NCBI GenBank assembly: GCA_002010065.2
Contig: MTMD02000008.1
Span: 96,001-160,000 of the forward strand
DNA: 64,000 bases
Direction of reading: 5' to 3'
From: Candidatus Pyrohabitans jungbluthii
GTDB taxonomy: Archaea; Hydrothermarchaeota; Hydrothermarchaeia; Hydrothermarchaeales; BMS3B
The notes beneath the pieces are model-generated. The model was not told the DNA's origin and made no database searches. It saw only the letters and a list, made by a program, of their open reading frames with translations. Every line of letters begins with the position of its first letter. Within the stretch, counting starts at the first letter, position 1. The position numbers and the translations under genes are program-made. Below are positions 1 through 64,000 of this stretch, one piece after another.

Positions 1-90
1 AGGAGCAGAGCCGCCGAGTGCCAGCCACGCTACAATCACAGCAACAATTGCCACACCTACGCCAATGTAGATTAACGTGTTCCTGTCCAT
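1..90 (-). CDS. 5' end of a secreted or membrane-anchored protein (runs off the window edge)
   Basis: ATG at 90 with GAGGTGA SD; reads MDRNTLIYIGVGVAIVAVIVAWLALGGSAP, a hydrophobic N-terminal anchor; directly downstream of the cytochrome gene. Confidence 0.75.
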   Translation of the reverse strand, partial: MDRNTLIYIGVGVAIVAVIVAWLALGGSAP

Positions 91-133
91 AGCCTATCAC
101 CTCTAAAAAGTGAAGGTAGGGGCAAATAACCCC

Positions 134-1492
134 TTACAACAGCTCCACTTCAGCTACAGCCTCGTTGCTCATCCTCAGGGTTGCGCTGGGTACTGGGTCA
201 ATGGGTCTGCTCTCCTTCTTCTTGCTGTCGTGGTACATCATCACCGCTTTCACTGTGACCTTCTTTGCGCTGCCATAGGGTATCTTGTACTCGAAGTTGT
301 ACCACCTGCCTGGGTTGAACATCACACTGGTGTCATACTCCCACACTTTCCACACGCTGCCTGTGAACTTGCCCTGATAGTCGTAGCTTCCAACTTTCCA
401 TGTCTCATTGGTATAGAATATCTGGTTCCCCTTCTCATCGTAGGCATACACGTGCAGCACTGGCTTGGCTGCGAGGATGCATCCATCTGGTAGAATGTGC
501 TCTGCAAGGTTCTTGACCTCAACTTTGACGTGCACCACGTCTCCCATCTTGTGGGCGTCCAGATTCACCCTCGCTGCTTGTACCATCATCGCAGGCGAAT
601 TTGGACCTGGGAAGTCGTGCCTGTGCCTTATGCGCATTTCGCCTCCCTTAGCGGCTGGCTCGTCAACTGTCTGCATGTGGCAGTACTGGCACTCTTTTTC
701 TCTTCTCACATCGCTCTGAGCCCAGGCGTCGTAGTTTAAGCCACAGCGCACGTAGTCACCCATCTTGAGTGCCTCTTTTACATCTTGACTAACGAAGTCT
801 ATCTTCAGCTTGCTATGACACGGTTTGCAGAACTCGCTTGTCGACATGTCCCTTGAGAACTTTGCGGCATGCGGCGCATTGGGGTCTTTGATTGTTCCGT
901 AGTAGGTGTTCCCAAGCTCCCCTTCAACCATCATTGAATGACATGCTATGCATCCAACACGTATGCCGCGGAGATTCACCACGTCATCGCTGAGGAAGGC
1001 TTCATAAAGCCTATCTTTGACTTTATCGCTGGCATACTTCATCGTCGGCCCATGGCAGGCTCTGAAGCAGGCGTCCCACTCCTTGGATTTCGGGAACCTG
1101 TCTAGGTTCTTCTTGAAGTCAGAGGCGTAGCTCTGGAAGGCAAAGTAGCTGAAAACCACTGGGTTGTAGTGCTTCGACTTTGTCCACTCGTAGAAGTGCT
1201 GCGGGTGACAGGTGGCGCACTGGGAATCGTCCGGCAGAATCTTCTTAATTTCCTCATCCGTTGCGCCCAGTTTCTTCAGAAGCTTCGCTGTTGCCTCGTT
1301 CTCCTCTTTGTACTTCTTAACCAAGTCTGAGATGTCTACTGAGACCACCTTTGTCTCTACAGTAACTGGTGTGCTCTTTTTCTCTGCTGACTCAGCCGCC
1401 GCTGCAGGTGCTGAAGCCTCCTTCTTTGCGCACCCGCTGAATAGGCTCAACGCCAGCAGCACAGCTAAGGCTATGCCCACCCATTTCTTCAT
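134..1492 (-). CDS. Multiheme c-type cytochrome lipoprotein, ExtKL-like (Cys form)
   Basis: Lipobox LFSG-C; CATCH, CIACH, CKPCH, CQYCH plus atypical CFRACH; HILPDGC motif; likely start ATG 1492 after GAGGTGA. Confidence 0.85.
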   Translation of the reverse strand: MKKWVGIALAVLLALSLFSGCAKKEASAPAAAAESAEKKSTPVTVETKVVSVDISDLVKKYKEENEATAKLLKKLGATDEEIKKILPDDSQCATCHPQHFYEWTKSKHYNPVVFSYFAFQSYASDFKKNLDRFPKSKEWDACFRACHGPTMKYASDKVKDRLYEAFLSDDVVNLRGIRVGCIACHSMMVEGELGNTYYGTIKDPNAPHAAKFSRDMSTSEFCKPCHSKLKIDFVSQDVKEALKMGDYVRCGLNYDAWAQSDVRREKECQYCHMQTVDEPAAKGGEMRIRHRHDFPGPNSPAMMVQAARVNLDAHKMGDVVHVKVEVKNLAEHILPDGCILAAKPVLHVYAYDEKGNQIFYTNETWKVGSYDYQGKFTGSVWKVWEYDTSVMFNPGRWYNFEYKIPYGSAKKVTVKAVMMYHDSKKKESRPIDPVPSATLRMSNEAVAEVELL

Positions 1493-1523
1493 TCTCTTAT
1501 CACCTCTCAAAACTCTTCAGGCG

Positions 1524-1571
1524 ACCTCCTTTCAAAGAGGGAGGTGAACATGTGGCATAAGCCACACGTTC
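1524..1571 (-). promoter_or_regulatory. Two-hairpin 5' leader of the cytochrome gene
   Basis: 11-bp stem 1546-1556/1561-1571 (one G-U) and 6-bp stem 1524-1529/1540-1545 between the TATA box and the SD. Confidence 0.5.
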
Positions 1572-1605
1572 CGACAAGAAATTCCGTTTATCCAATAATA
1601 AAACA

Positions 1606-1630
1606 CATATATTTATAATTTTTCGCTGAA
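1606..1630 (-). promoter_or_regulatory. BRE-TATA promoter of the cytochrome operon
   Basis: Minus strand TTCAGCGAAAAATTATAAATATATG. Confidence 0.6.
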
Positions 1631-1698
1631 ATCTGAAAAATTATGAAATTTTACTATTTTGATTCACTTTCTGAAATGTCATAACGTGAAAAAATGCA

Positions 1699-2574
1699 TC
1701 ACAATACGTTTTTATCTGTTATGTAGATTCTATATGTCCTTTTAAAAGGTTCTCGCCTTATTATTCCCATGTTTTCTAGTTTAGCAAGTATCTGACTCAC
1801 CTTTGGACGTGAAAAGGTTATACATTCTGCTTTCCAAATCTCCTCCTGTAAGGCCACACCTCCTTTTGCCTTAATAAGGGAAAGAATTAGCTCTTCGTCA
1901 TCGGTGAGCTCATTCTTCCTTTCTTTTGAGAAAGAGACTACAATTTCTTTGATACGTTCCCAGTTCATCTTCAGAAAATAGATTAGCAGAAGAAGAGCGA
2001 AGATTAATCCCATGGCAGGAATCACAAAACCCATGGACTTCTTAGCAAGGGGATAAAAAACACCCACATGAAAAGACTCATACTCTCTCAGGGTTCTGTT
2101 CCAGACGAGGATGACATGATTATCTTCAATGTTTATGTAATCCGGCATAACTGTCAAATCTCCCGAAGCTTTAAAAGGGAAATTCGCTGACATAACCTCC
2201 GGAAAAGAGTTTTCCGGCAATTTGATAGTGATCAGAAAGTTTTCCACGAAATAGGGGAAGCTGATGTCCTTATAGTAAAAGTACTCCTCCCCCGCCAACC
2301 TGCTCTCTGTCCCGGTTAAAGCCTTTATTTCATGCCTTCCCGGAGGAATGACAATGCCCTCCTCACTTCTCACTAAGTCAATCTCGTCCCCGAGCACCTC
2401 CACATCGCCCACATTAATGGGGAGGAACACCTCCTCATCTGAGATCACCTCAATGAATACCTTCTCTTCGCCCCTCTCCAAGTCAACATGGATTTCTACC
2501 TTCTTTACCACAACTTCTCCATGCGCCGGAGGCATCGACAGGGCAAATAGCAGGACAAACCAGATTAGTCTCAT
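1699..2574 (-). CDS. Membrane-anchored transcriptional regulator (signal peptide, extracellular domain, TM helix, C-terminal wHTH)
   Basis: Likely start MRLIWF; TM segment FVIPAMGLIFALLLLIYF; C-terminal LTDDEELILSLI...FSRPKVSQILAKLENMGIIRREP. Confidence 0.8.
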   Translation of the reverse strand: MRLIWFVLLFALSMPPAHGEVVVKKVEIHVDLERGEEKVFIEVISDEEVFLPINVGDVEVLGDEIDLVRSEEGIVIPPGRHEIKALTGTESRLAGEEYFYYKDISFPYFVENFLITIKLPENSFPEVMSANFPFKASGDLTVMPDYINIEDNHVILVWNRTLREYESFHVGVFYPLAKKSMGFVIPAMGLIFALLLLIYFLKMNWERIKEIVVSFSKERKNELTDDEELILSLIKAKGGVALQEEIWKAECITFSRPKVSQILAKLENMGIIRREPFKRTYRIYITDKNVL

Positions 2575-2689
2575 ATCTAAAAGAGCATCTGAGGGGGTAT
2601 TTATATCTATCAATTGAAAATGTATCACTCAAAAATAAAACCACCTTAATTACTGAATAAAATTAGATAATTATTCAAAAAATACGTCA

Positions 2690-3622
2690 TTAAACGTTAA
2701 GCTTCACCTTGAATGTCTTTTTATAAGGTTCGCGCACTATTAATCCACGAGACTCAAGTTCTGAGATTATTCTGCTTACCTTGGGTCTCGAGAATGGCAG
2801 AATCTCACTCTTCCAGATAGTCTCCTGTAGAACCTCTCCACCCTGGCTGCGGATGAACTCCACTATGGCGCGCTCCTCCTCATTGAGGAAGACGTTGGCA
2901 ACTTCCACGCGTCGCCTGCGTTTTGCATAGTGGAATCCCACAAGGAATGTGAGAGAAGCTATGAAAAGCGTTGATATCAAAAAATAATTCGGGCCTTCTT
3001 TTTCTGGGAGATGTATACCCACCTCAAAGCTCTCTCCAGCCTTGAGGGAGCGCTCCCACATCAGTGTTACCCTGTCGCCCCGAATGGCGACGCCATCAGG
3101 AGGTATGCTGGTGCTCCTCTGGAAAGTGTCTGCCGAGCAGCAGTTAGGCAGACTGCGGTTGAATGTCCTTATCTCGGGAAAGACCCCCTCTGGAAATATC
3201 ACCAGAAGGCGGAAGGTATCCACATCATAGGGGGTGGTGAACCCCTTGTAAAAATATGTACCTTCATTGATATCAACCTTTTCAACCGCCCTCATGGTGA
3301 AGGCGATGTTTTCTCCCGCTTTCAAAGGCTGCGGGAAGTACACTCTCTTTTTTATTCCCAGTTCCTCAACCCTCATAGGCTCTCCGCTTGCTGAGACTGC
3401 ACTCAGAGGCAAGTGAAAGGCGAAATCAAAGAATCGCAGGTCATTAACCTCAGAGGTGAGGTCCACGTAAAACTCTTCCTTTCCTGTCTGCAGGTCTATG
3501 GTCACAGTTATATGGTTTATATGGTAATCACCACTCTCGCTGGCAATGGCAAGGGGAAGCATGAGAAGAAAGATGCCAAGACAAGCTATCTGGGCATACA
3601 ACGGTGGTGTTTTCATCACCAC
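2690..3622 (-). CDS. Membrane-anchored transcriptional regulator, paralog of 1699-2574
   Basis: Same architecture; C-terminal LNEEERAIVEFI...FSRPKVSRIISELESRGLIVREPYKKT; extracellular NCCS motif. Confidence 0.8.
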   Translation of the reverse strand: MVMKTPPLYAQIACLGIFLLMLPLAIASESGDYHINHITVTIDLQTGKEEFYVDLTSEVNDLRFFDFAFHLPLSAVSASGEPMRVEELGIKKRVYFPQPLKAGENIAFTMRAVEKVDINEGTYFYKGFTTPYDVDTFRLLVIFPEGVFPEIRTFNRSLPNCCSADTFQRSTSIPPDGVAIRGDRVTLMWERSLKAGESFEVGIHLPEKEGPNYFLISTLFIASLTFLVGFHYAKRRRRVEVANVFLNEEERAIVEFIRSQGGEVLQETIWKSEILPFSRPKVSRIISELESRGLIVREPYKKTFKVKLNV

Positions 3623-3720
3623 CTTTAATGTTATCTAACATCTGAACATCTGTTGTAAGTTTTTGTTAGCCCTGCGAAATCAGCGAAAATTTTAATACGT
3701 ATAAGAAAGCATGCTTTCAC

Positions 3721-4854
3721 ATGCGTTCGCTCCTCGTGGTTCTGCTTTTGCTCGCCATTATCGCGGGATGCACATCCAGCGAGCCCCTGAAGGACATTAG
3801 CAGCGAGGGCGCTGGCTGGGTGATGTTTCAGCATGACCTCGCCCACAGTGGCGTTGCGCAAGAAGAGGTGGCGCCACCTCTGAAGCTGCTCTGGCAGGCA
3901 GGCACGCAGGCGCAGATTGGCTACTCCTCGCCTGTGGTGGCAGATAATCTCGTGCTTATAGGCAGCACCGACTGGAATCTCTATGCCTTTGACGCAGCTA
4001 CGGGTAAGGTGGTGTGGAAGTTCCCCACCGGGGGCGAGGTTCACTCCACTCCAGCGGTGGCTGAGGGCAAGGTATACATCGGCAGCTACGACGGCTCTCT
4101 CTACGCCCTCGACCTCGCCACTGGAAAGAAGCTGTGGAGGTATAAGACAAAAGGAGAGATTTTAACCTCGCCGGCTGTAGCTGGGGGTATAGTCTACTTT
4201 GGCTCCTTCGATGGTTCGATAATCGCCCTCAATGCTGAGAATGGTAAGAAGCTGTGGGAAAAGAAGACCAAAGGGCAGGTGCACTCTTCGCCAGCGGTAG
4301 CTAATGGCAAGGTATTCACAACTTCCTACCACGAGTACAGGGTCTATGCGCTGGACGCAAAGACTGGAAAAACGCTCTGGAGCTATGAGACCCGGGGCTT
4401 TATCCATGCTTCGCCGGCGGTTTATAATGGCAGGGTTTACATCCCCTCGAAGGACTCCTTCCTCTACTGCTTGGACGCCGATAGCGGCAGTGAGTTATGG
4501 AGATTTGAAACCGGCGCACCAATAGATTCCACACCTGCCATTGCGAAGGGCATGGTGTACTTCGGAAGCTATGACGGCTATGTGTATGCAGTAGACGCTG
4601 AAACCGGCGAAGAGGTGTGGAAGACAGAGATAGGGGCGCAATTTATAGGCTCGCCGATAGTATCAGGAGATGTGGTGTACATCGGCGCGCTGGATGGCAA
4701 GCTCTACGCCCTCAGCGCTGAGAGCGGCGAAATACTGTGGAACTACCGCATCGGCAACATGATATACTCCTCGCCGGCTGTAGCCAAAGGCCTGGTCTTT
4801 GTCTCAAGCCTAGACGGCATTCTCTATGCCTTTGCTCCTGAGAGCGAGAAATGA
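3721..4854 (+). CDS. PQQ-like (BamB-type) beta-propeller repeat lipoprotein
   Basis: Lipobox IIAG-C; about 8 repeats of SSPAV..G.VY.GS.DG.LYA.DA.TG...W. Confidence 0.9.
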   Translation: MRSLLVVLLLLAIIAGCTSSEPLKDISSEGAGWVMFQHDLAHSGVAQEEVAPPLKLLWQAGTQAQIGYSSPVVADNLVLIGSTDWNLYAFDAATGKVVWKFPTGGEVHSTPAVAEGKVYIGSYDGSLYALDLATGKKLWRYKTKGEILTSPAVAGGIVYFGSFDGSIIALNAENGKKLWEKKTKGQVHSSPAVANGKVFTTSYHEYRVYALDAKTGKTLWSYETRGFIHASPAVYNGRVYIPSKDSFLYCLDADSGSELWRFETGAPIDSTPAIAKGMVYFGSYDGYVYAVDAETGEEVWKTEIGAQFIGSPIVSGDVVYIGALDGKLYALSAESGEILWNYRIGNMIYSSPAVAKGLVFVSSLDGILYAFAPESEK

Positions 4855-5267
4855 CGGTACTCGTTCTGCCCAGGAAGCTGGTGGAGGAGATTCTCAGCGA
4901 CGCAAAGAGAAGGGCTCCTCAGGAAGCGTGCGGGGTGATTGCTGGAGAGGTTAAAGGAGAGCGCAAGCTTGCTCTTGCGGTTTATCCCTGCAGGAATGTA
5001 TCTCGCAACCCCTTAGTGAGGTATACTATAGCTCCTGAAGACTTGGTAAAGGCGCTGAGCGATATAGAGGGTCGTGGAATGGAGGTTCTGGGCTTCTACC
5101 ACTCCCACCCCATGGGAAGTGTTGCACCTTCTGGAATAGACCATGCTAAGGCAAGCTGGGATGGCGCGAGCTACGTTATCGTCAACCTCAAGGGAGAGGT
5201 TGCATCGTGGGTGTGGGAGGAGGAGGCAAAGAGGTTCAGGCGGGAGAAGGTGGTGGTTGAGGACTAG
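4851..5267 (+). CDS. JAMM/MPN+ metalloprotease (desampylase/Mec-like)
   Basis: EACG ... YHSHP ... PS..D JAMM motif. Confidence 0.9.
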   Translation: MTVLVLPRKLVEEILSDAKRRAPQEACGVIAGEVKGERKLALAVYPCRNVSRNPLVRYTIAPEDLVKALSDIEGRGMEVLGFYHSHPMGSVAPSGIDHAKASWDGASYVIVNLKGEVASWVWEEEAKRFRREKVVVED

Positions 5268-6289
5268 TGGTAAAACACCGTACCCACCATGGAATAAAAG
5301 AGGAGCATAAATGCAAGGGATATAAGAAGAAAGCCGCCGAAGCCCAGAAGAGCGAGCTTTGCAAGTTGCACCTGAAGCTTTGCAGCGCTATTACGAAGCG
5401 AGGGCTTTGCCTTCAGAGGTTCAACCACTGCAACAAGAACCCCAGCAATGCCACCAAGGAAGAGGAGGGCATAAAACGGGTAGCCTATTGCCGGGGCGCG
5501 AAGAACCTCAAAGGGGCAGCGATGCTGCGTGGGTAAGCCGAATAGTACGACGTTGAAGTAGGGGCTAAGGAAGGTGAACATCGCCAGGAGAGAGACGGCA
5601 AAGGCAGCGAGGCTGGCTATACCTGAAGCGAGGGCGAGGCGTCGCTGCCTTCTTCGCAGGTAGGTGTAGAGCAGCCCCAGCGTCAGAGCGTATGCGATGA
5701 AGAACGCAAGCATTGCCACGTTGGTGGGGAATTTCATAGCCACAAAGCCGTAGGGGTTGGTCTCGGTGCGCAGAGCAGAGCCACAGCAAGAGGTTATCAC
5801 ATTGGGCGATATGCTTGTGTAGTAGCGAATTTCAAGGTAGGCATCCGCTATGAGCAATGGCAGGAAGAGCAGGAGAAGCGCGTACTTGAGCTTCACCAAC
5901 GGGTAGTCCTCAGCCTGGGTGTCGAGGTGGTTAATCACAAGCCACGAGGAGTAGACAAATATGGCGAAAATTTTAACCCAGAGGGTGGCGAAGCCGTAGC
6001 TGTTTGCGTTAAGCGAACCAAAGGCACACATTGCGCCTCGAATAAAGCTCGCCAAGTAGTCGGCAGTGGCTGCGAATAGTAGCAATGAAAGCACCTGAAA
6101 GGCAAGGGCGTACTGCATCAGCGTTGAGATTAAATAGGTGCGCTTCTCCAGCTCAAGCTGCTCTTCGCTTGCGCTCTCAAGCTGCCAGCGCAGGAGTATG
6201 CGCACACCTTGCGATGCCGCATATATGCAGAGGAGGAGCACAATAACTGTGCCCACAATCTGGGAGATAACCCAGAAGTTGAGTATCAT
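5264..6289 (-). CDS. Polytopic membrane protein associated with the NosL/ABC cluster
   Basis: About 8 hydrophobic segments; GAMCAFG, ITSCCGS and HRCPF motifs; 4-nt overlap with the ABC ATPase. Confidence 0.75.
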   Translation of the reverse strand: MILNFWVISQIVGTVIVLLLCIYAASQGVRILLRWQLESASEEQLELEKRTYLISTLMQYALAFQVLSLLLFAATADYLASFIRGAMCAFGSLNANSYGFATLWVKIFAIFVYSSWLVINHLDTQAEDYPLVKLKYALLLLFLPLLIADAYLEIRYYTSISPNVITSCCGSALRTETNPYGFVAMKFPTNVAMLAFFIAYALTLGLLYTYLRRRQRRLALASGIASLAAFAVSLLAMFTFLSPYFNVVLFGLPTQHRCPFEVLRAPAIGYPFYALLFLGGIAGVLVAVVEPLKAKPSLRNSAAKLQVQLAKLALLGFGGFLLISLAFMLLFYSMVGTVFYH

Positions 6290-6966
6290 CTCACTACCTC
6301 TACAAGCCTGCCATCGCGCATGTCGAAGATAACGTCGACCATCTCATGCTGAAACACGAGAGGGTCATGTGTGGCTATAACTATCGTCCTGCCCTCCCGC
6401 TTGAGGTTGTGCATTATCCTGAGAAACTCCTCCGCAAGGGCAGTGTCGAGATGAGCTGTGGGTTCATCCGCCACTATTATTCTCGGGTTGTTTACAAGCG
6501 CCCTCGCAATAGCTACGCGCTGCTGCTCTCCGCCGCTCAGCTCGCGAACCTTGAAGTCGCTTCGCCTCTCCATTCCCAGATTCTTGAGCAGAGCTAAAGC
6601 ACGCTTCCTGCTCTCATTCGCAGGCAACGGTGTTGGAATTAGAGGCACAACCACGTTGTCAACCACGCTCAGTTCTGGAATGAGGTTGAACTGCTGGAAG
6701 ATTATACCCACGTGCTCCCGCCTGAAGAGGGTGAGAAACCTCTCAGGAAGCTTGGACACCTCTTTACCAGCGACAAAAACGCGCCCAGAGGTTGGCTTGG
6801 CAACGCAGGCGATTAGACTCAAGAGTGTGGTCTTGCCTGAGCCGCTGGGACCGCGAAGCACAGCAACCTCGCCCTCATTAACCTCGATGCTTACATCCCT
6901 AACTGCTACCACCTCATTTGGCTTACCTCTGTTAAACACCTTTGTCACGTGCTCGCAGCGTATCAC
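6286..6966 (-). CDS. ABC transporter ATP-binding protein (LolD/MacB type)
   Basis: GPSGSGKT, LSGGEQQR, ADEPT, ATHD. Confidence 0.95.
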   Translation of the reverse strand: MIRCEHVTKVFNRGKPNEVVAVRDVSIEVNEGEVAVLRGPSGSGKTTLLSLIACVAKPTSGRVFVAGKEVSKLPERFLTLFRREHVGIIFQQFNLIPELSVVDNVVVPLIPTPLPANESRKRALALLKNLGMERRSDFKVRELSGGEQQRVAIARALVNNPRIIVADEPTAHLDTALAEEFLRIMHNLKREGRTIVIATHDPLVFQHEMVDVIFDMRDGRLVEVVR

Positions 6967-8133
6967 CTATATCCCCCGCATGGCTTCGTCCGGGTCAATG
7001 GTGCTCGCGCGCCAGGAGGGCACCACCACCGCCGCAAGGAATGGTACAACGCTTATGAAGAATATGAGCAGGAGGTCCTCTAGGGTAACCACAGGCATGA
7101 GCTCAAAGCTGGGGTAAAGGGTGGACCAGCCAAGCAGCACAGGTTTGAGCAGAGGGGCGCCGAGGTAGAACACGTGGAGGTAGGCGAGGATAACGCCCAA
7201 GAGGTAAGAGTTCAGCGCCAGCACAACGCCCTCGAAGGTTCGCATCTCAAGCACATCGCCGGTGCTCCAGCCAAGGGCTTTTAGGATGCCTATCTCGCGC
7301 TTCTCCTCAGCGGTTAAGCCAGAGGCACGGTCCCATACAAGTATGGCGAAGGCGAGCAGCGCACCCAGAAGGCTGGCGAGGAAGACGCCAGAGCGCCAAC
7401 CGAAGATTGCGTCGTAGGTCTCGCGTATCTGCTCCCTGGTTAATACCCGCGTGTCAGGAAGCTTTTGAGCGATTTTTATAGCTATGTTCGGAAGCTCCGC
7501 AGGATTGGCTACGTATACAGCAATGTCGTTGGAGTACCCGCTTGGGATACCGAAGAAGTCTCTCGCCTTATCCTGAGGCATGACTATTAAATCTGCGCTC
7601 TGCAGTGCTGAAGAAGAGGAGAATACCCCAGCCACAACAAACTTTACGTACTCCCCCCGGTGGTCGCGCAGCAGTAGCTTATCGCCAACGTTAAGGCGCT
7701 TTGCCCTTGCAAGAGCTTCGCCTACCAGCACAGCGCTCTCTCCAGAGAAGCCTCCCTCAGAAATAGCGAGGGGAAGACTTTCAAGGCTTTGAACCCCTAT
7801 AATGGTGTAGGTAGCATCCTCATCGGCGTCGTAGTAGTAGCCCCACACCCTAGGCTCAGCCCTGCTCACGCCGCGAATGCTCTGAATGGTTGAGATATAC
7901 TCCAATGGGACAAGCCCCTGCCTCCCGGCGATGATCTTCTGAACGGTTATGTCGGGCGCCAGCGAGAGCGTCTCCCGCGCTTCATGGTTCAGGGAGTTCA
8001 TCATCATGACAACACTTGCAAGCATGAAAACCACAAGGGTAAACACGAGTATTGTTGCCAGGTTTTTGCCCTTCCTGCGGAGCAGGAAGTTAACTGAATA
8101 ATCCAGGATGTTGCGGTGCTTCTCGAAACTCAT
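6967..8133 (-). CDS. ABC transporter permease (FtsX/MacB type)
   Basis: One TM, large extracytoplasmic domain, three TMs; REIGILKALGW motif. Confidence 0.9.
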   Translation of the reverse strand: MSFEKHRNILDYSVNFLLRRKGKNLATILVFTLVVFMLASVVMMMNSLNHEARETLSLAPDITVQKIIAGRQGLVPLEYISTIQSIRGVSRAEPRVWGYYYDADEDATYTIIGVQSLESLPLAISEGGFSGESAVLVGEALARAKRLNVGDKLLLRDHRGEYVKFVVAGVFSSSSALQSADLIVMPQDKARDFFGIPSGYSNDIAVYVANPAELPNIAIKIAQKLPDTRVLTREQIRETYDAIFGWRSGVFLASLLGALLAFAILVWDRASGLTAEEKREIGILKALGWSTGDVLEMRTFEGVVLALNSYLLGVILAYLHVFYLGAPLLKPVLLGWSTLYPSFELMPVVTLEDLLLIFFISVVPFLAAVVVPSWRASTIDPDEAMRGI

Positions 8134-8432
8134 CTCTCCACCTCAATGCGCGTATCGAAGCCCGCGAACTTCGGTCTGCCAAAGCCCGTGCAGGAGGCAT
8201 GGTAGCACAATTGCGCGGGGAGGTCGCGGAAGCAACCAGAGAAATCGACTACACTTGGATTGCGTGTGGAGTAGCAGTCCGTGGCTATTACCAGGTCGCT
8301 CAGCTCGAGACTCTTAGCCAGAGAGCGCTTCTCCTCAAGCTTCGCCACCCTGCTTTGTGCATGAGCCGTAAGAGCTGCCAAGCTGAGAAGCTGGAGTACA
8401 AGGATGAGGGCCACGCTTGTGGAATGCCTCAT
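8130..8432 (-). CDS. Small exported Cys-rich hypothetical protein
   Basis: Signal or anchor helix; LSDLVIATDCYSTRNP...CYHASC; 4-nt overlaps with both neighbours. Confidence 0.7.
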   Translation of the reverse strand: MRHSTSVALILVLQLLSLAALTAHAQSRVAKLEEKRSLAKSLELSDLVIATDCYSTRNPSVVDFSGCFRDLPAQLCYHASCTGFGRPKFAGFDTRIEVER

Positions 8433-8893
8433 CGCGGCTTAACACCTCGCGCTGCAAGTTCTGAGAAGCTGAGGATATCGCCAGAAGGATAATCATTGCG
8501 GAAGCTCTCTGCATCCTCCAGACGGGCGAACACCACTATGCCAAAGCCCATGGGTGTTGGTATAGCAGCATCTGTAACATAATAAGCGTTCTCTGCATCC
8601 ACCCATTCTTGGGTGTAGTAGTCCCTGCAGTATATCTTAGCGATAGCCTCGCGGTGCTTGGTGTAGTAGAGGAACATATCGCCCGGGTCGTCGAAGAACT
8701 TCACCTCGTGGCTTTTGAGGATGACCTCACACGCCCAGTTTTCGTAGTCTTTGACAAACATCCCACACTCTGGGCAGCGAGCCTCCGCAGGTATTGGCAC
8801 CGGCTCAAGCTTGGGGGAGGTGACACTCTCGTCGCCCTTCTGAGCACAGCCTCCAATCACCAGAAGTGCAACCAGAAGCACTGTTGCGCGCAT
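8429..8893 (-). CDS. NosL-family lipoprotein
   Basis: Lipobox IGG-C; CPECGM, FFDDPGDM, TPMG motifs. Confidence 0.85.
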   Translation of the reverse strand: MRATVLLVALLVIGGCAQKGDESVTSPKLEPVPIPAEARCPECGMFVKDYENWACEVILKSHEVKFFDDPGDMFLYYTKHREAIAKIYCRDYYTQEWVDAENAYYVTDAAIPTPMGFGIVVFARLEDAESFRNDYPSGDILSFSELAARGVKPR

Positions 8894-9070
8894 AAGATAA
8901 TTTGCTCCCCGGGAGTATATAAAAATTTAATCCCTGAAAATGTGATGAAAAAATAGCTTAGGTGATGTTTTTCTGGTGAGCTGAGAAGAAAACGCGTCAA
9001 AACGTGAAAAGAGTCTTCGCTAAGCAGGGCAAAATATTTATTAACTCCACCGTCCTAAAACACGATACCC

Positions 9071-10273
9071 ATGAAGATAGACATAATCTACCTCGCGCTA
9101 CAGAATATCAAGAAAAGGAAGTTCCGCACCATTGGCGTGGTCATAGCTATAGCCATAGCCTCGGCTACGCTCTTCTCCTCGATTATACTAATGAAGAGCA
9201 TGTCCTCCTCCCTCGAGCTGGGCATAGCTCAGCTTGGCGCAGACATAATGGTGGTGCCTCGCGAGGCAGAAGAGCCATTGAGCGCCATCCTTCTGGGCAG
9301 CGCCCCCTCGAAGCACTACCTGAGTAGGAAGTACGAGGAGCGCATCGCAGGCATAGAGGGAGTGGAGAAAGTTGCGCCTCTCGTATTTCTTGAAACCTCA
9401 GAGCAGGGGTGCTGCTTCAAGCCGGGCATTTTTATCATTGGCTTCGACCCTGAGAAGGACTTCATAGTAAAGCCATGGGTGGAGAAGCAGCTTGGCAGCC
9501 TAGCTGCCTTTGAGACTATCGCTGGCTCAGGTTATGACTGGATGCCGGGCTTCAAGGTCTACCTGTACGGCTTCCCCTTCACCATAGCTGCGAAGATGCC
9601 AAGCACCGGCGTAGCCTACTTTGATAAAGGTATCTTCATGCCTCTCGACAGGCTCTACTGGTTGGCGAAGCGCTCTCGAGAGTATGAGGACATCGCCGAT
9701 CTCACGTTGCGCTCTGGGCAAGTGTCTGCGATTATGATACAGGTTGCCCCAGGGGAGGAGGCGGAGCGCATCGCAAAGGCAATTGAGTTCTACTTCCCAG
9801 AGCTTAAGGCAGTGGTTGCTCAAAAAGCTCTGGGCAACGTAAAGAAGCAGATGCTAATGCTGCTGCGCAGCCTCTTTGCCCTAAGCGCCTTTACCTGGCT
9901 AACAGCCGTGATTCTTGTCTCTGTAATACTCTCAATGAGCGTCAATGAGCGCCGCCGGGAATTTGGAATCCTGCGCGCCCTGGGAGCGACAAAGCGGTTC
10001 ATCTTCGGGGAGGTTATCGCAGAGGCTTACATCCTCGCCACCCTTGGAAGCGTGCTCGGCATGCTCGCGGGCTACGCCTTTCTCACAGGCTTCCAAGACT
10101 TCGTCATAAACTACCTGAACATGCCTTACCTCATACCCAACAAGTTCTATGTTGCTCTCATAAGTCTTGTAATAATCGACGTTTCCCTCTTGCTGAGCAC
10201 CGTAGCCAGCTTTTACCCCGCCTACAGAAGCGCAGAGCTTGAGCCCTACGAAGCTATAAGGTCGGGTGAGTAG
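9071..10273 (+). CDS. ABC transporter permease (FtsX/MacB type)
   Basis: LGADIMVVP; ERRREFGILRALGA; extracytoplasmic GCC motif. Confidence 0.9.
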   Translation: MKIDIIYLALQNIKKRKFRTIGVVIAIAIASATLFSSIILMKSMSSSLELGIAQLGADIMVVPREAEEPLSAILLGSAPSKHYLSRKYEERIAGIEGVEKVAPLVFLETSEQGCCFKPGIFIIGFDPEKDFIVKPWVEKQLGSLAAFETIAGSGYDWMPGFKVYLYGFPFTIAAKMPSTGVAYFDKGIFMPLDRLYWLAKRSREYEDIADLTLRSGQVSAIMIQVAPGEEAERIAKAIEFYFPELKAVVAQKALGNVKKQMLMLLRSLFALSAFTWLTAVILVSVILSMSVNERRREFGILRALGATKRFIFGEVIAEAYILATLGSVLGMLAGYAFLTGFQDFVINYLNMPYLIPNKFYVALISLVIIDVSLLLSTVASFYPAYRSAELEPYEAIRSGE

Positions 10274-10957
10274 ATGCTCATTGAAACGCAGAACCTAACA
10301 AAGGTATACAGGCTGAAGGAGTATGAGGTTGAAGCGGTTCGCGATGTGAATCTCGCCGTAGCTGAAGGTGAGTTTATCTCAATAGTGGGGCACTCGGGCA
10401 GCGGAAAAACAACACTTTTATCCCTCATTGGTGGGCTCACAAAGCCAACCTATGGTAGGGTTCTCATCGACGGCATAGATATATGGAGCCTGAGCGATGA
10501 GGAGCTTTCACGCATGAGGAATAGAAAGATAGGGTTCATGTTCCAGTTCTCAAGCCTAATACCCACCCTCACGGTGAGGGACAACATGCTCTTACCTGCG
10601 GCGCTCTCTGGAAAGGTGGGAAGCGCTGAAATGAAGCGAGCGCGGGAACTTCTGGAGCTTGTGGGTCTGGCAGATAAGATAAACGCTTACCCCACGCAGC
10701 TCTCCGGCGGCCAGCAGCGGCGAGTTGCAATTGCCAGAGCATTCATGAACAGCCCGAAGATTATCCTCGCCGACGAGCCCACTGGCGACCTAGACGAGAA
10801 GTCAGAGATGCATGTAATGAAGCTGCTCAAAGCTATGAATGAAGTTGAGGGAACAACCATAATCCTCGTTACACACAGCCGCGAGCTTGCAGCGCAGACG
10901 CAGCGCAGGCTTGTGATGAAAAACGGGCGACTTTTTGAAAAAAAGAATTTTCTATAG
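10274..10957 (+). CDS. ABC transporter ATP-binding protein (LolD/MacB type)
   Basis: [25 protein letters not shown]. Confidence 0.95.
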
Positions 10958-10984
10958 TATAAAAAGGATTTTAGTAAGCCCGAG

Positions 10985-11013
10985 ATTATTTATAACGCTC
11001 TTTTTATAATAAT
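10985..11013. promoter_or_regulatory. AT-rich inverted repeat upstream of the LysR promoter (possible operator)
   Basis: ATTATTTATAA-N8-TTATAATAAT just upstream of TTTCGAAAACTCTTAAA. Confidence 0.35.
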
Positions 11014-11064
11014 TTCGAAAACTCTTAAAGTGGTTATCAGAATAATAAAAAAAGGTGCTGTAAG

Positions 11065-11988
11065 GTGAAGCTCAGGCTGGATTATCTTGAGACTTTTAAG
11101 GAGGTTGTTGAAGAGGGAAGCTTTCTCGGCGCCTCGAAAGCGCTGGGTATGAGTGTGAGCACAATAAGCCTGCATATCGATGCTGTGGAGAAGTTTTTTG
11201 AGGCAAGGCTTCTTGAGCGCAACGTCAGCGGGGTAAAGCTCACAAGAGAGGGGGAGATTGCCTACAACGGCATAAAGGAGCTTTTCACACTCCTTGAAAA
11301 GACAAAGAAGGGGATAAAGAACCTGAGCACCAAGATTGTAAACATAGGCATAGGCTGCGTGGGAGTGCCCATAATCGCGGAGATTCAGATGGGTTACAAG
11401 GAGGTTCGTCCTGACGTAGACGTCAGGGTGAAGCTCACCGGAGAGTACACGTGCTTAGAGCTGCTGGAGCATGGCGAGGTCAGCATTGTGCTCGCTGGTT
11501 ATCCGACGCCGCTCAAGCTGGGCGACGGCTACCGCGTTGAGGAGATAGGCTACGACCGCTTTGTTTTAATAGTGCCTCCCAACCACGAGCTGGCGAAGAA
11601 GAAAGAGGTCACCGTGGAGGATGTGCTCTCATATCCCATGGTTACCCTGAACAAGGGGTACAGCAGCACCGCCATTGAGGATACCCTGCGAGAACTCAGG
11701 AACGTAGAGAAGGAGCAGAAGATTGAGTGCAGCGTGAACGACATCTTTTCTCAAATTTACGGCGTCTCCTCAGGGCTGGGCACGGCAATCGCAAGTTACG
11801 TGCTTTCAAAGCGCTACGAGGAAGGGGGTCTGGTGGTAATTAAGGAGATAAAAGACTTTACCGATGAAAGACCAATATATGCGATAACCACAGATAAAGC
11901 GCTTGAAAATCCAGTTATAGCAGATTTCTACACCTACCTTGTTGAGAAGGGAACTGAACTTCTTGAAAAGTACAAGGTGGTTAAATGA
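11065..11988 (+). CDS. LysR-family transcriptional regulator
   Basis: N-terminal HTH (GSFLGASKALGMSVSTIS...LLER...LT.EG) plus substrate-binding domain. Confidence 0.9.
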   Translation: MKLRLDYLETFKEVVEEGSFLGASKALGMSVSTISLHIDAVEKFFEARLLERNVSGVKLTREGEIAYNGIKELFTLLEKTKKGIKNLSTKIVNIGIGCVGVPIIAEIQMGYKEVRPDVDVRVKLTGEYTCLELLEHGEVSIVLAGYPTPLKLGDGYRVEEIGYDRFVLIVPPNHELAKKKEVTVEDVLSYPMVTLNKGYSSTAIEDTLRELRNVEKEQKIECSVNDIFSQIYGVSSGLGTAIASYVLSKRYEEGGLVVIKEIKDFTDERPIYAITTDKALENPVIADFYTYLVEKGTELLEKYKVVK

Positions 11989-12512
11989 AGGAGAACACAA
12001 AAAAGTACATCCCCTACATCTGGCTGGACGACGAAACGGGGCATCCCCTGATGATGAACGAGAGGTGTACAATAATCTTTAGCGAGACCCTCAGTACGCT
12101 GAGGCTTAGCCTCTACAAAATAATCGGCGAGGGCTCAGAGATGCTTCTCCGCCTGATAGGCAGAGATATGGGGAAGAAGTATGCGCAGCTTGTTCTAAAG
12201 CAGTACCCAGAGTTGAACGAGGTAAGCAAGCACACGCAGATTTACGAGCTATGCTCAATAATACTCAGAAATACAGGCTTTGGGAAGATAAAGATTCTCG
12301 AGCTCGACGTGACCAAGCCAGAGATGAGGGCGATAATCAAGGACGCACCTTCTGGGCTGGGAATCAAGTCTCTCCCTCCCATCTATAACCTCGAAGCAGG
12401 GATGCTGTGCGGCATCCTGGAGGAGATCTTCGATAGGGAGATGGTAGTCTCAGGCTACAGGTTCAATGAAAGCGAGGATAATTATGAGTTAACAATAACG
12501 AAGGTGGAGTGA
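11985..12512 (+). CDS. V4R-like small-molecule-binding domain protein
   Basis: G.DMGK..A, GFGKI, EAGMLCGILE pattern typical of V4R/TRAPP-like folds. Confidence 0.6.
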   Translation: MKENTKKYIPYIWLDDETGHPLMMNERCTIIFSETLSTLRLSLYKIIGEGSEMLLRLIGRDMGKKYAQLVLKQYPELNEVSKHTQIYELCSIILRNTGFGKIKILELDVTKPEMRAIIKDAPSGLGIKSLPPIYNLEAGMLCGILEEIFDREMVVSGYRFNESEDNYELTITKVE

Positions 12513-12734
12513 ATGCGGGTGTTGGACGTTAGAGGTGAGATATGCCCCGTTCCCCTCGTGCGCTGCGTGAATGAAATAAAGAACATGAAGCCCGGAGAGG
12601 TGCTGAAGGTTATCTCAGATCACCCCCCCGCGAAGAAGAGCATACCAATGGAGATGGAGGCACAGGGACACGAGTACACCATTGAGGAAGACGGCGCTGA
12701 GTTTACAATAACCATAGTCGTCAAGGGTAAGTAG
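12513..12734 (+). CDS. TusA/SirA-family sulfur carrier (YeeD-like)
   Basis: LDVRGEICPVP motif; 73 aa. Confidence 0.9.
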   Translation: MRVLDVRGEICPVPLVRCVNEIKNMKPGEVLKVISDHPPAKKSIPMEMEAQGHEYTIEEDGAEFTITIVVKGK

Positions 12735-12735
12735 T

Positions 12736-13206
12736 ATGCGCTACCTTTCCCCTACAACAGCAGCGATTCTTCTTGCCCTGCTGAACCTCTCGCTGTACAT
12801 TACCCTCGACAGACCCTGGAGTATAACCACCGGCGAGAGCCATTTTGTTGCCTATGTGGAAAACCTATTTTTTCCAGAGCACGTGGCTAACAATGCCTAC
12901 TTCCAGCGGTATATACCTGAGCTCAACTGGCGGGTGTATCTGAACTTCGGGATAATCTTCGGCGCTTTTATTGGTGCATACCTTGGAGGCGACTTTAAGG
13001 TGCGCATCCCCAGGGTTAAGATGCGCTTTCTTCAGGTTTTCATAGGCGGGCTACTTATGGGTTATGGTGCTCGCCTCGCCATAGGGTGCAACATTGGTCA
13101 CATAATGTCTGGCGTACCTCAGCTGGCCATCTCCAGCATAATCGCCTTCATAGCAATAGCTGCCGGTGCTTACATCGGCGGGAAGATTCTAATGCGGGTG
13201 GTGTGA
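12736..13206 (+). CDS. YeeE/YedE thiosulfate transporter family, half-protein 1
   Basis: GGLLMGYGARLAIGCNIGH. Confidence 0.88.
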   Translation: MRYLSPTTAAILLALLNLSLYITLDRPWSITTGESHFVAYVENLFFPEHVANNAYFQRYIPELNWRVYLNFGIIFGAFIGAYLGGDFKVRIPRVKMRFLQVFIGGLLMGYGARLAIGCNIGHIMSGVPQLAISSIIAFIAIAAGAYIGGKILMRVV

Positions 13207-13737
13207 ATGGACGCTCTATTGGGATTCCTCTTCGGCGTTGCAATAGGCTTTGTGCTTGAGCGCGGACAATTTTGCATGGCCTCCGCCTTTAGAGATTTCT
13301 TCCTATTCCGCCACACCCATATTCTACGCGCTGTGATGCTCTATCTTGCTCTGCTTACCCCAGCCTTCTTCCTGTTTCACAGCGCAGGCTTGATTGAGAC
13401 CTACCCTTACATAAAGGATGCAGGGTTATTCACCGCCGTGGGTGGAGTAATCTTCGGCATAGGCATGGTGCTTGCCGGAGGCTGTGCCTCTGGCACACTT
13501 TATAGAATAGGCGAAGGTTACGTCACCTCGCTCGTGGCACTTGTGGGAATGCTTATTGGTATTGGCGCCTTTGGTGAGAGTTACTCCTGGGTAAAAGAGG
13601 TTTTAATTGACACCACGAGCATGGGTAAGCTGACGCTTGCCGAGGTTGCAGGTATTTCGCAGAGCGTAGCTGTACTCTTTGGTACTGCTAGTTTTGCAGC
13701 GCTTTATCTGTGGATGAAGAGGAATTTTAAAAATTAA
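13207..13737 (+). CDS. YeeE/YedE thiosulfate transporter family, half-protein 2
   Basis: RGQFCMASAFRD and GMVLAGGCASG. Confidence 0.88.
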   Translation: MDALLGFLFGVAIGFVLERGQFCMASAFRDFFLFRHTHILRAVMLYLALLTPAFFLFHSAGLIETYPYIKDAGLFTAVGGVIFGIGMVLAGGCASGTLYRIGEGYVTSLVALVGMLIGIGAFGESYSWVKEVLIDTTSMGKLTLAEVAGISQSVAVLFGTASFAALYLWMKRNFKN

Positions 13738-13933
13738 CAAAAGGCACTGTCTCCCCGCTCAACGGTGATTTCGAATTTAGTGTAAGGGCTCTCACTCTAT
13801 TTTCGTTATTACTGTAAAAGCTTTCGAAAAATTTAAATACATGTTCCTATACCTAATAAATCAAAATGTTTAATGTAAAACCTGCATGACATCATAGGCA
13901 TTAAAAAATAATTTAACAAAAGAGGAGGTGAAA

Positions 13934-13981
13934 GTGTTGGAAACCTGCCAACCCGCTAAAATAAGGAGGTGGAGGGCATGA
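13934..13981 (+). CDS. Putative 15-aa leader peptide (MLETCQPAKIRRWRA)
   Basis: GGAGGTGA SD, GTG start, stop overlapping the rhodanese ATG (ATGA). Confidence 0.35.
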   Translation: MLETCQPAKIRRWRA

Positions 13982-15138
13982 ACAAAGGTTTACTGGCGCT
14001 GCTTGTAGGCGTGCTGTTTTTTGCCAGTGCCTCGCTGGTAAGTGCAGCAGAGTATCCCGGCCCACTGGTTTCCATGGACTGGGTTGAGGAGCACCTGGAC
14101 ACCATAAAGAACCCTGACCAGACAGAGATTCGCCTTGTCGAGGTGAGCAAGTCTGGTTATGATAAGGGGCACATCCCCGGAGCGGTGCACATCAAGTGGG
14201 GAAGTGAGGTATTTGGTCCCGGAACAGACCACATGCTTCCTGATTATGCAGCGATGTCTGCAGTGATGAAGAAACTCGGAGTTACCCCGGACACCCACAT
14301 AGTTATATACGCCGACAAGCTTGACCAGGCAACCCGCTTCTACTGGACGCTCAAGTACTGGAATGTGGAAAAGATAAGCATAATGAACGGCGAGAAGAAG
14401 GAGTGGAAGGAAGAAGGTCGCCCCATGACCACAGAGGTGCCGGATGTTAAGCCACTCGACTACCCGCTCAAGTATCCACCCAACTCAAAGGTAAACGCAC
14501 TGCTTCACCCCGACGTCATGGAGGGTCTTGCAACTGGAAAAGTACTCTTCGTAGATGCCAGACCCGCCGCCTACTTCGAGGGCAAGAAGTTCTCCCTCAG
14601 CAAGTGGGTGAGAAGCGGTCACATACCTGGTGCAGTTAACGTAGCCTCCCCGGAAGAGGTCGTGAAGGATGGCAAGATACTGCCCATCGAAGAGCTCAAG
14701 AAGATTTACGAGAGTAAGGGAGTGACCCCCGACAAGAACATCATAGTGTACTGCAACACTGGCGTCAGGTCTTCGCTGGCATGGTTCATACTCCACGAGC
14801 TTCTGGGGTATCCAAATGTCAAAAACTACGACGGCTCTATGAGAGAGTATGCCAACAGCTTCTACCTGCCGATGGAGCCTGACTCCTTCAATGTGTACAA
14901 GGACTTCCCCAAGGTCCCAATGCAGGAAGTTAAGGACATAGCCACAGAAGCAAAAAGCGCAGCAGACAGCAACGCTGCAAAGATCGCCGAGCTGGAGAAG
15001 CAGCTTGCAGAGACAAGACAGATAGCTGAGGCAGCAAAAGCCGAAGGTAAGGGCTTGTGCGGACCCACAAGCGTCGCACTACTCGCTGCGCTTCCGCTCG
15101 CAGGGTATGCCCTGCGCAGGAGGTACATGAAGAACTAA
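13978..15138 (+). CDS. Exported tandem-domain rhodanese (sulfurtransferase) with CGP-CTERM sorting signal
   Basis: Signal peptide; two GHIPGA motifs; YCNTGVRS active loop; YDGSM; C-terminal LCGP-hydrophobic-RRR. Confidence 0.9.
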   Translation: MNKGLLALLVGVLFFASASLVSAAEYPGPLVSMDWVEEHLDTIKNPDQTEIRLVEVSKSGYDKGHIPGAVHIKWGSEVFGPGTDHMLPDYAAMSAVMKKLGVTPDTHIVIYADKLDQATRFYWTLKYWNVEKISIMNGEKKEWKEEGRPMTTEVPDVKPLDYPLKYPPNSKVNALLHPDVMEGLATGKVLFVDARPAAYFEGKKFSLSKWVRSGHIPGAVNVASPEEVVKDGKILPIEELKKIYESKGVTPDKNIIVYCNTGVRSSLAWFILHELLGYPNVKNYDGSMREYANSFYLPMEPDSFNVYKDFPKVPMQEVKDIATEAKSAADSNAAKIAELEKQLAETRQIAEAAKAEGKGLCGPTSVALLAALPLAGYALRRRYMKN

Positions 15139-15161
15139 ACCCCTCCTCTCTTTCTTTTTTA
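15139..15161 (+). terminator. Pyrimidine/oligo-T archaeal terminator
   Basis: CCCTCCTCTCTTTCTTTTTT directly after the stop codon. Confidence 0.5.
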
Positions 15162-15175
15162 TTGTTAGGTTGCTC

Positions 15176-15348
15176 CATTATGGTTAAAACAATGAGGAAG
15201 ATATTGTGCGTTTTCTTTTAACCATGATGAAGATGCTTCCTACGCCGCTTTGGATTAACCAAGTAAAGAGGTGTAGGAGGCTGACGTTAGCCTCAGGCTC
15301 TTTGATGAGAATCAATGTGAAAAGAAATATTGACCGGAGGTAGCCTGA
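15176..15348 (+). ncRNA. Putative structured cis-regulatory RNA leader
   Basis: Five visible stems, two partly mutually exclusive; the last one encloses the GGAGGT SD. Confidence 0.45.
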
Positions 15349-15351
15349 AAG

Positions 15352-16758
15352 TTGAATGGAAAATTTGGAACCGCCGTGCTGGGCGCTGGCTTGGCTGGCC
15401 TAGCGTCGGCGTATACCCTGGCAAAAGCAAAGAAACGCGTGGTTGTAGTTGAGAAAGACTCTCAGGTGGGCGGACTTTCGCGTACAGTGGTGCATAACGG
15501 CTTTCGCTTTGATCTCGGTGGGCACCGCTTTTTCACAAAGAACCCCGAGATTGAAGAACTGGTGAAAAACCTGCTCAGCGATGAGCTGGTTGTGGCGAGA
15601 AGAAGCAGTAAGATTTTTATGCGGGGAAAGTACTTCGATTACCCCCTTAAGCCTTTCAACGCCCTTTTAGGACTTGGAATGAGAGAGAGCGCAAAGATAG
15701 TTATAGACTATTCCCTGGAGAGGCTGCGCTCGAGAAAAAGCATAATATCCCTAGAGGACTGGGTAGTGGCAAACTTCGGCAGGGAGCTTTTTAATATCTT
15801 CTTTAAAGAGTACAGCGAGAAGGTGTGGGGAATAAGCTGCGACAGGATCAGTGCTGAGTGGGTGGCACAGAGAATTCGCGGGCTCTCGCTCGGTGTAGCA
15901 CTTAAGGATGCGTTGCTTAGAATTAACCACCGCAAGCCAGCGACGTTGATTAGGGAGTTTCTTTACTCGGCGAAGGGCATCGGGAGGCTGGCTGAAAGGC
16001 TCAGGGAAGAAGTGGCACCAAACCCTGTGCTTCTCGGATGCAGGGTGAAGAGGGTAGACCATGCCCGAGGAAGAATTCTCAATATTACTGCGCAGAACTG
16101 CGATAGCGAAATCACCATTGAGGCTTCCAACTATATCTCCAGCATCCCCATCACCAGCCTGGTTAAAATGCTTTCACCTGAACCGCCTGAGGAGGTGCTC
16201 CAAGCCGCTTCCAAGCTCAGGTTCAGGGATACGGTAATAGTTGCGATTATGGTGAATAAGCCCAGGGTAACCTCGCTGAGCTGGATATACATCCCTGAGA
16301 AGAAGATACCCTTTGGCAGGATACACGAGCCCAACAACTGGAGCGAGGCGATGTCTCCCAGGGGTAAGACTTCGCTCGTGACCGAGTACTTCTGCTTCTC
16401 CGGTGAAAAGCTGTGGAACATGAGCGACGAGGAGCTTGCCCAGGTTACTGTAGAGCACCTGGAAGAGCTTGGGTTCATAAAAGAGAAAGATGTGATAGAC
16501 TCTCGCGTGGTGCGCGTGCGCAACGCCTACCCCCTGCTGGAGGTGGGCTACCGTAGGCACTATGAAATGATACTGGACTACCTCTCAGGCTTTGAGAACC
16601 TGCAGCTGGTTGGCAGAACAGGGATGTTCCGCTACCACAACATGGACCATGCCATGGAAACAGGGATAAAGGCAGCAAGAAACATTCTGGGAGAGAAGCA
16701 TGACCTGCTCACAGTGAACTGCGCCACTGAGTACATAGAGGAGGTACACCCGCGGTGA
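15352..16758 (+). CDS. FAD-dependent oxidoreductase (protoporphyrinogen oxidase/UDP-galactopyranose mutase-like)
   Basis: GAGLAG dinucleotide fold; GG motif; FDLGGHRF; GRTGMFRYHNMDH. Confidence 0.85.
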   Translation: MNGKFGTAVLGAGLAGLASAYTLAKAKKRVVVVEKDSQVGGLSRTVVHNGFRFDLGGHRFFTKNPEIEELVKNLLSDELVVARRSSKIFMRGKYFDYPLKPFNALLGLGMRESAKIVIDYSLERLRSRKSIISLEDWVVANFGRELFNIFFKEYSEKVWGISCDRISAEWVAQRIRGLSLGVALKDALLRINHRKPATLIREFLYSAKGIGRLAERLREEVAPNPVLLGCRVKRVDHARGRILNITAQNCDSEITIEASNYISSIPITSLVKMLSPEPPEEVLQAASKLRFRDTVIVAIMVNKPRVTSLSWIYIPEKKIPFGRIHEPNNWSEAMSPRGKTSLVTEYFCFSGEKLWNMSDEELAQVTVEHLEELGFIKEKDVIDSRVVRVRNAYPLLEVGYRRHYEMILDYLSGFENLQLVGRTGMFRYHNMDHAMETGIKAARNILGEKHDLLTVNCATEYIEEVHPR

Positions 16759-18176
16759 GGGCGGCGCTGATAATGCCCTCCTGGTTGCCCGAAGACATCT
16801 TCCCCACAAAAACCGCCAAAGCTCAGGTGAACTACTGGCAACCCCTGGGTTTGCTATACCTCGCTGCCTCCCTCCGCGAGGCGGGGCATGAAGTGAAGTT
16901 TTTTGATGGCTCCTTCCTGAACCATGATGAGGTTATACAACGCGTTAAGGAGTTTTACCCCGACTTTGTGGGGATATATGCAAACACCCCACTCTGGAAA
17001 AAGGCAGTTAAGACCGCGGAGGATGTTAAGAAGATAACCGATGCCTTCACCTGCGCAGGCGGCCCTTACCCATCGGCAATGCAGGAGAAGGCACTGGCAG
17101 ATGCTCCTGCTCTAGACGCCATCGTAGTTGGGGAAGGTGAGCTTACCCTCTGCGAGGCTCTGGAAAGGCTGGAGAAGGGCAGGAGTTTGGTGGACGTAAA
17201 GGGGGTGATTTACAGAGAGAATGGAAGAATAATCAAGAATCCTCCACGACCACCAATTGAAAACCTGGACGCGCTGCCATTCCCTGCAAGAGACCTGCTG
17301 GAGGACAAGAACCTGTACGTACCCCCTGCGGGCACCTACCGGCGAAAGCCAGTGGCGATAGTCATGACTTCTCGCGGTTGTAATGCTCGCTGCATATACT
17401 GCTACCAGCTCACCGGCGAGCGAAGGATACGCTACAGAAGTGTTGAGAATGTGCTCGAGGAGATTGAGCTTTGCCTGGAGCAGGGATACCGCGAGATACG
17501 CTTCCTGGACGACACCTTCGCTGGCGATTACTCTCGCGCCATGAAGATAGCTGAGGAAATTAAGCGCAGGGGTCTGGACTTCACATGGTTCGTTTCAGCA
17601 CGTGTTAATCAGGTGGATAAAAAGCTGCTCAGGGCTTTTCGAAGGGCGGGCTGCTGGGCAATATTCTTCGGCGCAGAGAGCGGGGTGCAGAAGAACCTCA
17701 ATGCCTTGAAGAAAGGCATAACCTTGGAGCAAACGAGGCGTGCTGTGAAGGCTGCGAAGAAGGCTGGACTTAGAGTTGTTACTGCCTTCATCTTCGGGAT
17801 ACCCGGCGAGACCTACGAGGAGGCATTGAAAACAATAGACTTTGCGATTGAGCTTGACCCTGACTTTGTGAACTTCCACACGCTTACGCCCTTCCCTGGA
17901 ACTGAGCTTTACGACCGTGTCTCTGAGCTGGGGCAGATGTCTCCGCGATGGGAGGACTTCACCTTTGAAGGCGCCGCCTTTATCCCCCACACAATGACGA
18001 AGGAGCAGATTGAAGAGCTCCGCAGGATGGCATTTAAGCGCTTCTATTCCAGACCGCGCTACATCCTCAGGAGACTCCTCGGAATACGCACTCTGGACGA
18101 TTTGAAGCTTGTAACCCGAGGTTTGAGGAGCCTCTTCTGGATTTGGGTCAGGAAGGATGTTTTTAAGGTGAAGTAG
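16755..18176 (+). CDS. Cobalamin-binding radical SAM enzyme (class B methyltransferase-like)
   Basis: QPLGLLYLAA, GGPYP and GEGE (B12 domain); SRGCNARCIYC. Confidence 0.92.
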   Translation: MRAALIMPSWLPEDIFPTKTAKAQVNYWQPLGLLYLAASLREAGHEVKFFDGSFLNHDEVIQRVKEFYPDFVGIYANTPLWKKAVKTAEDVKKITDAFTCAGGPYPSAMQEKALADAPALDAIVVGEGELTLCEALERLEKGRSLVDVKGVIYRENGRIIKNPPRPPIENLDALPFPARDLLEDKNLYVPPAGTYRRKPVAIVMTSRGCNARCIYCYQLTGERRIRYRSVENVLEEIELCLEQGYREIRFLDDTFAGDYSRAMKIAEEIKRRGLDFTWFVSARVNQVDKKLLRAFRRAGCWAIFFGAESGVQKNLNALKKGITLEQTRRAVKAAKKAGLRVVTAFIFGIPGETYEEALKTIDFAIELDPDFVNFHTLTPFPGTELYDRVSELGQMSPRWEDFTFEGAAFIPHTMTKEQIEELRRMAFKRFYSRPRYILRRLLGIRTLDDLKLVTRGLRSLFWIWVRKDVFKVK

Positions 18177-18529
18177 CCAGCATATCAGTAATATTATTGT
18201 AGAACACATACCTGAAGAAATCTTCAACCATATTCTCCTCAGGCGTATTAGCTGGCTACTAAATCAGGATTTTATACGTGGAAATCGACGAGAAATATGT
18301 AAACGCCTTTAAGGATCGCGAAGCCTTTACCCAGCAGGCAGGCGAAATAGCAAGGTGGATCTGGTATTTAACAGGATATTTCCGGGGCGGTTAAAGAATG
18401 AAAAACACGCAATAAAATAATACGCTTCACTTCGTCCAAACGCAACAAAGCCCTGCAAAAAGAAAACTTTATATATCTCTATACCGATTAGGACTTGGCT
18501 ACTAATGTACCAAGGAGGAGGAAGTAGGG

Positions 18530-18658
18530 GTGAAAATAGACATAAACAGTGAAGAATTTGAGAAACTCCCACTGTTGCAGAAGCTACTGCTGATAGAAGA
18601 GAGGAAGAAGGAAATATACAGAGAAATTGAGAATATTTTTCAGAACAATCGCCTCTAA
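18530..18658 (+). CDS. Small 42-aa helical hypothetical protein (absent from the ORF track)
   Basis: BRE-TATA (GAAAACTTTATATA) about 60 bp upstream; GGAGG SD; MKIDINSEEFEKLPLLQKLLLIEERKKEIYREIENIFQNNRL. Confidence 0.6.
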   Translation: MKIDINSEEFEKLPLLQKLLLIEERKKEIYREIENIFQNNRL

Positions 18659-18659
18659 G

Positions 18660-19670
18660 CTACTCACGCACTCCGTGAATTTTCACCCCGCACTTGGGGC
18701 ACTTCCCTTTTTCTATCCTGTATTTGAGGATATCAAAACCATGGCGCTCAATCAGAAGTTCGCCACAGTTGTAGCAGTAGGTATTTTCCCCCTCATCACC
18801 CAGTACGTTGCCAGTATAAACGTACAGCAACCCCTCCTCTTTCCCTATATCCCTTGCGCGCCTAAGCGTATCTAAAGGCGTATGAGAAACGCCCATAAGC
18901 TTGTACTCAGGATGAAAGCGTGTGACATGCCACGGAATCTCTTCGCCGACGCTCTTTATAAACTTCGCTATGCCCCTGAGCTGCTCCTCATCGTCGTTGT
19001 AGCCAGGAATTATAAGGGTGGTTATCTCTATCCACACACCCAGCTTTTTATAAAGCTTTATGCTCTCCAGCACCGGCTTGAGCTTTGCTCCGCAGACCTC
19101 GCGGTAGAACTCCTCTGTAAAGCCTTTAAGGTCAATATTTGCAGCGTCTATATAGGAGGCGATCTCCTTGAGGGCCTCCGGGGTGATGTAGCCATTTGTG
19201 ACAAAAACATTTTTAATGCCTTTCTTTTGCGCAAGTTTTGCACAGTCCACTGCGTACTCTGCAAAAATTGTAGGTTCTGTATAGGTGTAAGAGATGCTGG
19301 CGCAGTCGTACTGCGCAGCTTGCCTCACCACCTCTTCCGGTGGAAGGTCCAGGCCCGCGATCTCGCCATCCCTCTCACGGGGCATCTGGGAAATCTCCCA
19401 GTTCTGACAGTGAAGGCAGCGGAAGTTGCACCCCACGGTGGCTATGGAGTAGCTCCTTGTGCCCGGAAGGAAGTGATATAGGGGCTTTTTTTCAATCGGG
19501 TCGATGTTGTAGGATATAGCCCTGCCGTAAACAAGCGTATAGAGCTTCCCATCTTTATTCTCCCTCACGCCGCAAATACCGCGCTTTCCGGGAGAGATGA
19601 CACAGCGATGGCTGCATAGGTAACACTTAACCTTCCCCTCCTCCGCCGGCGTGTAAAACCTCGCCTCCAT
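18660..19670 (-). CDS. amrS: AmmeMemoRadiSam system radical SAM enzyme (PFL-activase-like)
   Basis: CYLCSHRC...GICGVREN; DPIEKKPLYHFLPG; GCNFRCLHCQNWEISQ. Confidence 0.9.
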   Translation of the reverse strand: MEARFYTPAEEGKVKCYLCSHRCVISPGKRGICGVRENKDGKLYTLVYGRAISYNIDPIEKKPLYHFLPGTRSYSIATVGCNFRCLHCQNWEISQMPRERDGEIAGLDLPPEEVVRQAAQYDCASISYTYTEPTIFAEYAVDCAKLAQKKGIKNVFVTNGYITPEALKEIASYIDAANIDLKGFTEEFYREVCGAKLKPVLESIKLYKKLGVWIEITTLIIPGYNDDEEQLRGIAKFIKSVGEEIPWHVTRFHPEYKLMGVSHTPLDTLRRARDIGKEEGLLYVYTGNVLGDEGENTYCYNCGELLIERHGFDILKYRIEKGKCPKCGVKIHGVRE

Positions 19671-19758
19671 GAAATAAGGTTGTCGCCCGCAGTATTAAAC
19701 TTTTCCTATGTGTCCTTCCATTATTTCAACAGAAAAATAAGAATAAAAGAGCGAAATC

Positions 19759-20241
19759 TTAAACAAAGAGGGTCACATCAGCGTCGCTGGCGATGTCCAG
19801 GAAGCCCGCCGCACCAAGGCAAGCGTCCACCACTGGCAGGAGGTCACTCTCAGGGCAGCCCATCACATCCATGGTCATCTGGCAAGCGTAGAACTTGACA
19901 CCCATCTCCTTGCAAATGTTTATCAGCTCTTCAATGCTGGGCACATTGTGCTTTTTCATCATGTTCTTCATCATCATCGTTGCCATGGCTGTCATCCCAG
20001 GAAGCATGCCTATTATGTTGGGCACTGGCATGGGCATCGCCGGGTTAGCTATGGGGGCAACCTTCAGGCTCTTGTACTTCTTCTTGTTGATTATGTCCAG
20101 GCCATAGAAGGTGAAGAACAGGTGCGCCTCCCAGTCCATGCCCGCAGCGGTGCTCGCGAGTATGAGGGGTGGGTAAGCAGCATCAAGGGTACCTTTGGTT
20201 ACAATTATACATATCTTCTTTTTCTTCTTCTCTTCTGCCAT
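19759..20241 (-). CDS. DsrE/DsrF/DsrH-like (DsrE2-type) protein
   Basis: KGTLD.AYPPLILASTAA, FFTFYGL, YACQMTMDVMG. Confidence 0.88.
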   Translation of the reverse strand: MAEEKKKKKICIIVTKGTLDAAYPPLILASTAAGMDWEAHLFFTFYGLDIINKKKYKSLKVAPIANPAMPMPVPNIIGMLPGMTAMATMMMKNMMKKHNVPSIEELINICKEMGVKFYACQMTMDVMGCPESDLLPVVDACLGAAGFLDIASDADVTLFV

Positions 20242-20250
20242 TTTAACCAC

Positions 20251-20484
20251 CTATGCGGGCTTCTTAACGTAGAATATGAACTTCCCGTCCTCCTCACTCA
20301 TCTCCAGGAGCTCAAAGCCCATCTGCTTTGCCCATGCAGGTATATCGTTCTTTGAGCCCTTGTCCGTGGATATTATCTTCAGCACCTTTCCGGGAGCGAG
20401 CTTCTGCATAGCCTGCTTGGACTTGAGCACAGGCATGGGACAAACAAGACCGCTGCAATCGAGAACCTCATCAGCCTCAACCAC
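20251..20484 (-). CDS. tusA: TusA-family sulfurtransferase
   Basis: LDCSGLVCPMP; D.GS..DIPAWA. Confidence 0.9.
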   Translation of the reverse strand: MVEADEVLDCSGLVCPMPVLKSKQAMQKLAPGKVLKIISTDKGSKNDIPAWAKQMGFELLEMSEEDGKFIFYVKKPA

Positions 20485-20573
20485 AATACACACCTCCTCT
20501 TTTTTACTTGATTTTAAGTAAATAATTTATATATAAAGTTTTCCTATTTATACCTGCTGAGCGAGGTCTGGAG

Positions 20574-21386
20574 ATGCTGGATGAAAGGCTGATAGAGAAC
20601 CTCAAGCTGATGAATCTAACAGAGTACGAGTCGAGGACTTACCTGGCGCTCGTAGTGAAGGGCACTGCAACAGTTAAAGAGATTCGTGAGCTTGCCCAGA
20701 TTCCATACTCACGGGAGTATGACATCCTTGAGAACCTGGAGCAGCGGGGCTACGTGGTGGTTCAGCCAGGGAGACCAAGGAGATACCGCGCCGTTGATCC
20801 TCGCGAGATCCTCTCAAAGGAGCTTAAGCTTCGCGTAAAGGCGGTGGAGGAGCTGATAGCCAAGCTAACACCGCTGTATCAGAAGCATATGAATGAGGTT
20901 TCCTTTGATGAGGTCATCTGGATGCTCAAGGGCAGGGACAACATCCACGACAGGCTGATTAGCATGCTGGAGAGCGCCAAGAAGGAAGTGCTCATCGTCG
21001 GAATAAAGCCTGTTACCAGCGAGGCTATCGCCAGAGCGTTAGAGGAGGCGAAGAGGCGTGGCGTAAGCATCAAAGCCCTTGGAGAGTTCGGCAAGAACAC
21101 CACAGAACTTTTTGAGAGGATCGGTGTGGAATACAGGATGTACCCCCACGACCACTCGCGCTTCGTTGTTGTTGATGAAAGGGAGCTTATTCTTGCGAGC
21201 GAAGACCCTGCAAACTACGTCTTCGCGCTTTACAATCGCAACCCGGGGTGCATAAAGCTGTACAGGAACTACTTCCACCACATATGGGAGGAAACCCCGG
21301 CACAAGATTTAAAACCTCAAGGAGAGATTCACAAGTATGGAGAGAATAAGCATCTCACTACCGGAAAAACTTCTGGAAGAGTTTGA
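20574..21386 (+). CDS. TrmB-family transcriptional regulator
   Basis: LTEYESRTYLAL...IPYSR.YDILE.LE.RG...PRRY; C-terminal PLD-like effector domain. Confidence 0.9.
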   Translation: MLDERLIENLKLMNLTEYESRTYLALVVKGTATVKEIRELAQIPYSREYDILENLEQRGYVVVQPGRPRRYRAVDPREILSKELKLRVKAVEELIAKLTPLYQKHMNEVSFDEVIWMLKGRDNIHDRLISMLESAKKEVLIVGIKPVTSEAIARALEEAKRRGVSIKALGEFGKNTTELFERIGVEYRMYPHDHSRFVVVDERELILASEDPANYVFALYNRNPGCIKLYRNYFHHIWEETPAQDLKPQGEIHKYGENKHLTTGKTSGRV

Positions 21387-21747
21387 CAGAATTCTTAAAG
21401 AGAAAGGATACGTGTCGAGGAGTGAGGGGATTCGCGACGCCATAAGGAACTACATAATAGAACATGGGATTATAAGTCAGGTTTCCGGCGAAATCGCAGG
21501 TACCATCTCCATAATATACGATCACGATGAGAGCAATGTGCTTGACAAGCTTACAGATGCTCAGCACGACTTCGCCGAGGTTATTGATTCGTCGCTTCAC
21601 ATTCACCTAGACAAGCACCACTGCCTTGAGGTTATTGTGGTGCGCGGAGACAGCAACGCGATAAAGCAGCTTTTGAATCGCCTTACGGCAATTAAGGGTG
21701 TGAAGTACGCCAAGCTCACAACCAACGTGGCGGAGATTCCGGAATAG
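21337..21747 (+). CDS. nikR: Nickel-responsive regulator NikR
   Basis: RISISLP ribbon-helix-helix; SRSEGIRDAIR; QH...LHIHLDKHHCLEVI. Confidence 0.95.
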   Translation: MERISISLPEKLLEEFDRILKEKGYVSRSEGIRDAIRNYIIEHGIISQVSGEIAGTISIIYDHDESNVLDKLTDAQHDFAEVIDSSLHIHLDKHHCLEVIVVRGDSNAIKQLLNRLTAIKGVKYAKLTTNVAEIPE

Positions 21748-21795
21748 CACCGGAAACTTTTATATCGCACGAGTCAGGTTATTTTATATAAGGAT

Positions 21796-22716
21796 ATGAA
21801 TAAAATGAATAAAGCCCAGCTATTTACGGTAGACCTTCTTATCGCACTTGTGCCTATTACAATTGCGTTAGGTCTTTCAGCAAATGCTCTCTCCGGTCTT
21901 GCAGGACAGGTGCAGGACTACGCTTACTATTATGACATGAAACGCGTTGTAGACGACGCAGCGGACATTCTTGTAAAAACCCCCGGAGAACCCCCTGACT
22001 GGAATTTCACAAATCCCCCCTCAAAGCTTGGGCTTGCAAAGTACAGTAGTAAGGGGAGAGGTTTTAACAACATAGACTATGAAAAGGTGCAGGCGCTGAA
22101 TGTGAGCTACATAGGCGAGCTCTTGGGCTGGCGCTATCCTTACTTTAGGCTCACCATCTCGGCCATAGGCGGGACCTCAGTCAAGAGCTGGACTTACGGT
22201 TCGCGTGATTCCGTGAGAGAAATCTTCGCCACCGAGAGAATTGCATCCATGGTCCCAAACCAGCTCTGGAGCATTGTTAACGTGACATACAGGGGCACAC
22301 CCCTGAGGTGCGACTATACTTGCAAATTCAATAACTCCCGCTACTACATAGAATTCGAGGCCAGGGATTTATCTATTTACGATTACTGGCTGCTTGTGGA
22401 AAGGACTGGCGAGTCAAGCTACGATGACCAGTACATCATAAATAATACCTTCTTTTCTCCGGCGTATCCTCATTGTTGTGAGGAATTTCCTTCTGATGCC
22501 ATAAATATAAACAAATCCAGACTCGTGAAGCTTAAACTCAGTGAAAGCGGAAAATACAGTGTCCAGCAGGGCACCAATTACCTCTTCCTTAACGTCTTTG
22601 CAGATGTGCTCTCCTCCTACTACGTTATCCAGGTACCGGAAGGAACCAACGAAAGTGAAGTTTCACCTGACTTAAGTGGTACTGCAACGCTTGTTGTTTT
22701 GGAGGTGGGGCGGTGA
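21796..22716 (+). CDS. Type IV pilin-like surface protein (class III signal peptide)
   Basis: KAQ-LFTVDLLIAL; ADILVKTPG.P..W; many N-X-S/T sequons. Confidence 0.7.
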   Translation: MNKMNKAQLFTVDLLIALVPITIALGLSANALSGLAGQVQDYAYYYDMKRVVDDAADILVKTPGEPPDWNFTNPPSKLGLAKYSSKGRGFNNIDYEKVQALNVSYIGELLGWRYPYFRLTISAIGGTSVKSWTYGSRDSVREIFATERIASMVPNQLWSIVNVTYRGTPLRCDYTCKFNNSRYYIEFEARDLSIYDYWLLVERTGESSYDDQYIINNTFFSPAYPHCCEEFPSDAININKSRLVKLKLSESGKYSVQQGTNYLFLNVFADVLSSYYVIQVPEGTNESEVSPDLSGTATLVVLEVGR

Positions 22717-23624
22717 ACTCGAAGCTGCACTTGCGTAAAGCGGAAAAAGCTGCTTTCCTATTCACAATGGATGCCGTCCTTGCATTGATACCTGTCTTCA
22801 TAATACTTGCGACGGTTTCTCAGATAAACCCTATTTCTGCGAGTTTAGATTTGCAGAGCAGAGTCCTAGATAAGGAGAAGAGGGCAAACGACATCCTTGA
22901 GAGCCTCTACTATGCCGGCCTCTTTGAGGAGGAAAATATTTCCTATATAGAGGAGGTGCTGGAGGAGGTGGTTACTCCTCACTACAACTATTCTTACACT
23001 GTAGAGTACAACAACTCCGTAATCATCAATTTTTCCCGGGGTAATATCTCCAGAGCCAGAGATGTAGCACTAGCAAAAAAGACTGTCTCCATCTATGTTG
23101 AGAAGATAGTTGGGCAGATTCGCGCTATCTCCAGAACCAGCAAGGCTGCGGAGCCGTGTTATCAGACCAGTGTAAAAGGTAGGGGCATTGGGGGGCAGGT
23201 TTTTACCTTTTCCTTCAACACCTCCGAACTAAGCATTTACGATTACTGGTTTGTTGCAGAGCTTGACGAAGATGCCCAAGGGCAGCCCCATAAGGTAATG
23301 ACGCTCACGCAAAATATATCCTGTGAGGATGCTTACAATCTAATAACAAGCTGGGGAACGAAAATATGCCAAAATGACTGGATAATAGAAGGTGAAATAT
23401 GCAAAAAACAGTTTCCATTTGATGGTAATCCCGTAAACAGTTCCGATTGGGATTCATTCACAACATATTACACCTATATAAGACTCTCAGGTATTCCGCC
23501 AGCTGAGGCAAGCTTTTACGTAATAGAGGCACCTAAGGAAACAGAAGAAGACGCGATAGCCCCTGAGACAGCAGCAAAGAAAAAGCAGGTTATAATCACC
23601 CTCAAGCTCTGGGAGGAGGAATGA
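22713..23624 (+). CDS. Type IV pilin-like surface protein
   Basis: KAAFLFTMDAVLAL N-terminus; shares LSIYDYW and YVI..P..T.E motifs with the upstream gene. Confidence 0.65.
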   Translation: MNSKLHLRKAEKAAFLFTMDAVLALIPVFIILATVSQINPISASLDLQSRVLDKEKRANDILESLYYAGLFEEENISYIEEVLEEVVTPHYNYSYTVEYNNSVIINFSRGNISRARDVALAKKTVSIYVEKIVGQIRAISRTSKAAEPCYQTSVKGRGIGGQVFTFSFNTSELSIYDYWFVAELDEDAQGQPHKVMTLTQNISCEDAYNLITSWGTKICQNDWIIEGEICKKQFPFDGNPVNSSDWDSFTTYYTYIRLSGIPPAEASFYVIEAPKETEEDAIAPETAAKKKQVIITLKLWEEE

Positions 23625-24790
23625 TGCGAGCCTTCGTATTTACAGGCATGGCATTTCTCATGGCGATACCTGCGCTTATTTTGGCCGCTTCTCTGGTAAA
23701 CATGGCTAAAATAGGAGATACTACTACAATACTTGTAATGAAATCTGATAAGGCCGCCTACTCTTTTAACAGCATTGCTCAGAGCTTTCAGGATGCTGCA
23801 GAGAATCTTGTAAACGTGTATGGAAAAAATGTAACCAAAATTCAGGACGAACTTGTCAACTGGGCAATTTTTATAGAGCAGAACTTTTCGAAGGAAGCGG
23901 GACTTAATGTTTCCATTCTCGAAGAGAGGATAAACGTAACCTATGACAACTCAACAGGTGTGCAGTACGTTTATGTGGGGGATGTAAGTGACCCCAAAAC
24001 TAAAGGAATTGAGATTAATGTCTCTCTGCTGAGCGACAGCAGCTTTGCTGTTAAGACCGTTCTGGGCCCTCTGGAGATAATTATACCTCCAGAGAATATT
24101 CCACCTGAGGTTAACATAACAGAAATTGTTTATACACAAAATGGCACTTCAATAACGCAAAATATCAACAACTCAAATCTGAGCTGCACAGTTAACTACA
24201 CATTTAAAGGCTATGCATGGGATGAAGACGGGGGGATAAAGAATGTTTTTGTTCTAATTGACGCTGTTCAGTATAACGCTAATTTCTCTTCCCTAGAGGG
24301 CATATACCATAACTGGAGTTATATATGGCATCCTGAGGAGCAGAAGCAATACGAATTCTGTGCTCAGTCTCAAGACGACGAGAACATTTACTCAAACGAA
24401 TACTGCATCATCGTATATGGAGATGCCTCCTGTGGCGTGGCATGCTCTCTCATCTATGTATTAGGGTCGGGATATGTAACCGGAAAGTCAGTTTATTTCA
24501 GCATTGAAAATGTAAATTCGAGCGATGTTACTGTAGAAAATATGACAGTAAGCTGGGAACCCACAGAAGACAACAAATTAACACGTATAAAATTTGATAA
24601 TCAGCAAAAATGGAGCGGTAGTGCTGATAGCGGCAAAACAGTAGACATCGACGATACATTGATTTCAAGCGGTGCTACCCCAGAGGTGCGGCTGGATTTC
24701 TCAGGAAAGGAAAATATGGACAATAGAAAAATCACCGTCATCTTCCACCTAAATACCAACGAAAACTGCACCATTAACTTCACCACCTGA
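23621..24790 (+). CDS. Pilin/adhesin-like protein with Ig-like domains
   Basis: RAFVFTG hydrophobic N-terminus; PPEVNIT...GYAWDEDG.I..V Ig-like segment; sequon-rich. Confidence 0.6.
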   Translation: MMRAFVFTGMAFLMAIPALILAASLVNMAKIGDTTTILVMKSDKAAYSFNSIAQSFQDAAENLVNVYGKNVTKIQDELVNWAIFIEQNFSKEAGLNVSILEERINVTYDNSTGVQYVYVGDVSDPKTKGIEINVSLLSDSSFAVKTVLGPLEIIIPPENIPPEVNITEIVYTQNGTSITQNINNSNLSCTVNYTFKGYAWDEDGGIKNVFVLIDAVQYNANFSSLEGIYHNWSYIWHPEEQKQYEFCAQSQDDENIYSNEYCIIVYGDASCGVACSLIYVLGSGYVTGKSVYFSIENVNSSDVTVENMTVSWEPTEDNKLTRIKFDNQQKWSGSADSGKTVDIDDTLISSGATPEVRLDFSGKENMDNRKITVIFHLNTNENCTINFTT

Positions 24791-24945
24791 GATAACCTTC
24801 CGGCTTGAGCTATTGCTGCTTTGGGCATATTGGATGTGTTTTCATTCTCTATTTCTTGACACCCTTTACTACCCTTCACAATATATTCACAACAAAGATT
24901 GAATAAGATAGGGAATAACACATCCCTGTTAACAGGTGCAAGGCG

Positions 24946-25851
24946 ATGATAACCATCCTATCAGGCGGCACGGGCACGCCTAAATTGCTTCAGGGTTTCA
25001 TGCAGCTCCTCAAGCAGGAGGAGATCGCAGTTATCGTAAATACCGCTGAGGATATATGGCTGCCTCATGGCTACCTTTCGCCAGATATAGACACCGTGAT
25101 TTATACTCTAGCAGGCATAGTGAATGAGGAGACTTGGTACGGGATTCGCGGCGATAGCTTCGTAACGCATAGGCGACTTCTGGAGCTGGGCTTTGATGAG
25201 TTCATGAACATTGGCGACTTAGACAGGGCGACTCACATCTTCAGAGGAGAGCTTCTAAGGCAGGGGCTGAGCTTAGAGGAGGCAACGTTCAGGCTGTGCA
25301 GAGCTCTCGGAGTAAAAGCAAAGGTGCTACCCATGAGCAATCAGCGCCTTGAGACGGTGGTGGTCACCTCCCGCGGGGAGATGAATCTCCACGAGTACCT
25401 AATAAAGCACAGAAGCGAACCAGAGATAAAGCAGGTGCGCTTTGAAGGTGAAGCTGAGCCATGCGAGGCTTGCATTAGCGCCATCAAGGAGGCGGAGTTT
25501 GTTGTAATAGGGCCAAGCAATCCTGTTACAAGCATACTTCCCATTCTTTCCCTTGAGAAGCTGAAGAAGGCTGTTGCAAGCCGGCGAGAAAGCGTTGTAG
25601 CGGTGTCGCCCATAGTTGGGGGCAAACCTGTAAGTGGACCTGCGGATAAATTTTTGAAAGCTGCTGGGATAGAACCCACTTCGCGGGGGGTTGCGCAGTT
25701 CTACAGCGATGTGGCTGCGAATTTCGTGGTTGATAAGAGCGATGAGAAGTTTGTGGTTGAAGGGGTGAATATATATAAAACCAATACGATAATGAAGACC
25801 CTCGAAGATAAGAAGGCACTTGCCAGATTTTTACTTGAAATAATGAGGTAG
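24946..25851 (+). CDS. cofD: 2-phospho-L-lactate transferase
   Basis: LSGGTGTPKLL, VNTAED, PDIDTV, IGD.DRATH, GPSNPVTSI. Confidence 0.95.
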   Translation: MITILSGGTGTPKLLQGFMQLLKQEEIAVIVNTAEDIWLPHGYLSPDIDTVIYTLAGIVNEETWYGIRGDSFVTHRRLLELGFDEFMNIGDLDRATHIFRGELLRQGLSLEEATFRLCRALGVKAKVLPMSNQRLETVVVTSRGEMNLHEYLIKHRSEPEIKQVRFEGEAEPCEACISAIKEAEFVVIGPSNPVTSILPILSLEKLKKAVASRRESVVAVSPIVGGKPVSGPADKFLKAAGIEPTSRGVAQFYSDVAANFVVDKSDEKFVVEGVNIYKTNTIMKTLEDKKALARFLLEIMR

Positions 25852-25855
25852 ACTT

Positions 25856-26818
25856 ATGGTAATACTCGAGACCCTTTTGCTCTTCCTGATTATAGTCTTC
25901 GCAGCCTCGCTGCTCAGTTACGGCGCAGAGATGATAGCAGAAAAGTATGGGCCCAACTTTGCGGGAAGCATTATTTTGGCCTTTGTAACTACATTGCCAG
26001 AGTACATGTTTGTGTTCTGGGCGAGTGTAAAGGGCGCATACGACGTCGCCCTGGGCAGTGCAGTGGGTGCTGCTACGATGCTGGTAACTTTGGGCTATGG
26101 CATGGTGATCCTCACTGCCACCACAAAGGTGAGTCGCAAACCTGTGAAGGTGATCAAGCTTTCCCGCGCCACACGCATAGATGCCATTTACCTGGCTGCC
26201 ACCGCTGTTGTGGCGTACATTCTTGCCTACATTGGCGACGGCTTCAGCCTCGAGGATGGACTGATACTCTTCGCCATCTTCTTTGCATACGTTGGACACC
26301 TCGGCCTTGCCGCGAGGGAGTTTGGAAAAAAGCACAGCGTTAAGATACCAAGGGAGAGGTTTATTAAGGGTATGGGCTACTTAATATTAGGCGGGATTAT
26401 AACAATCACCGTAGCTGAGCGTTTCGTTGAGGCGATGATTTCATTAGCCAAGTCCTTTGGAGTTAGTCCTGTCACCATAGCCATAATAATAGGTCCCCTT
26501 GCCAGTGAGCTTCCTGAAAAGCTAACCGCCTTCCTCACAGTAATGAGAAATGCAAAACTGGCAGAGATAAGCGTGGCAAACTTTATTGGCTCCAAGGTCA
26601 ACCACAACTCTGTGCTTCTGGGTACGATGCCCATAATCGCCTACGCAACGGGCAACGGGAGCGTTACAGGCGTCATCTCGCCCCAGTTTACGGCGATGAC
26701 CCTCTTAACCTTCATCGCAGGCATAAGCGTGGCCAGGCGCAGGCTCGATAAATGGCAGGGGTTCTTCTTCACAGCGCTTTACGCGGTGCCCCTCTACATC
26801 GCCTACTCAATAAGGTGA
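25856..26818 (+). CDS. Sodium/calcium exchanger (CaCA) family protein
   Basis: TTLPE and ASELPE alpha-repeats; about 10 TMs. Confidence 0.85.
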   Translation: MVILETLLLFLIIVFAASLLSYGAEMIAEKYGPNFAGSIILAFVTTLPEYMFVFWASVKGAYDVALGSAVGAATMLVTLGYGMVILTATTKVSRKPVKVIKLSRATRIDAIYLAATAVVAYILAYIGDGFSLEDGLILFAIFFAYVGHLGLAAREFGKKHSVKIPRERFIKGMGYLILGGIITITVAERFVEAMISLAKSFGVSPVTIAIIIGPLASELPEKLTAFLTVMRNAKLAEISVANFIGSKVNHNSVLLGTMPIIAYATGNGSVTGVISPQFTAMTLLTFIAGISVARRRLDKWQGFFFTALYAVPLYIAYSIR

Positions 26819-26882
26819 GGGTGCTGCGTTGTGGAGGGTAAATTCAAATATAATGTGAAGTTAGATTATTAAGTTTGAAAGG

Positions 26883-27200
26883 GTGAAAAACATGGGAGAG
26901 TTTAATAGAGAAAGAATACTAAAGATTTTAAAGGAACATAGAGAAGAATTGAAAAAATTTGGTGTTAAGAAAATAGGGTTATTCGGGTCATATATCAGAG
27001 GAGAACAGAAAAGAGAAAGCGATATTGATATACTTGTAGAATTTGAAAAAGGAAAAAAGAATTTTAATAATTTTATAGAATTAGCATTTTTTTTAGAAGA
27101 TTTGTTTGGAACAAAGGTTGATTTACTTACAGAAGAATCCATGAGTCCTTATTTGAAGCCTTATATAATGAGGGAAGTGGTCTATGAAAGTATACCTTGA
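26883..27200 (+). CDS. MNT minimal nucleotidyltransferase antitoxin
   Basis: [20 protein letters not shown] (GS-X10-DXD). Confidence 0.92.
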
Positions 27201-27531
27201 GTATTTAAGGCATATCATACAGGAGACTGAATATTTAATCGCAGCATCAGAAGGTTTGACTGTAGAGCAGTTTATAGAGGATGAGAACTTGAAAAGGGCA
27301 TTTGTTAGAAGTTTGGAGATTATAGGGGAAGCTGTTAAAAAACTTCCGCTTGAATTTAGAGAAAAACATAAGGATATCGAGTGGAAGAAAATAGCTGGTA
27401 TGAGGGATAAACTTATACATGAATACTTCGGAGTTGATTATTATTTGGTCTGGGACGTAGTAAGGAACCATATCCCGTTTTTGAGAGATCAGATAAAAGA
27501 TGTATTGAAACAGGAAGAGAAACAATGTTAG
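27184..27531 (+). CDS. HEPN (DUF86/HepT-like) RNase toxin
   Basis: LEIIGEA; MRDKLIHEY (R-X4-H-X-Y). Confidence 0.92.
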
Positions 27532-27591
27532 ATTTGAAAAACATCCTTTTCTTTATTCTCATAGCAGTCCAGCTGCTTCAATGCCCACAAA

Positions 27592-28518
27592 ATGGTGAAT
27601 GAAATGCGAATAAAGGATATAGCTACGGCGGCGCAGCTTGCAATTCTTATCGAGGTCTCCGCACCCAAGCCGGGAAATGTAACCTGTGGCAGGGACTTTG
27701 AGGACACGCGTTATGAGCACTTCTTAGCAAGCGCTGCCGCCTTTGCTCCAGTTGCTGGAGAAGCTGCGCAGCGAGGCTACAGCGCGGCTACGGGAAGGCT
27801 GCTCATTGAAAAGATAGGCATAGGGAGGCTGATTAAGAAGGCTGTTATAGAGGCGAAGCACTGGCACCGCGGGGGAAACACCATTCTGGGCGAGGCGATG
27901 CTCCTCCTGCCCTTGTGCGCAGGCGCAGGCTATGCGCTCGGCAGCGAGGGAGAGGTAAAGCTTAACGCTCTGAGGGAGTGTGCTCTCAGCGTTGTTAAAG
28001 CGGCAACGTATAAAGATACTATAGAATTATATAAAGGGATAGGTATAGCCTCGCCACGACTGCGGAGCGCAGAGAGCTTAGACGTTTTTGATCCGCGCAG
28101 CCTTGCAGAGATTGCAGAGCGCAGGATAACTTTCTACCAAGTAATGGAAATGAGCGAAGGTGATTCTATCGCCAGGGAGCTTGTTCAAGGCTATCCCGTC
28201 ACCTTTGAGCTGGGCTACCCTGCGCTGAGGCGGGCGTATGAGAGCTCTGGGGACCTGCGACGCGCCACTGTGGAGTGCTTCCTCTCTATACTTTCAGCGG
28301 TACCAGATTCCCTGATAATAAAGAAGGCTGGCAAGCGCATAGCAGAAGATGTTTCAAAGCGCGCTCGCCGCGTACTTGAGGAGGGAGTTACAGAGCGAGC
28401 GCTGGAAGAGCTGGACGAATACCTGCGCAGCGAGGGAAATTTGCTAAACCCGGGCACAACAGCCGACCTAGTTGCAGCGTCGCTATTTGTTGGGCTTATC
28501 AGCGGGATTAGACCATAG
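27592..28518 (+). CDS. CitG-family triphosphoribosyl-dephospho-CoA synthase homolog
   Basis: EVSAPKPGNV; D..I.KK.G; NPGTTADL. Confidence 0.88.
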   Translation: MVNEMRIKDIATAAQLAILIEVSAPKPGNVTCGRDFEDTRYEHFLASAAAFAPVAGEAAQRGYSAATGRLLIEKIGIGRLIKKAVIEAKHWHRGGNTILGEAMLLLPLCAGAGYALGSEGEVKLNALRECALSVVKAATYKDTIELYKGIGIASPRLRSAESLDVFDPRSLAEIAERRITFYQVMEMSEGDSIARELVQGYPVTFELGYPALRRAYESSGDLRRATVECFLSILSAVPDSLIIKKAGKRIAEDVSKRARRVLEEGVTERALEELDEYLRSEGNLLNPGTTADLVAASLFVGLISGIRP

Positions 28519-28526
28519 GTGATGGC

Positions 28527-29120
28527 ATGCTTAGCGAGCTTGGATTTAAAAAGGGCAGCGTGGTGGAATGTATAGTTACGACATACAACAGCGACGGCTC
28601 GCCAAACGCGGCGCCCATGGGGGTTTACACGCTGGGCGACGCCGAGGTGGTGCTAAAGCTGCATAGAGGCAGCGACACCCTCGCAAACATCTCCCGCGAG
28701 GGGTGTGCGGTGCTGAATATTACCTACGATGCGCTGCTTTTTCTCAAGTCGGCGCTTTTAAAGTACTCGCCGGAGGTTAGCCATAGCGAGGTTTCGCGTT
28801 CGAAGCTCAACGCACCTTATTTAAAAGCCGCCCATGCGTATGCAGCAATAGAGGCAAAGGCTGTGAAGAGCTATTCGCTCAGTGATTCTCTTGGCGAAAG
28901 CCACATTAGCGTTTTGAAGGGCATGGTAAAAGAGGTCAAGGTGCTCAAGCCTTTCCCGCAGGCGCCCTGTCGTGGCTTCTTCGCTGCTGTGGAGCTGGCG
29001 ATAGACCTCAGCAGGGGGAAGAGGGAAAGGGAAGAGCAGCTTAAGAGAATAATGCGTCGCACCCTGCCAGCGCGAGAATATAGAGAAATAGAAGAATTTT
29101 TGAGGAGTCTAAACATTTAG
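28527..29120 (+). CDS. DUF447 family protein (FMN split-barrel-like)
   Basis: E.IVTT...G.PNAAPMG; S.T..N. Confidence 0.75.
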   Translation: MLSELGFKKGSVVECIVTTYNSDGSPNAAPMGVYTLGDAEVVLKLHRGSDTLANISREGCAVLNITYDALLFLKSALLKYSPEVSHSEVSRSKLNAPYLKAAHAYAAIEAKAVKSYSLSDSLGESHISVLKGMVKEVKVLKPFPQAPCRGFFAAVELAIDLSRGKREREEQLKRIMRRTLPAREYREIEEFLRSLNI

Positions 29121-29678
29121 CTGCGCAGCCTCAGGCAAGCGGTACTCCCACTGCGCTCGAGAGCCGCGCCTCTGCAGCACACCTGACTCATAGAACCTGG
29201 CGAGGTAGGTGGAGAGGCTGCTGAGCTTTATCCTCTCACCGAAGAGTATCTCATACTCCTCCTGTATATCCTGGGAGCGAACCCATTCGCCGGCGTGATT
29301 GTGCCTGAGCAGAAGCAGGAGCTTCTCCTTCTGCGTCATCTTCTCTATGTCATACCTGCCCAGCCAGTTCTCAGCAGCGGGAGCAAAGTCTTCGGTGATT
29401 TCCAGCTCCTCCACACCATACACATAGCTTAGAAAGTCCAGCACCTTCTCCAGAGCAACGCGGTGGCTGAGCTTTTTAAACTCCCTCTCTACCTCCTTGT
29501 CCTCACTCTTCGCCGAAACCTTTATCCCCACGAACCTCTCAGTGCGAAAGATGTAATTGAGGTGCTCTTTAATCTTTTCTTTTGCCTCGCTGTATTCTAA
29601 CCCCTCCAGCTTGAGGCGTGAAGTACCACTGCTCTCCCGTGTCTCCAGAATTATTTCAAGGTACTCCATCTTCACCAT
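29109..29678 (-). CDS. Winged-HTH protein with a duplicated N-terminal module, divergent from ftsZ
   Basis: C-terminal W..SQDIQEEYE..FGE.IKLSSLSTYLAR...G.L.R.G. Confidence 0.7.
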   Translation of the reverse strand: MVKMEYLEIILETRESSGTSRLKLEGLEYSEAKEKIKEHLNYIFRTERFVGIKVSAKSEDKEVEREFKKLSHRVALEKVLDFLSYVYGVEELEITEDFAPAAENWLGRYDIEKMTQKEKLLLLLRHNHAGEWVRSQDIQEEYEILFGERIKLSSLSTYLARFYESGVLQRRGSRAQWEYRLPEAAQLNV

Positions 29679-29679
29679 C

Positions 29680-29890
29680 TATTCACATTCACAGAAGTTA
29701 ACATTATTCAGTGAATACCTGCATATATAAAGCTTGTGCATATCCTTTAAATATGAGCAATGGCAACAGATATTAGCGACATTAATAAGACAGAATATAT
29801 CTACAGCTATTTTTGTTGAATGATGTTTCGAAAATTAAATCGAAAGATTTATATATGTATACTGTGAATGAGTGAATACTAATGAATACC
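29680..29890. promoter_or_regulatory. Divergent promoters with TGAAT(A) repeat arrays
   Basis: TATTCACATTCACAG (29680-29694), TATTCAgTGAATA (29705-29717) and CTGTGAATGAGTGAATACTAATGAATAC (29862-29889), each downstream of a TTTATATA box. Confidence 0.6.
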
Positions 29891-29907
29891 TGGGGGGTAA
29901 GAAAAAG

Positions 29908-31083
29908 ATGAGAAACCTCGTACAAAAAGCGAAGGAAAATACCGAAAAGATGCAGCCGATAGGAGATGCTCTTGATAAGGAGATAGGTGAAGCCAAGATC
30001 GTCGTCGTTGGATGCGGCGGCGCTGGGAACAACACAATAAATCGCCTTGCGCACATAGGTATCAATGGCGCCCAGCTGATTGCAATAAATACCGACAAGC
30101 AGCACCTCGCCGTTATAAAGGCGGACAAAAAGGTGCTTATAGGCTATGAGATCACCAAGGGCTTGGGCGCTGGCGGCTATCCTGAGATTGGGGAGCAGGC
30201 AGCCATCGAAGCCAAGCCTGCGCTGAAGGACCTCCTCGACGGCGCCGACCTAGTTTTCGTCACCGGTGGTTTGGGCGGCGGCACTGGCACAGGCTCACTT
30301 CCAGTCGTAGCGGAGGTCGCCAAGGACATTGGCGCAGTCGTCGTGGGCGCTGTGACCATGCCTTTCAAGATAGAGCGCGCGCGCATCGGCAAGGCAAAGC
30401 AGGCGTTGGTGAAGCTGCGCAACAACGCTGACAGCGTGGTTGTGATAGACAACAACAAGCTTCTCAGCTATGTGCCTGACCTGCCCATGAACGACGCCTT
30501 CGCCGTCGCCGATGAGGTTCTCGCAAGAATGGTGAAAGGCATCACCGAGACAATTTCCATGCCCAGCCTCGTAAACCTTGACTTCGCTGACGTCCGCGCT
30601 GTTATGCGCGAGGGCTCAAAGAATGGCATCGCAATGATTGGCCTGGGCGAGAGCGACACCCGCAATCGCGCAGAGGAGGCGGTGCTCCACGCCCTGGAGA
30701 ACCCGCTGCTCGAGGTGGACTACCGCGGTGCCACAGGTGCACTGGTGCACATTACCGGCGGCGAAGACCTGACCCTCGCGGAAGCCACAAAGATAGGCGA
30801 GATTGCCACAAGCTACCTGCGCGAGGATTCCAACGTCATCTGGGGCGCCCGCATTGACCCCGAGTTCAACGGCATGGTCCAGGTCATGGTTATCATGACC
30901 GGTGTGCACTCACCTGACATAATGGGGCCTGAGGGAAGCGATATTCAGATACCCAAGCGAGTGGAGATGTCCCGGTTTACCCGCCCAAAACAGCCCAGAA
31001 TCCCCACTCGCCCAGAGATGAACAGCACGCAGCGCGAAGTGCCAGCGATGATCGCCAATCTGGGGATAGACTACATCTTCTAA
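29908..31083 (+). CDS. ftsZ: Cell division protein FtsZ (FtsZ2-like)
   Basis: GCGGAGNN, GGGTGTG, NLDFADV T7 loop, C-terminal LGID; likely start ATG 29908. Confidence 0.95.
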   Translation: MRNLVQKAKENTEKMQPIGDALDKEIGEAKIVVVGCGGAGNNTINRLAHIGINGAQLIAINTDKQHLAVIKADKKVLIGYEITKGLGAGGYPEIGEQAAIEAKPALKDLLDGADLVFVTGGLGGGTGTGSLPVVAEVAKDIGAVVVGAVTMPFKIERARIGKAKQALVKLRNNADSVVVIDNNKLLSYVPDLPMNDAFAVADEVLARMVKGITETISMPSLVNLDFADVRAVMREGSKNGIAMIGLGESDTRNRAEEAVLHALENPLLEVDYRGATGALVHITGGEDLTLAEATKIGEIATSYLREDSNVIWGARIDPEFNGMVQVMVIMTGVHSPDIMGPEGSDIQIPKRVEMSRFTRPKQPRIPTRPEMNSTQREVPAMIANLGIDYIF

Positions 31084-31104
31084 TCCCCTCCCCTTTTTTG
31101 GGGG

Positions 31105-31299
31105 GTGGCAAAAGTGTCTGAGGTTTGTGTTTCCCACAATGTTGGTGGTTTTGAACTGGGCTCAGAGCAGCGTTATCCCTCGAGGACATATTCTCTGCTC
31201 TGCCTCTCTGAAAATCGGGATATCTCCAACTATGTTCTCATACCCATCGAAGGCGCAGGCTTCGTTGTGATAAAACATGAAATTGATGTGGAGGAGTAG
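31105..31299 (+). CDS. Small hypothetical protein
   Basis: 64-aa ORF filling the gap between ftsZ and the next gene; no recognisable motif. Confidence 0.35.
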   Translation: MAKVSEVCVSHNVGGFELGSEQRYPSRTYSLLCLSENRDISNYVLIPIEGAGFVVIKHEIDVEE

Positions 31300-31302
31300 G
31301 TT

Positions 31303-31782
31303 ATGATAAGTCAGGAATTTTTCAAAGAGGTGGCTGGAAACGTCGTAACCAAAGACGACTTTCTTATGCTCAATGTTGAGTTCATCGAAAGCAGCGATCT
31401 GGATTATCTACCAAAGGTTGTAGACAGGCTGCTTGAGATGAAGGGCATATCTACAGCACTGGTTTACGGTATCAAGGGGGGGATGGTTTACCTCGTAGGT
31501 AAGAGCAGAAAGAGAGTCAACCTGACAGCTATGATAAAGCGCGCCTTCCCGGAGCTCGGCAAAGTTAAGGAGGTCAACGGGTACACCTTGGCAATGATCC
31601 CCTTGGGAATGCTGGGATACTTCCACAGTCAAGAGAAAATCCTTCATGTTATTGATGAGCTGATGAACGAGGCTCTCGCAGGTGGGACAGCAACACGAGG
31701 TTTTGGCACAGTCTTTGAAAGAATTGCCGACATAAAGAATCTGATAAGCTTGCCTACCAGAAAGCAGGAGGTTGTATGGTAA
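31303..31782 (+). CDS. Stand-alone degenerate DHHA1-like domain protein
   Basis: D.LP..VDRLLEMKGISTALVYG...AF...IPLG resembles the C-terminus of archaeal DHH proteins; GGGH motif absent. Confidence 0.55.
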   Translation: MISQEFFKEVAGNVVTKDDFLMLNVEFIESSDLDYLPKVVDRLLEMKGISTALVYGIKGGMVYLVGKSRKRVNLTAMIKRAFPELGKVKEVNGYTLAMIPLGMLGYFHSQEKILHVIDELMNEALAGGTATRGFGTVFERIADIKNLISLPTRKQEVVW

Positions 31783-32021
31783 TGGGGGTGATGCGTGTGA
31801 AGAAGTTCGGAAACGTCTCGCACAAGGTGAATGTGATTCTGAGCGTTTTTAAAGAGGGAGAGAAGCTCAACGGCAAGCAGATTGTAGAGAGAGTTCGCGA
31901 AAAGGGGTACAAAATTACAGACTCCCATCTGAAAATGTTCATATACTACAACATGCTGCACAAGCACCTGAAGAAAGAGGAGATAAACGGCGTCAACTAC
32001 TACTACCCGATAAATAGATAA
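31776..32021 (+). CDS. Small basic wHTH-like protein
   Basis: Three-helix plus beta-hairpin pattern; overlaps the upstream gene. Confidence 0.6.
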   Translation: MVMGVMRVKKFGNVSHKVNVILSVFKEGEKLNGKQIVERVREKGYKITDSHLKMFIYYNMLHKHLKKEEINGVNYYYPINR

Positions 32022-32289
32022 GCTTCTCCCTCTTTTTGGTTTTTGTCTCGTTTTTGGAATATGCTATGGTATTTGTTCTGCTGGCAATATACTCTTTTAA
32101 CAGCCAGCAGGGGTTCGGGATAGTCAAGAAAAGTGGCTTTTGACTTCTGTTTTTGGTTTCATTGTTGCAGAAAAATGAGTAAATTATCCAGGAATTTGAC
32201 AGTTTGTAAAGCATAAAATATATGTGTCATGCCAAAAAAGAAAATAACAGGACGATTGAATGAAAATTGTGAAGCTCTGAGGTGAAGGT

Positions 32290-32634
32290 ATGCTTGAAAC
32301 AATTACTGATGGAAAAATAGAAGAGATAACAGTTGAAGAGGCGATAAATATGATCAAGAGTGGGGATGCTGTGCTGCTTGACGTCCGCACCCCCGAGGAA
32401 TACTACGCCGAACATGTGGAAAGAGCGAAATGGATCCCCCTGGACGAACTTCCCGAAAGGCTGGAGGAGCTGGACAGGGAGAAAGCAATCCTTGCTTGCT
32501 TCTGCAGGAGCGGATATCGGAGCTCCCATGCCTGCCACATACTTCAGAAGAATGGGTTTAAGAAACTCTACAATGTCCGCGGGGGTATTATCGCATGGAA
32601 GGAGGCGGGATTTAAGACCGTATCCGGGCCATAG
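32290..32634 (+). CDS. Single-domain rhodanese
   Basis: LDVRTPEEY...H; FCRSGYRS; GGIIAW. Confidence 0.9.
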   Translation: MLETITDGKIEEITVEEAINMIKSGDAVLLDVRTPEEYYAEHVERAKWIPLDELPERLEELDREKAILACFCRSGYRSSHACHILQKNGFKKLYNVRGGIIAWKEAGFKTVSGP

Positions 32635-32868
32635 GGGTTCTAGATTTATTATCCTGTAACGCAGTAAGTATTTAGAGTTTAGAAAGAGGTATTTTGCAGT
32701 CACGCTTGCGCTGATACTTGCTGTGAAATTTATTCGGATAGTGTATTCTCTGGCCACCGATTCGTCTTCATAACATTTTCGCGTTGCAAAGAGTAAGGAA
32801 TAAATATTAAACCGCCAATAATGTGTAAGTAAAGTCCGTTTTATTGATGTGAGGAGGTGTATGGGCGG

Positions 32869-34941
32869 ATGAGGGATAAAATGGAACAGCAGCATAGTGA
32901 ACACAATCAGCATAGCCAGCACGCTCAGCATACCCACGAGCATCACATAGAGGAGTTCAAGAAGAAATTCTGGGTCTGCCTTATACTCACTGTTCCTATC
33001 CTGCTTCTCTCTGAAATGATTCAGATGTGGTTTGGTTTTCGCATAGAAATACCATACCAGAAGGTGATTTTATTCATCTTGTCGTCAGCGGTTTATTTCT
33101 ATGGTGGCTCGCCATTCCTGAAGGGAAGTATTAAAGAGATAAAAGCAAGGCAGCCGGGGATGATGACCCTCATAAGCACCGCCATCTCCGTTGCCTTCTT
33201 CTACTCCTCTGCAACCGTCTTTTTTATAGCCGGAAAGGACTTCTTCTGGGAGTTAGCGACGCTTATAGATGTCATGCTTTTCGGGCACTGGATAGAGGCA
33301 AAGAGCATCCTCGGTGCCTCGAGAGCGCTAGAAGAGCTTGTTAAGATAATGCCCACTGTGGCTCACCTTGTGAAGGGCAGTGCCATTGAAGACGTGCCAG
33401 TCTCACAGCTCAAGGCTGGCGATGTTGTGCTGGTTCGCCCCGGTGAGAAGATTCCTGCAGACGGTGTTGTGGTTGAGGGCGAGTCCTATGTGAATGAAGC
33501 CCTGCTTACGGGGGAGTCCAAACCGGTGCACAAAAAGCCTGGGGAGAAGGTAATAGGAGGGGCGATAAACACAGAGGGTGCGCTGAAGGTAAAGATAGAG
33601 CGAACAGGCGAGGAGACCTACCTGGCACAGGTTATAGCGCTGGTGAAACAGGCACAGGAAAGCAGGTCGCGTACGCAAGACCTGGCAAACAGAGCCGCAG
33701 CTTTCCTGTTTTATGTCGCTCTCACTGTGGGAATAGTAACCTACGCGGTATGGTATCTTCTGGGGATGCCCGAATTTGCTCTTGAAAGGGCGGTTACTGT
33801 GCTGGTTATCGCATGTCCTCATGCCCTCGGTCTGGCGATACCCCTGGTGGTTGCCATCTCAACCTCGATAACCGCAAAGAGCGGCATTCTTATTAGAGAT
33901 AGGCGTGCCTTTGAAGCGGCGAAGGATCTCAATGCAGTGGTTTTCGACAAGACGGGCACGCTAACAGAAGGTAAATTCGGCGTCAGCGACGTTATTGCGC
34001 TTATTCCCGAAGATGAGCTTTTAAAACTCACAGCCAGCGTTGAGCGCAACTCTGAGCACATAATAGCAAAGGCAATAGTGGAGTATGCGGAGCACAATGG
34101 CGTAGATATACCCGAGCCAGAGGAATTCAAGGCTATACCTGGGAAAGGCGCCTACGGGAAGGTGGCAGGAAAAGAGGTGTACGTGGCGAGCCCCAACCTG
34201 CTGAAGGAGATGAAGATTGAAGTTAATGACGAGAGAATAAAGGAACTTCAGGAGCAGGGCAAAACTGTCGTCTTTACCCTAGTTGATGGGAAGCTTGCCG
34301 GCGCTTTTGCCCTCGCGGACAGGATAAGGGAAGAGTCTTACGAAGCGGTTAAAAAGCTGAAGGAGCTTGGGGTTAAGGTTTACATGCTTACCGGCGATGC
34401 CGAAGAAGTAGCCAGGTGGGTTTCGAGGGAGCTTGGTATAGACGACTACTTCGCCCAGGTTCTGCCCCACGAGAAGGCTGAGAAAATTAAGCTTCTGAAG
34501 GAGAAGGGGTACCGCGTAGCCATGGTTGGCGACGGCATAAACGATGCCCCTGCCCTGGTTACGGCAGACGTTGGCATCGCCATAGGCGCGGGCACCGATG
34601 TTGCCATTGAGAGTGCGGACATCATCCTCGTGAGGAATGACCCCAGGGATGTGCCAAAGGTTATAGACCTTTCAGGAAAGACCTATGGGAAAATGGTCCA
34701 GAATCTGTGGTGGGCCGCAGGCTACAACATCTTCGCCATACCTCTCGCCGCCGGCGTTCTGTACAGCTATGGCATAGTTGTTAGCCCAGCAATTGGTGCT
34801 CTGCTAATGTCCCTGAGCACAGTGATAGTGGCGATGAACAGCCAGACATTGAGGAAGTACGAGCCGAAAGGAGTAGAGTTTGAGGAGAAGGTGCCTGAGG
34901 TGGAGCATGAGGAGCACAAAGAGCACATGCACCACCACTGA
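32869..34941 (+). CDS. copB: Copper-translocating P1B-3 ATPase (CopB type)
   Basis: His-rich N-terminus; TGES, CPH, DKTGT, GDGINDAPAL. Confidence 0.92.
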   Translation: MRDKMEQQHSEHNQHSQHAQHTHEHHIEEFKKKFWVCLILTVPILLLSEMIQMWFGFRIEIPYQKVILFILSSAVYFYGGSPFLKGSIKEIKARQPGMMTLISTAISVAFFYSSATVFFIAGKDFFWELATLIDVMLFGHWIEAKSILGASRALEELVKIMPTVAHLVKGSAIEDVPVSQLKAGDVVLVRPGEKIPADGVVVEGESYVNEALLTGESKPVHKKPGEKVIGGAINTEGALKVKIERTGEETYLAQVIALVKQAQESRSRTQDLANRAAAFLFYVALTVGIVTYAVWYLLGMPEFALERAVTVLVIACPHALGLAIPLVVAISTSITAKSGILIRDRRAFEAAKDLNAVVFDKTGTLTEGKFGVSDVIALIPEDELLKLTASVERNSEHIIAKAIVEYAEHNGVDIPEPEEFKAIPGKGAYGKVAGKEVYVASPNLLKEMKIEVNDERIKELQEQGKTVVFTLVDGKLAGAFALADRIREESYEAVKKLKELGVKVYMLTGDAEEVARWVSRELGIDDYFAQVLPHEKAEKIKLLKEKGYRVAMVGDGINDAPALVTADVGIAIGAGTDVAIESADIILVRNDPRDVPKVIDLSGKTYGKMVQNLWWAAGYNIFAIPLAAGVLYSYGIVVSPAIGALLMSLSTVIVAMNSQTLRKYEPKGVEFEEKVPEVEHEEHKEHMHHH

Positions 34942-34998
34942 CCTAACTCTTAGCACTTTTCGACATCTTTATAAGCCTCCGATACCTACACTTTTACA

Positions 34999-36030
34999 AT
35001 GGGAGTTCAACTTGGCGACCTGGTGGCGGCGAGGGAGATAAGTTTTGATGAGCTCGCGGGCAAGCGCATAGCCATAGATGCCTTCAACACCCTCTACCAG
35101 TTCCTATCAATCATCCGCCAGCCAACCGGCGAACCCCTGCGCGACTCTCAGGGCAGGGTGACAAGCCACCTCTCAGGCATACTCTACCGTAACGCGAATC
35201 TTATTGAGTTTGGCGTTTTGCCCGTGTACGTGTTTGACGGCGAGCCGCCCAAGCTGAAATCCAAGGTAATTAAAGAGAGAAACCAGCTGAGAGAGCAGGC
35301 TAAACGGGAATGGGAGCGCGCGCTGAAGGAGGAGCGCTACGAAGAGGCGTGGAGTAAGGCTGTGCAGTCTGCGAAGCTCACCGATGCAATGCTCAGCGAT
35401 GCCAAACGCTTGCTCACGCTGCTCGGCATACCATACGTTGAGGCTCCCGCTGAGGGCGAGGCTCAGGCTGCGTACATGGCAAAGCGCGGCGATGTTTTTG
35501 CCGCAGGCAGCCAGGACTACGACTCCCTGCTCTTTGGTTCGCCCCGCCTTGTACGCAACCTCACCATCTCTGGCAAGCGGAAGCTTCCGAGAAAGAAAGC
35601 GTACGTTGATGTGAAGCCTGAGATTATAACCTTGGACGAGGTGCTTCGCAGCCTTGGTGTGAGCCGGGAGCAGTTAATAGACATCGCAATACTCATAGGC
35701 ACAGATTACAACCCCGGTGGAGTCGAAGGCATAGGCCCCAAGAAGGCGTATGCGCTTATTAAAGAGCACGGTAGCGCTGAGCGTGCCCTAGAGGCGAAGG
35801 GGATAGAGGTAGACTTCGACGTGACTGAGATAAGAGAACTTTTCCTAAACCACAAAACCACTGACGATTATAAGCTAGAGTGGCACCCACCTGATAAAGA
35901 GGGTGTGGTCGCCTTTTTATGCGGGGAGAGGGACTTCTCCCGTGAGCGCGTAGAAAAGGCGCTGGAAAAGATGGAGAAGGCTTTAAAGGTCACCCGAGCG
36001 CAGCGCAGCCTGGATTCGTGGTTTAAATAA
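34999..36030 (+). CDS. fen: Flap endonuclease 1
   Basis: MGVQLG, DAFNTLYQFLSIIRQ, EGEAQAA, SQDYD, C-terminal PIP box QRSLDSWF. Confidence 0.97.
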   Translation: MGVQLGDLVAAREISFDELAGKRIAIDAFNTLYQFLSIIRQPTGEPLRDSQGRVTSHLSGILYRNANLIEFGVLPVYVFDGEPPKLKSKVIKERNQLREQAKREWERALKEERYEEAWSKAVQSAKLTDAMLSDAKRLLTLLGIPYVEAPAEGEAQAAYMAKRGDVFAAGSQDYDSLLFGSPRLVRNLTISGKRKLPRKKAYVDVKPEIITLDEVLRSLGVSREQLIDIAILIGTDYNPGGVEGIGPKKAYALIKEHGSAERALEAKGIEVDFDVTEIRELFLNHKTTDDYKLEWHPPDKEGVVAFLCGERDFSRERVEKALEKMEKALKVTRAQRSLDSWFK

Positions 36031-36382
36031 GTTCATGAACGCACAGTACACCTGTGACCTTTCCTCCCTTGCCCCATACAAGCAGGTGTCGCACGCCACT
36101 TATCGCCATGACCTTCATCGCATTTTCCAGTTCGTCGTCTTCATTAATCTGCAGACAGGGGTTTCTTCCCATTACTTCGCAAGGAGTCATCATCTGGTAC
36201 GCTTTTACTTTTGATGTGTCGTTGCCGGAGGCGCGCCATGCGATAATGTCGCTGTCGGTAATTAAGCCAACTATCTCCCCCTTTTCCTTTATAACAACTA
36301 TATCCGAGCGGTTCTTTTTCATTGTCTCAACAACTTCCTCAAAACTCGCTTCGGGGCTCACCTCTGGCAAATCTGTGCGCAT
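36023..36382 (-). CDS. CBS domain protein
   Basis: VGLITDSDI and GVRHLLV CBS pair. Confidence 0.8.
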   Translation of the reverse strand: MRTDLPEVSPEASFEEVVETMKKNRSDIVVIKEKGEIVGLITDSDIIAWRASGNDTSKVKAYQMMTPCEVMGRNPCLQINEDDELENAMKVMAISGVRHLLVWGKGGKVTGVLCVHELI

Positions 36383-36404
36383 ATTATCTTTAACCGTTGC
36401 TATT

Positions 36405-36776
36405 TTAATACCCCCTCCTGCCTATTTCACCCCTCAAGCTTCGGAAATCTCTGAATGGTAGCACCCTTCCGGCGCTCATCCCCAGCTTTCTCCAGTGGAC
36501 TATATGGTTTATCTCAGACTTAAGCCAGATAAGGCGTTCCTTCTCGCTTTTCCTGTCCAGCTTCCCCTCCTCCTTCTCTGTATAGAAGTCTTCAAAGGCT
36601 TTCAGATACTCCTTAAGCTCATTATCGTCGGGGTACTTATTCGTCAACTTCTCAAGCTCCTCCTTCACCCCTTTTATGGCTTCGTCGTACCCCTCCTCCT
36701 CATCGATAAACATACCAAAGGCTTCGTCGAGCTTGTTTGCAATCTCCTCCAAAGTGTATGCACTTGCCTTTACCAT
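36405..36776 (-). CDS. Hypothetical helical protein (123 aa)
   Basis: Likely start MVKASAY after AGGTGG SD; the upstream part of the 298-aa ORF is antisense to the next gene. Confidence 0.65.
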   Translation of the reverse strand: MVKASAYTLEEIANKLDEAFGMFIDEEEGYDEAIKGVKEELEKLTNKYPDDNELKEYLKAFEDFYTEKEEGKLDRKSEKERLIWLKSEINHIVHWRKLGMSAGRVLPFRDFRSLRGEIGRRGY

Positions 36777-36879
36777 TTTCCCACCTGTGTAACTCTTGGC
36801 ATGATGGCTTATTAATATTTCTATGACAGTTATAAAAAAATTAAAAGACGGTAGAAAGATTGTTGAATATTGAAGGGTA

Positions 36880-37392
36880 ATGAAGTGCAAGGGTTGCGGC
36901 GCGGAGTTAAAAGACGACTGGGCTTTTTGCCCACATTGTGGAAGCAAAAACGCGCCCTCCCAACTGCGACACTTAGACGATGCCTTAAATGTTTTTGAAC
37001 AGAGCATCAAGAACATATTCAGCGATGTTGCAAACTTCCCCTTTGGCAAGGGATTTATTGTGGAGATATCCCGGGGTGAGGGTGAACCAAAGGTTTCCAT
37101 AAAGGATTTTGACGACATTTCTGAGGTTTTTAAGAGCAGAAACAGGGTAAATCCACGCGATCCGGAGGTAGTTGAGCCAGAGGTAACGATTGAGCGCAAT
37201 GGGCGATTGATAAAAGTAAGCCTGCCAGGCGTTGAGAATAACGACGACATAGTTGTCAGAAAGCTTGAAAATTCCATAGAAGTACGAGCAAAAGCAGGCA
37301 AAAAGAAGTATTTTACTGTTATACCCGTGAAATATAAAAAGATAGCTGCGAAGATGTTCTCGCAGAATATGCTTGAAATAAAACTCAGATAA
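36880..37392 (+). CDS. Zinc-ribbon plus Hsp20/alpha-crystallin-like protein
   Basis: CKGCG...FCPHCG; EP......IKVSLPGV...DI.V.....SIEVRA. Confidence 0.75.
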   Translation: MKCKGCGAELKDDWAFCPHCGSKNAPSQLRHLDDALNVFEQSIKNIFSDVANFPFGKGFIVEISRGEGEPKVSIKDFDDISEVFKSRNRVNPRDPEVVEPEVTIERNGRLIKVSLPGVENNDDIVVRKLENSIEVRAKAGKKKYFTVIPVKYKKIAAKMFSQNMLEIKLR

Positions 37393-37462
37393 CATCGCCA
37401 TTTCTGACCTGTATAAATTCTTTTACCATGTTATGGCTTCATATGCTCAGTGCTACACCTGT

Positions 37463-37555
37463 GGGGGCATGGTGTAGCGGCTATCATAGCGGGCTCCAGA
37501 CGACACCTAAGGCGGGAGATACCCGCCGACCTGGGTTCGAGTCCCAGTGCCCCCA
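37463..37555 (+). tRNA. tRNA-Trp(CCA) with a 21-nt canonical-position intron (37500-37520)
   Basis: Acceptor GGGGGCA/TGCCCCC-A; anticodon CCA at 37496-37498; GTTCGAGTC T-loop; bulge-helix-bulge (AGA / CTCC:GGAG / ATA). Confidence 0.95.
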
Positions 37556-37566
37556 CTCTTCTTTCT

Positions 37567-38436
37567 CTAAAAGGCTTCAAAAGTATTATTTCCTCCCGAA
37601 CCAACAACACTGGAATTAACCACACTCGCCGTCAAAATCCTGTCCACTACCCCATTGCCGTCCTCGTCTACCTCTACCGCCGTGCCATTTACCCGTATGA
37701 ACTTGTCTATTATCCCATCGTTGTTTTCGTCCTTGAGAGTTATCATTACCCCCTCCAGAATGTAGGTTACACCTGTCAGGTTGCCAGCCTCATAGTGCTC
37801 CTGATATTCAGAGATTTCGCCAGCCAAAGGGATGTACCTTCTTAACTCCGGTATAGAAGTAATCTCGCTGCCCTTAATTTCAGGGGGTAAAAGGAATTTC
37901 TCCAGCTTTGCGTTGACATAGCTTGGGGTGAGGTTCCACCTCCAGGCTAGCGAATAATTGGAGGTTAACGTAGAGGTTTCATTCTTAGAAGGTGCTTCTG
38001 AAAAAGGAGTAATACGCTTTCTGAAAAGCTCTCCATCGCGCCATATTTCGACTATACCCGCTGCAAGGTCATAGATGCCAATCACATCCACAAAGGTGTC
38101 GCTGTCATTGATGTCTATAAACTCCGCCAGAAGCATTCCATCGCTGCTCTCAAATACCCCCCGGTAACCACCATCGTAAGTTTGAGAAATTCCTTTAAAT
38201 TCAGCAATGCGGGACCTGTCTCTTGTGGCTATAGATATATTCTCAAAGCCTGTGCCACTCATGGGTTCTTGGAATAAGATGTAGATATCTGCGGCGTTCC
38301 CATATGTATCGATGATAATATAGTCAAAGTCGGGTCTGCTTGTATTTTCCTCTGCAACCTCTGGTGTCTTAAACATATAAATCGCAGCGATTATAAAAAA
38401 AGCAGCCACTATGGCTATTGCAGGGCGCATTTTCAT
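37567..38436 (-). CDS. Membrane-anchored secreted protein with Dx[DN]xDG-like Ca-binding loops
   Basis: N-terminal TM; DENNDGIID and DEDGNGVVD. Confidence 0.65.
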   Translation of the reverse strand: MKMRPAIAIVAAFFIIAAIYMFKTPEVAEENTSRPDFDYIIIDTYGNAADIYILFQEPMSGTGFENISIATRDRSRIAEFKGISQTYDGGYRGVFESSDGMLLAEFIDINDSDTFVDVIGIYDLAAGIVEIWRDGELFRKRITPFSEAPSKNETSTLTSNYSLAWRWNLTPSYVNAKLEKFLLPPEIKGSEITSIPELRRYIPLAGEISEYQEHYEAGNLTGVTYILEGVMITLKDENNDGIIDKFIRVNGTAVEVDEDGNGVVDRILTASVVNSSVVGSGGNNTFEAF

Positions 38437-38510
38437 GTGTCCTTCTTCAAGGCCAAAATTTAAATACTTTTTCTGCAAACACTACTACAGATGGGGGAAT
38501 AGAAATAAAA

Positions 38511-38969
38511 GTGCTCATGTGTACCGATGGCTCGAGGTTTGCGGAAGAAGCGATAGAGCAGGCTGGCTACCTCCTGAAGCACATCAATCCCGAGGTTACT
38601 ATCCTCCGCGTTATACCCAATTTCGAGGAGGAGTACAGGGAGTACAACGAATACTTCGAGGTTTTCAGGGACGACATTCACAGGCTTAGAAAGCTTGGAA
38701 CACCTAAGGCTGTGACCAGGTCGCTTGAGGCAGGTGTGAAGATTCTGGAGAAGTATGGGATAAAGGCAAACACAAAGGTGCGCAAAGGCAGAGCCGCCGA
38801 CGAAATAATAAAAGAGATAGAAGAGGGCGACTATAACCTGGTTGTCCTCGCCTCCTACGGCAAGGGTATAAGCAAGTTCATGCTGGGCAGCGTCTCTCGA
38901 GAGGTGGTCCACCGCTCTGAGATACCTGTGCTTGTGATTAAAAGTAAAGAAGGCAGGACGATGTTTTAG
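38511..38969 (+). CDS. Universal stress protein (start uncertain)
   Basis: CTDGS; GRAADEI; LVVLASYG...MLGSVSREVV...PVLV. Confidence 0.9.
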   Translation: MLMCTDGSRFAEEAIEQAGYLLKHINPEVTILRVIPNFEEEYREYNEYFEVFRDDIHRLRKLGTPKAVTRSLEAGVKILEKYGIKANTKVRKGRAADEIIKEIEEGDYNLVVLASYGKGISKFMLGSVSREVVHRSEIPVLVIKSKEGRTMF

Positions 38970-39371
38970 GTGATGGCGATGAAGGAGCTTGCGCAGCTAA
39001 AAGCTGAAGACATTATGCTTCCTGCCGAGAAGGTGATAACAGTTTCGCCGGAAGATAAGGTTGCACTGGCAGACCTCATAATGACGCGCTCAAGCGTGGG
39101 CAGTCTGCCCGTGGTCGAAGGTGAGAAGATACTGGGCATACTCACGCAGCGCGATATAATGCTTGCGAAAACCTTTCAAGTAGGCGGCCTACCTGTGCGC
39201 GACCTCATGACCAAGCGTTTGATAGTTGTTAGCAGAGATGCGCCCCTCAAAGAGGTTCTCCGCCTGATGATAGAAAACAAAATAGAGCGCCTGCCTGTGG
39301 TAGAAGATGGAAAATTCCTCGGGCTTATTGTCCATGGAAGAATACTCAAGGAGCTTTACCGCCGCCTTTAA
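38970..39371 (+). CDS. CBS domain protein
   Basis: SLPVV...GILTQRDI; IERLPVV. Confidence 0.88.
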   Translation: MMAMKELAQLKAEDIMLPAEKVITVSPEDKVALADLIMTRSSVGSLPVVEGEKILGILTQRDIMLAKTFQVGGLPVRDLMTKRLIVVSRDAPLKEVLRLMIENKIERLPVVEDGKFLGLIVHGRILKELYRRL

Positions 39372-39631
39372 GGCGCTGCTCTTGCGGTATAAACTATGTT
39401 CTTTAAGATTACTATGTCCCCCACAGCCTTTACCGCCATATAGGGCACATTTACCCCTTTAGCTTTATCTACTCCCACCCTCTTCCAGAAGCTCTCCTCC
39501 ACATTGCTCACAAGTATGCCGAGCACCTTGCCTGTCTCCGGGTCGATAACTACATCTTCAACAGTCCCCACATGTGCCCCATCTTCGGTGAAAACTTCCT
39601 TACCAGTGATTTCACTCAACCTCGAAACCAA
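39368..39631 (-). CDS. PRC-barrel protein (CdpB-like cell division protein)
   Basis: GKEVFT.DG..VG.VEDVVID...VPY..V.AVGDIV. Confidence 0.82.
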   Translation of the reverse strand: MVSRLSEITGKEVFTEDGAHVGTVEDVVIDPETGKVLGILVSNVEESFWKRVGVDKAKGVNVPYMAVKAVGDIVILKNIVYTARAAP

Positions 39632-39720
39632 GGGAACCACCTCATCAACATGTAAATGGTAGATATGAGACGATGCATATATAAAGCTAATGATGTGTAG
39701 TTTAATAAAAAGTTTGGGGC

Positions 39721-40812
39721 ATGGTTATGAAGGACAACTACAAAATGGGTAACATTTTGGGAATTCCCTTGGAGCTACATGTATCCTTTCTCCTCCTTCT
39801 CCTCTTTTTCTTCATATACAGCGCCCTCACCCTTAATCCGGGACCATTTATCTACATAGTGATGCTATTCGCCACCGTTACCCTGCACGAGTTGAGTCAT
39901 TCGCTGGTAGCGCGGCGCTACGGAATTAAAATCACAAAAATAACCCTCCTCCCCTTTGGCGGAATCGCATCGATGGAGGAGATACCAAAAGATCCAAAGA
40001 AGGAGTTTGCCATAGCCATCGCAGGCCCTGGATTTAATTTCATCGTGGGGGCTCTGAGCCTCGTTGCTATCGCAGCCTTTAGCGATGTGAGCAGGATTTT
40101 CCCTTTCTTTGAGTTCAAAATGGAGAGCCTCATCGACCTGCTGCTGGTGTTCTTCAAGGTGAACCTCCTTCTTGGCGCCTTTAACCTCTTCATCCCAGCG
40201 CTGCCAATGGATGGCGGGCGGGTCTTCCGCTCCCTCTTAGCCTTCAAGCTGGGATTTCCCGCAGCCACAGAAATTGCCACCGGCATAGCGAAGCTCATAG
40301 CGATTTTCATGGCTCTCACTGGCGTGCTCCTCCCCAACCTCTGGCTGATTTTCATCGCCTTCTTTGTGTACATCGGCGCAACGCAAGAAGGCGAGGTGTC
40401 GCGAATAAACTTCATGCTCGCGGGCTTAAAGGTTAAAGACCTGATGAGCACAAAGGTCGTGACTGTTAACAAGGACATAACCCTGGAGGAATTCGCTGAC
40501 ATCCTCTTTGAGAAGAAGCACATGGGCTACCCCGTGGTGGAGGGAAATAGGCTCGTGGGGATAATTACCTTCAGCGACCTGTCGCGGGTGCCTAGAGAGG
40601 AGTGGAGCATAAAGCGCGTTGGCGATGTCATGACGAAGAGGCTTATAACCATAGGTCAAGACGAAGATGCCTTTGAGGCTTTTATTCGCATGGCACGTGC
40701 CGGCGTTGGCAGGCTTCTTGTAGTGGAGGGCGAGAGGCTGGTGGGAATTATCTCTAGGACAGACTTACTGCGCACCCTTGAAATAATGCGCCTCATGAGG
40801 TTTCAGAGATGA
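39721..40812 (+). CDS. Site-2 protease (M50) with CBS domains
   Basis: HELSH, AGP, FN..PALPMDGGR; C-terminal CBS pair. Confidence 0.93.
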   Translation: MVMKDNYKMGNILGIPLELHVSFLLLLLFFFIYSALTLNPGPFIYIVMLFATVTLHELSHSLVARRYGIKITKITLLPFGGIASMEEIPKDPKKEFAIAIAGPGFNFIVGALSLVAIAAFSDVSRIFPFFEFKMESLIDLLLVFFKVNLLLGAFNLFIPALPMDGGRVFRSLLAFKLGFPAATEIATGIAKLIAIFMALTGVLLPNLWLIFIAFFVYIGATQEGEVSRINFMLAGLKVKDLMSTKVVTVNKDITLEEFADILFEKKHMGYPVVEGNRLVGIITFSDLSRVPREEWSIKRVGDVMTKRLITIGQDEDAFEAFIRMARAGVGRLLVVEGERLVGIISRTDLLRTLEIMRLMRFQR

Positions 40813-42254
40813 AGGTGCTCACAGCGAAGGAGTTGAAAATCCTGGATATAAACAGCGCCTGGTTGGGCGTGCCGGCGGAAGAGCTAATGGAGAATGCCGG
40901 CAGAGCGGTGGCAGAGGAGCTGGCGAAGAGGGTAGAAGTTAAGGATAAGCGCGTACTGGTGCTCTGCGGCACGGGCAACAATGGTGGCGATGGTTTAGTG
41001 ACCGCGCGCTACCTTGCTCAAAAGGGCGCTAAGGTAGTGGTGATGCTCCTCGGTGAACCTAAAAGCAGAGAGGCTAAGCAGAAGCTGGCGATGGTTAAGA
41101 AGCTTGGAGTTAGGGTGAAACGTCTGAAAAAGCAAAGCTTTGACGCCGAGATAATCGTGGATGCCCTGCTTGGCACTGGAATAAAAGGCGAGGTCCGCGA
41201 GCCCTACCGCAGCGTAATAGAGGAGGTAAATAAAAGCGATGCCTTTAAGGTTTCTGTGGACATGCCTTCAGGGCTTAACGAAGCCGGCGAGGGCTACTGT
41301 GTCACCCCAGACCTTGTGGTCACCTTCCATGCGCTGAAGCCGGGCTTGGAACGCTTTAACACAGTCGTGAGGGACATAGGGATACCTGATAAAGCCGCCA
41401 CCCACGTAGGCGCCGGAGATGTGGTGGTCAACCTCCCGGAGAGGAGAAGGGAAGCTCACAAGGGCGACTACGGGCAAGTGTTAATCATCGGAGGTGGCTC
41501 TGAGTATCACGGCGCCCCTCTGCTGAGCGCACTGGCGGCGCTTAATGCCGGAGCCGACCTAGTTTACCTTGCAGTGCCAGAACTCAATTTTGAGGTTTCG
41601 CGCAGCTTCATGCCAGATTTTATAATCAAACCATACAGGGGCGAGTATTTCTCTATGGAAGCTATTCCAGTGATTGAAGAACTTCTTGCGCGGGCTACTT
41701 GTGTGCTCCTTGGCCCTGGGCTGGGAGTTAAAGAAGAAACAGTCAAAGCGGTGGTTGAGGTTCTGAAGCGTTGCTCAAAGCCCTGCGTTGTGGACGCGGA
41801 CGCGCTGAAGGCGCTAAGGGATGAGCTTCCCATCCAGGGGTCAGAACTTGTGCTCACACCCCATGCGGGCGAGTTTTACACCCTCACCGGTGAGCGTCTT
41901 CCTTCACAGCTTGAAGAGAAGGTCGAGGTGATGAGACGGTGGAGCAGGCAACTTGAAAGCGTCATCCTCCTTAAAGGGAGCGTGGACATAATCTCCTCGC
42001 CAAGGGGCAAAGTAAAGCTCAACGAAACAGGCAACCCGGGCATGACCGTTGGCGGCACCGGAGATGTTCTCTCTGGCTTAGTCGCTGGTTTAATAGCTCA
42101 AGGGCTAAGCGCCTACGACGCAGCCTGCTGCGCCGCATTTATAAATGGCTACGCTGGCGATATGCTTCTGGAAGAGAAGGGCTACGCTTTCACCGCAAGC
42201 GATTTGGCGGCGCAGATTCCCTACGCGATTAAGGATATTTTAGATTTCATTTAA
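40809..42254 (+). CDS. nnr: Bifunctional NAD(P)HX epimerase/dehydratase
   Basis: LMENAG, GNNGGDG, HKG.YG, TPHAGEF, GGTGDVL. Confidence 0.95.
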   Translation: MKVLTAKELKILDINSAWLGVPAEELMENAGRAVAEELAKRVEVKDKRVLVLCGTGNNGGDGLVTARYLAQKGAKVVVMLLGEPKSREAKQKLAMVKKLGVRVKRLKKQSFDAEIIVDALLGTGIKGEVREPYRSVIEEVNKSDAFKVSVDMPSGLNEAGEGYCVTPDLVVTFHALKPGLERFNTVVRDIGIPDKAATHVGAGDVVVNLPERRREAHKGDYGQVLIIGGGSEYHGAPLLSALAALNAGADLVYLAVPELNFEVSRSFMPDFIIKPYRGEYFSMEAIPVIEELLARATCVLLGPGLGVKEETVKAVVEVLKRCSKPCVVDADALKALRDELPIQGSELVLTPHAGEFYTLTGERLPSQLEEKVEVMRRWSRQLESVILLKGSVDIISSPRGKVKLNETGNPGMTVGGTGDVLSGLVAGLIAQGLSAYDAACCAAFINGYAGDMLLEEKGYAFTASDLAAQIPYAIKDILDFI

Positions 42255-42302
42255 ATGGTTATCTATCCTCCCTGATAAGGTATTTATAAAGGAGGTATCT
42301 GT

Positions 42303-42842
42303 ATGACGGATGTGGTTATAGAGAATGTAGTTGCCTCAACCTCTCTGGGACAGAAATTTGACCTAGGGTTAATAACTGTCAATCTTGACCGCGTGGAGTA
42401 TGAGCCCGAGCAGTTCCCTGGACTTGTGTATCACCTCGACGAGCCCAAGGCTGCGGCGCTGATTTTTGGTTCTGGTAAGATTGTCTGTACGGGAGCGAAG
42501 AGCATTGAAGAGGCACACCTTGCCATAAAGAAGATAATTGAGAAGATAAGGGAGGCGGGGATAGAGATAAACTCCGAGCCTGAGGTTGTGATACAGAACG
42601 TTGTTGCGACTGCCAACCTGAATGCTGAGCTTAATCTTGATGCAATTGCAATAGCTCTTGACAATACTGAGTATGAGCCCGAGCAGTTCCCTGGCTTAGT
42701 GTACAGGATGCAGGACCCCAAGGTGGTGCTGCTTCTTTTCGGCTCAGGCAAAATTGTGTGCACTGGTGCAAAGAGTGTAGAAGATGCGAAGCGCGCCACT
42801 GAAAATGTAAAGGCTACTCTAAAAGAGCTGGGACTGCTGTAG
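42303..42842 (+). CDS. tbp: TATA-box binding protein
   Basis: Two repeats of NVVA...EYEPEQFPGLVY...FGSGKIVCTGAKS. Confidence 0.98.
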   Translation: MTDVVIENVVASTSLGQKFDLGLITVNLDRVEYEPEQFPGLVYHLDEPKAAALIFGSGKIVCTGAKSIEEAHLAIKKIIEKIREAGIEINSEPEVVIQNVVATANLNAELNLDAIAIALDNTEYEPEQFPGLVYRMQDPKVVLLLFGSGKIVCTGAKSVEDAKRATENVKATLKELGLL

Positions 42843-42852
42843 GGGTTGTGGA

Positions 42853-43479
42853 ATGGAGTACGACTACGAAAAGCTCCTTGAAAAGGCATACGAGGAGCTT
42901 CCGGAGAAGGTAAAGGAGCATAAGCGCTTTGAAATACCTCAAATAGCCTCGATTGTCCAGGGAAAGATTACTGTAGTGCAGAACCTAGTTGAGGTAGCGA
43001 AGCTGATAAACCGCCCCCCTGAGATGCTGGTGAAGTATTTACTAAGGGAGCTGGGTACCGCAGGTAGTTTAGAGGGTCAGTACCTCATAATGAAGGGGCA
43101 GTTCCGCCAGCCCCAGATTCAGGAGAAGTTTGAAGCCTTCCTCGCCCAGTACGTCCTGTGCCCTGAGTGCGGTCGCCCTGACACGCGGATAATCAAAGAG
43201 GACAGGATTACCCTGCTCAAGTGCGAAGCCTGCGGCTCCAGGCACCCTCTGAGCGCTATTCGCACCGCATCTGTGCCAAAGCGCAGCACAAAGCCTGAGG
43301 TGGGTGAGGAAATTACAGTGCAGATTACCCAGACAGGAAAGCATGGCGACGGCGTTGCAAAGCTAGGGGAGTATATAATATACGTGAGTGGTGCCCGTGA
43401 GGGACAGAGGGTTAAGGCGAGAATCACAGGCGTGCAGGGCACGCGGATTTTTGCAACCGCCATAGAGGTACTCAGGTGA
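42853..43479 (+). CDS. eif2b: Translation initiation factor 2 beta subunit with C-terminal TRAM domain
   Basis: YEKLL, RELGT.G, CPECGRPDT...CEACG; GDGVAK TRAM segment. Confidence 0.93.
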   Translation: MEYDYEKLLEKAYEELPEKVKEHKRFEIPQIASIVQGKITVVQNLVEVAKLINRPPEMLVKYLLRELGTAGSLEGQYLIMKGQFRQPQIQEKFEAFLAQYVLCPECGRPDTRIIKEDRITLLKCEACGSRHPLSAIRTASVPKRSTKPEVGEEITVQITQTGKHGDGVAKLGEYIIYVSGAREGQRVKARITGVQGTRIFATAIEVLR

Positions 43480-44175
43480 ATGTTAAAGGCTATTTTTTTT
43501 GATATAGACGACACCCTCTACGACAGCACCACTTTAGCAAGAATGGCGAGGCTCAACTCCATCCGCGCAATGATCGACGCCGGCTTGGAGGAGCGCGACG
43601 AGGAAAAGCTCTACTCTCTGCTGCAAAAGGTAATCGCGAAGTTCGGCTCAAACTACGGAAAGCACTACGACGAGCTTCTCAAGGAGCTTGGTATGGAGTG
43701 GAATCCCAAGATAGTTGCTGCAGGTGTCGTCGCCTACGAGCACACTAAATTCGGGTACCTCAAGCCCTTCCCGGGCGTTGTGCCAACACTCATTGAGCTG
43801 AGGCAGCATTACAAGCTGGGGGTTATATCCAACGGCTTGGCGGTGAAGCAGTGGGAGAAGCTGATAAACCTCGGCATACACCACTTCTTCGACGTTGTGG
43901 TGACAAGCGAAGAGGTGGGGTGCGAGAAGCCTGAGGTGGAGATATTCAAGCTGGCGATGGAAAAACTTGGGGTAAGCGCAAGAGAGTGCGTTATGGTGGG
44001 GGATCGTATAGAGACAGACATTCTCGGGGGTAAAGCCTCTGGTATGAAGACAGTGTGGGTGAGGAGGGGGAAGTACTCCAGGGTAGAGCCCAAAAGCGAA
44101 GAGGAAAAGCCAGACGCGGTGATTTCTGAGGTGGTGGAGCTTCCGGGCGTGCTCTCTAAGCTCAGTCCACAATAA
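43480..44175 (+). CDS. HAD-superfamily hydrolase (TIGR02253-like)
   Basis: FFDIDDTL, SNG, KP, VGDRIETDI. Confidence 0.9.
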   Translation: MLKAIFFDIDDTLYDSTTLARMARLNSIRAMIDAGLEERDEEKLYSLLQKVIAKFGSNYGKHYDELLKELGMEWNPKIVAAGVVAYEHTKFGYLKPFPGVVPTLIELRQHYKLGVISNGLAVKQWEKLINLGIHHFFDVVVTSEEVGCEKPEVEIFKLAMEKLGVSARECVMVGDRIETDILGGKASGMKTVWVRRGKYSRVEPKSEEEKPDAVISEVVELPGVLSKLSPQ

Positions 44176-44590
44176 CGCGCCCGTCCTTGAGGATGGTTAT
44201 CCTTATATCCTCCCTCACCACTCTGCCATTGAGCTTTCGCTTAGCCTCCCGCTCAATCTTCTCTATTAGCGAAAGGGTATTCTCCTTCACCTTGATTCCG
44301 CACTCTGTGGCGCAGGCGAATACCTTCTTGGGTACGTTGAATATGTCCTCCCCTCTACCAACCTCAATCATGAGGGGTGCGCCTATCTTGTTGAAAAGCT
44401 CTAAGGTGCGCGCCGCCTTCTGGATGTTCTTCCTCGCTCTACTCTCCGTGATGCTCACATTCGCTCGCGTAGTTCCCAGAATCTGGGCAACCTGGGCTTG
44501 AGTATATCCCTTGGCGCGCAGCTCCAGTATCTTCGCCTGGGTAGGGGTGAGAAAGGTTTCGAGTACCTCCTCATCTGTAAACGCCGGCAT
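44162..44590 (-). CDS. Tfx-family DNA-binding protein
   Basis: FLT..Q..IL.LR.KG.TQ..VA..LGTTRANVS..E.RA..NI.KA..TL. Confidence 0.88.
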   Translation of the reverse strand: MPAFTDEEVLETFLTPTQAKILELRAKGYTQAQVAQILGTTRANVSITESRARKNIQKAARTLELFNKIGAPLMIEVGRGEDIFNVPKKVFACATECGIKVKENTLSLIEKIEREAKRKLNGRVVREDIRITILKDGRVIVD

Positions 44591-44674
44591 TTAACTACCC
44601 AATAGGCTTTAGGCTCTCAAAGACTTTTAAAGATTTCGATTCATGTTAGCCTCCGGAATTAAGAAGGTGGTAGC

Positions 44675-45475
44675 TTGCTGACAAAGCGGATAATCCCATG
44701 CTTAGATGTCAAAGATGGGCGCGTTGTTAAGGGTGTGCACTTTAAGAACCTGCGCGATGCTGGCTCGCCTGTGGAGCTGGCGCGCTTTTACGACGAGCAG
44801 GGTGCGGACGAGCTTGTGTTCCTTGACATAAGCGCCAGCCACGAGGGCAGGAAGACAATGATAGAAGTGGTTAAGGCTACCGCAGACCAAGTTTTTATCC
44901 CCCTTACTGTTGGTGGGGGAATAAGCGAAGTTGAAGATGTGCGCCGGATTTTAAAGGCTGGCGCCGATAAGACAGCGATTAACACCGCGGCGGTGAAAAA
45001 CCCAGAGCTTATTGCCAAAGCCGCGCGAAGGTTTGGCAGCCAGTGCATCGTCGCCGCGATAGATGCAAAGCGGGTTTACGAGGAGAGAGAGGATCGCTAT
45101 GTGGTTGATACCCCCGAGGGTAGGTGCTGGTTTGAAGTTTACATCTACGGCGGGCGCAAGGGCACAGGTAAAGATGCCATAGCCTGGGCAAAGGAGGTTG
45201 AAGCTCTAGGCGCAGGTGAAATTCTGCTCACCAGCATGGATGCCGACGGAACCAAGATGGGCTTCGACATCCCACTCACCCGCGCTGTTGCTGAAGAAAC
45301 GAGCGTACCGGTTATAGCAAGCGGCGGCGCGGGTAAGGTGGAGCACTTCTACGATGCCTTTGCCCATGGTAAGGCGGACGCCGCGCTTGCTGCGAGTGTA
45401 TTCCACTACGGCGAGTACACTGTGCAGGACATTAAGGCTTACCTCAAGGCTCGCGGGATAGAGGTGAGGCTTTGA
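44675..45475 (+). CDS. hisF: Imidazole glycerol phosphate synthase cyclase subunit
   Basis: [33 protein letters not shown]. Confidence 0.97.
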
Positions 45476-46371
45476 AGGAGCATGATGAGGAGCTTTCTGC
45501 CAGGGAGCTCAGGTTCGCTCTGGTATTCACCATGGCGATTTTTGTGGCTGAGGTGATTGGAGGCATAGTCTCTAATAGCCTCGCTTTGCTCAGCGACGCC
45601 TCGCATGTGTTCAGCGATGCCTTCGCCCTGCTTTTGAGCTTTCTTGCAATAAAGATAGCTGCACGTCCTCCCAGCCTAAGCCGAACCTTTGGTTATCACC
45701 GCGCTGAGGTGCTTGCTGCGCTGGCGAATGGTGTACTTCTATTGGTTATAGCCCTTGCCATCTTCCACGAGGCGTACCAGCGCTTTTTATCTCCACCTGA
45801 GATAAAGCTGAAGGAGATGATGGGTGTTGCCATCCTTGGCTTGGCTGCGAACCTCTTTGTTATGTTCCGTCTTCGGGAGCATGCCCACGAGGATATAAAT
45901 ATACGTGGCGCATTTCTGCACGTGGTGGGCGATACCCTAGGGAGTGTGGGCGTAATCGTCGGCGGGGCAGCGATTTACTTCACAGGCAATACCATCGCAG
46001 ACCCTATTGTGAGCGCATTTATCGCTGCTATAGTCGCTGTTGGGGCGATAAGACTAATAGCCGAATCCTCCCATATTCTGCTGGAGGGCACGCCAAAGCA
46101 CGTGGATGTGCTCTCCCTGAAGCGCTCCTTAGAGGGCATCGCTGGCGTGAAAGATGTGCATGACCTGCACGTGTGGGCGATATGCTCCCACATCAACGCC
46201 GCAAGCGCTCATATCGCCGTTGAAGACCAGATGATAAGCCAGCTTGAAGAAATTCAGCGCGAGGTTAATGAAAAATTTAAGGAGTATAAGATAAACCACA
46301 CCACTCTGCAGTTCGAGTGTCATGGCAGAGAGTGCAGCACCATTGATGTGCTGAAGGAGAGGATGGAATGA
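45472..46371 (+). CDS. Cation diffusion facilitator (CzcD/ZitB-like)
   Basis: [31 protein letters not shown]. Confidence 0.93.
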
Positions 46372-46970
46372 AGCCGCAGATTGCGATAGTGGATTATGGC
46401 ATGGGTAACCTACGGAGCGCATATCGCGGGTTAGAGCGTGGCGGGGCAAAGCCGGTGATTACAGACAAAAAAGAAGACCTTGAGGCAAGCGATGCGATTG
46501 TTTTACCCGGCGTGGGCGCCTTCGAGGATGCCATGGCAAACCTCTACCCGCTTCGCGAGGTTATTATAAAGGAGGCGGAGAAGAAGCCTATGCTTGGTAT
46601 CTGTCTGGGTTTGCAGCTTCTTTTCACCTGCAGCGAGGAGGGTGAAGGCAGAGGGCTGGATTTAATAAAGGGCAGGGTGGTGAGGCTTCCCAGGAATGTG
46701 AAGATACCCCACATGGGCTGGAATTCCCTGGAGATAAAGCGCGACTCAAGGCTGCTCGCAGGGATTAAGAGTGGGGACTACTTCTATTTTGTCCACTCTT
46801 ACTACGCCCAGCCTGAGGAAGAGGTAACCGTGGCGACGACAAGCTACGGTGTGGAGATACCTGCAATAGTAGAGAAGGGCAACGTATTTGCCACGCAGTT
46901 TCACCCGGAAAAGAGCGGAAAGCTGGGGTTAAAGCTGCTGAAGAATTTTGTGGGGATTGCTTCAGAATAG
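46368..46970 (+). CDS. hisH: Imidazole glycerol phosphate synthase glutaminase subunit
   Basis: DYGMGN, PGVGAF, GICLGLQ, QFHPEKS. Confidence 0.97.
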   Translation: MKPQIAIVDYGMGNLRSAYRGLERGGAKPVITDKKEDLEASDAIVLPGVGAFEDAMANLYPLREVIIKEAEKKPMLGICLGLQLLFTCSEEGEGRGLDLIKGRVVRLPRNVKIPHMGWNSLEIKRDSRLLAGIKSGDYFYFVHSYYAQPEEEVTVATTSYGVEIPAIVEKGNVFATQFHPEKSGKLGLKLLKNFVGIASE

Positions 46971-47015
46971 CACATCCCTCTGTATTTTATGGTTATTAAT
47001 AAAATATTATACATA

Positions 47016-47747
47016 TCAGGGCTTCTCTAACTTAAGCGCCTCTCTGAAATCAATCTTGCCCGTGTAGAGTGCCGAGCCGATAACCACACCGAAGGCGCCC
47101 AGGTCTCTAACATTCTTTATATCATCGAGGGAGGATATCCCACCCGAGACGATTACCTTTGCGGGGCTCGCGTTCACAACCTCTTTCACTGCATCCAAAT
47201 CTACTCCGCGCATTCGCCCTTCTACGTTGACGTTGGTGAATAGCATTTCGCTGGTATAACTAGCGAATTCCCTCGCCGCTTCTGACGCTCGGCGCTGCGT
47301 CTTCTCTCTCCACCCACGAATCACCACGTAGCCGTCTTTTGCGTCTAGGGCGACTATTATCCTCTCCCTGCCGTACTCCTCAGCCAGGGTGCGCAACACT
47401 CTGGGCTCTTCCAGCGCTGCCGTGCCTAAAATCACCTTCGCAGCGCCAAGCTCAAGAAAGCGCTTTGCCTCCTCCACGCTCCTTATACCCCCTCCGAACT
47501 GCACAGGTATGCTCAGCCTTGAGATAATCTCCTCCACCAGCGGGCGATTAATTCTGCTCCCCTCTATCGCCGCGTCCAAATCAACGAGGTGCAGCCGCCT
47601 TGCGCCCAGCTTCTGCCAGTGCTCGGCTACAGCGATTGGATCCTCGAGCTCTACCAGCTTCTTGCTCGGGTCGCCGCCCACCAGCTGGACGCAGCGCTTA
47701 CCCTTCAAATCCAGCGCCGGGATTACCAGGAAGCTCATAAGCACCAT
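47016..47747 (-). CDS. hisA: ProFAR isomerase
   Basis: IPALDL, LHLVDLD, GGGIRS, SGGISS. Confidence 0.95.
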   Translation of the reverse strand: MVLMSFLVIPALDLKGKRCVQLVGGDPSKKLVELEDPIAVAEHWQKLGARRLHLVDLDAAIEGSRINRPLVEEIISRLSIPVQFGGGIRSVEEAKRFLELGAAKVILGTAALEEPRVLRTLAEEYGRERIIVALDAKDGYVVIRGWREKTQRRASEAAREFASYTSEMLFTNVNVEGRMRGVDLDAVKEVVNASPAKVIVSGGISSLDDIKNVRDLGAFGVVIGSALYTGKIDFREALKLEKP

Positions 47748-47775
47748 TCCGTGTGACGAAGCGGGTGCGGCGCCC

Positions 47776-48636
47776 TTATTCTATAATCCTCTCAATGGGC
47801 AGAACCAGGATATCGCGAGCCCCAAGCTTCTTGGCCTTGTTTATAATCGAATAAACCTCCTTCTCATCCACCACTGAATTCACCGCATACATTGGCTCAG
47901 CTGCAGCCACCTCGGCTATCGTCGGGCCCGCCATTCCCGGCATTATCTTTTTGATCTCCTCCAGCGCCGCTTTGGGCACATTCATCATTATTAGCTTCTT
48001 TCGCCTGGCTGCGAGCACGCTTGAGAAGGCGGTTATAACCTCCTCCACTTTCTCATGCTTCGTCTTCACTGCCTCTTTGTTGCCTATAAGGTAAGCGGAA
48101 GTTTCAAGGATTGTCTCCACCTCGCGCAGCTTGTTCATCTTCAACGTTGTACCCGTGCTAACCAGGTCCACAATAAGCTCCGCTAAGCCTATGTGGGGTG
48201 CTATCTCGCATGCTCCAGAAACACGAACCACCTTAACATCGATGCCCCTCTCCTCGAAGAAGCGCCGCGTTATGTTGGGGAACTCTGTGGCCACACGCGA
48301 CCCCGGCTTTATATCCTCAACTCTATCTATGCCAGAGTTCTCAGGCGCAGCCACCACCAGGCGAGCTCTACCGAAATCTAAATTAAGGAGAAGCTCCACA
48401 TCGTAACTTGACTCTACCACAACGTCATAGCCTGTGATTCCAAGATCTGCAACGCCATCAAACACAAACTCGGATATATCGGCGGCGCGCACAAAGAGCA
48501 CCTGAATCTCAGGGTCGACGGTGCTTGCAAATAGGCGACGCTCTCCCATATTCAGCACTACCATGCCGGAGCTGCGCATAAGTTGCATCGCAGGCTCGTG
48601 CAGTCTTCCTTTGTTGGGAACGGCTATCTTTATCAT
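47776..48636 (-). CDS. hisG: ATP phosphoribosyltransferase (long form)
   Basis: IAVPNKGRL, RAADI, DLGITG.D, DLVSTGTTL; true start ATG 48636. Confidence 0.95.
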   Translation of the reverse strand: MIKIAVPNKGRLHEPAMQLMRSSGMVVLNMGERRLFASTVDPEIQVLFVRAADISEFVFDGVADLGITGYDVVVESSYDVELLLNLDFGRARLVVAAPENSGIDRVEDIKPGSRVATEFPNITRRFFEERGIDVKVVRVSGACEIAPHIGLAELIVDLVSTGTTLKMNKLREVETILETSAYLIGNKEAVKTKHEKVEEVITAFSSVLAARRKKLIMMNVPKAALEEIKKIMPGMAGPTIAEVAAAEPMYAVNSVVDEKEVYSIINKAKKLGARDILVLPIERIIE

Positions 48637-48658
48637 TTTCAAAACCTCGGGTGATGAT

Positions 48659-49990
48659 ATGGATGTGCTCATAAAAGACGGAATTGTCGTTACTATGGAT
48701 AAGGAGCGGCGGGTATTAAAAAACTTTTCTCTGGCAATTGAGGATGGGGCGATAGTTGAGATTGCCAAGGATATAAAAGGCGAAGCTGATTTTGTGATAC
48801 ACGCAAGGAACAAGATAGTGATGCCGGGGCTCATAAATACGCACACCCATGCGGCGATGACGCTGTTCAGGGGCAGCGCCGACGACCTGCCACTGATGCA
48901 GTGGCTTCAAGAAGAAATATGGCCAGTGGAAGCAAAGCTTGAGCCCAAGCATGTTTATGCAGGTTCTCTGCTCGCCTGCCTGGAGATGCTTAGCAGCGGG
49001 ATAACCTGCTTTAACGACATGTACTACTACCTGGAAGAGGTGGCGAGGAGCGTTGCCGAGTCAGGAATACGCGGTGTACTCTCCTATCCCCTCCTTGACA
49101 TCGCCGGTGAGGAGCAGGGGGAAAAGCTCCTAAGTGAGGCTGAGAAGGGGCTCAGGGATTACGGAAATAAAGATTCGCGAATAAAGGTGTTTCTTGGTCC
49201 CCACGCGCCCTACACCTGCTCCAAGGAGCTTCTGCTCAAGGCTAAAGAGCTGGCTGAGGAGTACAACACAGGGATACACATCCACGTCTCCGAGACCAAG
49301 GAGGAGGTGGAGAGCTTCATTAAGGATAAGGGGATGCGCCCCTTTGAGTACCTAGATGCAATAGGCTTCTTGGGCGATAACGTTCTTGCAGCGCATGCAG
49401 TGCATGTGAGCAGGGAGGAGATAGAGTTAATGAGGAAGCGCAGCGTGAAGGTTGCCCACAACCCTGTGAGCAACATGAAGCTCGCCGCAGGCATAGCCCC
49501 TGTGGCTGAGTATGCTAAGGCTGGAATCACCGTCTCCCTAGGCACCGACGGCGCGGCGAGCAACAACACCCTAGACTTATTCGAGGAGATGAAGACATGC
49601 GCTCTGCTTCAGAAGATCACCACCCGAGATGCGAGTGCGCTGCCCGCGCATGAGGTGCTTGAGTTTGCAACAATCAACGCTGCTCGAGCGCTTGGCCTGG
49701 ATAAAGAAATAGGCTCCCTCGAGGTGGGTAAGCGAGGCGATGTAATTATAGTAGACATGCAAAAGCCCCATCTCAAGCCCATGAGCAACCCTATTTCGCA
49801 CCTTGTGTACGCCGCCAGAGGCAGCGATGTTTCTACTGTGATAGTAGACGGCAAGGTGATAATGCACGAGGGGAGCTTCAGAACTCTAGACGTAGCAGAG
49901 GTTTGCAAATTCGCGGAGGAAGAGGCTTTTGATTTGTTTGAAAAGGCGGGCAAGGGGGACAGGTTATTCCGGGTTGAGGAAGTCCTTTAG
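48659..49990 (+). CDS. 5'-deoxyadenosine/MTA/SAH deaminase (amidohydrolase)
   Basis: PGLINTHTH, PHAPYTC, HIHVSE, GTDG.ASNN; start ATG 48659. Confidence 0.9.
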   Translation: MDVLIKDGIVVTMDKERRVLKNFSLAIEDGAIVEIAKDIKGEADFVIHARNKIVMPGLINTHTHAAMTLFRGSADDLPLMQWLQEEIWPVEAKLEPKHVYAGSLLACLEMLSSGITCFNDMYYYLEEVARSVAESGIRGVLSYPLLDIAGEEQGEKLLSEAEKGLRDYGNKDSRIKVFLGPHAPYTCSKELLLKAKELAEEYNTGIHIHVSETKEEVESFIKDKGMRPFEYLDAIGFLGDNVLAAHAVHVSREEIELMRKRSVKVAHNPVSNMKLAAGIAPVAEYAKAGITVSLGTDGAASNNTLDLFEEMKTCALLQKITTRDASALPAHEVLEFATINAARALGLDKEIGSLEVGKRGDVIIVDMQKPHLKPMSNPISHLVYAARGSDVSTVIVDGKVIMHEGSFRTLDVAEVCKFAEEEAFDLFEKAGKGDRLFRVEEVL

Positions 49991-51064
49991 GCGCGCGATT
50001 GCGTGGTACTTCTCCTTTTTGCCGAGCTTTGCTTCTTCCAGCGCTTCTTTTAGCAAGGAGATGCTCCTGTCGTAGTTTTCCCTGTCTACCGGGTAAGGGA
50101 AGCCGTCTTTGCCACCGTGGGCAAAGGAGTACTTTACCGGGTCCTGCCAGTCGCATTCTGCGCCGAATAAGAGCTCTGAGAGCAGCGCTAGGGCACGCAG
50201 AGTCTTTGCCCCTAACCCGCGCAGCGCCACAAGCTCCTCATAGTTAGAGGGCTGAATCTCATATGCTTTAGCCAGCGCCTGCCAGCCTTTCTCCGAGATA
50301 TCTACCCTGAGCACAGCATGGCGAGCGGGCATGGCGAGGGTGCTCGAAGAGAAGTCCGCTAAGGTAAGCTGCCCTTTTAGATACTTTCTGAGCCGCAGGG
50401 GGTTGTCCTTTACCAGGTCGACGCTTGCCTTTCTCACCTCCTCGCTCTGCTTAGCCACGAGGTTGAGTACCTGCTGTTCCCGCCTCTCGCTAGCGATGCC
50501 GGAGTGGGGCTCACAGGTGAAGCTTTTAACGCCTTCGCTGAGCCAGTGGTAACGCCGTGCATAGCGCTCATGCATACCCTGCTGAACCACACACCACTCG
50601 CCGCGCTGGGTGAAGATAAAGGCGTGGTGGTAGAGCGTATAGCCGTCCTGCACGCACGCGTTGTCCACCTTTGCGCTCAGCCTGCTCGCCCTTATGAGCT
50701 CCTCTGCTCGCTGAGATGCTAAGCCGAGCGTCTCAGATAGCTGGGCTATCTCCTCCGGAGCCCTGCGCGAAGTTTTACCTTTCCCTCCAGCCAGGGCGAT
50801 GCCGTGCTCCTCAGGCGAGAGTGCGAGTTTTAGAGCCCCTGTCGTGGTGGTAGTAGTGCCCGAAGAGTGCCAGTCAAAGCCCAGGGCGCACGCGAAGGCC
50901 TGAAACCAGAAGGGCGACGCCAACCTGCGTAGAAGCTCCTCCTCACTGTACTCGAAGACTATATAGTCCACCACAGCGCGGCTCAGCTTTACCATCCGCT
51001 TGAACAGCCAGGGCGGTGCTTTGCCTGAGTGGAGTGGAAGCTCTGCTATGCCCGAGCGCTTCAT
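49964..51064 (-). CDS. DUF763 family protein
   Basis: LPLH.GKAP.WL..RM, DWHSSGTTT, QDGY.LYHH, HGGKDG.P.PV. Confidence 0.88.
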   Translation of the reverse strand: MKRSGIAELPLHSGKAPPWLFKRMVKLSRAVVDYIVFEYSEEELLRRLASPFWFQAFACALGFDWHSSGTTTTTTGALKLALSPEEHGIALAGGKGKTSRRAPEEIAQLSETLGLASQRAEELIRASRLSAKVDNACVQDGYTLYHHAFIFTQRGEWCVVQQGMHERYARRYHWLSEGVKSFTCEPHSGIASERREQQVLNLVAKQSEEVRKASVDLVKDNPLRLRKYLKGQLTLADFSSSTLAMPARHAVLRVDISEKGWQALAKAYEIQPSNYEELVALRGLGAKTLRALALLSELLFGAECDWQDPVKYSFAHGGKDGFPYPVDRENYDRSISLLKEALEEAKLGKKEKYHAIARLKDFLNPE

Positions 51065-51100
51065 AGTAGATAATAAAATCCTAACCAGTGAATTTGATGC

Positions 51101-51613
51101 CTACCACCTGTCGAGGTGCACCCTCTCCTCCATGTATTCTCCTTCTTCATGTGGGGCCTTTTGCTCGGCGGGTTTTCCTACTGTTATCATGCACTCCACA
51201 TTGTAGCCTTCTGGAATTCCCAAAAATTTCTTGACATACTCTTCCGCATCTCGCCCCTCATTTTCGCTGTCCCTTATCTGAATGAAGCAGGTGCCATATC
51301 CCAGGTCAGCTGCCTGGAGCATGATGTGAGCAGCGGCGATGCTAAGGTCCTCTATCCATCGCTTCGCCAGTTTCATGTCCGCTACAAGCACAATCACCAC
51401 TGGAGCTCCGGCAGCATGCGCAGCATATGGGGTAGCCTTGGAAAGCTTCTCCTTCAATTCAGGGTCCTTTACCACTACGAAATGCCACGGCTTAGCCCCC
51501 CAGGCTGAGGGAGCATACATCGCAGCCTCGAGAATCTTTTTCAAGTCTCCTTCTGGCACCTCCTCATTCCTATACTTCCTTATAGACCTCCTCCTACGCA
51601 TAGCTTCAAGCAT
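51101..51613 (-). CDS. Nitroreductase family protein
   Basis: RRSIRKY, APSA....PW.F.VV, G.GTC; likely start MLEAM. Confidence 0.9.
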   Translation of the reverse strand: MLEAMRRRRSIRKYRNEEVPEGDLKKILEAAMYAPSAWGAKPWHFVVVKDPELKEKLSKATPYAAHAAGAPVVIVLVADMKLAKRWIEDLSIAAAHIMLQAADLGYGTCFIQIRDSENEGRDAEEYVKKFLGIPEGYNVECMITVGKPAEQKAPHEEGEYMEERVHLDRW

Positions 51614-51761
51614 TGTTATCCCTCCTGCAATACATTGGAAGCCGGGACCATATATATCTTCTTGCACCCACAGCATAACGCCTGCTATAATAAAGTTTTA
51701 ATTTGTTATTATGAGTTCAACAGACGCGAACACATTAAAACGGAAGGAGGAGTGATGAAAG

Positions 51762-52133
51762 ATGTGCAAGAATGTGACACCACAGGAAGCATACAACATG
51801 ATTCAGAGGGATAAGAGCATTGAAATCCTCGATGTTAGAACCCCTCAGGAGTATTATAATGATGGACACATAAAGGGGGCGAAGCTAATCCCCATAAGCG
51901 AGCTCCAGTTCCGCCTGAGGGAGCTTAACCCAGCGAAGAAGTACCTGATATACTGCCGCACTGGTAACAGAAGTGCCCAGGTGTGCAGATTCCTCTCTCA
52001 GCTGGGGTTCAAGCACACCTACAACCAGATGGGCGGCATAGTGCAGTGGATCAGGTATGGGCTTCCCATCGAAGGGGGTATGCCATATCGCCGTACACCA
52101 GGGTTCTTTACGTTTAACCCATTTGGTCTCTGA
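51762..52133 (+). CDS. Single-domain rhodanese
   Basis: LDVRTPQEY..GHI.GA; YCRTGNRS. Confidence 0.9.
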   Translation: MCKNVTPQEAYNMIQRDKSIEILDVRTPQEYYNDGHIKGAKLIPISELQFRLRELNPAKKYLIYCRTGNRSAQVCRFLSQLGFKHTYNQMGGIVQWIRYGLPIEGGMPYRRTPGFFTFNPFGL

Positions 52134-52179
52134 AATTTTTTATACCCCCTCTACTTTATTTAATGGAGGAGGGTGACCA

Positions 52180-53328
52180 GTGAAAAACCTAAGAATACTT
52201 GCAGGAATCTTGACGGCGCTGTTGATAATATCCCTCGCCGCTGGTAACGCCTTCGCCGCTATGCCGGAGAAGGTAGCCCAAGCGGTTGCTGAAGGCGGCG
52301 TGGATATGAACCAGGAGCCAGGGTTCTTGGAAATCCCTGGTGCGCCCAAGGTTAACTTAGCCCTCGCCTTTCTGTGGGCAATCTGGGTAGGCTGGATATT
52401 CTCCACCGTCGGTGCCTTTGGCGGTGTGATGGCAGGCGTGGGACACCTCACTGTATTTGGGCTTGGAGACTACGCCTCAAGCTTTAAGAAGACCAACCCT
52501 ACGCTTAACAAGCTCATAACAGACAGCATACGCGTCTCCAACCAGTGGCTCGTTGGCTTCTCCGCCCTGATATCCACTATGAACTACTACAAAATGAGGC
52601 GTATCGTTGTGCCTTTAGGGCTAGCGCTTGGCAGCGGGGCTGTAATTGGGAGCCTAGCTACGCCCATCCTGACCGCTGGTAAGGTCTCCCTGAAGTCTTA
52701 TATCGGCTACTTCGGCTTATTCACCCTCTTCGTGGGCTTTGTGCTCCTCTACGAGAGCACCCCCAGGGCGCAGACTTCAAAAAAGAAGGCAGCGGAGGCA
52801 GCGAAGGCGTTCGAGGCGAAGGTGAGGGAGCTCAAAGAACAGGGAAGGCTGAAGGAGATAGAGAAAGAGGGCGTGCGCATGACAGAGACCAGCCCCACCA
52901 GGATGAGCTTTACCTTCTTTGGGCAGGAATTCAGCTTCAATCCCCTGTTCCCATTCTTCGGGGGGTTGGTGATTGGCTCCTTGGCTTCTCTCCTCGGCGT
53001 GGGTGGCGGCTTCCTGTATGTGCCATTCCTCACCAGCGTTGTTGGCTTACCCTACTTCATCGTGGCAGGAACCTCTGCGCTTACTGTGCTAATAGGCATG
53101 GTGGTGAGCATCTTCAGCTACATGGCTATAAAGGGCATTCCAGTGTACTGGGGGCTCATCGGCGTGGAGCTTCTCGGCGTGGCGATAGGTTCATACATAG
53201 GCCCAAAGACCTCCAAGTACTTCCCGGAGAGGTACCTGAAGATACTCTTCGCCATCCTTGCGTTCTATGTGGGCATAAGGTACCTCACCAAGGGATTCCT
53301 GGGTAGAAGCCTCCTCCCGCCCTACTGA
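52180..53328 (+). CDS. TauE/SafE (TSUP) sulfite/sulfonate exporter family protein
   Basis: GAFGG..AG.G and LGVGGGFL.VP motifs; AGTS; multiple TMs. Confidence 0.85.
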   Translation: MKNLRILAGILTALLIISLAAGNAFAAMPEKVAQAVAEGGVDMNQEPGFLEIPGAPKVNLALAFLWAIWVGWIFSTVGAFGGVMAGVGHLTVFGLGDYASSFKKTNPTLNKLITDSIRVSNQWLVGFSALISTMNYYKMRRIVVPLGLALGSGAVIGSLATPILTAGKVSLKSYIGYFGLFTLFVGFVLLYESTPRAQTSKKKAAEAAKAFEAKVRELKEQGRLKEIEKEGVRMTETSPTRMSFTFFGQEFSFNPLFPFFGGLVIGSLASLLGVGGGFLYVPFLTSVVGLPYFIVAGTSALTVLIGMVVSIFSYMAIKGIPVYWGLIGVELLGVAIGSYIGPKTSKYFPERYLKILFAILAFYVGIRYLTKGFLGRSLLPPY

Positions 53329-53352
53329 GAGGGGTTTAGCCCCCTCTTTTTT
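53328..53352 (+). terminator. Hairpin plus oligo-T terminator
   Basis: AGAGGGG-tttagc-CCCCTCT followed by TTTTT. Confidence 0.65.
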
Positions 53353-53374
53353 CTGGTTACACTTTTTATATTTC

Positions 53375-53980
53375 ATGGTCTCTATGAGCTTTGAAACCAT
53401 ATTTTCCATCATGGATTCTCTGCTTCTGCCATTTTTTGGACTTTCAGCAAGTCCAGCGAAATCCTATCTCATAGGTGTACTCTTCCTCGCCCTTTTAGCC
53501 AATCTTATTGGAGAAGTTTTCACTGATATCATCTTCAGAAAGAACATGGAAGAGATAGCCAGACTTAAGGCAGAGGCAGACAAGCTGGGAGAGCTCGCGA
53601 TGCTCGCCCTTTCTGTAGATAACCTCCAGGCATACGAAGCGTGCAACCGCAGAGCCAACGAGAACTTCAGCAGGCTCTTCTACCTTTCCATAGCGACGTC
53701 CGCCGCTTACCTTTGGGCAGGGTTCCTCACCCTTGGCTGGCTTCAGTCCCGCTTCATGGGCAGAGTGGAGTTCCTGCTCCCGTTTACCCTCCCCGGCTTC
53801 CCCGGAAGCTTCGGCTATGCAGGAGCATTTATCCTTGCATATGCGCTGGTGTATGTACTCTTCAAGCTCGTAAAACCCTACTTCTGGAAGGTTCCAGAAA
53901 TTTCCCCAGAGGAAGTTGAAAATTCCATACTCAGCCCTGAGGAAATTAGAGAGATGATGGAGCGGTTAAAGAAGAGCTAA
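53375..53980 (+). CDS. Hypothetical membrane protein
   Basis: Three TMs with a helical insert (Y.ACN..AN..F). Confidence 0.65.
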   Translation: MVSMSFETIFSIMDSLLLPFFGLSASPAKSYLIGVLFLALLANLIGEVFTDIIFRKNMEEIARLKAEADKLGELAMLALSVDNLQAYEACNRRANENFSRLFYLSIATSAAYLWAGFLTLGWLQSRFMGRVEFLLPFTLPGFPGSFGYAGAFILAYALVYVLFKLVKPYFWKVPEISPEEVENSILSPEEIREMMERLKKS

Positions 53981-55095
53981 AGCAGGTTGTAAAGCGTATC
54001 CCTCTTCCTGGGCTCAAAGCCTGCATCGCGGATAAGCCTGCGAATCTCAGCTTCACTCATCATCTCGTTACTCGCGCCTGCGCTTCTTGATATATTCTCC
54101 TCCATCAGCGTGCCCCCGAAGTCGTTGGCGCCGAAGCCCAGCATTAGCTGCGCAAGCTTCCTTCCGAGCTTCACCCAGGACACCTGGATATTCCTGAAGT
54201 TGTCCAGATAGAGCCGGGATATCGCGTACACCTTTAGATCCTCCATGCCGGTTGCCCCGGGCTTGCTTGACCCCGAGGCGTATAGGGACGTGCGATAATG
54301 GATGAATGAGAGGGGCACAAACTCAGTAAAGCCCTGTGTTGAGTCCTGAATCTCGCGTATTATCCTGAGGTGCTCCACTTTATCGCTGGCGCTCTCCACG
54401 TGCCCGTAGAGCATCGTAGCGGTAGTGGGTATGCCGAGGCGATGCGCCTGGGTTATAACCTCCACCCATTCTTTGGTCTTGAGCTTCGCCGGGCAAATCT
54501 TGGCTCGAACCTCATCCACGAGGATCTCAGCCGCTGTGCCAGGCATTGAATCTAAGCCAGCCTCTTTCAGGGTTCTGAGGGTCTCCTTTATGCCTATCCC
54601 GCTCTTCTGCGCAGCATAGTAAACCTCCATGGGCGAGAAAGCATGGACGTGCACCTTGGCTGCGCTTTTAACCGCTTTGAGTATTGCTACGTAGTCCTCA
54701 AGGCTTGCCTCGGGATGAAGTCCGCCCTGGATACACACCTCGCTCGCACCTCTCGCCACCGCCTCCTTCGCGCGCTCAGCCACCTGCTCAGGGGTGAGAA
54801 GATAAGCCTCTGGTTCAGAGCTGCGCCTACGGAAGGCGCAGAAGGTACAGCTACCCACGCAGATGTTGGTAAAGTTGATGTTGCGATTTACAACGTAGGT
54901 TACGTAGGTCCCCGCACGCTGCTCGCGAAGCTTGTGCGCCACCATCCCTGCCAGGAACACAGCATCGCGGGGGGCATTAAATAGGTAAAGAGCCTCATCC
55001 TCAGTAATCCTCTCGCCTGCTAAGGCTTTTTCCAGTATCCTCAGCGCCTCTTCCTCCACATTGAAAAGCGAGGTAAGCGTGCTAGTCTCTAGCAT
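53977..55095 (-). CDS. cofH: FO synthase subunit 2
   Basis: NRNINFTNICVGSCTFCAF, EVCIQGGLHP, MPGTAAEIL, NIQVSWVKLG. Confidence 0.93.
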   Translation of the reverse strand: MLETSTLTSLFNVEEEALRILEKALAGERITEDEALYLFNAPRDAVFLAGMVAHKLREQRAGTYVTYVVNRNINFTNICVGSCTFCAFRRRSSEPEAYLLTPEQVAERAKEAVARGASEVCIQGGLHPEASLEDYVAILKAVKSAAKVHVHAFSPMEVYYAAQKSGIGIKETLRTLKEAGLDSMPGTAAEILVDEVRAKICPAKLKTKEWVEVITQAHRLGIPTTATMLYGHVESASDKVEHLRIIREIQDSTQGFTEFVPLSFIHYRTSLYASGSSKPGATGMEDLKVYAISRLYLDNFRNIQVSWVKLGRKLAQLMLGFGANDFGGTLMEENISRSAGASNEMMSEAEIRRLIRDAGFEPRKRDTLYNLL

Positions 55096-56152
55096 ACCCA
55101 TCCTCCGTGGCGTATTGCGAGATAACCTCACCAACCCTTTCTGAATACCACCCTTTTGCGATGTACTTCGGGTATATGGGCAGACGCTGCCTGAGCGTGA
55201 GACCAAGCTCTTCAACGAGAAGGCGCATCTCCTCCACCCTGGGCCAGGCATCCTCCGGGTTTATGTAATCCTTAGTCAGCGGAGAAATCCCGCCCAGGTC
55301 GCTTGCTCCATGCAGGAGGAATATGGCGTAGGTGCTGGGGTTGAGGTTGGGTGGAACCTGAATATCCAGCTCAGGGAAAAGCTCACTCGAGGCACGGACC
55401 ACCTTCAGCATTCTGAATAGGGAAGGCTCTCGCGAATGCTGCATGGGTGTGCCTTTCTTTGGCTTGAAGTTCTGTATTATAATCTCCTGGATGTGCCCGT
55501 ATTTATCGCTCAGTTTCTTGAGTTGCATTAGCGAGAAAGCAACCTCCTCACTGGTCTCGCCTATACCGATGAGCAAACCTGTGGTGAAGGGGATGCGAAG
55601 CTTGCCTGCAAGCTTAATCATGCGCAGCCTTGCCTCAGGGCGCTTTCCGGGGCTGTGCTCATGGGGCATTCCTCTTCCACAAAGCCTCTCACTGGCGTTC
55701 TCCAGCATTAAGCCCATGCTGGCATTGACCTCGCGCAGTGCTCGCATCTCAGCCTCGCCTATCACCCCTAGATTTGAGTGGGGAAGCAGCCCCAGTTCAA
55801 GCGAAGCCTCGCACAGGTGGTACAGATACTCAATAACGCTGGCGTAGCCCATCTTTGAAAGCGCCTTCTCTATCTCCGGGTAAACCTCTGGCTTCTCCCC
55901 AAAGGTGAAGAGCGCCTCCCTGCATCCCTTCGCTGCACCTGCCTTTAGAATCCTGAGCACCTCTTCCTCTCGCATAATGTAGGGCTTATCAGAGCGAAAG
56001 CCGCAGTAGGCGCAGGCATTGCGACACGCGTTGGTGAGAGGAATGAAAACATTCTTTGAGTAGGTCACCACTTTCGGGATTCTCGCAGGTTTAAGGGAAG
56101 CAAAGCTCGCTGCAGTGGCGTTGAGTATTCTCACCACTTCCTCTGCCTGCAT
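55082..56152 (-). CDS. cofG: FO synthase subunit 1
   Basis: TYSKNVFIPLTNACRNACAYCGF, EALFTFGE.P, NASMGLMLE, QVPPNL. Confidence 0.95.
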   Translation of the reverse strand: MQAEEVVRILNATAASFASLKPARIPKVVTYSKNVFIPLTNACRNACAYCGFRSDKPYIMREEEVLRILKAGAAKGCREALFTFGEKPEVYPEIEKALSKMGYASVIEYLYHLCEASLELGLLPHSNLGVIGEAEMRALREVNASMGLMLENASERLCGRGMPHEHSPGKRPEARLRMIKLAGKLRIPFTTGLLIGIGETSEEVAFSLMQLKKLSDKYGHIQEIIIQNFKPKKGTPMQHSREPSLFRMLKVVRASSELFPELDIQVPPNLNPSTYAIFLLHGASDLGGISPLTKDYINPEDAWPRVEEMRLLVEELGLTLRQRLPIYPKYIAKGWYSERVGEVISQYATEDGYARD

Positions 56153-56309
56153 AGCACCGCCCTTTTGCCTAGCATGCGCAACCATACTTGTACTATTTGT
56201 CTTTCATTTTTGCTCTGGTTAACTTTTGGGGATTGATAACACCCTTACACACAAAAATATTATAAATTTTCTTGCAAAAAATTTATAACCCCCCAAAGTC
56301 ATATTAATT

Positions 56310-56861
56310 ATGTTTTTTCCCCGGAGGCGCAGGAGAGTGGATAACGGAAAATCTGTGCTCAGTGACCCAGAGGCCAAAAAGTTTCTTGTGGAGATCCTGG
56401 ATGAGGAAGGTCTGGACGTGGTTTACTCCCTTATCGACAGGCAGGCGACGGATGAGGAGATAGCAGAGGAGACGGGAATAAAGATAAACACTGTGCGCAG
56501 GGTGCTCTACAAACTCTACGACTACCGCCTTGCGTCTTATGTAAGAACCAAAGACTCCGAGATAGGGTGGTACATATACACCTGGAAGCTGGACCTGAAG
56601 AGGATATACGATCTCATCAAGCTCAGAAAGCAGCGCATACTGGATGAGCTTACCCGAGAGCTTGAGTCTATGCAGGACAAAGTTTTCTTCGCGTGCAAGA
56701 AGGACGAGAAGTACGTGCCCTTCGAAGAGGCCACTGAGTTAGGGTTCAAGTGCCCCGTTTGCGAAGGCGTGCTGGAGTACGTGGACGCCCAGGAGAGAAT
56801 ACAGCAGCTTCAGGAAGAAATTGAAAGGCTCCAGAAGGAGCTGAGTAATGGACACTACTGA
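56310..56861 (+). CDS. tfe: Transcription factor E (TFE alpha)
   Basis: TDEEIAE...INTVRRVLYKL, GWYIYTW, zinc ribbon F.CP.C. Confidence 0.92.
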   Translation: MFFPRRRRRVDNGKSVLSDPEAKKFLVEILDEEGLDVVYSLIDRQATDEEIAEETGIKINTVRRVLYKLYDYRLASYVRTKDSEIGWYIYTWKLDLKRIYDLIKLRKQRILDELTRELESMQDKVFFACKKDEKYVPFEEATELGFKCPVCEGVLEYVDAQERIQQLQEEIERLQKELSNGHY

Positions 56862-57381
56862 GGCTATAGATCTTCTGCGCAGGTGTCGTGTACCAGAGAA
56901 TGTGATTGAACATAGCTTAGCTGTTTTTGAACTCGCAAGCGAGCTTGCTTCTCGTGCCAAGGTGCCTCTCGATGAAGAGCTTGTAAAGGTTGGCGCTCTT
57001 CTCCACGATATAGGCAGAGCGAGGACGCACAGTATTAAGCATGCGCTGGAGGGGGCAAAGCTTGCCAGAAGCCTCGGCTTGGACGAGAGGGTTGTTAGGA
57101 TAATCGAGCGCCACATCGGCGCTGGCTTGGCAAAGGAGGAGGCAGCTTCGCTTGGCTTGCCCCCCCGGGATTATATACCTCAAACTCCGGAGGAGAAGCT
57201 CGTGGCATATGCAGATAACCTCATCTTAGGCACAAGGAGGCTCAGCTTTGAGGAGAGTCTGGAGAGGTTTAAAAAAATTCTGGGCGAGGAGCACCCTTCA
57301 ATAAAGAGGATGATCAAGCTTCACAGGGAGGTTACCTCCTGGCTTGACCACCAGGGGAGCAAAAGTCAGAAAAAGTCTTAA
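56848..57381 (+). CDS. HDIG-domain phosphohydrolase (TIGR00295-like)
   Basis: HS..V, LLHDIG, ERHIGAG, EEK.VAYAD. Confidence 0.88.
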   Translation: MDTTEAIDLLRRCRVPENVIEHSLAVFELASELASRAKVPLDEELVKVGALLHDIGRARTHSIKHALEGAKLARSLGLDERVVRIIERHIGAGLAKEEAASLGLPPRDYIPQTPEEKLVAYADNLILGTRRLSFEESLERFKKILGEEHPSIKRMIKLHREVTSWLDHQGSKSQKKS

Positions 57382-58178
57382 CCTATGTAGCTCAGCCTCT
57401 CATCACCCTTCGCCGGTGCCTTGTACATCTCAGCGAGCTGCCTTGCATACTCCTCCATCTTTGCAAATTCCTTCTCCATGGCTTCAATCTGCTCGTCCAG
57501 CTCCTTTGTCGGGATTTCCATGCCCAGAAGCTTTGCGAGTGCCTTCACCGCAGCCTTGCTCGCCTTCGGGTCAGGATACATTCCCTGCGTCTCGGCGAGA
57601 AGACAAACGCTGCGGAAGCCGTTTTTCGCAGCGAGCGGTATCAGGATGCCGGCTAAACCAGTAGCTCCGAGGGTTCCCTTTGGAGCCTCAAGCAGAGGAA
57701 TTTCAGCCTTCTCAAGCATAGCTTTGGTTTCCTTATCCGCAACAACGCCATAGGTGCGGGGCTCTTCAATCTTCGCACCCGTGCCATAGCCGCCTAGTGT
57801 GTAGACCTCCTTAACACCCACCTCCTCACAAAAGTTTAAAATCGCGTGAGCCAGGTTGTAGTAGCTCTCGGGTGAGGTACCCTGATATATACCGGTGAGA
57901 ATATAAATCTCATTCTTCTCATCGTAGTATATCTCATCCTTATGCAGATCAACCAAGTTGTCATCCTCATAAACCACTCCCGGGAGAGCCACATTGGGAT
58001 ACAGGAAGTCCACAGAGTACAGGTTGGCTATTTTTTCAGCGCCAAGAGCGTCGATTACCTGCCTCCCTGCCATAAGTCCAACCTGTCCTACCCCAAGCAG
58101 CCCCTGAATGAACCTGCCGTGAGTCGCCTTCGGCTTCTTTATGAACTCAATTGTAGCTTTTCCCACTGTGAACCTCAT
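57378..58178 (-). CDS. Proteasome assembly chaperone (PAC2 family)
   Basis: GL.GVG.VG, YTLGG, ET.G..PDP.A; C-terminal YIG. Confidence 0.88.
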   Translation of the reverse strand: MRFTVGKATIEFIKKPKATHGRFIQGLLGVGQVGLMAGRQVIDALGAEKIANLYSVDFLYPNVALPGVVYEDDNLVDLHKDEIYYDEKNEIYILTGIYQGTSPESYYNLAHAILNFCEEVGVKEVYTLGGYGTGAKIEEPRTYGVVADKETKAMLEKAEIPLLEAPKGTLGATGLAGILIPLAAKNGFRSVCLLAETQGMYPDPKASKAAVKALAKLLGMEIPTKELDEQIEAMEKEFAKMEEYARQLAEMYKAPAKGDERLSYIG

Positions 58179-58219
58179 AAATTATAAGTTGTCTCCCAAT
58201 TGTATATAAAGGTATCTTG

Positions 58220-59113
58220 CTACGCCACGAGTCTGCAGAATGCACACCGCTGTGAAGTGGTGGGAAAACCACACACCTCGCACTCTATCGCTTCGCCTCT
58301 CTCTTCAGGAAGCGCAAACATGCTCCTGCGTTTCAGAAACTCCCTGTAGAAGTAGAGTTTTGTGCCCGGAGAGCGCTCCTCTATGCGGTTCAGTGCTTCC
58401 TTCATAGTTATACTGGTGGCACCCTCGGAGAAGGGACATTCCAGCTCATAGACATAGTCTATGCCCCTCGCAATCGCATAGGTTGCGGTCTCTCGCTCTG
58501 TGAGCAGGCAGAGCGGCTTCACCTTAGGCCTGAGCTTCGGATGCCACGCTTCTAAGCGCGGGGCCTGCCTAGCAAGAAGTTCAGTGTTCCAGCGCAGTAA
58601 GTTGGCGAGAAGCACGCTCGCTTCGTCGTCCAGATTGTGCCCCGTGGCGAGCACAGTGTAGCCTTCTTCGAGGGCAATACGGTTCATCTCATGGCGCTTT
58701 ACTATGCCGCAAACGCCGCACACGCTGCGCGTGCTTCGCCTCGCCAGCTTTGGGATGGTAACTCCATACTCCTCTCCCAGGTCAACCACGCGAAGCCTTG
58801 CTCCCCTCTGCTCAGCAAAGGCAAGAGCTTTGCGCTTTGAAAGCTCCGAGTAGTTCTCGCGTTTTATCCCGAGGTCTATGTATAACCCCTCCGCCTCATA
58901 GCCTAGCTCAAGCAGCACATCCCATAGGGCGAGGGAATCCTTGCCTCCAGACACTGCAACAAGCACGCGGTCTTTTTTGGAAAGCAAGCGATAGTCCTTT
59001 ATGGCGCGCTTTACCATCTGTTTAAAGCGCTCTATGAAGTGCTCCTCGCACAGAGCTAAGCGGTAGCTTCTCAGATGGATAATCGCCTGCTTCGAGCACT
59101 TGCTGCAGCGCAT
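58220..59113 (-). CDS. ttuA: tRNA 2-thiouridine synthetase TtuA/Ncs6 family
   Basis: N-terminal C..C/C..H; SGGKDS PP-loop; C..C; ATGHNLDDE; CP; C-terminal zinc finger. Confidence 0.9.
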   Translation of the reverse strand: MRCSKCSKQAIIHLRSYRLALCEEHFIERFKQMVKRAIKDYRLLSKKDRVLVAVSGGKDSLALWDVLLELGYEAEGLYIDLGIKRENYSELSKRKALAFAEQRGARLRVVDLGEEYGVTIPKLARRSTRSVCGVCGIVKRHEMNRIALEEGYTVLATGHNLDDEASVLLANLLRWNTELLARQAPRLEAWHPKLRPKVKPLCLLTERETATYAIARGIDYVYELECPFSEGATSITMKEALNRIEERSPGTKLYFYREFLKRRSMFALPEERGEAIECEVCGFPTTSQRCAFCRLVA

Positions 59114-59323
59114 TCAACCACCTGAAATAGCGGAGATTATCTCCAGCACTTCGCCTTCCTTAAGGCGGTAGTCCTCAGTGACAAGTTTATTACCCACTTT
59201 CGCGACCACACCTTCGAGGCTTAAGCCGAGCATCTGAATTGCCTGTTTAACACTTGTACCTGCCTCTACGGTAACCTCTCTGCCCCTATATCTCACCGTC
59301 GCCGTCATAGGGAAGAGTATCAT
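59114..59323 (-). CDS. Ubiquitin-like sulfur carrier (TtuB/SAMP/ThiS)
   Basis: Short beta-grasp-sized ORF ending ISGG, directly upstream of ttuA. Confidence 0.88.
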   Translation of the reverse strand: MILFPMTATVRYRGREVTVEAGTSVKQAIQMLGLSLEGVVAKVGNKLVTEDYRLKEGEVLEIISAISGG

Positions 59324-59511
59324 GAAGAAAGGTAAAAATTTTTGGGTGATGTGAAGCGAAAAGTTTTTGTTATACCTTTTTAATATTACTTAATTAAGTT
59401 AGTTCACCCATGGTTACTCAGAATCAGCAGCAAAAATTCCTGGCAGCCAGAGATAACCGCCGATATTGCTTTTCCGTACACAATTAAAATAAAGGCAGGT
59501 GAGAGAGATGG

Positions 59512-59862
59512 GTGATGAAGATGACAGTCATAGGAAAGCATATTATAGCGGAACTCTACGGCGTGAAAAAGGAGCTGATTTCGTATGAGGATAAGGTGAG
59601 GGAGATTACAGAACGCGTCGTAGAGGAGGCAGGGCTGACAAAGATAGGCTCAGTGTACAAACAGTTTGAACCCTACGGTGTTACCGGCGTGGTGCTGATT
59701 TCAGAGTCCCACGTGTCGCTGCATACCTGGCCAGAGTATGAGACTGTCAACCTTGACATCTTCACCTGCGGCGACCCAAACAAGACAGAGAAAGCCTTCA
59801 AGCTATTCTTAGAGCAGTTTAAGCCCAAGTCATACAAGCACTATGTTCTAACAAGGGGATAA
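59512..59862 (+). CDS. speD: S-adenosylmethionine decarboxylase proenzyme (SpeD/SpeH family)
   Basis: GKH...E, F.P.GVTGV, SE-SH cleavage site, HTWPE, DIFTCG. Confidence 0.9.
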   Translation: MMKMTVIGKHIIAELYGVKKELISYEDKVREITERVVEEAGLTKIGSVYKQFEPYGVTGVVLISESHVSLHTWPEYETVNLDIFTCGDPNKTEKAFKLFLEQFKPKSYKHYVLTRG

Positions 59863-59864
59863 CC

Positions 59865-60890
59865 TTGAGAAGTCGCACAGAGGTACAGCTACTTCAGAGG
59901 CTCAGTCGTGGCTCTGCCTCGGTGTGGGAGCTTCTGGATGCTCAGGATTCCTCGCTTAGAGAATTTTATGCCGCCCTCGAGGAGTTGAAGGAACGCAGGT
60001 TGATAGAGATAGCCAATGGTAAAGTCTCCCTCACGCGTGCAGGCTTGGAGCGGGCTTCTCAACTTAAGGCGAGGTTTTTTGATTTTAAGTGCAGTGCATG
60101 CGATGCAAAGGGGTATGTTATACCTCCCGATTTTGAGAAGGTTGCCAGAGCTTTTTATAAAATTGCAGAGCGCCGCCCTTTGCCAGTAGAGGACTACGAC
60201 CAGGGGTATATCTCGCCGGAGGATGTGCTTAAGCGTGTTGCCTTCATGTACGAGCGGGGCGACCTAGCAGCAAGCGAGATTCTTGTTATTGGCGACGACG
60301 ACCTGCTCAGCATAGCTGCCGCTTTAACTGGCTTACCCTCCCGCGTCTTAGCCATAGACATAGATGAGCGCCTGGTGAGCTTCATAAACAGCGTTGCAGA
60401 GGAGCATAATCTAAACCTGAAGGCGAGAAGTTACGATGTGCAGGAGCCCCTGAGCGAGGAGCTTGCCCGCAGCTTCGATGTCTTCGTCAGCGATCCCGTT
60501 GAGACCATTGAAGGCATAAAGTTATTCCTTTCGCGGGGCGCCGCCTCGCTGCGCGGCGAGGGAAGCGCCGCCTACTTCGGCTTAACCACACTGGAAGCCT
60601 CGAGGAAAAAGTGGTATGAGATACAGCGCATGCTGCACCGCATGGGTTTCGTGGTCACAGACATACGTCGCAGGTTTAGCGTGTACCCCTGCGAGGATAC
60701 CAACTTTTTCCGTTACCAGGATAAGCTTAGGATAGTGAAAAAGCTTCGCGTGCCTTGCGACTACCATTGGTTCAAGTCTGCGCTTTACAGAATAGAAGCC
60801 ATAAGAGAACCAGAGCCTCTGATTACGGGTAAAATCAAGCTGGGTGATAAATTTTACCACGACGAAGAGTGCTGGGCGACGCCTGAGTAG
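59865..60890 (+). CDS. bpsA: Branched-chain polyamine synthase
   Basis: YDQG, RGDL, GDDDL.S, DIDER, DP.ET; follows speD. Confidence 0.88.
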   Translation: MRSRTEVQLLQRLSRGSASVWELLDAQDSSLREFYAALEELKERRLIEIANGKVSLTRAGLERASQLKARFFDFKCSACDAKGYVIPPDFEKVARAFYKIAERRPLPVEDYDQGYISPEDVLKRVAFMYERGDLAASEILVIGDDDLLSIAAALTGLPSRVLAIDIDERLVSFINSVAEEHNLNLKARSYDVQEPLSEELARSFDVFVSDPVETIEGIKLFLSRGAASLRGEGSAAYFGLTTLEASRKKWYEIQRMLHRMGFVVTDIRRRFSVYPCEDTNFFRYQDKLRIVKKLRVPCDYHWFKSALYRIEAIREPEPLITGKIKLGDKFYHDEECWATPE

Positions 60891-60941
60891 GTAGGGATTT
60901 TATACTTCTTCTTTTCGACCTCACTTTTTAGCAGCATCACC

Positions 60942-62618
60942 TCATGGATGCGCGTAGTAAGCCACCACGCCCTCGCCAACCTCATCGACGCGCGCAAAGC
61001 CATAGCGCTCGAACTGCACAACATCGTCGCGCTTAACCTTAGCCAGCGAAGGCTCACCTACTCCGCTTTCTATGCGGTCAGGCTTTACCACCTTCACCGC
61101 TATATTTTCCTGCGCAGGCACCCAGTGGATAAGCGGCGCCTTCCTGCGCTTCGCTTCGTCTAACTCAAAGCTGTGGAAGCGCGCCTTCGCTTTTTCTTTG
61201 CCCTTCTCCACTATCTCTATGTTAAAACCTTCCATAAGGCGCATAAAGCTGCCCTCACGCAGCTTCTCGTAGTCGCTATGCGCAATAAAAACGCTCGCTA
61301 TGCCCTGCTCTGGCGTAAGCTCAAGTTTTCTACTTCCCCGCTCTGGATGATCAGGATGAAGCCTTACCTCCCGCGAGAACTCAGGCGCGCCCTCTATTAC
61401 CACCTCCACCGGCGAGGCAACGAAGAAGTAGCGGTTAGCTATGGGCTCGATAAGCTCGCGGTTGTACGCAAAGAGGTTCTTCCAGCTGAAGCTTATGTCG
61501 CTCTGCTTTACACCTACCTCCAGCATAGCCTTGCGTATGGCCTCGCTTCTGAAGCCCCGCCTCGCCAGAGCGCGCAGCGTGCCCAGAGAAGCGTCGTCCC
61601 AGCTGGCATATCTACCTGCCTCTATCCCCTCTTTAATCTTAGAGGTGCTCAGGGCCACGCCCTCTATCTTCAACCTGCCGTAATGGATGAACTCGGGCAT
61701 GCGCCAGCCAAAGAAGCGGTAGATGAACTCCTGCTTCCGGGTGTTCACTATGTGGTCCTTGCCGCGCAGCACGTGGGTAATGCCCAGAAGGTGGTCGTCT
61801 ATAGCGACGGAGAAGTTCATCAGCGGGTAAACGCGAGCTTTAACTCGTGGATGAGGCGTTTCTGAGATGCGCATAATGGGAAAGTCGCGCATCGCAGGAT
61901 CGCGAAGGTCCACGCCGGTTTTAAGCCTCAACACCGCCTCGCCCTCTTTATATTCTGTGAACATCCTCTCAAAGTCCTCTAAATTCTCCTTAACGCTCTT
62001 ACTGCGGTGCTCACACTCTTTCTTAGCCAGCTTAAGCTTCTGGAACTCCTCACTGGTGCACTCGCACACGTACGCATGCCCGGCTTCTATAAGCTTCCTG
62101 GCGTACTCGTAGTAAATCTCTAAACGGGAGCTCTGAACCACTACCTCATGCACCTCTACACCCAGCCAGCGTAAGTCTTCCTGTATCATCTCATAAGCAG
62201 GCGGGAAAACCCTCGCAGGGTCTGTGTCCTCTATGCGGAGAATCAGCTTCCCACCATAGCGCTTCACGTAGGCATCGTTGAGCACCGCTGCTCGAGCGTG
62301 CCCCAGGTGAAGAGGTCCGCTGGGGTTGGGGGCAAAGCGCATCACAACTTCCTTGCCAACGTTGGAAAGCTCCGGCAGCGCCTCCTTCTTCTCCTCTTTC
62401 TTTGCCTCGAAGGAGTAGCCTGCAATAGCTTGAGCAATCTCCTCCCTGCTGAGCGAATTCACCTGCGCCACAACCTTATCAACGAGGGGGAGAAGCTCCC
62501 TCACCTTGGCCCTAAGCTCCGGATTCTCTGCCAGCACCTTGCCGAGCACAGCTTTGGGATTAGCCTTTCCGTAGTCGAGAGCATTCTTCAATGCGTGCTT
62601 GCGTATAAGCTCCTCCAT
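60942..62618 (-). CDS. gltX: Glutamyl-tRNA synthetase (archaeal type)
   Basis: RFAPNPSGPLHLGH, RIEDTDP, THVLRGKDH, LSTS, QFER.GF. Confidence 0.96.
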   Translation of the reverse strand: MEELIRKHALKNALDYGKANPKAVLGKVLAENPELRAKVRELLPLVDKVVAQVNSLSREEIAQAIAGYSFEAKKEEKKEALPELSNVGKEVVMRFAPNPSGPLHLGHARAAVLNDAYVKRYGGKLILRIEDTDPARVFPPAYEMIQEDLRWLGVEVHEVVVQSSRLEIYYEYARKLIEAGHAYVCECTSEEFQKLKLAKKECEHRSKSVKENLEDFERMFTEYKEGEAVLRLKTGVDLRDPAMRDFPIMRISETPHPRVKARVYPLMNFSVAIDDHLLGITHVLRGKDHIVNTRKQEFIYRFFGWRMPEFIHYGRLKIEGVALSTSKIKEGIEAGRYASWDDASLGTLRALARRGFRSEAIRKAMLEVGVKQSDISFSWKNLFAYNRELIEPIANRYFFVASPVEVVIEGAPEFSREVRLHPDHPERGSRKLELTPEQGIASVFIAHSDYEKLREGSFMRLMEGFNIEIVEKGKEKAKARFHSFELDEAKRRKAPLIHWVPAQENIAVKVVKPDRIESGVGEPSLAKVKRDDVVQFERYGFARVDEVGEGVVAYYAHP

Positions 62619-62624
62619 GCCTTG

Positions 62625-63929
62625 CTATACCTCCATCCTCTGACCGTTTCTGAGCAGAAACACCTCGCGGTTAATCGCATAACCAAGCGTCTCCGCAAGC
62701 TCCGCGTAGATGGCAAGCATATCCAGGGTGCCGTGGGTGGGGATTATCTTCTCCGGCTGAAGCATTTTTAACAAATCGTAGTGGTCTTCACGGGAGGCAT
62801 GGCCAGAGACGTGCAGCCCCTTGAACAGCCTTGCTCCCTGCATTTTAAGCTTTGTCTCAAGGGAGTAGCGCTGTGCCACATTTATAGGATTGGGGATGAC
62901 GTCGGCGGAGAACACAACCTCGTCTCCAGCTTCAATACGGAACTCAAACTTCTGGTTGGCGATTTTTGTGAGCAGCGCGTCATGTTCGCCCTGGTGTCCT
63001 GTGATTATGAGGATGTAGCGCTGCTTATCCTTCGCGGCGCGCTTGAGCGCCTTCTTAATTGCATCCCTGCCTCCGTAGACATGTGCCTCCTTGGGGAGGG
63101 AGATTATCCCCTTCCGCTCAGCTATGCTCACATACTTTTCCATGCTCCTTCCCAGCAGGAGCGGCTCCCTGCCAAGCTTCTCTGCTATATCTAAGATGCT
63201 TTTAATCCGCGCAATATGTGAGGAGAAGGTGGTAACTATGAGCCCGCGCTCGGGGTTACTCTTGAGCAGCGTATCCTCGAGCAAGGTACGCGCCACCAGC
63301 TCAGAGGGCGTGCGCCCATCGTTGGCAACGCGGGTGGTTTCTATTATTAGCGCCTTGAGTCCTTCTTTGCCCAGCTCACGTATTCGCTGGTAGTCAGGCT
63401 TCTCCCCTATAACAGGAGTGTCGTCCAGCTTGAAATCGTTAAAGTAAGCGAGGCTGCCCTCAGGTGTGTGCACCACCAGGAAGACGGTATCCGGGATGCT
63501 GTGCGTGATCCGCACAAACTCTATGCTCAGCTTTGGCGCCACCTGTAGCACTTCCCCGGCCTCGAGCACATAGAGCGGATTTTTACGCTTGCCCCGAAGC
63601 TCCTGTTTCACCACCTCTATGGTGTAGGGCGTACCTATAATAGGCGCCATGGGAAACTTCTTGGCGAGGATTGAAACCGCGCCCAGGTGATCCAAGTGCC
63701 CATGGGTGAGCACTATCGCCTTAACCTCACCGAAGTCGTCCTGAACAGAGGGAATTATTCCACGAGAAGCAAGCTCCTCCGGTGGGAGCTTTGATATGTC
63801 CGTATCCTCATGGATTAAAACGCGGTCAAGACGGATGCCCATGTCTATTACAATTGCGTCGTCGCCATACTTGACGACAGTCATGTTTCTGCCTACTTCC
63901 TCGTAACCACCTACTGCAATAATCTCCAT
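62625..63929 (-). CDS. rnj: Ribonuclease J (beta-CASP)
   Basis: GGYEEVGRNM, THGHLDH, HSIPD, HVSGHA, PTHG. Confidence 0.95.
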   Translation of the reverse strand: MEIIAVGGYEEVGRNMTVVKYGDDAIVIDMGIRLDRVLIHEDTDISKLPPEELASRGIIPSVQDDFGEVKAIVLTHGHLDHLGAVSILAKKFPMAPIIGTPYTIEVVKQELRGKRKNPLYVLEAGEVLQVAPKLSIEFVRITHSIPDTVFLVVHTPEGSLAYFNDFKLDDTPVIGEKPDYQRIRELGKEGLKALIIETTRVANDGRTPSELVARTLLEDTLLKSNPERGLIVTTFSSHIARIKSILDIAEKLGREPLLLGRSMEKYVSIAERKGIISLPKEAHVYGGRDAIKKALKRAAKDKQRYILIITGHQGEHDALLTKIANQKFEFRIEAGDEVVFSADVIPNPINVAQRYSLETKLKMQGARLFKGLHVSGHASREDHYDLLKMLQPEKIIPTHGTLDMLAIYAELAETLGYAINREVFLLRNGQRMEV

Positions 63930-63936
63930 AAAATCA

Positions 63937-64000
63937 TCACCTTAAGAACCCTCTCGCTGTGAGCCACTCCCGCGTTCTGCCCAGGATAACTACCCTCGCT
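63937..64000 (-). CDS. 3' end of the upstream gene, probably type 2 IPP isomerase (partial)
   Basis: Reads ARVVILGRTREWLTARGFLR*, resembling archaeal Fni C-termini; fni commonly precedes RNase J. Confidence 0.55.
   Translation of the reverse strand, partial: ARVVILGRTREWLTARGFLR

Follow-up and report, generated by a model that had tools for sequence, protein, structure and literature searches.

Does the multiheme cytochrome gene of the archaeon Candidatus Pyrohabitans (Hydrothermarchaeota) described here encode a mere electron carrier, or a selenium-free relative of a bacterial enzyme that cleaves S-S bonds? The gene lies in a 64,000-nucleotide stretch of DNA (hereafter, the window), and its product carries an unusual attachment motif at the position of one of its hemes.

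Gene structure and sequence features

The gene occupies a single open frame on the minus strand (window 134..1510), which is intact and contains no internal stop. A Shine-Dalgarno motif, GAGGTGAT, lies 7 nt ahead of the ATG at 1490-1492, and P0002, a called relative, has its start at this Met as well; therefore, the CDS was set at 134-1492 (Table 1). P0001 starts at an upstream TTG, and its numbering equals the ATG numbering plus 6 (C256, C344 and H153 correspond to C250, C338 and H147, respectively).

The product contains 13 Cys residues, namely those of four CXXCH motifs and one CX3CH motif (CFRACH), two further Cys and a lipobox Cys. The translation thus bears out the original prediction, made from the sequence alone, in its CDS and in its count of four CXXCH motifs, CFRACH and the Cys residues of YVRCG and PDGC. 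The latter two had been taken as the only Cys outside heme motifs; both are present, but a third, C21 in the lipobox LFSGC, had been overlooked. This motif set is beyond chance, because just 3 of 20,000 shuffles of the protein's own residues reached two or more CXXCH motifs. The lipobox is followed by a low-complexity Ala/Pro/Thr/Lys linker, where residues 32-42 of the AF2 model have a pLDDT below 50. A dN/dS of 0.045 against the JdFR-17 ortholog indicates strong purifying selection on the gene. An Rfam search of the window yielded no matches.

Table 1. Features of the cytochrome locus (window positions; residues in ATG numbering unless P0001 is stated)
Feature	Position	Strand	Remarks
50-aa single-pass membrane peptide, first 30 codons	1..90	-	ATG 88-90; ORF continues to G000:C8:95941
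CDS, pentaheme lipoprotein cytochrome, Cys-type MccSep/ExtKL family	134..1492	-	452 aa plus TAA stop (134-136)
Ig-like beta-sandwich domain, C-terminal	137..601	-	AF2 strands 313-456; Ig/FN3-like matches by VIA-align
PDGC loop with Cys338 (P0001 C344)	479..490	-	Cys codon 479-481; in the position of MccSep selenocysteine U325
Heme 5 site CQYCH, residues 268-272	677..691	-
Cys250 (P0001 C256) in YVRCG	743..745	-	counterpart of MccSep C239, distal ligand of heme 2
Heme 4 site CKPCH, residues 222-226	815..829	-
Heme 3 site CIACH, residues 181-185	938..952	-
Heme 2 site CFRACH (CX3CH), residues 142-147	1052..1069	-	corresponds by homology to heme 2 of MccSep, which is catalytic and His/Cys-ligated
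Heme 1 site CATCH, residues 92-96	1205..1219	-	column conserved across the family
Signal peptide, Sec-type, ending in lipobox LFSGC (Cys21)	1430..1492	-	from sequence; predicted lipidation
Inverted repeat in leader, 11 bp with 4-nt spacer	1546..1571	-	conserved
Candidate archaeal promoter: A-rich BRE-like stretch and TTATAAATA box	1608..1623	-	conserved in JdFR-17; from sequence
Membrane-bound winged-helix regulator B (DUF7343), upstream	1699..2628	-	confined to loci with an occupied slot between NosL and regulator A
Membrane-bound winged-helix regulator A (DUF7343), paralog of B	2690..3622	-	in 5/5 genomes of the genus

Membership in the MccSep/ExtKL family

MccSep (ExtKL, GSU2937-2936) of Geobacter sulfurreducens (PDB 9wt8, 9wt9 and 9wta-c) is a polysulfide reductase that forms homotetramers; its description dates from 2025-2026 and introduced a new class of enzymes that cleave S-S bonds (Mihara et al., bioRxiv 2025 / Sci Adv 2026). 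A link to ExtKL had been drawn in the original prediction, and the top match of the cytochrome among curated families was NF040886, 'multiheme c-type cytochrome (seleno)protein ExtKL' of NCBIfam (E 2.8e-29, residues 79-435), at 102 bits against an equivalog cut-off of 250 bits. In a search of the PDB with a profile built from its six nearest relatives, the MccSep structures 9wt9 and 9wt8 ranked first (E 1.5e-21 and 2.3e-21), followed by 5ze8 (4.3e-14), and HHalign against a profile of MccSep-like proteins gave a probability of 100% (E 2.6e-52, 336 columns). The pairwise E-value between the cytochrome and 9wt8 is just 0.002-0.004. The sole above-threshold match in Pfam was PF13435 Cytochrome_C554 (25.2 bits against 20.8), which covers residues 97-192 only and describes a heme-packing module rather than a function.

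All five heme attachment sites align with the conserved positions of the family, and the residues C256, C344 and H153 (P0001 numbering) pair with C239, U325 (X in 9wt8) and H122 of MccSep, respectively. The Cys of PDGC is therefore aligned with the selenocysteine and that of YVRCG with C239, which was the comparison proposed along with the original prediction. C256 is kept in 42/42 family rows and in 0/12 outgroup rows, and C344 is Cys in 9/9 rows of its own clade. At least 20 relatives stop immediately before the position of the PDGC Cys, i.e. at UGA, and P0013, P0016 and P0017 do likewise on inspection by eye; a relative in genome G019 lacks both catalytic Cys residues. The result that had been named as speaking against the prediction, best matches to unrelated c554-type cytochromes with a PDGC Cys neither conserved nor aligned with Sec, did not come about: a c554 match was found in Pfam, yet the PDGC Cys is conserved and Sec-aligned.

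In the host genome, tRNA-Sec was not found and the scores of SelD and SepSecS were below the cut-offs, which accounts for the use of Cys rather than Sec. A recoded selenoprotein was ruled out by these results together with the absence of an internal stop from the frame.

The published family criterion demands five sites that are all canonical CxxCH (Mihara et al.), and the archaeal cytochrome departs from it at heme 2, CFRACH. Because of this site, we file it by phylogeny as a variant inside the family and not as a member under the published filter. Taken together, the alignments support the assignment of the cytochrome as a divergent Cys-type (selenium-free) MccSep/ExtKL-family protein. The earlier designation 'Cys-substituted archaeal ortholog' is thus appropriate in its first two terms, but 'ortholog' is too strong for a member of a divergent Cys-type clade.

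Structure model and the electron-transfer alternative

An AF2 model built from a 130-row alignment (pLDDT 88.8) consists of a heme domain and an Ig-like domain; for the latter, VIA-align returned Ig/FN3-like domain matches with Z 8-10 over residues 301-458. The top match in the fold libraries, whose entries extend to April 2026 and do not include 9wt8, was 5ze8 (Foldseek E 7.1e-16; VIA Z 22.2, rmsd 3.6, 312 residues, 88-455). Because it is more distant in sequence than MccSep (E 4.3e-14 versus 1.5e-21), 5ze8 probably belongs with the wider family and not with the Sec/Cys-bearing clade. It is listed as a penta-heme cytochrome c552 only, and is not known to have enzyme activity.

This listing, for the nearest fold in the libraries, is in line with another reading, in which the archaeal protein has no catalytic role and simply passes electrons within the extracellular electron transfer apparatus proposed for Hydrothermarchaeota. 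The host genome has 17 open frames with at least two CXXCH motifs, one of them 3318 aa long with 69 such motifs, and Kato et al. (2019) read such cytochromes as extracellular electron transfer agents. However, the catalytic Cys pair is kept across the clade and missing from paralogs that do not look enzymatic (the ligand Cys is found in none of the 12 outgroup rows, and 5ze8 has Ala at the Sec position), and the gene is under strong purifying selection. We therefore regard a purely electron-transferring role as improbable.

The CX3CH motif at heme 2

Among 155 surveyed proteins, CX3CH at heme 2 was found in two and is confined to the archaeal lineage. Relative to the family alignment, A151 in CFRACH (P0001 numbering) is a one-residue insertion. 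The same spacing occurs in the sister species, as CFRGCH in three loci (L012, L005 and L035; JdFR-17) and as CFRACH in another (L034/P0002). Because the spacing recurs in the sister species with an A/G substitution, it is not an assembly slip.

More generally, the gene could be an artefact, that is, part of a bacterial contaminant contig, a decaying gene or, in its CX3CH motif, an assembly error. Its presence is patchy (2 of the 38 genomes of the phylum) and its relatives are bacterial, but this explanation is hardly credible. The neighbours of the gene on its contig of 394,757 bases include those for reverse gyrase, FttA and a proteasome subunit, a second species has the gene in the same synteny, and these archaeal genes and shared synteny rule out contamination. 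In addition, the CX3CH spacing has been retained through the A/G substitution, the dN/dS ratio is low, and the stretch was found in DNA runs from seven studies. None of the sequencing runs listed as carrying the stretch was an RNA run.

The original prediction also suggested that the CX3CH site may need special maturation. This was not supported: the CXXXCH site of MmcA of Methanosarcina acetivorans was found to bear heme by mass spectrometry, and archaeal CcmABCEF suffices for its maturation. CcmC, CcmE and CcmF are present in the host genome, with second copies of CcmE and CcmF elsewhere, and no dedicated heme lyase adjoins the cytochrome gene.

Gene neighbourhood and origin

The gene for a 50-aa membrane peptide is co-inherited with the cytochrome gene and predicted to be co-transcribed with it, and the C-terminal TPVITTVPPHKLGCG of the peptide is invariant. 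A complex prediction with residues 60-458 of the cytochrome scored 0.02, which speaks neither for nor against binding. The inverted repeat in the leader could serve as an operator or form an RNA hairpin. NosL was considered as an operon partner and rejected, because a T-rich stretch and a TATA-like box of its own lie between the two genes and NosL is kept in congeners that have no cytochrome gene. A cluster encoding TusA, YeeE/YedE and a secreted tandem rhodanese is located 12 kb from the cytochrome gene, and no rhodanese gene adjoins it.

Related loci were searched with a 6-row alignment, and L014, L018 and L019 were excluded because their frames are broken as read. In the careful tree of 54 rows, the archaeal clade (support 100/99) is nested among Sec-type lineages, and its sister group (100/99) consists of Cys-type Nitrospirota proteins, including that of L013, which belongs to Cys-type clade 5 in the dataset of the MccSep paper. 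The AU test rejected a tree in which the archaeal clade branches outside all other family members (p 4.1e-5), for a group named after the tree was seen. Apart from loci of the same species (92% identity), a metagenome scan contributed only remote relatives (21-32%). The published MccSep survey contains no Hydrothermarchaeota sequence, and nearly all of its members are bacterial (Mihara et al.). Most likely, the cytochrome gene and that of the 50-aa membrane peptide came from bacteria and entered the genome together at a variable slot.

Proposed function

The reading that we favour, with some reservation, is that of a membrane-tethered pentaheme Cys-type MccSep variant of bacterial origin that reduces polysulfide by the following mechanism. 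The protein would be exported by the Sec pathway and anchored by a lipid at Cys21 on the outer face of the membrane, and its five hemes, that of the CX3CH site included on the precedent of MmcA, would be attached by archaeal CcmABCEF. By homology with the MccSep crystal structure, electrons from a membrane donor would enter at heme 1 and, by way of hemes 3 and 4, reach heme 2, for which the alignment suggests His147 and Cys250 as ligands. The PDGC loop of the Ig-like domain bears Cys338, which would take the role of the selenocysteine and attack the S-S bond of polysulfide. As in the mechanism proposed for MccSep, the bound sulfur would then pass from Cys338 to Cys250, and heme 2 would reduce the bridge to release sulfide. 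Reduction of polysulfide, or of S-S bonds, is what we infer from homology only. The host also encodes DsrA (478.9 bits, above the cut-off), and the cytochrome probably lets it respire sulfur compounds. DsrA, the TusA cluster and the rhodanese genes of the sister loci favour this reading, whereas the lack of an adjacent rhodanese gene in the archaeon and the non-canonical site of the catalytic heme speak against it.

In MccSep, the U325C substitution causes a severe loss of activity on both polysulfide and selenite and does not restore the sulfur-reduction phenotype (Mihara et al.); a Cys-type enzyme may therefore be slow, or act on another substrate. An alternative that we consider doubtful, although appreciably more plausible than simple electron transfer, keeps the fold, the His/Cys heme and the Cys site but changes the substrate or the direction. 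The substrate would be selenite, tetrathionate/thiosulfate or organic polysulfides/disulfides, or sulfide or thiols would be oxidized, with the electrons passed to the cell's other cytochromes. Neither of the two residues by which MccSep orients its substrate, R83 and K372, is conserved: R83 falls in an alignment gap and has no conserved counterpart in the cytochrome clade, and K372 is matched by V389, next to which Pyrohabitans alone has a Lys. The clade has invariant residues of its own instead (K163 and H296 in P0001 numbering, D131 and D261). Both R83 and K372 matter for the activity of Geobacter MccSep, and the paper does not call them family-defining (Mihara et al.). MccSep also reduces selenite, and TsdA and SoxAX use His/Cys hemes in thiosulfate oxidation (stated in Mihara et al.). 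However, the cytochrome retains the catalytic pair and the PDG loop, genes of the sister clade are paired with rhodanese, a carrier of sulfane sulfur, and MccSep is inactive on thiosulfate and tetrathionate (Mihara et al.).

A more elaborate form of our preferred reading, polysulfide reduction by a Cys-type MccSep variant, is decidedly speculative and we think it unlikely. It pictures a lipid-anchored, selenium-free module for polysulfide respiration in which the His-x3-Cys tail of the 50-aa peptide replaces rhodanese and the CX3CH attachment retunes the His/Cys heme. If so, the tail would dock at the active site or deliver persulfide or polysulfide to it, the retuned heme would allow a thiol to replace a selenol at high temperature, and this minimal module would suit a cell without an outer membrane.

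The archaeal cytochrome would extend the MccSep family to a well-supported archaeal lineage, which is sulfate-reducing and heat-loving and inhabits subseafloor crust. It would provide this lineage with a candidate route of sulfur/polysulfide respiration, where earlier genome studies read such proteins simply as electron-transfer cytochromes. It also offers two natural experiments: how Cys-type enzymes work although the engineered U325C barely does, and what CX3CH attachment does to a catalytic His/Cys heme. Since a CX3CH sequence would not pass the filter of the published search, there may be similar variants elsewhere that go unnoticed.

Comparison with known systems

MmcA shares with the cytochrome that both are archaeal multiheme cytochromes with a CXXXCH site; it is a heptaheme component of the Rnf complex, not related to the cytochrome, and serves as a precedent for maturation only. 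The pentaheme cytochrome c552 of Thermochromatium tepidum (5ze8) has the same two-domain architecture, with Ala in place of the archaeal Cys at the Sec/Cys position. The Cys-type homologs of Nitrospirota/Thermodesulfovibrionales (clade 5, e.g. L013), which form the sister group at 32-34% identity, share both catalytic Cys residues, and all of them are Cys-type. Unlike the archaeal protein, these bacterial homologs have ordinary signal peptides and a canonical CXXCH at heme 2, and a secreted rhodanese gene lies directly downstream in 4/4 intact loci, where the archaeal gene has that of the 50-aa membrane peptide.

MccSep, at about 20-25% identity, differs from the cytochrome in having Sec for Cys, CXXCH for CX3CH at heme 2, and the residues R83 and K372, and the cytochrome falls below the NF040886 cut-off. 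Furthermore, MccSep is a soluble periplasmic protein, whereas the cytochrome is a predicted lipoprotein, and its archaeal host lacks an outer membrane. Nevertheless, MccSep is its closest solved relative by sequence (profile E 1.5e-21), and the two have in common five c-type hemes at homologous positions, predicted export of the cytochrome, a distal Cys at heme 2 by alignment (C239 and C250) and a C-terminal Ig-like domain with a loop in which PDG precedes Sec or Cys (U325 and C338).

Identification of an archaeal Cys-type member of the MccSep family

The pentaheme cytochrome adds a new Cys-type variant from an archaeon to the MccSep family and is not categorically new. ExtKL is now characterised as MccSep, the founding enzyme, published in 2025–2026 (Mihara et al., preprint; Sci Adv, PMC13510729). 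MccSep, a polysulfide reductase of the periplasm, is a homotetramer and carries five hemes. H122 and C239 are the ligands of heme 2, and an Ig-like domain bears selenocysteine U325 in its SIPDGU loop. Activity also depends on R83 and K372, and the variants U325C and C239H lose it (Mihara et al.).

The sole above-threshold Pfam match of the cytochrome is the generic c554 module (25.2 bits), and its top NCBIfam match is NF040886, 'multiheme c-type cytochrome (seleno)protein ExtKL' (E = 2.8e-29, residues 79-435), with a score of 102 bits, below the cut-off of 250. The cytochrome sequence alone matched the PDB chains of MccSep weakly (E = 0.002-0.004). When the six closest proteins were combined into a profile, MccSep became the top solved chain (E = 1.5e-21 and 2.3e-21), followed by T. 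tepidum c552 (5ze8, E = 4.3e-14). HHalign of this profile against that of MccSep-like proteins, which includes P0070, a relative matching the MccSep entry 9wt9 at E = 1.3e-146, gave a probability of 100% (E = 2.6e-52, 336 columns). In every alignment made (pairwise, profile and HHalign), the YVRCG cysteine (C256) is paired with C239, the PDGC cysteine (C344) with U325 and the heme-2 histidine with H122. Together with the tree placement, these matches indicate that the original prediction of a Cys-type relative of ExtKL, with the PDGC cysteine at the Sec position, was essentially right.

A single open frame spans window positions 134..1510 on the minus strand. The start codon is likely the ATG at 1490-1492, because a GAGGTGAT ribosome-binding motif is located 7 nt ahead of it and the called relative P0002 begins at the same Met; this gives a CDS of 134-1492 (452 aa), in agreement with the original prediction. 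Residues are numbered here from the upstream TTG (ATG numbering + 6). The five heme motifs already noted (CATCH, CFRACH, CIACH, CKPCH and CQYCH) and the two extra cysteines are present, and a further cysteine, which had been overlooked, lies within the lipobox LFSGC. The cytochrome is a predicted lipoprotein, and its linker is disordered.

The feature is very unlikely to be an artefact. At the same position, the sister species has CFRGCH (L012, L005 and L035) or CFRACH (L034/P0002), so the spacing is not an error. Two or more CXXCH motifs appeared in just 3 of 20,000 shuffles of the cytochrome's own residues. The dN/dS against JdFR-17 is 0.045 (dS 0.93, 451 codons); the gene is therefore in use.

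The AlphaFold2 model (130 aligned relatives; pLDDT 88.8, pTM 0.81) shows a helical heme domain, followed by a beta-sandwich at the C-terminus. In fold libraries without MccSep entries, the best solved fold was 5ze8 (Foldseek E = 7.1e-16; VIA Z 22.2, rmsd 3.6 over 312 residues), and the Cys-Cys-heme geometry is accordingly a prediction from the alignment.

Phylogenetic position

An exhaustive profile search yielded 385 proteins at E <= 0.001, 52 at <= 1e-10 and 7 at <= 1e-30. Among the 155 proteins surveyed, both cysteines are present in 15 and neither in 100, whereas at least 20 retain the ligand Cys and end exactly after PDG, PDT or PDA. Such a stop is, as read from the sequences, the signature of UGA-encoded Sec; three more proteins of this kind (P0013, P0016 and P0017) were recognised by eye.

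Before a careful tree with 54 rows was built, ten rows were removed: branches that were for the most part long or badly placed (P0020, P0071, P0034, P0036, P0037, P0019, P0049 and P0024), and duplicates of P0008 (L016 and L017). The ligand-Cys family (42 rows) was separated from 12 outgroup rows (100/99). Within it, the window protein, P0002, JdFR-17 and P0003, a protein without known origin, form an archaeal clade (100/99), whose sister group (100/99) comprises five Cys-type proteins, including those of the Nitrospirota loci L013 and L015. Both are nested in a larger clade of 32 rows (100/98), together with the MccSep-like clade and lineages of the Sec type. A quick tree of 64 rows was concordant. 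A topology that keeps the remaining 38 family rows together and leaves out the four archaeal ones was rejected by the AU test (delta lnL 73.1, p = 4.1e-5); this group was chosen after seeing the tree.

The L013 gene is entered in Data S2 of Mihara et al. as Cys-type, clade 5. The data files of that study contain no 'Hydrothermarchaeota', 'Pyrohabitans' or 'MTME02' entry, and the sole Archaea-labelled row in Data S1 (label as published) comes from a Methanomethylicales MAG and belongs to the Sec type, clade 3. Because sequences with altered heme motifs were removed in that survey, it would exclude the present cytochrome. No paper that connects Hydrothermarchaeota with MccSep/ExtKL emerged from a literature search, mostly of records without full texts.

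Gene neighbourhood and origin

The coordinates of the relevant features are listed in the table.

Features of the window, the host genome and related loci (G000, host genome; C, contig)
Feature	Position	Description
Inverted repeat	window 1546-1571	11 bp, perfectly conserved; cytochrome leader; then a CCTCC...GGAGG pair
50-aa ORF	window 1-90; G000:C8:95941-96090	Begins 40 nt past the cytochrome stop; preceded by another GAGGTGAT
NosL/ABC transporter genes	window 5264-10957; G000:C8:95188-95766	Two NosL-family lipoprotein genes flanking two MacB/FtsX-type ABC transporter modules and a 341-aa membrane protein (without Pfam match)
Sulfur-trafficking cluster	window 11065-15138	LysR, 175-aa protein, TusA, split YeeE/YedE transporter, signal-peptide-bearing tandem rhodanese
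DsrE-like gene	window 19759-20250	Near the sulfur-trafficking cluster
G010 slot gene	L031 (G010:C34) 1939-2823	Twin-arginine lipoprotein, C_GCAxxG_C_C family, one C-terminal CXXCH; own regulator B copy adjoins
Two-component genes	L015 8136-11264	Histidine kinase and sigma-54 response regulator adjoining the cytochrome-rhodanese pair (Nitrospirota)
94-aa secreted ORF	L016 1622-1906; L017 317-601	Upstream of the cytochrome-rhodanese pair (Nitrospirota)
CcmE genes	G000:C8:187153-187452; C2:99256-99555	Two genes, identical scores
CcmF/CcmC-family frames	C2:100796; C10:61554; C3:1505	Three frames beyond CcmC
Giant multiheme frame	G000:C2:536644-552322	Outside the window; 3318 aa, 69 CXXCH, 3 CX4CH

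Upstream of the cytochrome gene are a TATA-like box and the conserved inverted repeat. The repeat may form an RNA hairpin or serve as an operator at which the neighbouring membrane-bound winged-helix regulators act. The 50-aa peptide has one predicted membrane helix and ends in TPVITTVPPHKLGCG, a tail with an invariant His-x3-Cys. Compared with JdFR-17, the ORF shows in-frame indels among its differences, and its last 15 codons, read by eye, contain five synonymous and no non-synonymous changes. The large protein database holds only three variants, all with an unchanged tail, and the ORF occurs in exactly those 2 of the 35 genomes of the order that carry the cytochrome. These features indicate a real, cytochrome-linked gene. 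Beyond it lies a NosL-family lipoprotein gene, set off by a T-rich stretch and with a TATA-like box of its own.

The cytochrome itself is present in two of the five genomes of the genus, the three genomes lacking it being 93-96% complete, and in 2/35 of the order and 2/38 of the phylum. Distant matches only were obtained in five more genomes of this phylum; the one inspected, in G019, lacks both cysteines. The slot is variable: NosL directly adjoins regulator A in genomes G008 and G009, regulator B accompanies a different exported redox protein in G010, and regulator B, the cytochrome and the 50-aa peptide occupy it in the window and JdFR-17. This variability and the nesting among mainly bacterial sequences (most database proteins being without taxon) point to acquisition of the gene from bacteria.

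Host genome and possible function

The window corresponds to G000:C8:96001-160000 of the host genome (1.99 Mb, 15 contigs), whose nearest named record is the MAG Candidatus Pyrohabitans sp. JdFR-17 (92% identity; phylum Candidatus Hydrothermarchaeota). Just downstream of the cytochrome are genes for reverse gyrase, the archaeal termination factor FttA, a proteasome subunit and formylmethanofuran-dehydrogenase-like proteins. None of tRNA-Sec (among 46 tRNAs), SelD (best 88.8 bits; cut-off 125) and SepSecS (21.5 bits; cut-off 224.85) was found in the genome, so no selenoprotein can be made in this host. CcmC, two CcmE and CcmF-like genes are present.

From sequence comparison, the cytochrome probably serves polysulfide (S-S) reduction at the outer face of the membrane. 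Sulfur chemistry is supported indirectly by the conserved catalytic pair, the rhodanese of the sister loci, the host Dsr genes (DsrA above cut-off, with an adjoining DsrB-like gene) and the sulfur cluster of the window. A secreted rhodanese gene lies directly 3' of the cytochrome in all four intact Nitrospirota sister loci (three further loci with broken frames were left out), and L013 also has TusA/DsrE-like genes. Plain electron transfer is improbable. The genome has 17 open frames with two or more CXXCH motifs, in which the giant frame is followed by frames with 3, 4, 7 and 5 motifs; Kato et al. 2019 mention up to 67 motifs for JdFR MAGs and interpret Hydrothermarchaeota multiheme cytochromes as extracellular electron transfer agents.

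Comparison with MccSep

The cytochrome differs from MccSep in having Cys at the Sec position and in a catalytic heme 2 site that is longer by one residue (A151; Gly in JdFR-17). CX3CH at heme 2 is confined to P0001 (the window protein) and P0002 (2/155 proteins surveyed). P0003 and the Nitrospirota sisters keep CXXCH, and the insertion therefore arose within the Pyrohabitans lineage. The special maturation suggested for this site by the original prediction appears unnecessary: in MmcA of Methanosarcina acetivorans, a CXXXCH peptide carries the heme mass shift, and the companion preprint, in one of its section headings, calls CcmABCEF 'necessary and sufficient'. This precedent needs no special lyase, and inspection of the gene neighbourhood found no special heme lyase gene adjacent to the cytochrome.

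The stretch corresponding to R83 of MccSep is deleted, and K372 aligns with V389; the adjacent K388 is absent from P0003 and the sisters. The clade-invariant residues K163, H296, D131 and D261 could be functional replacements. Action on another sulfur or selenium substrate is less likely than polysulfide reduction. The odd points of the cytochrome are the CX3CH motif on the catalytic heme, the missing counterparts of R83 and K372 and, in the position that a rhodanese gene takes in relatives, a co-inherited membrane peptide.
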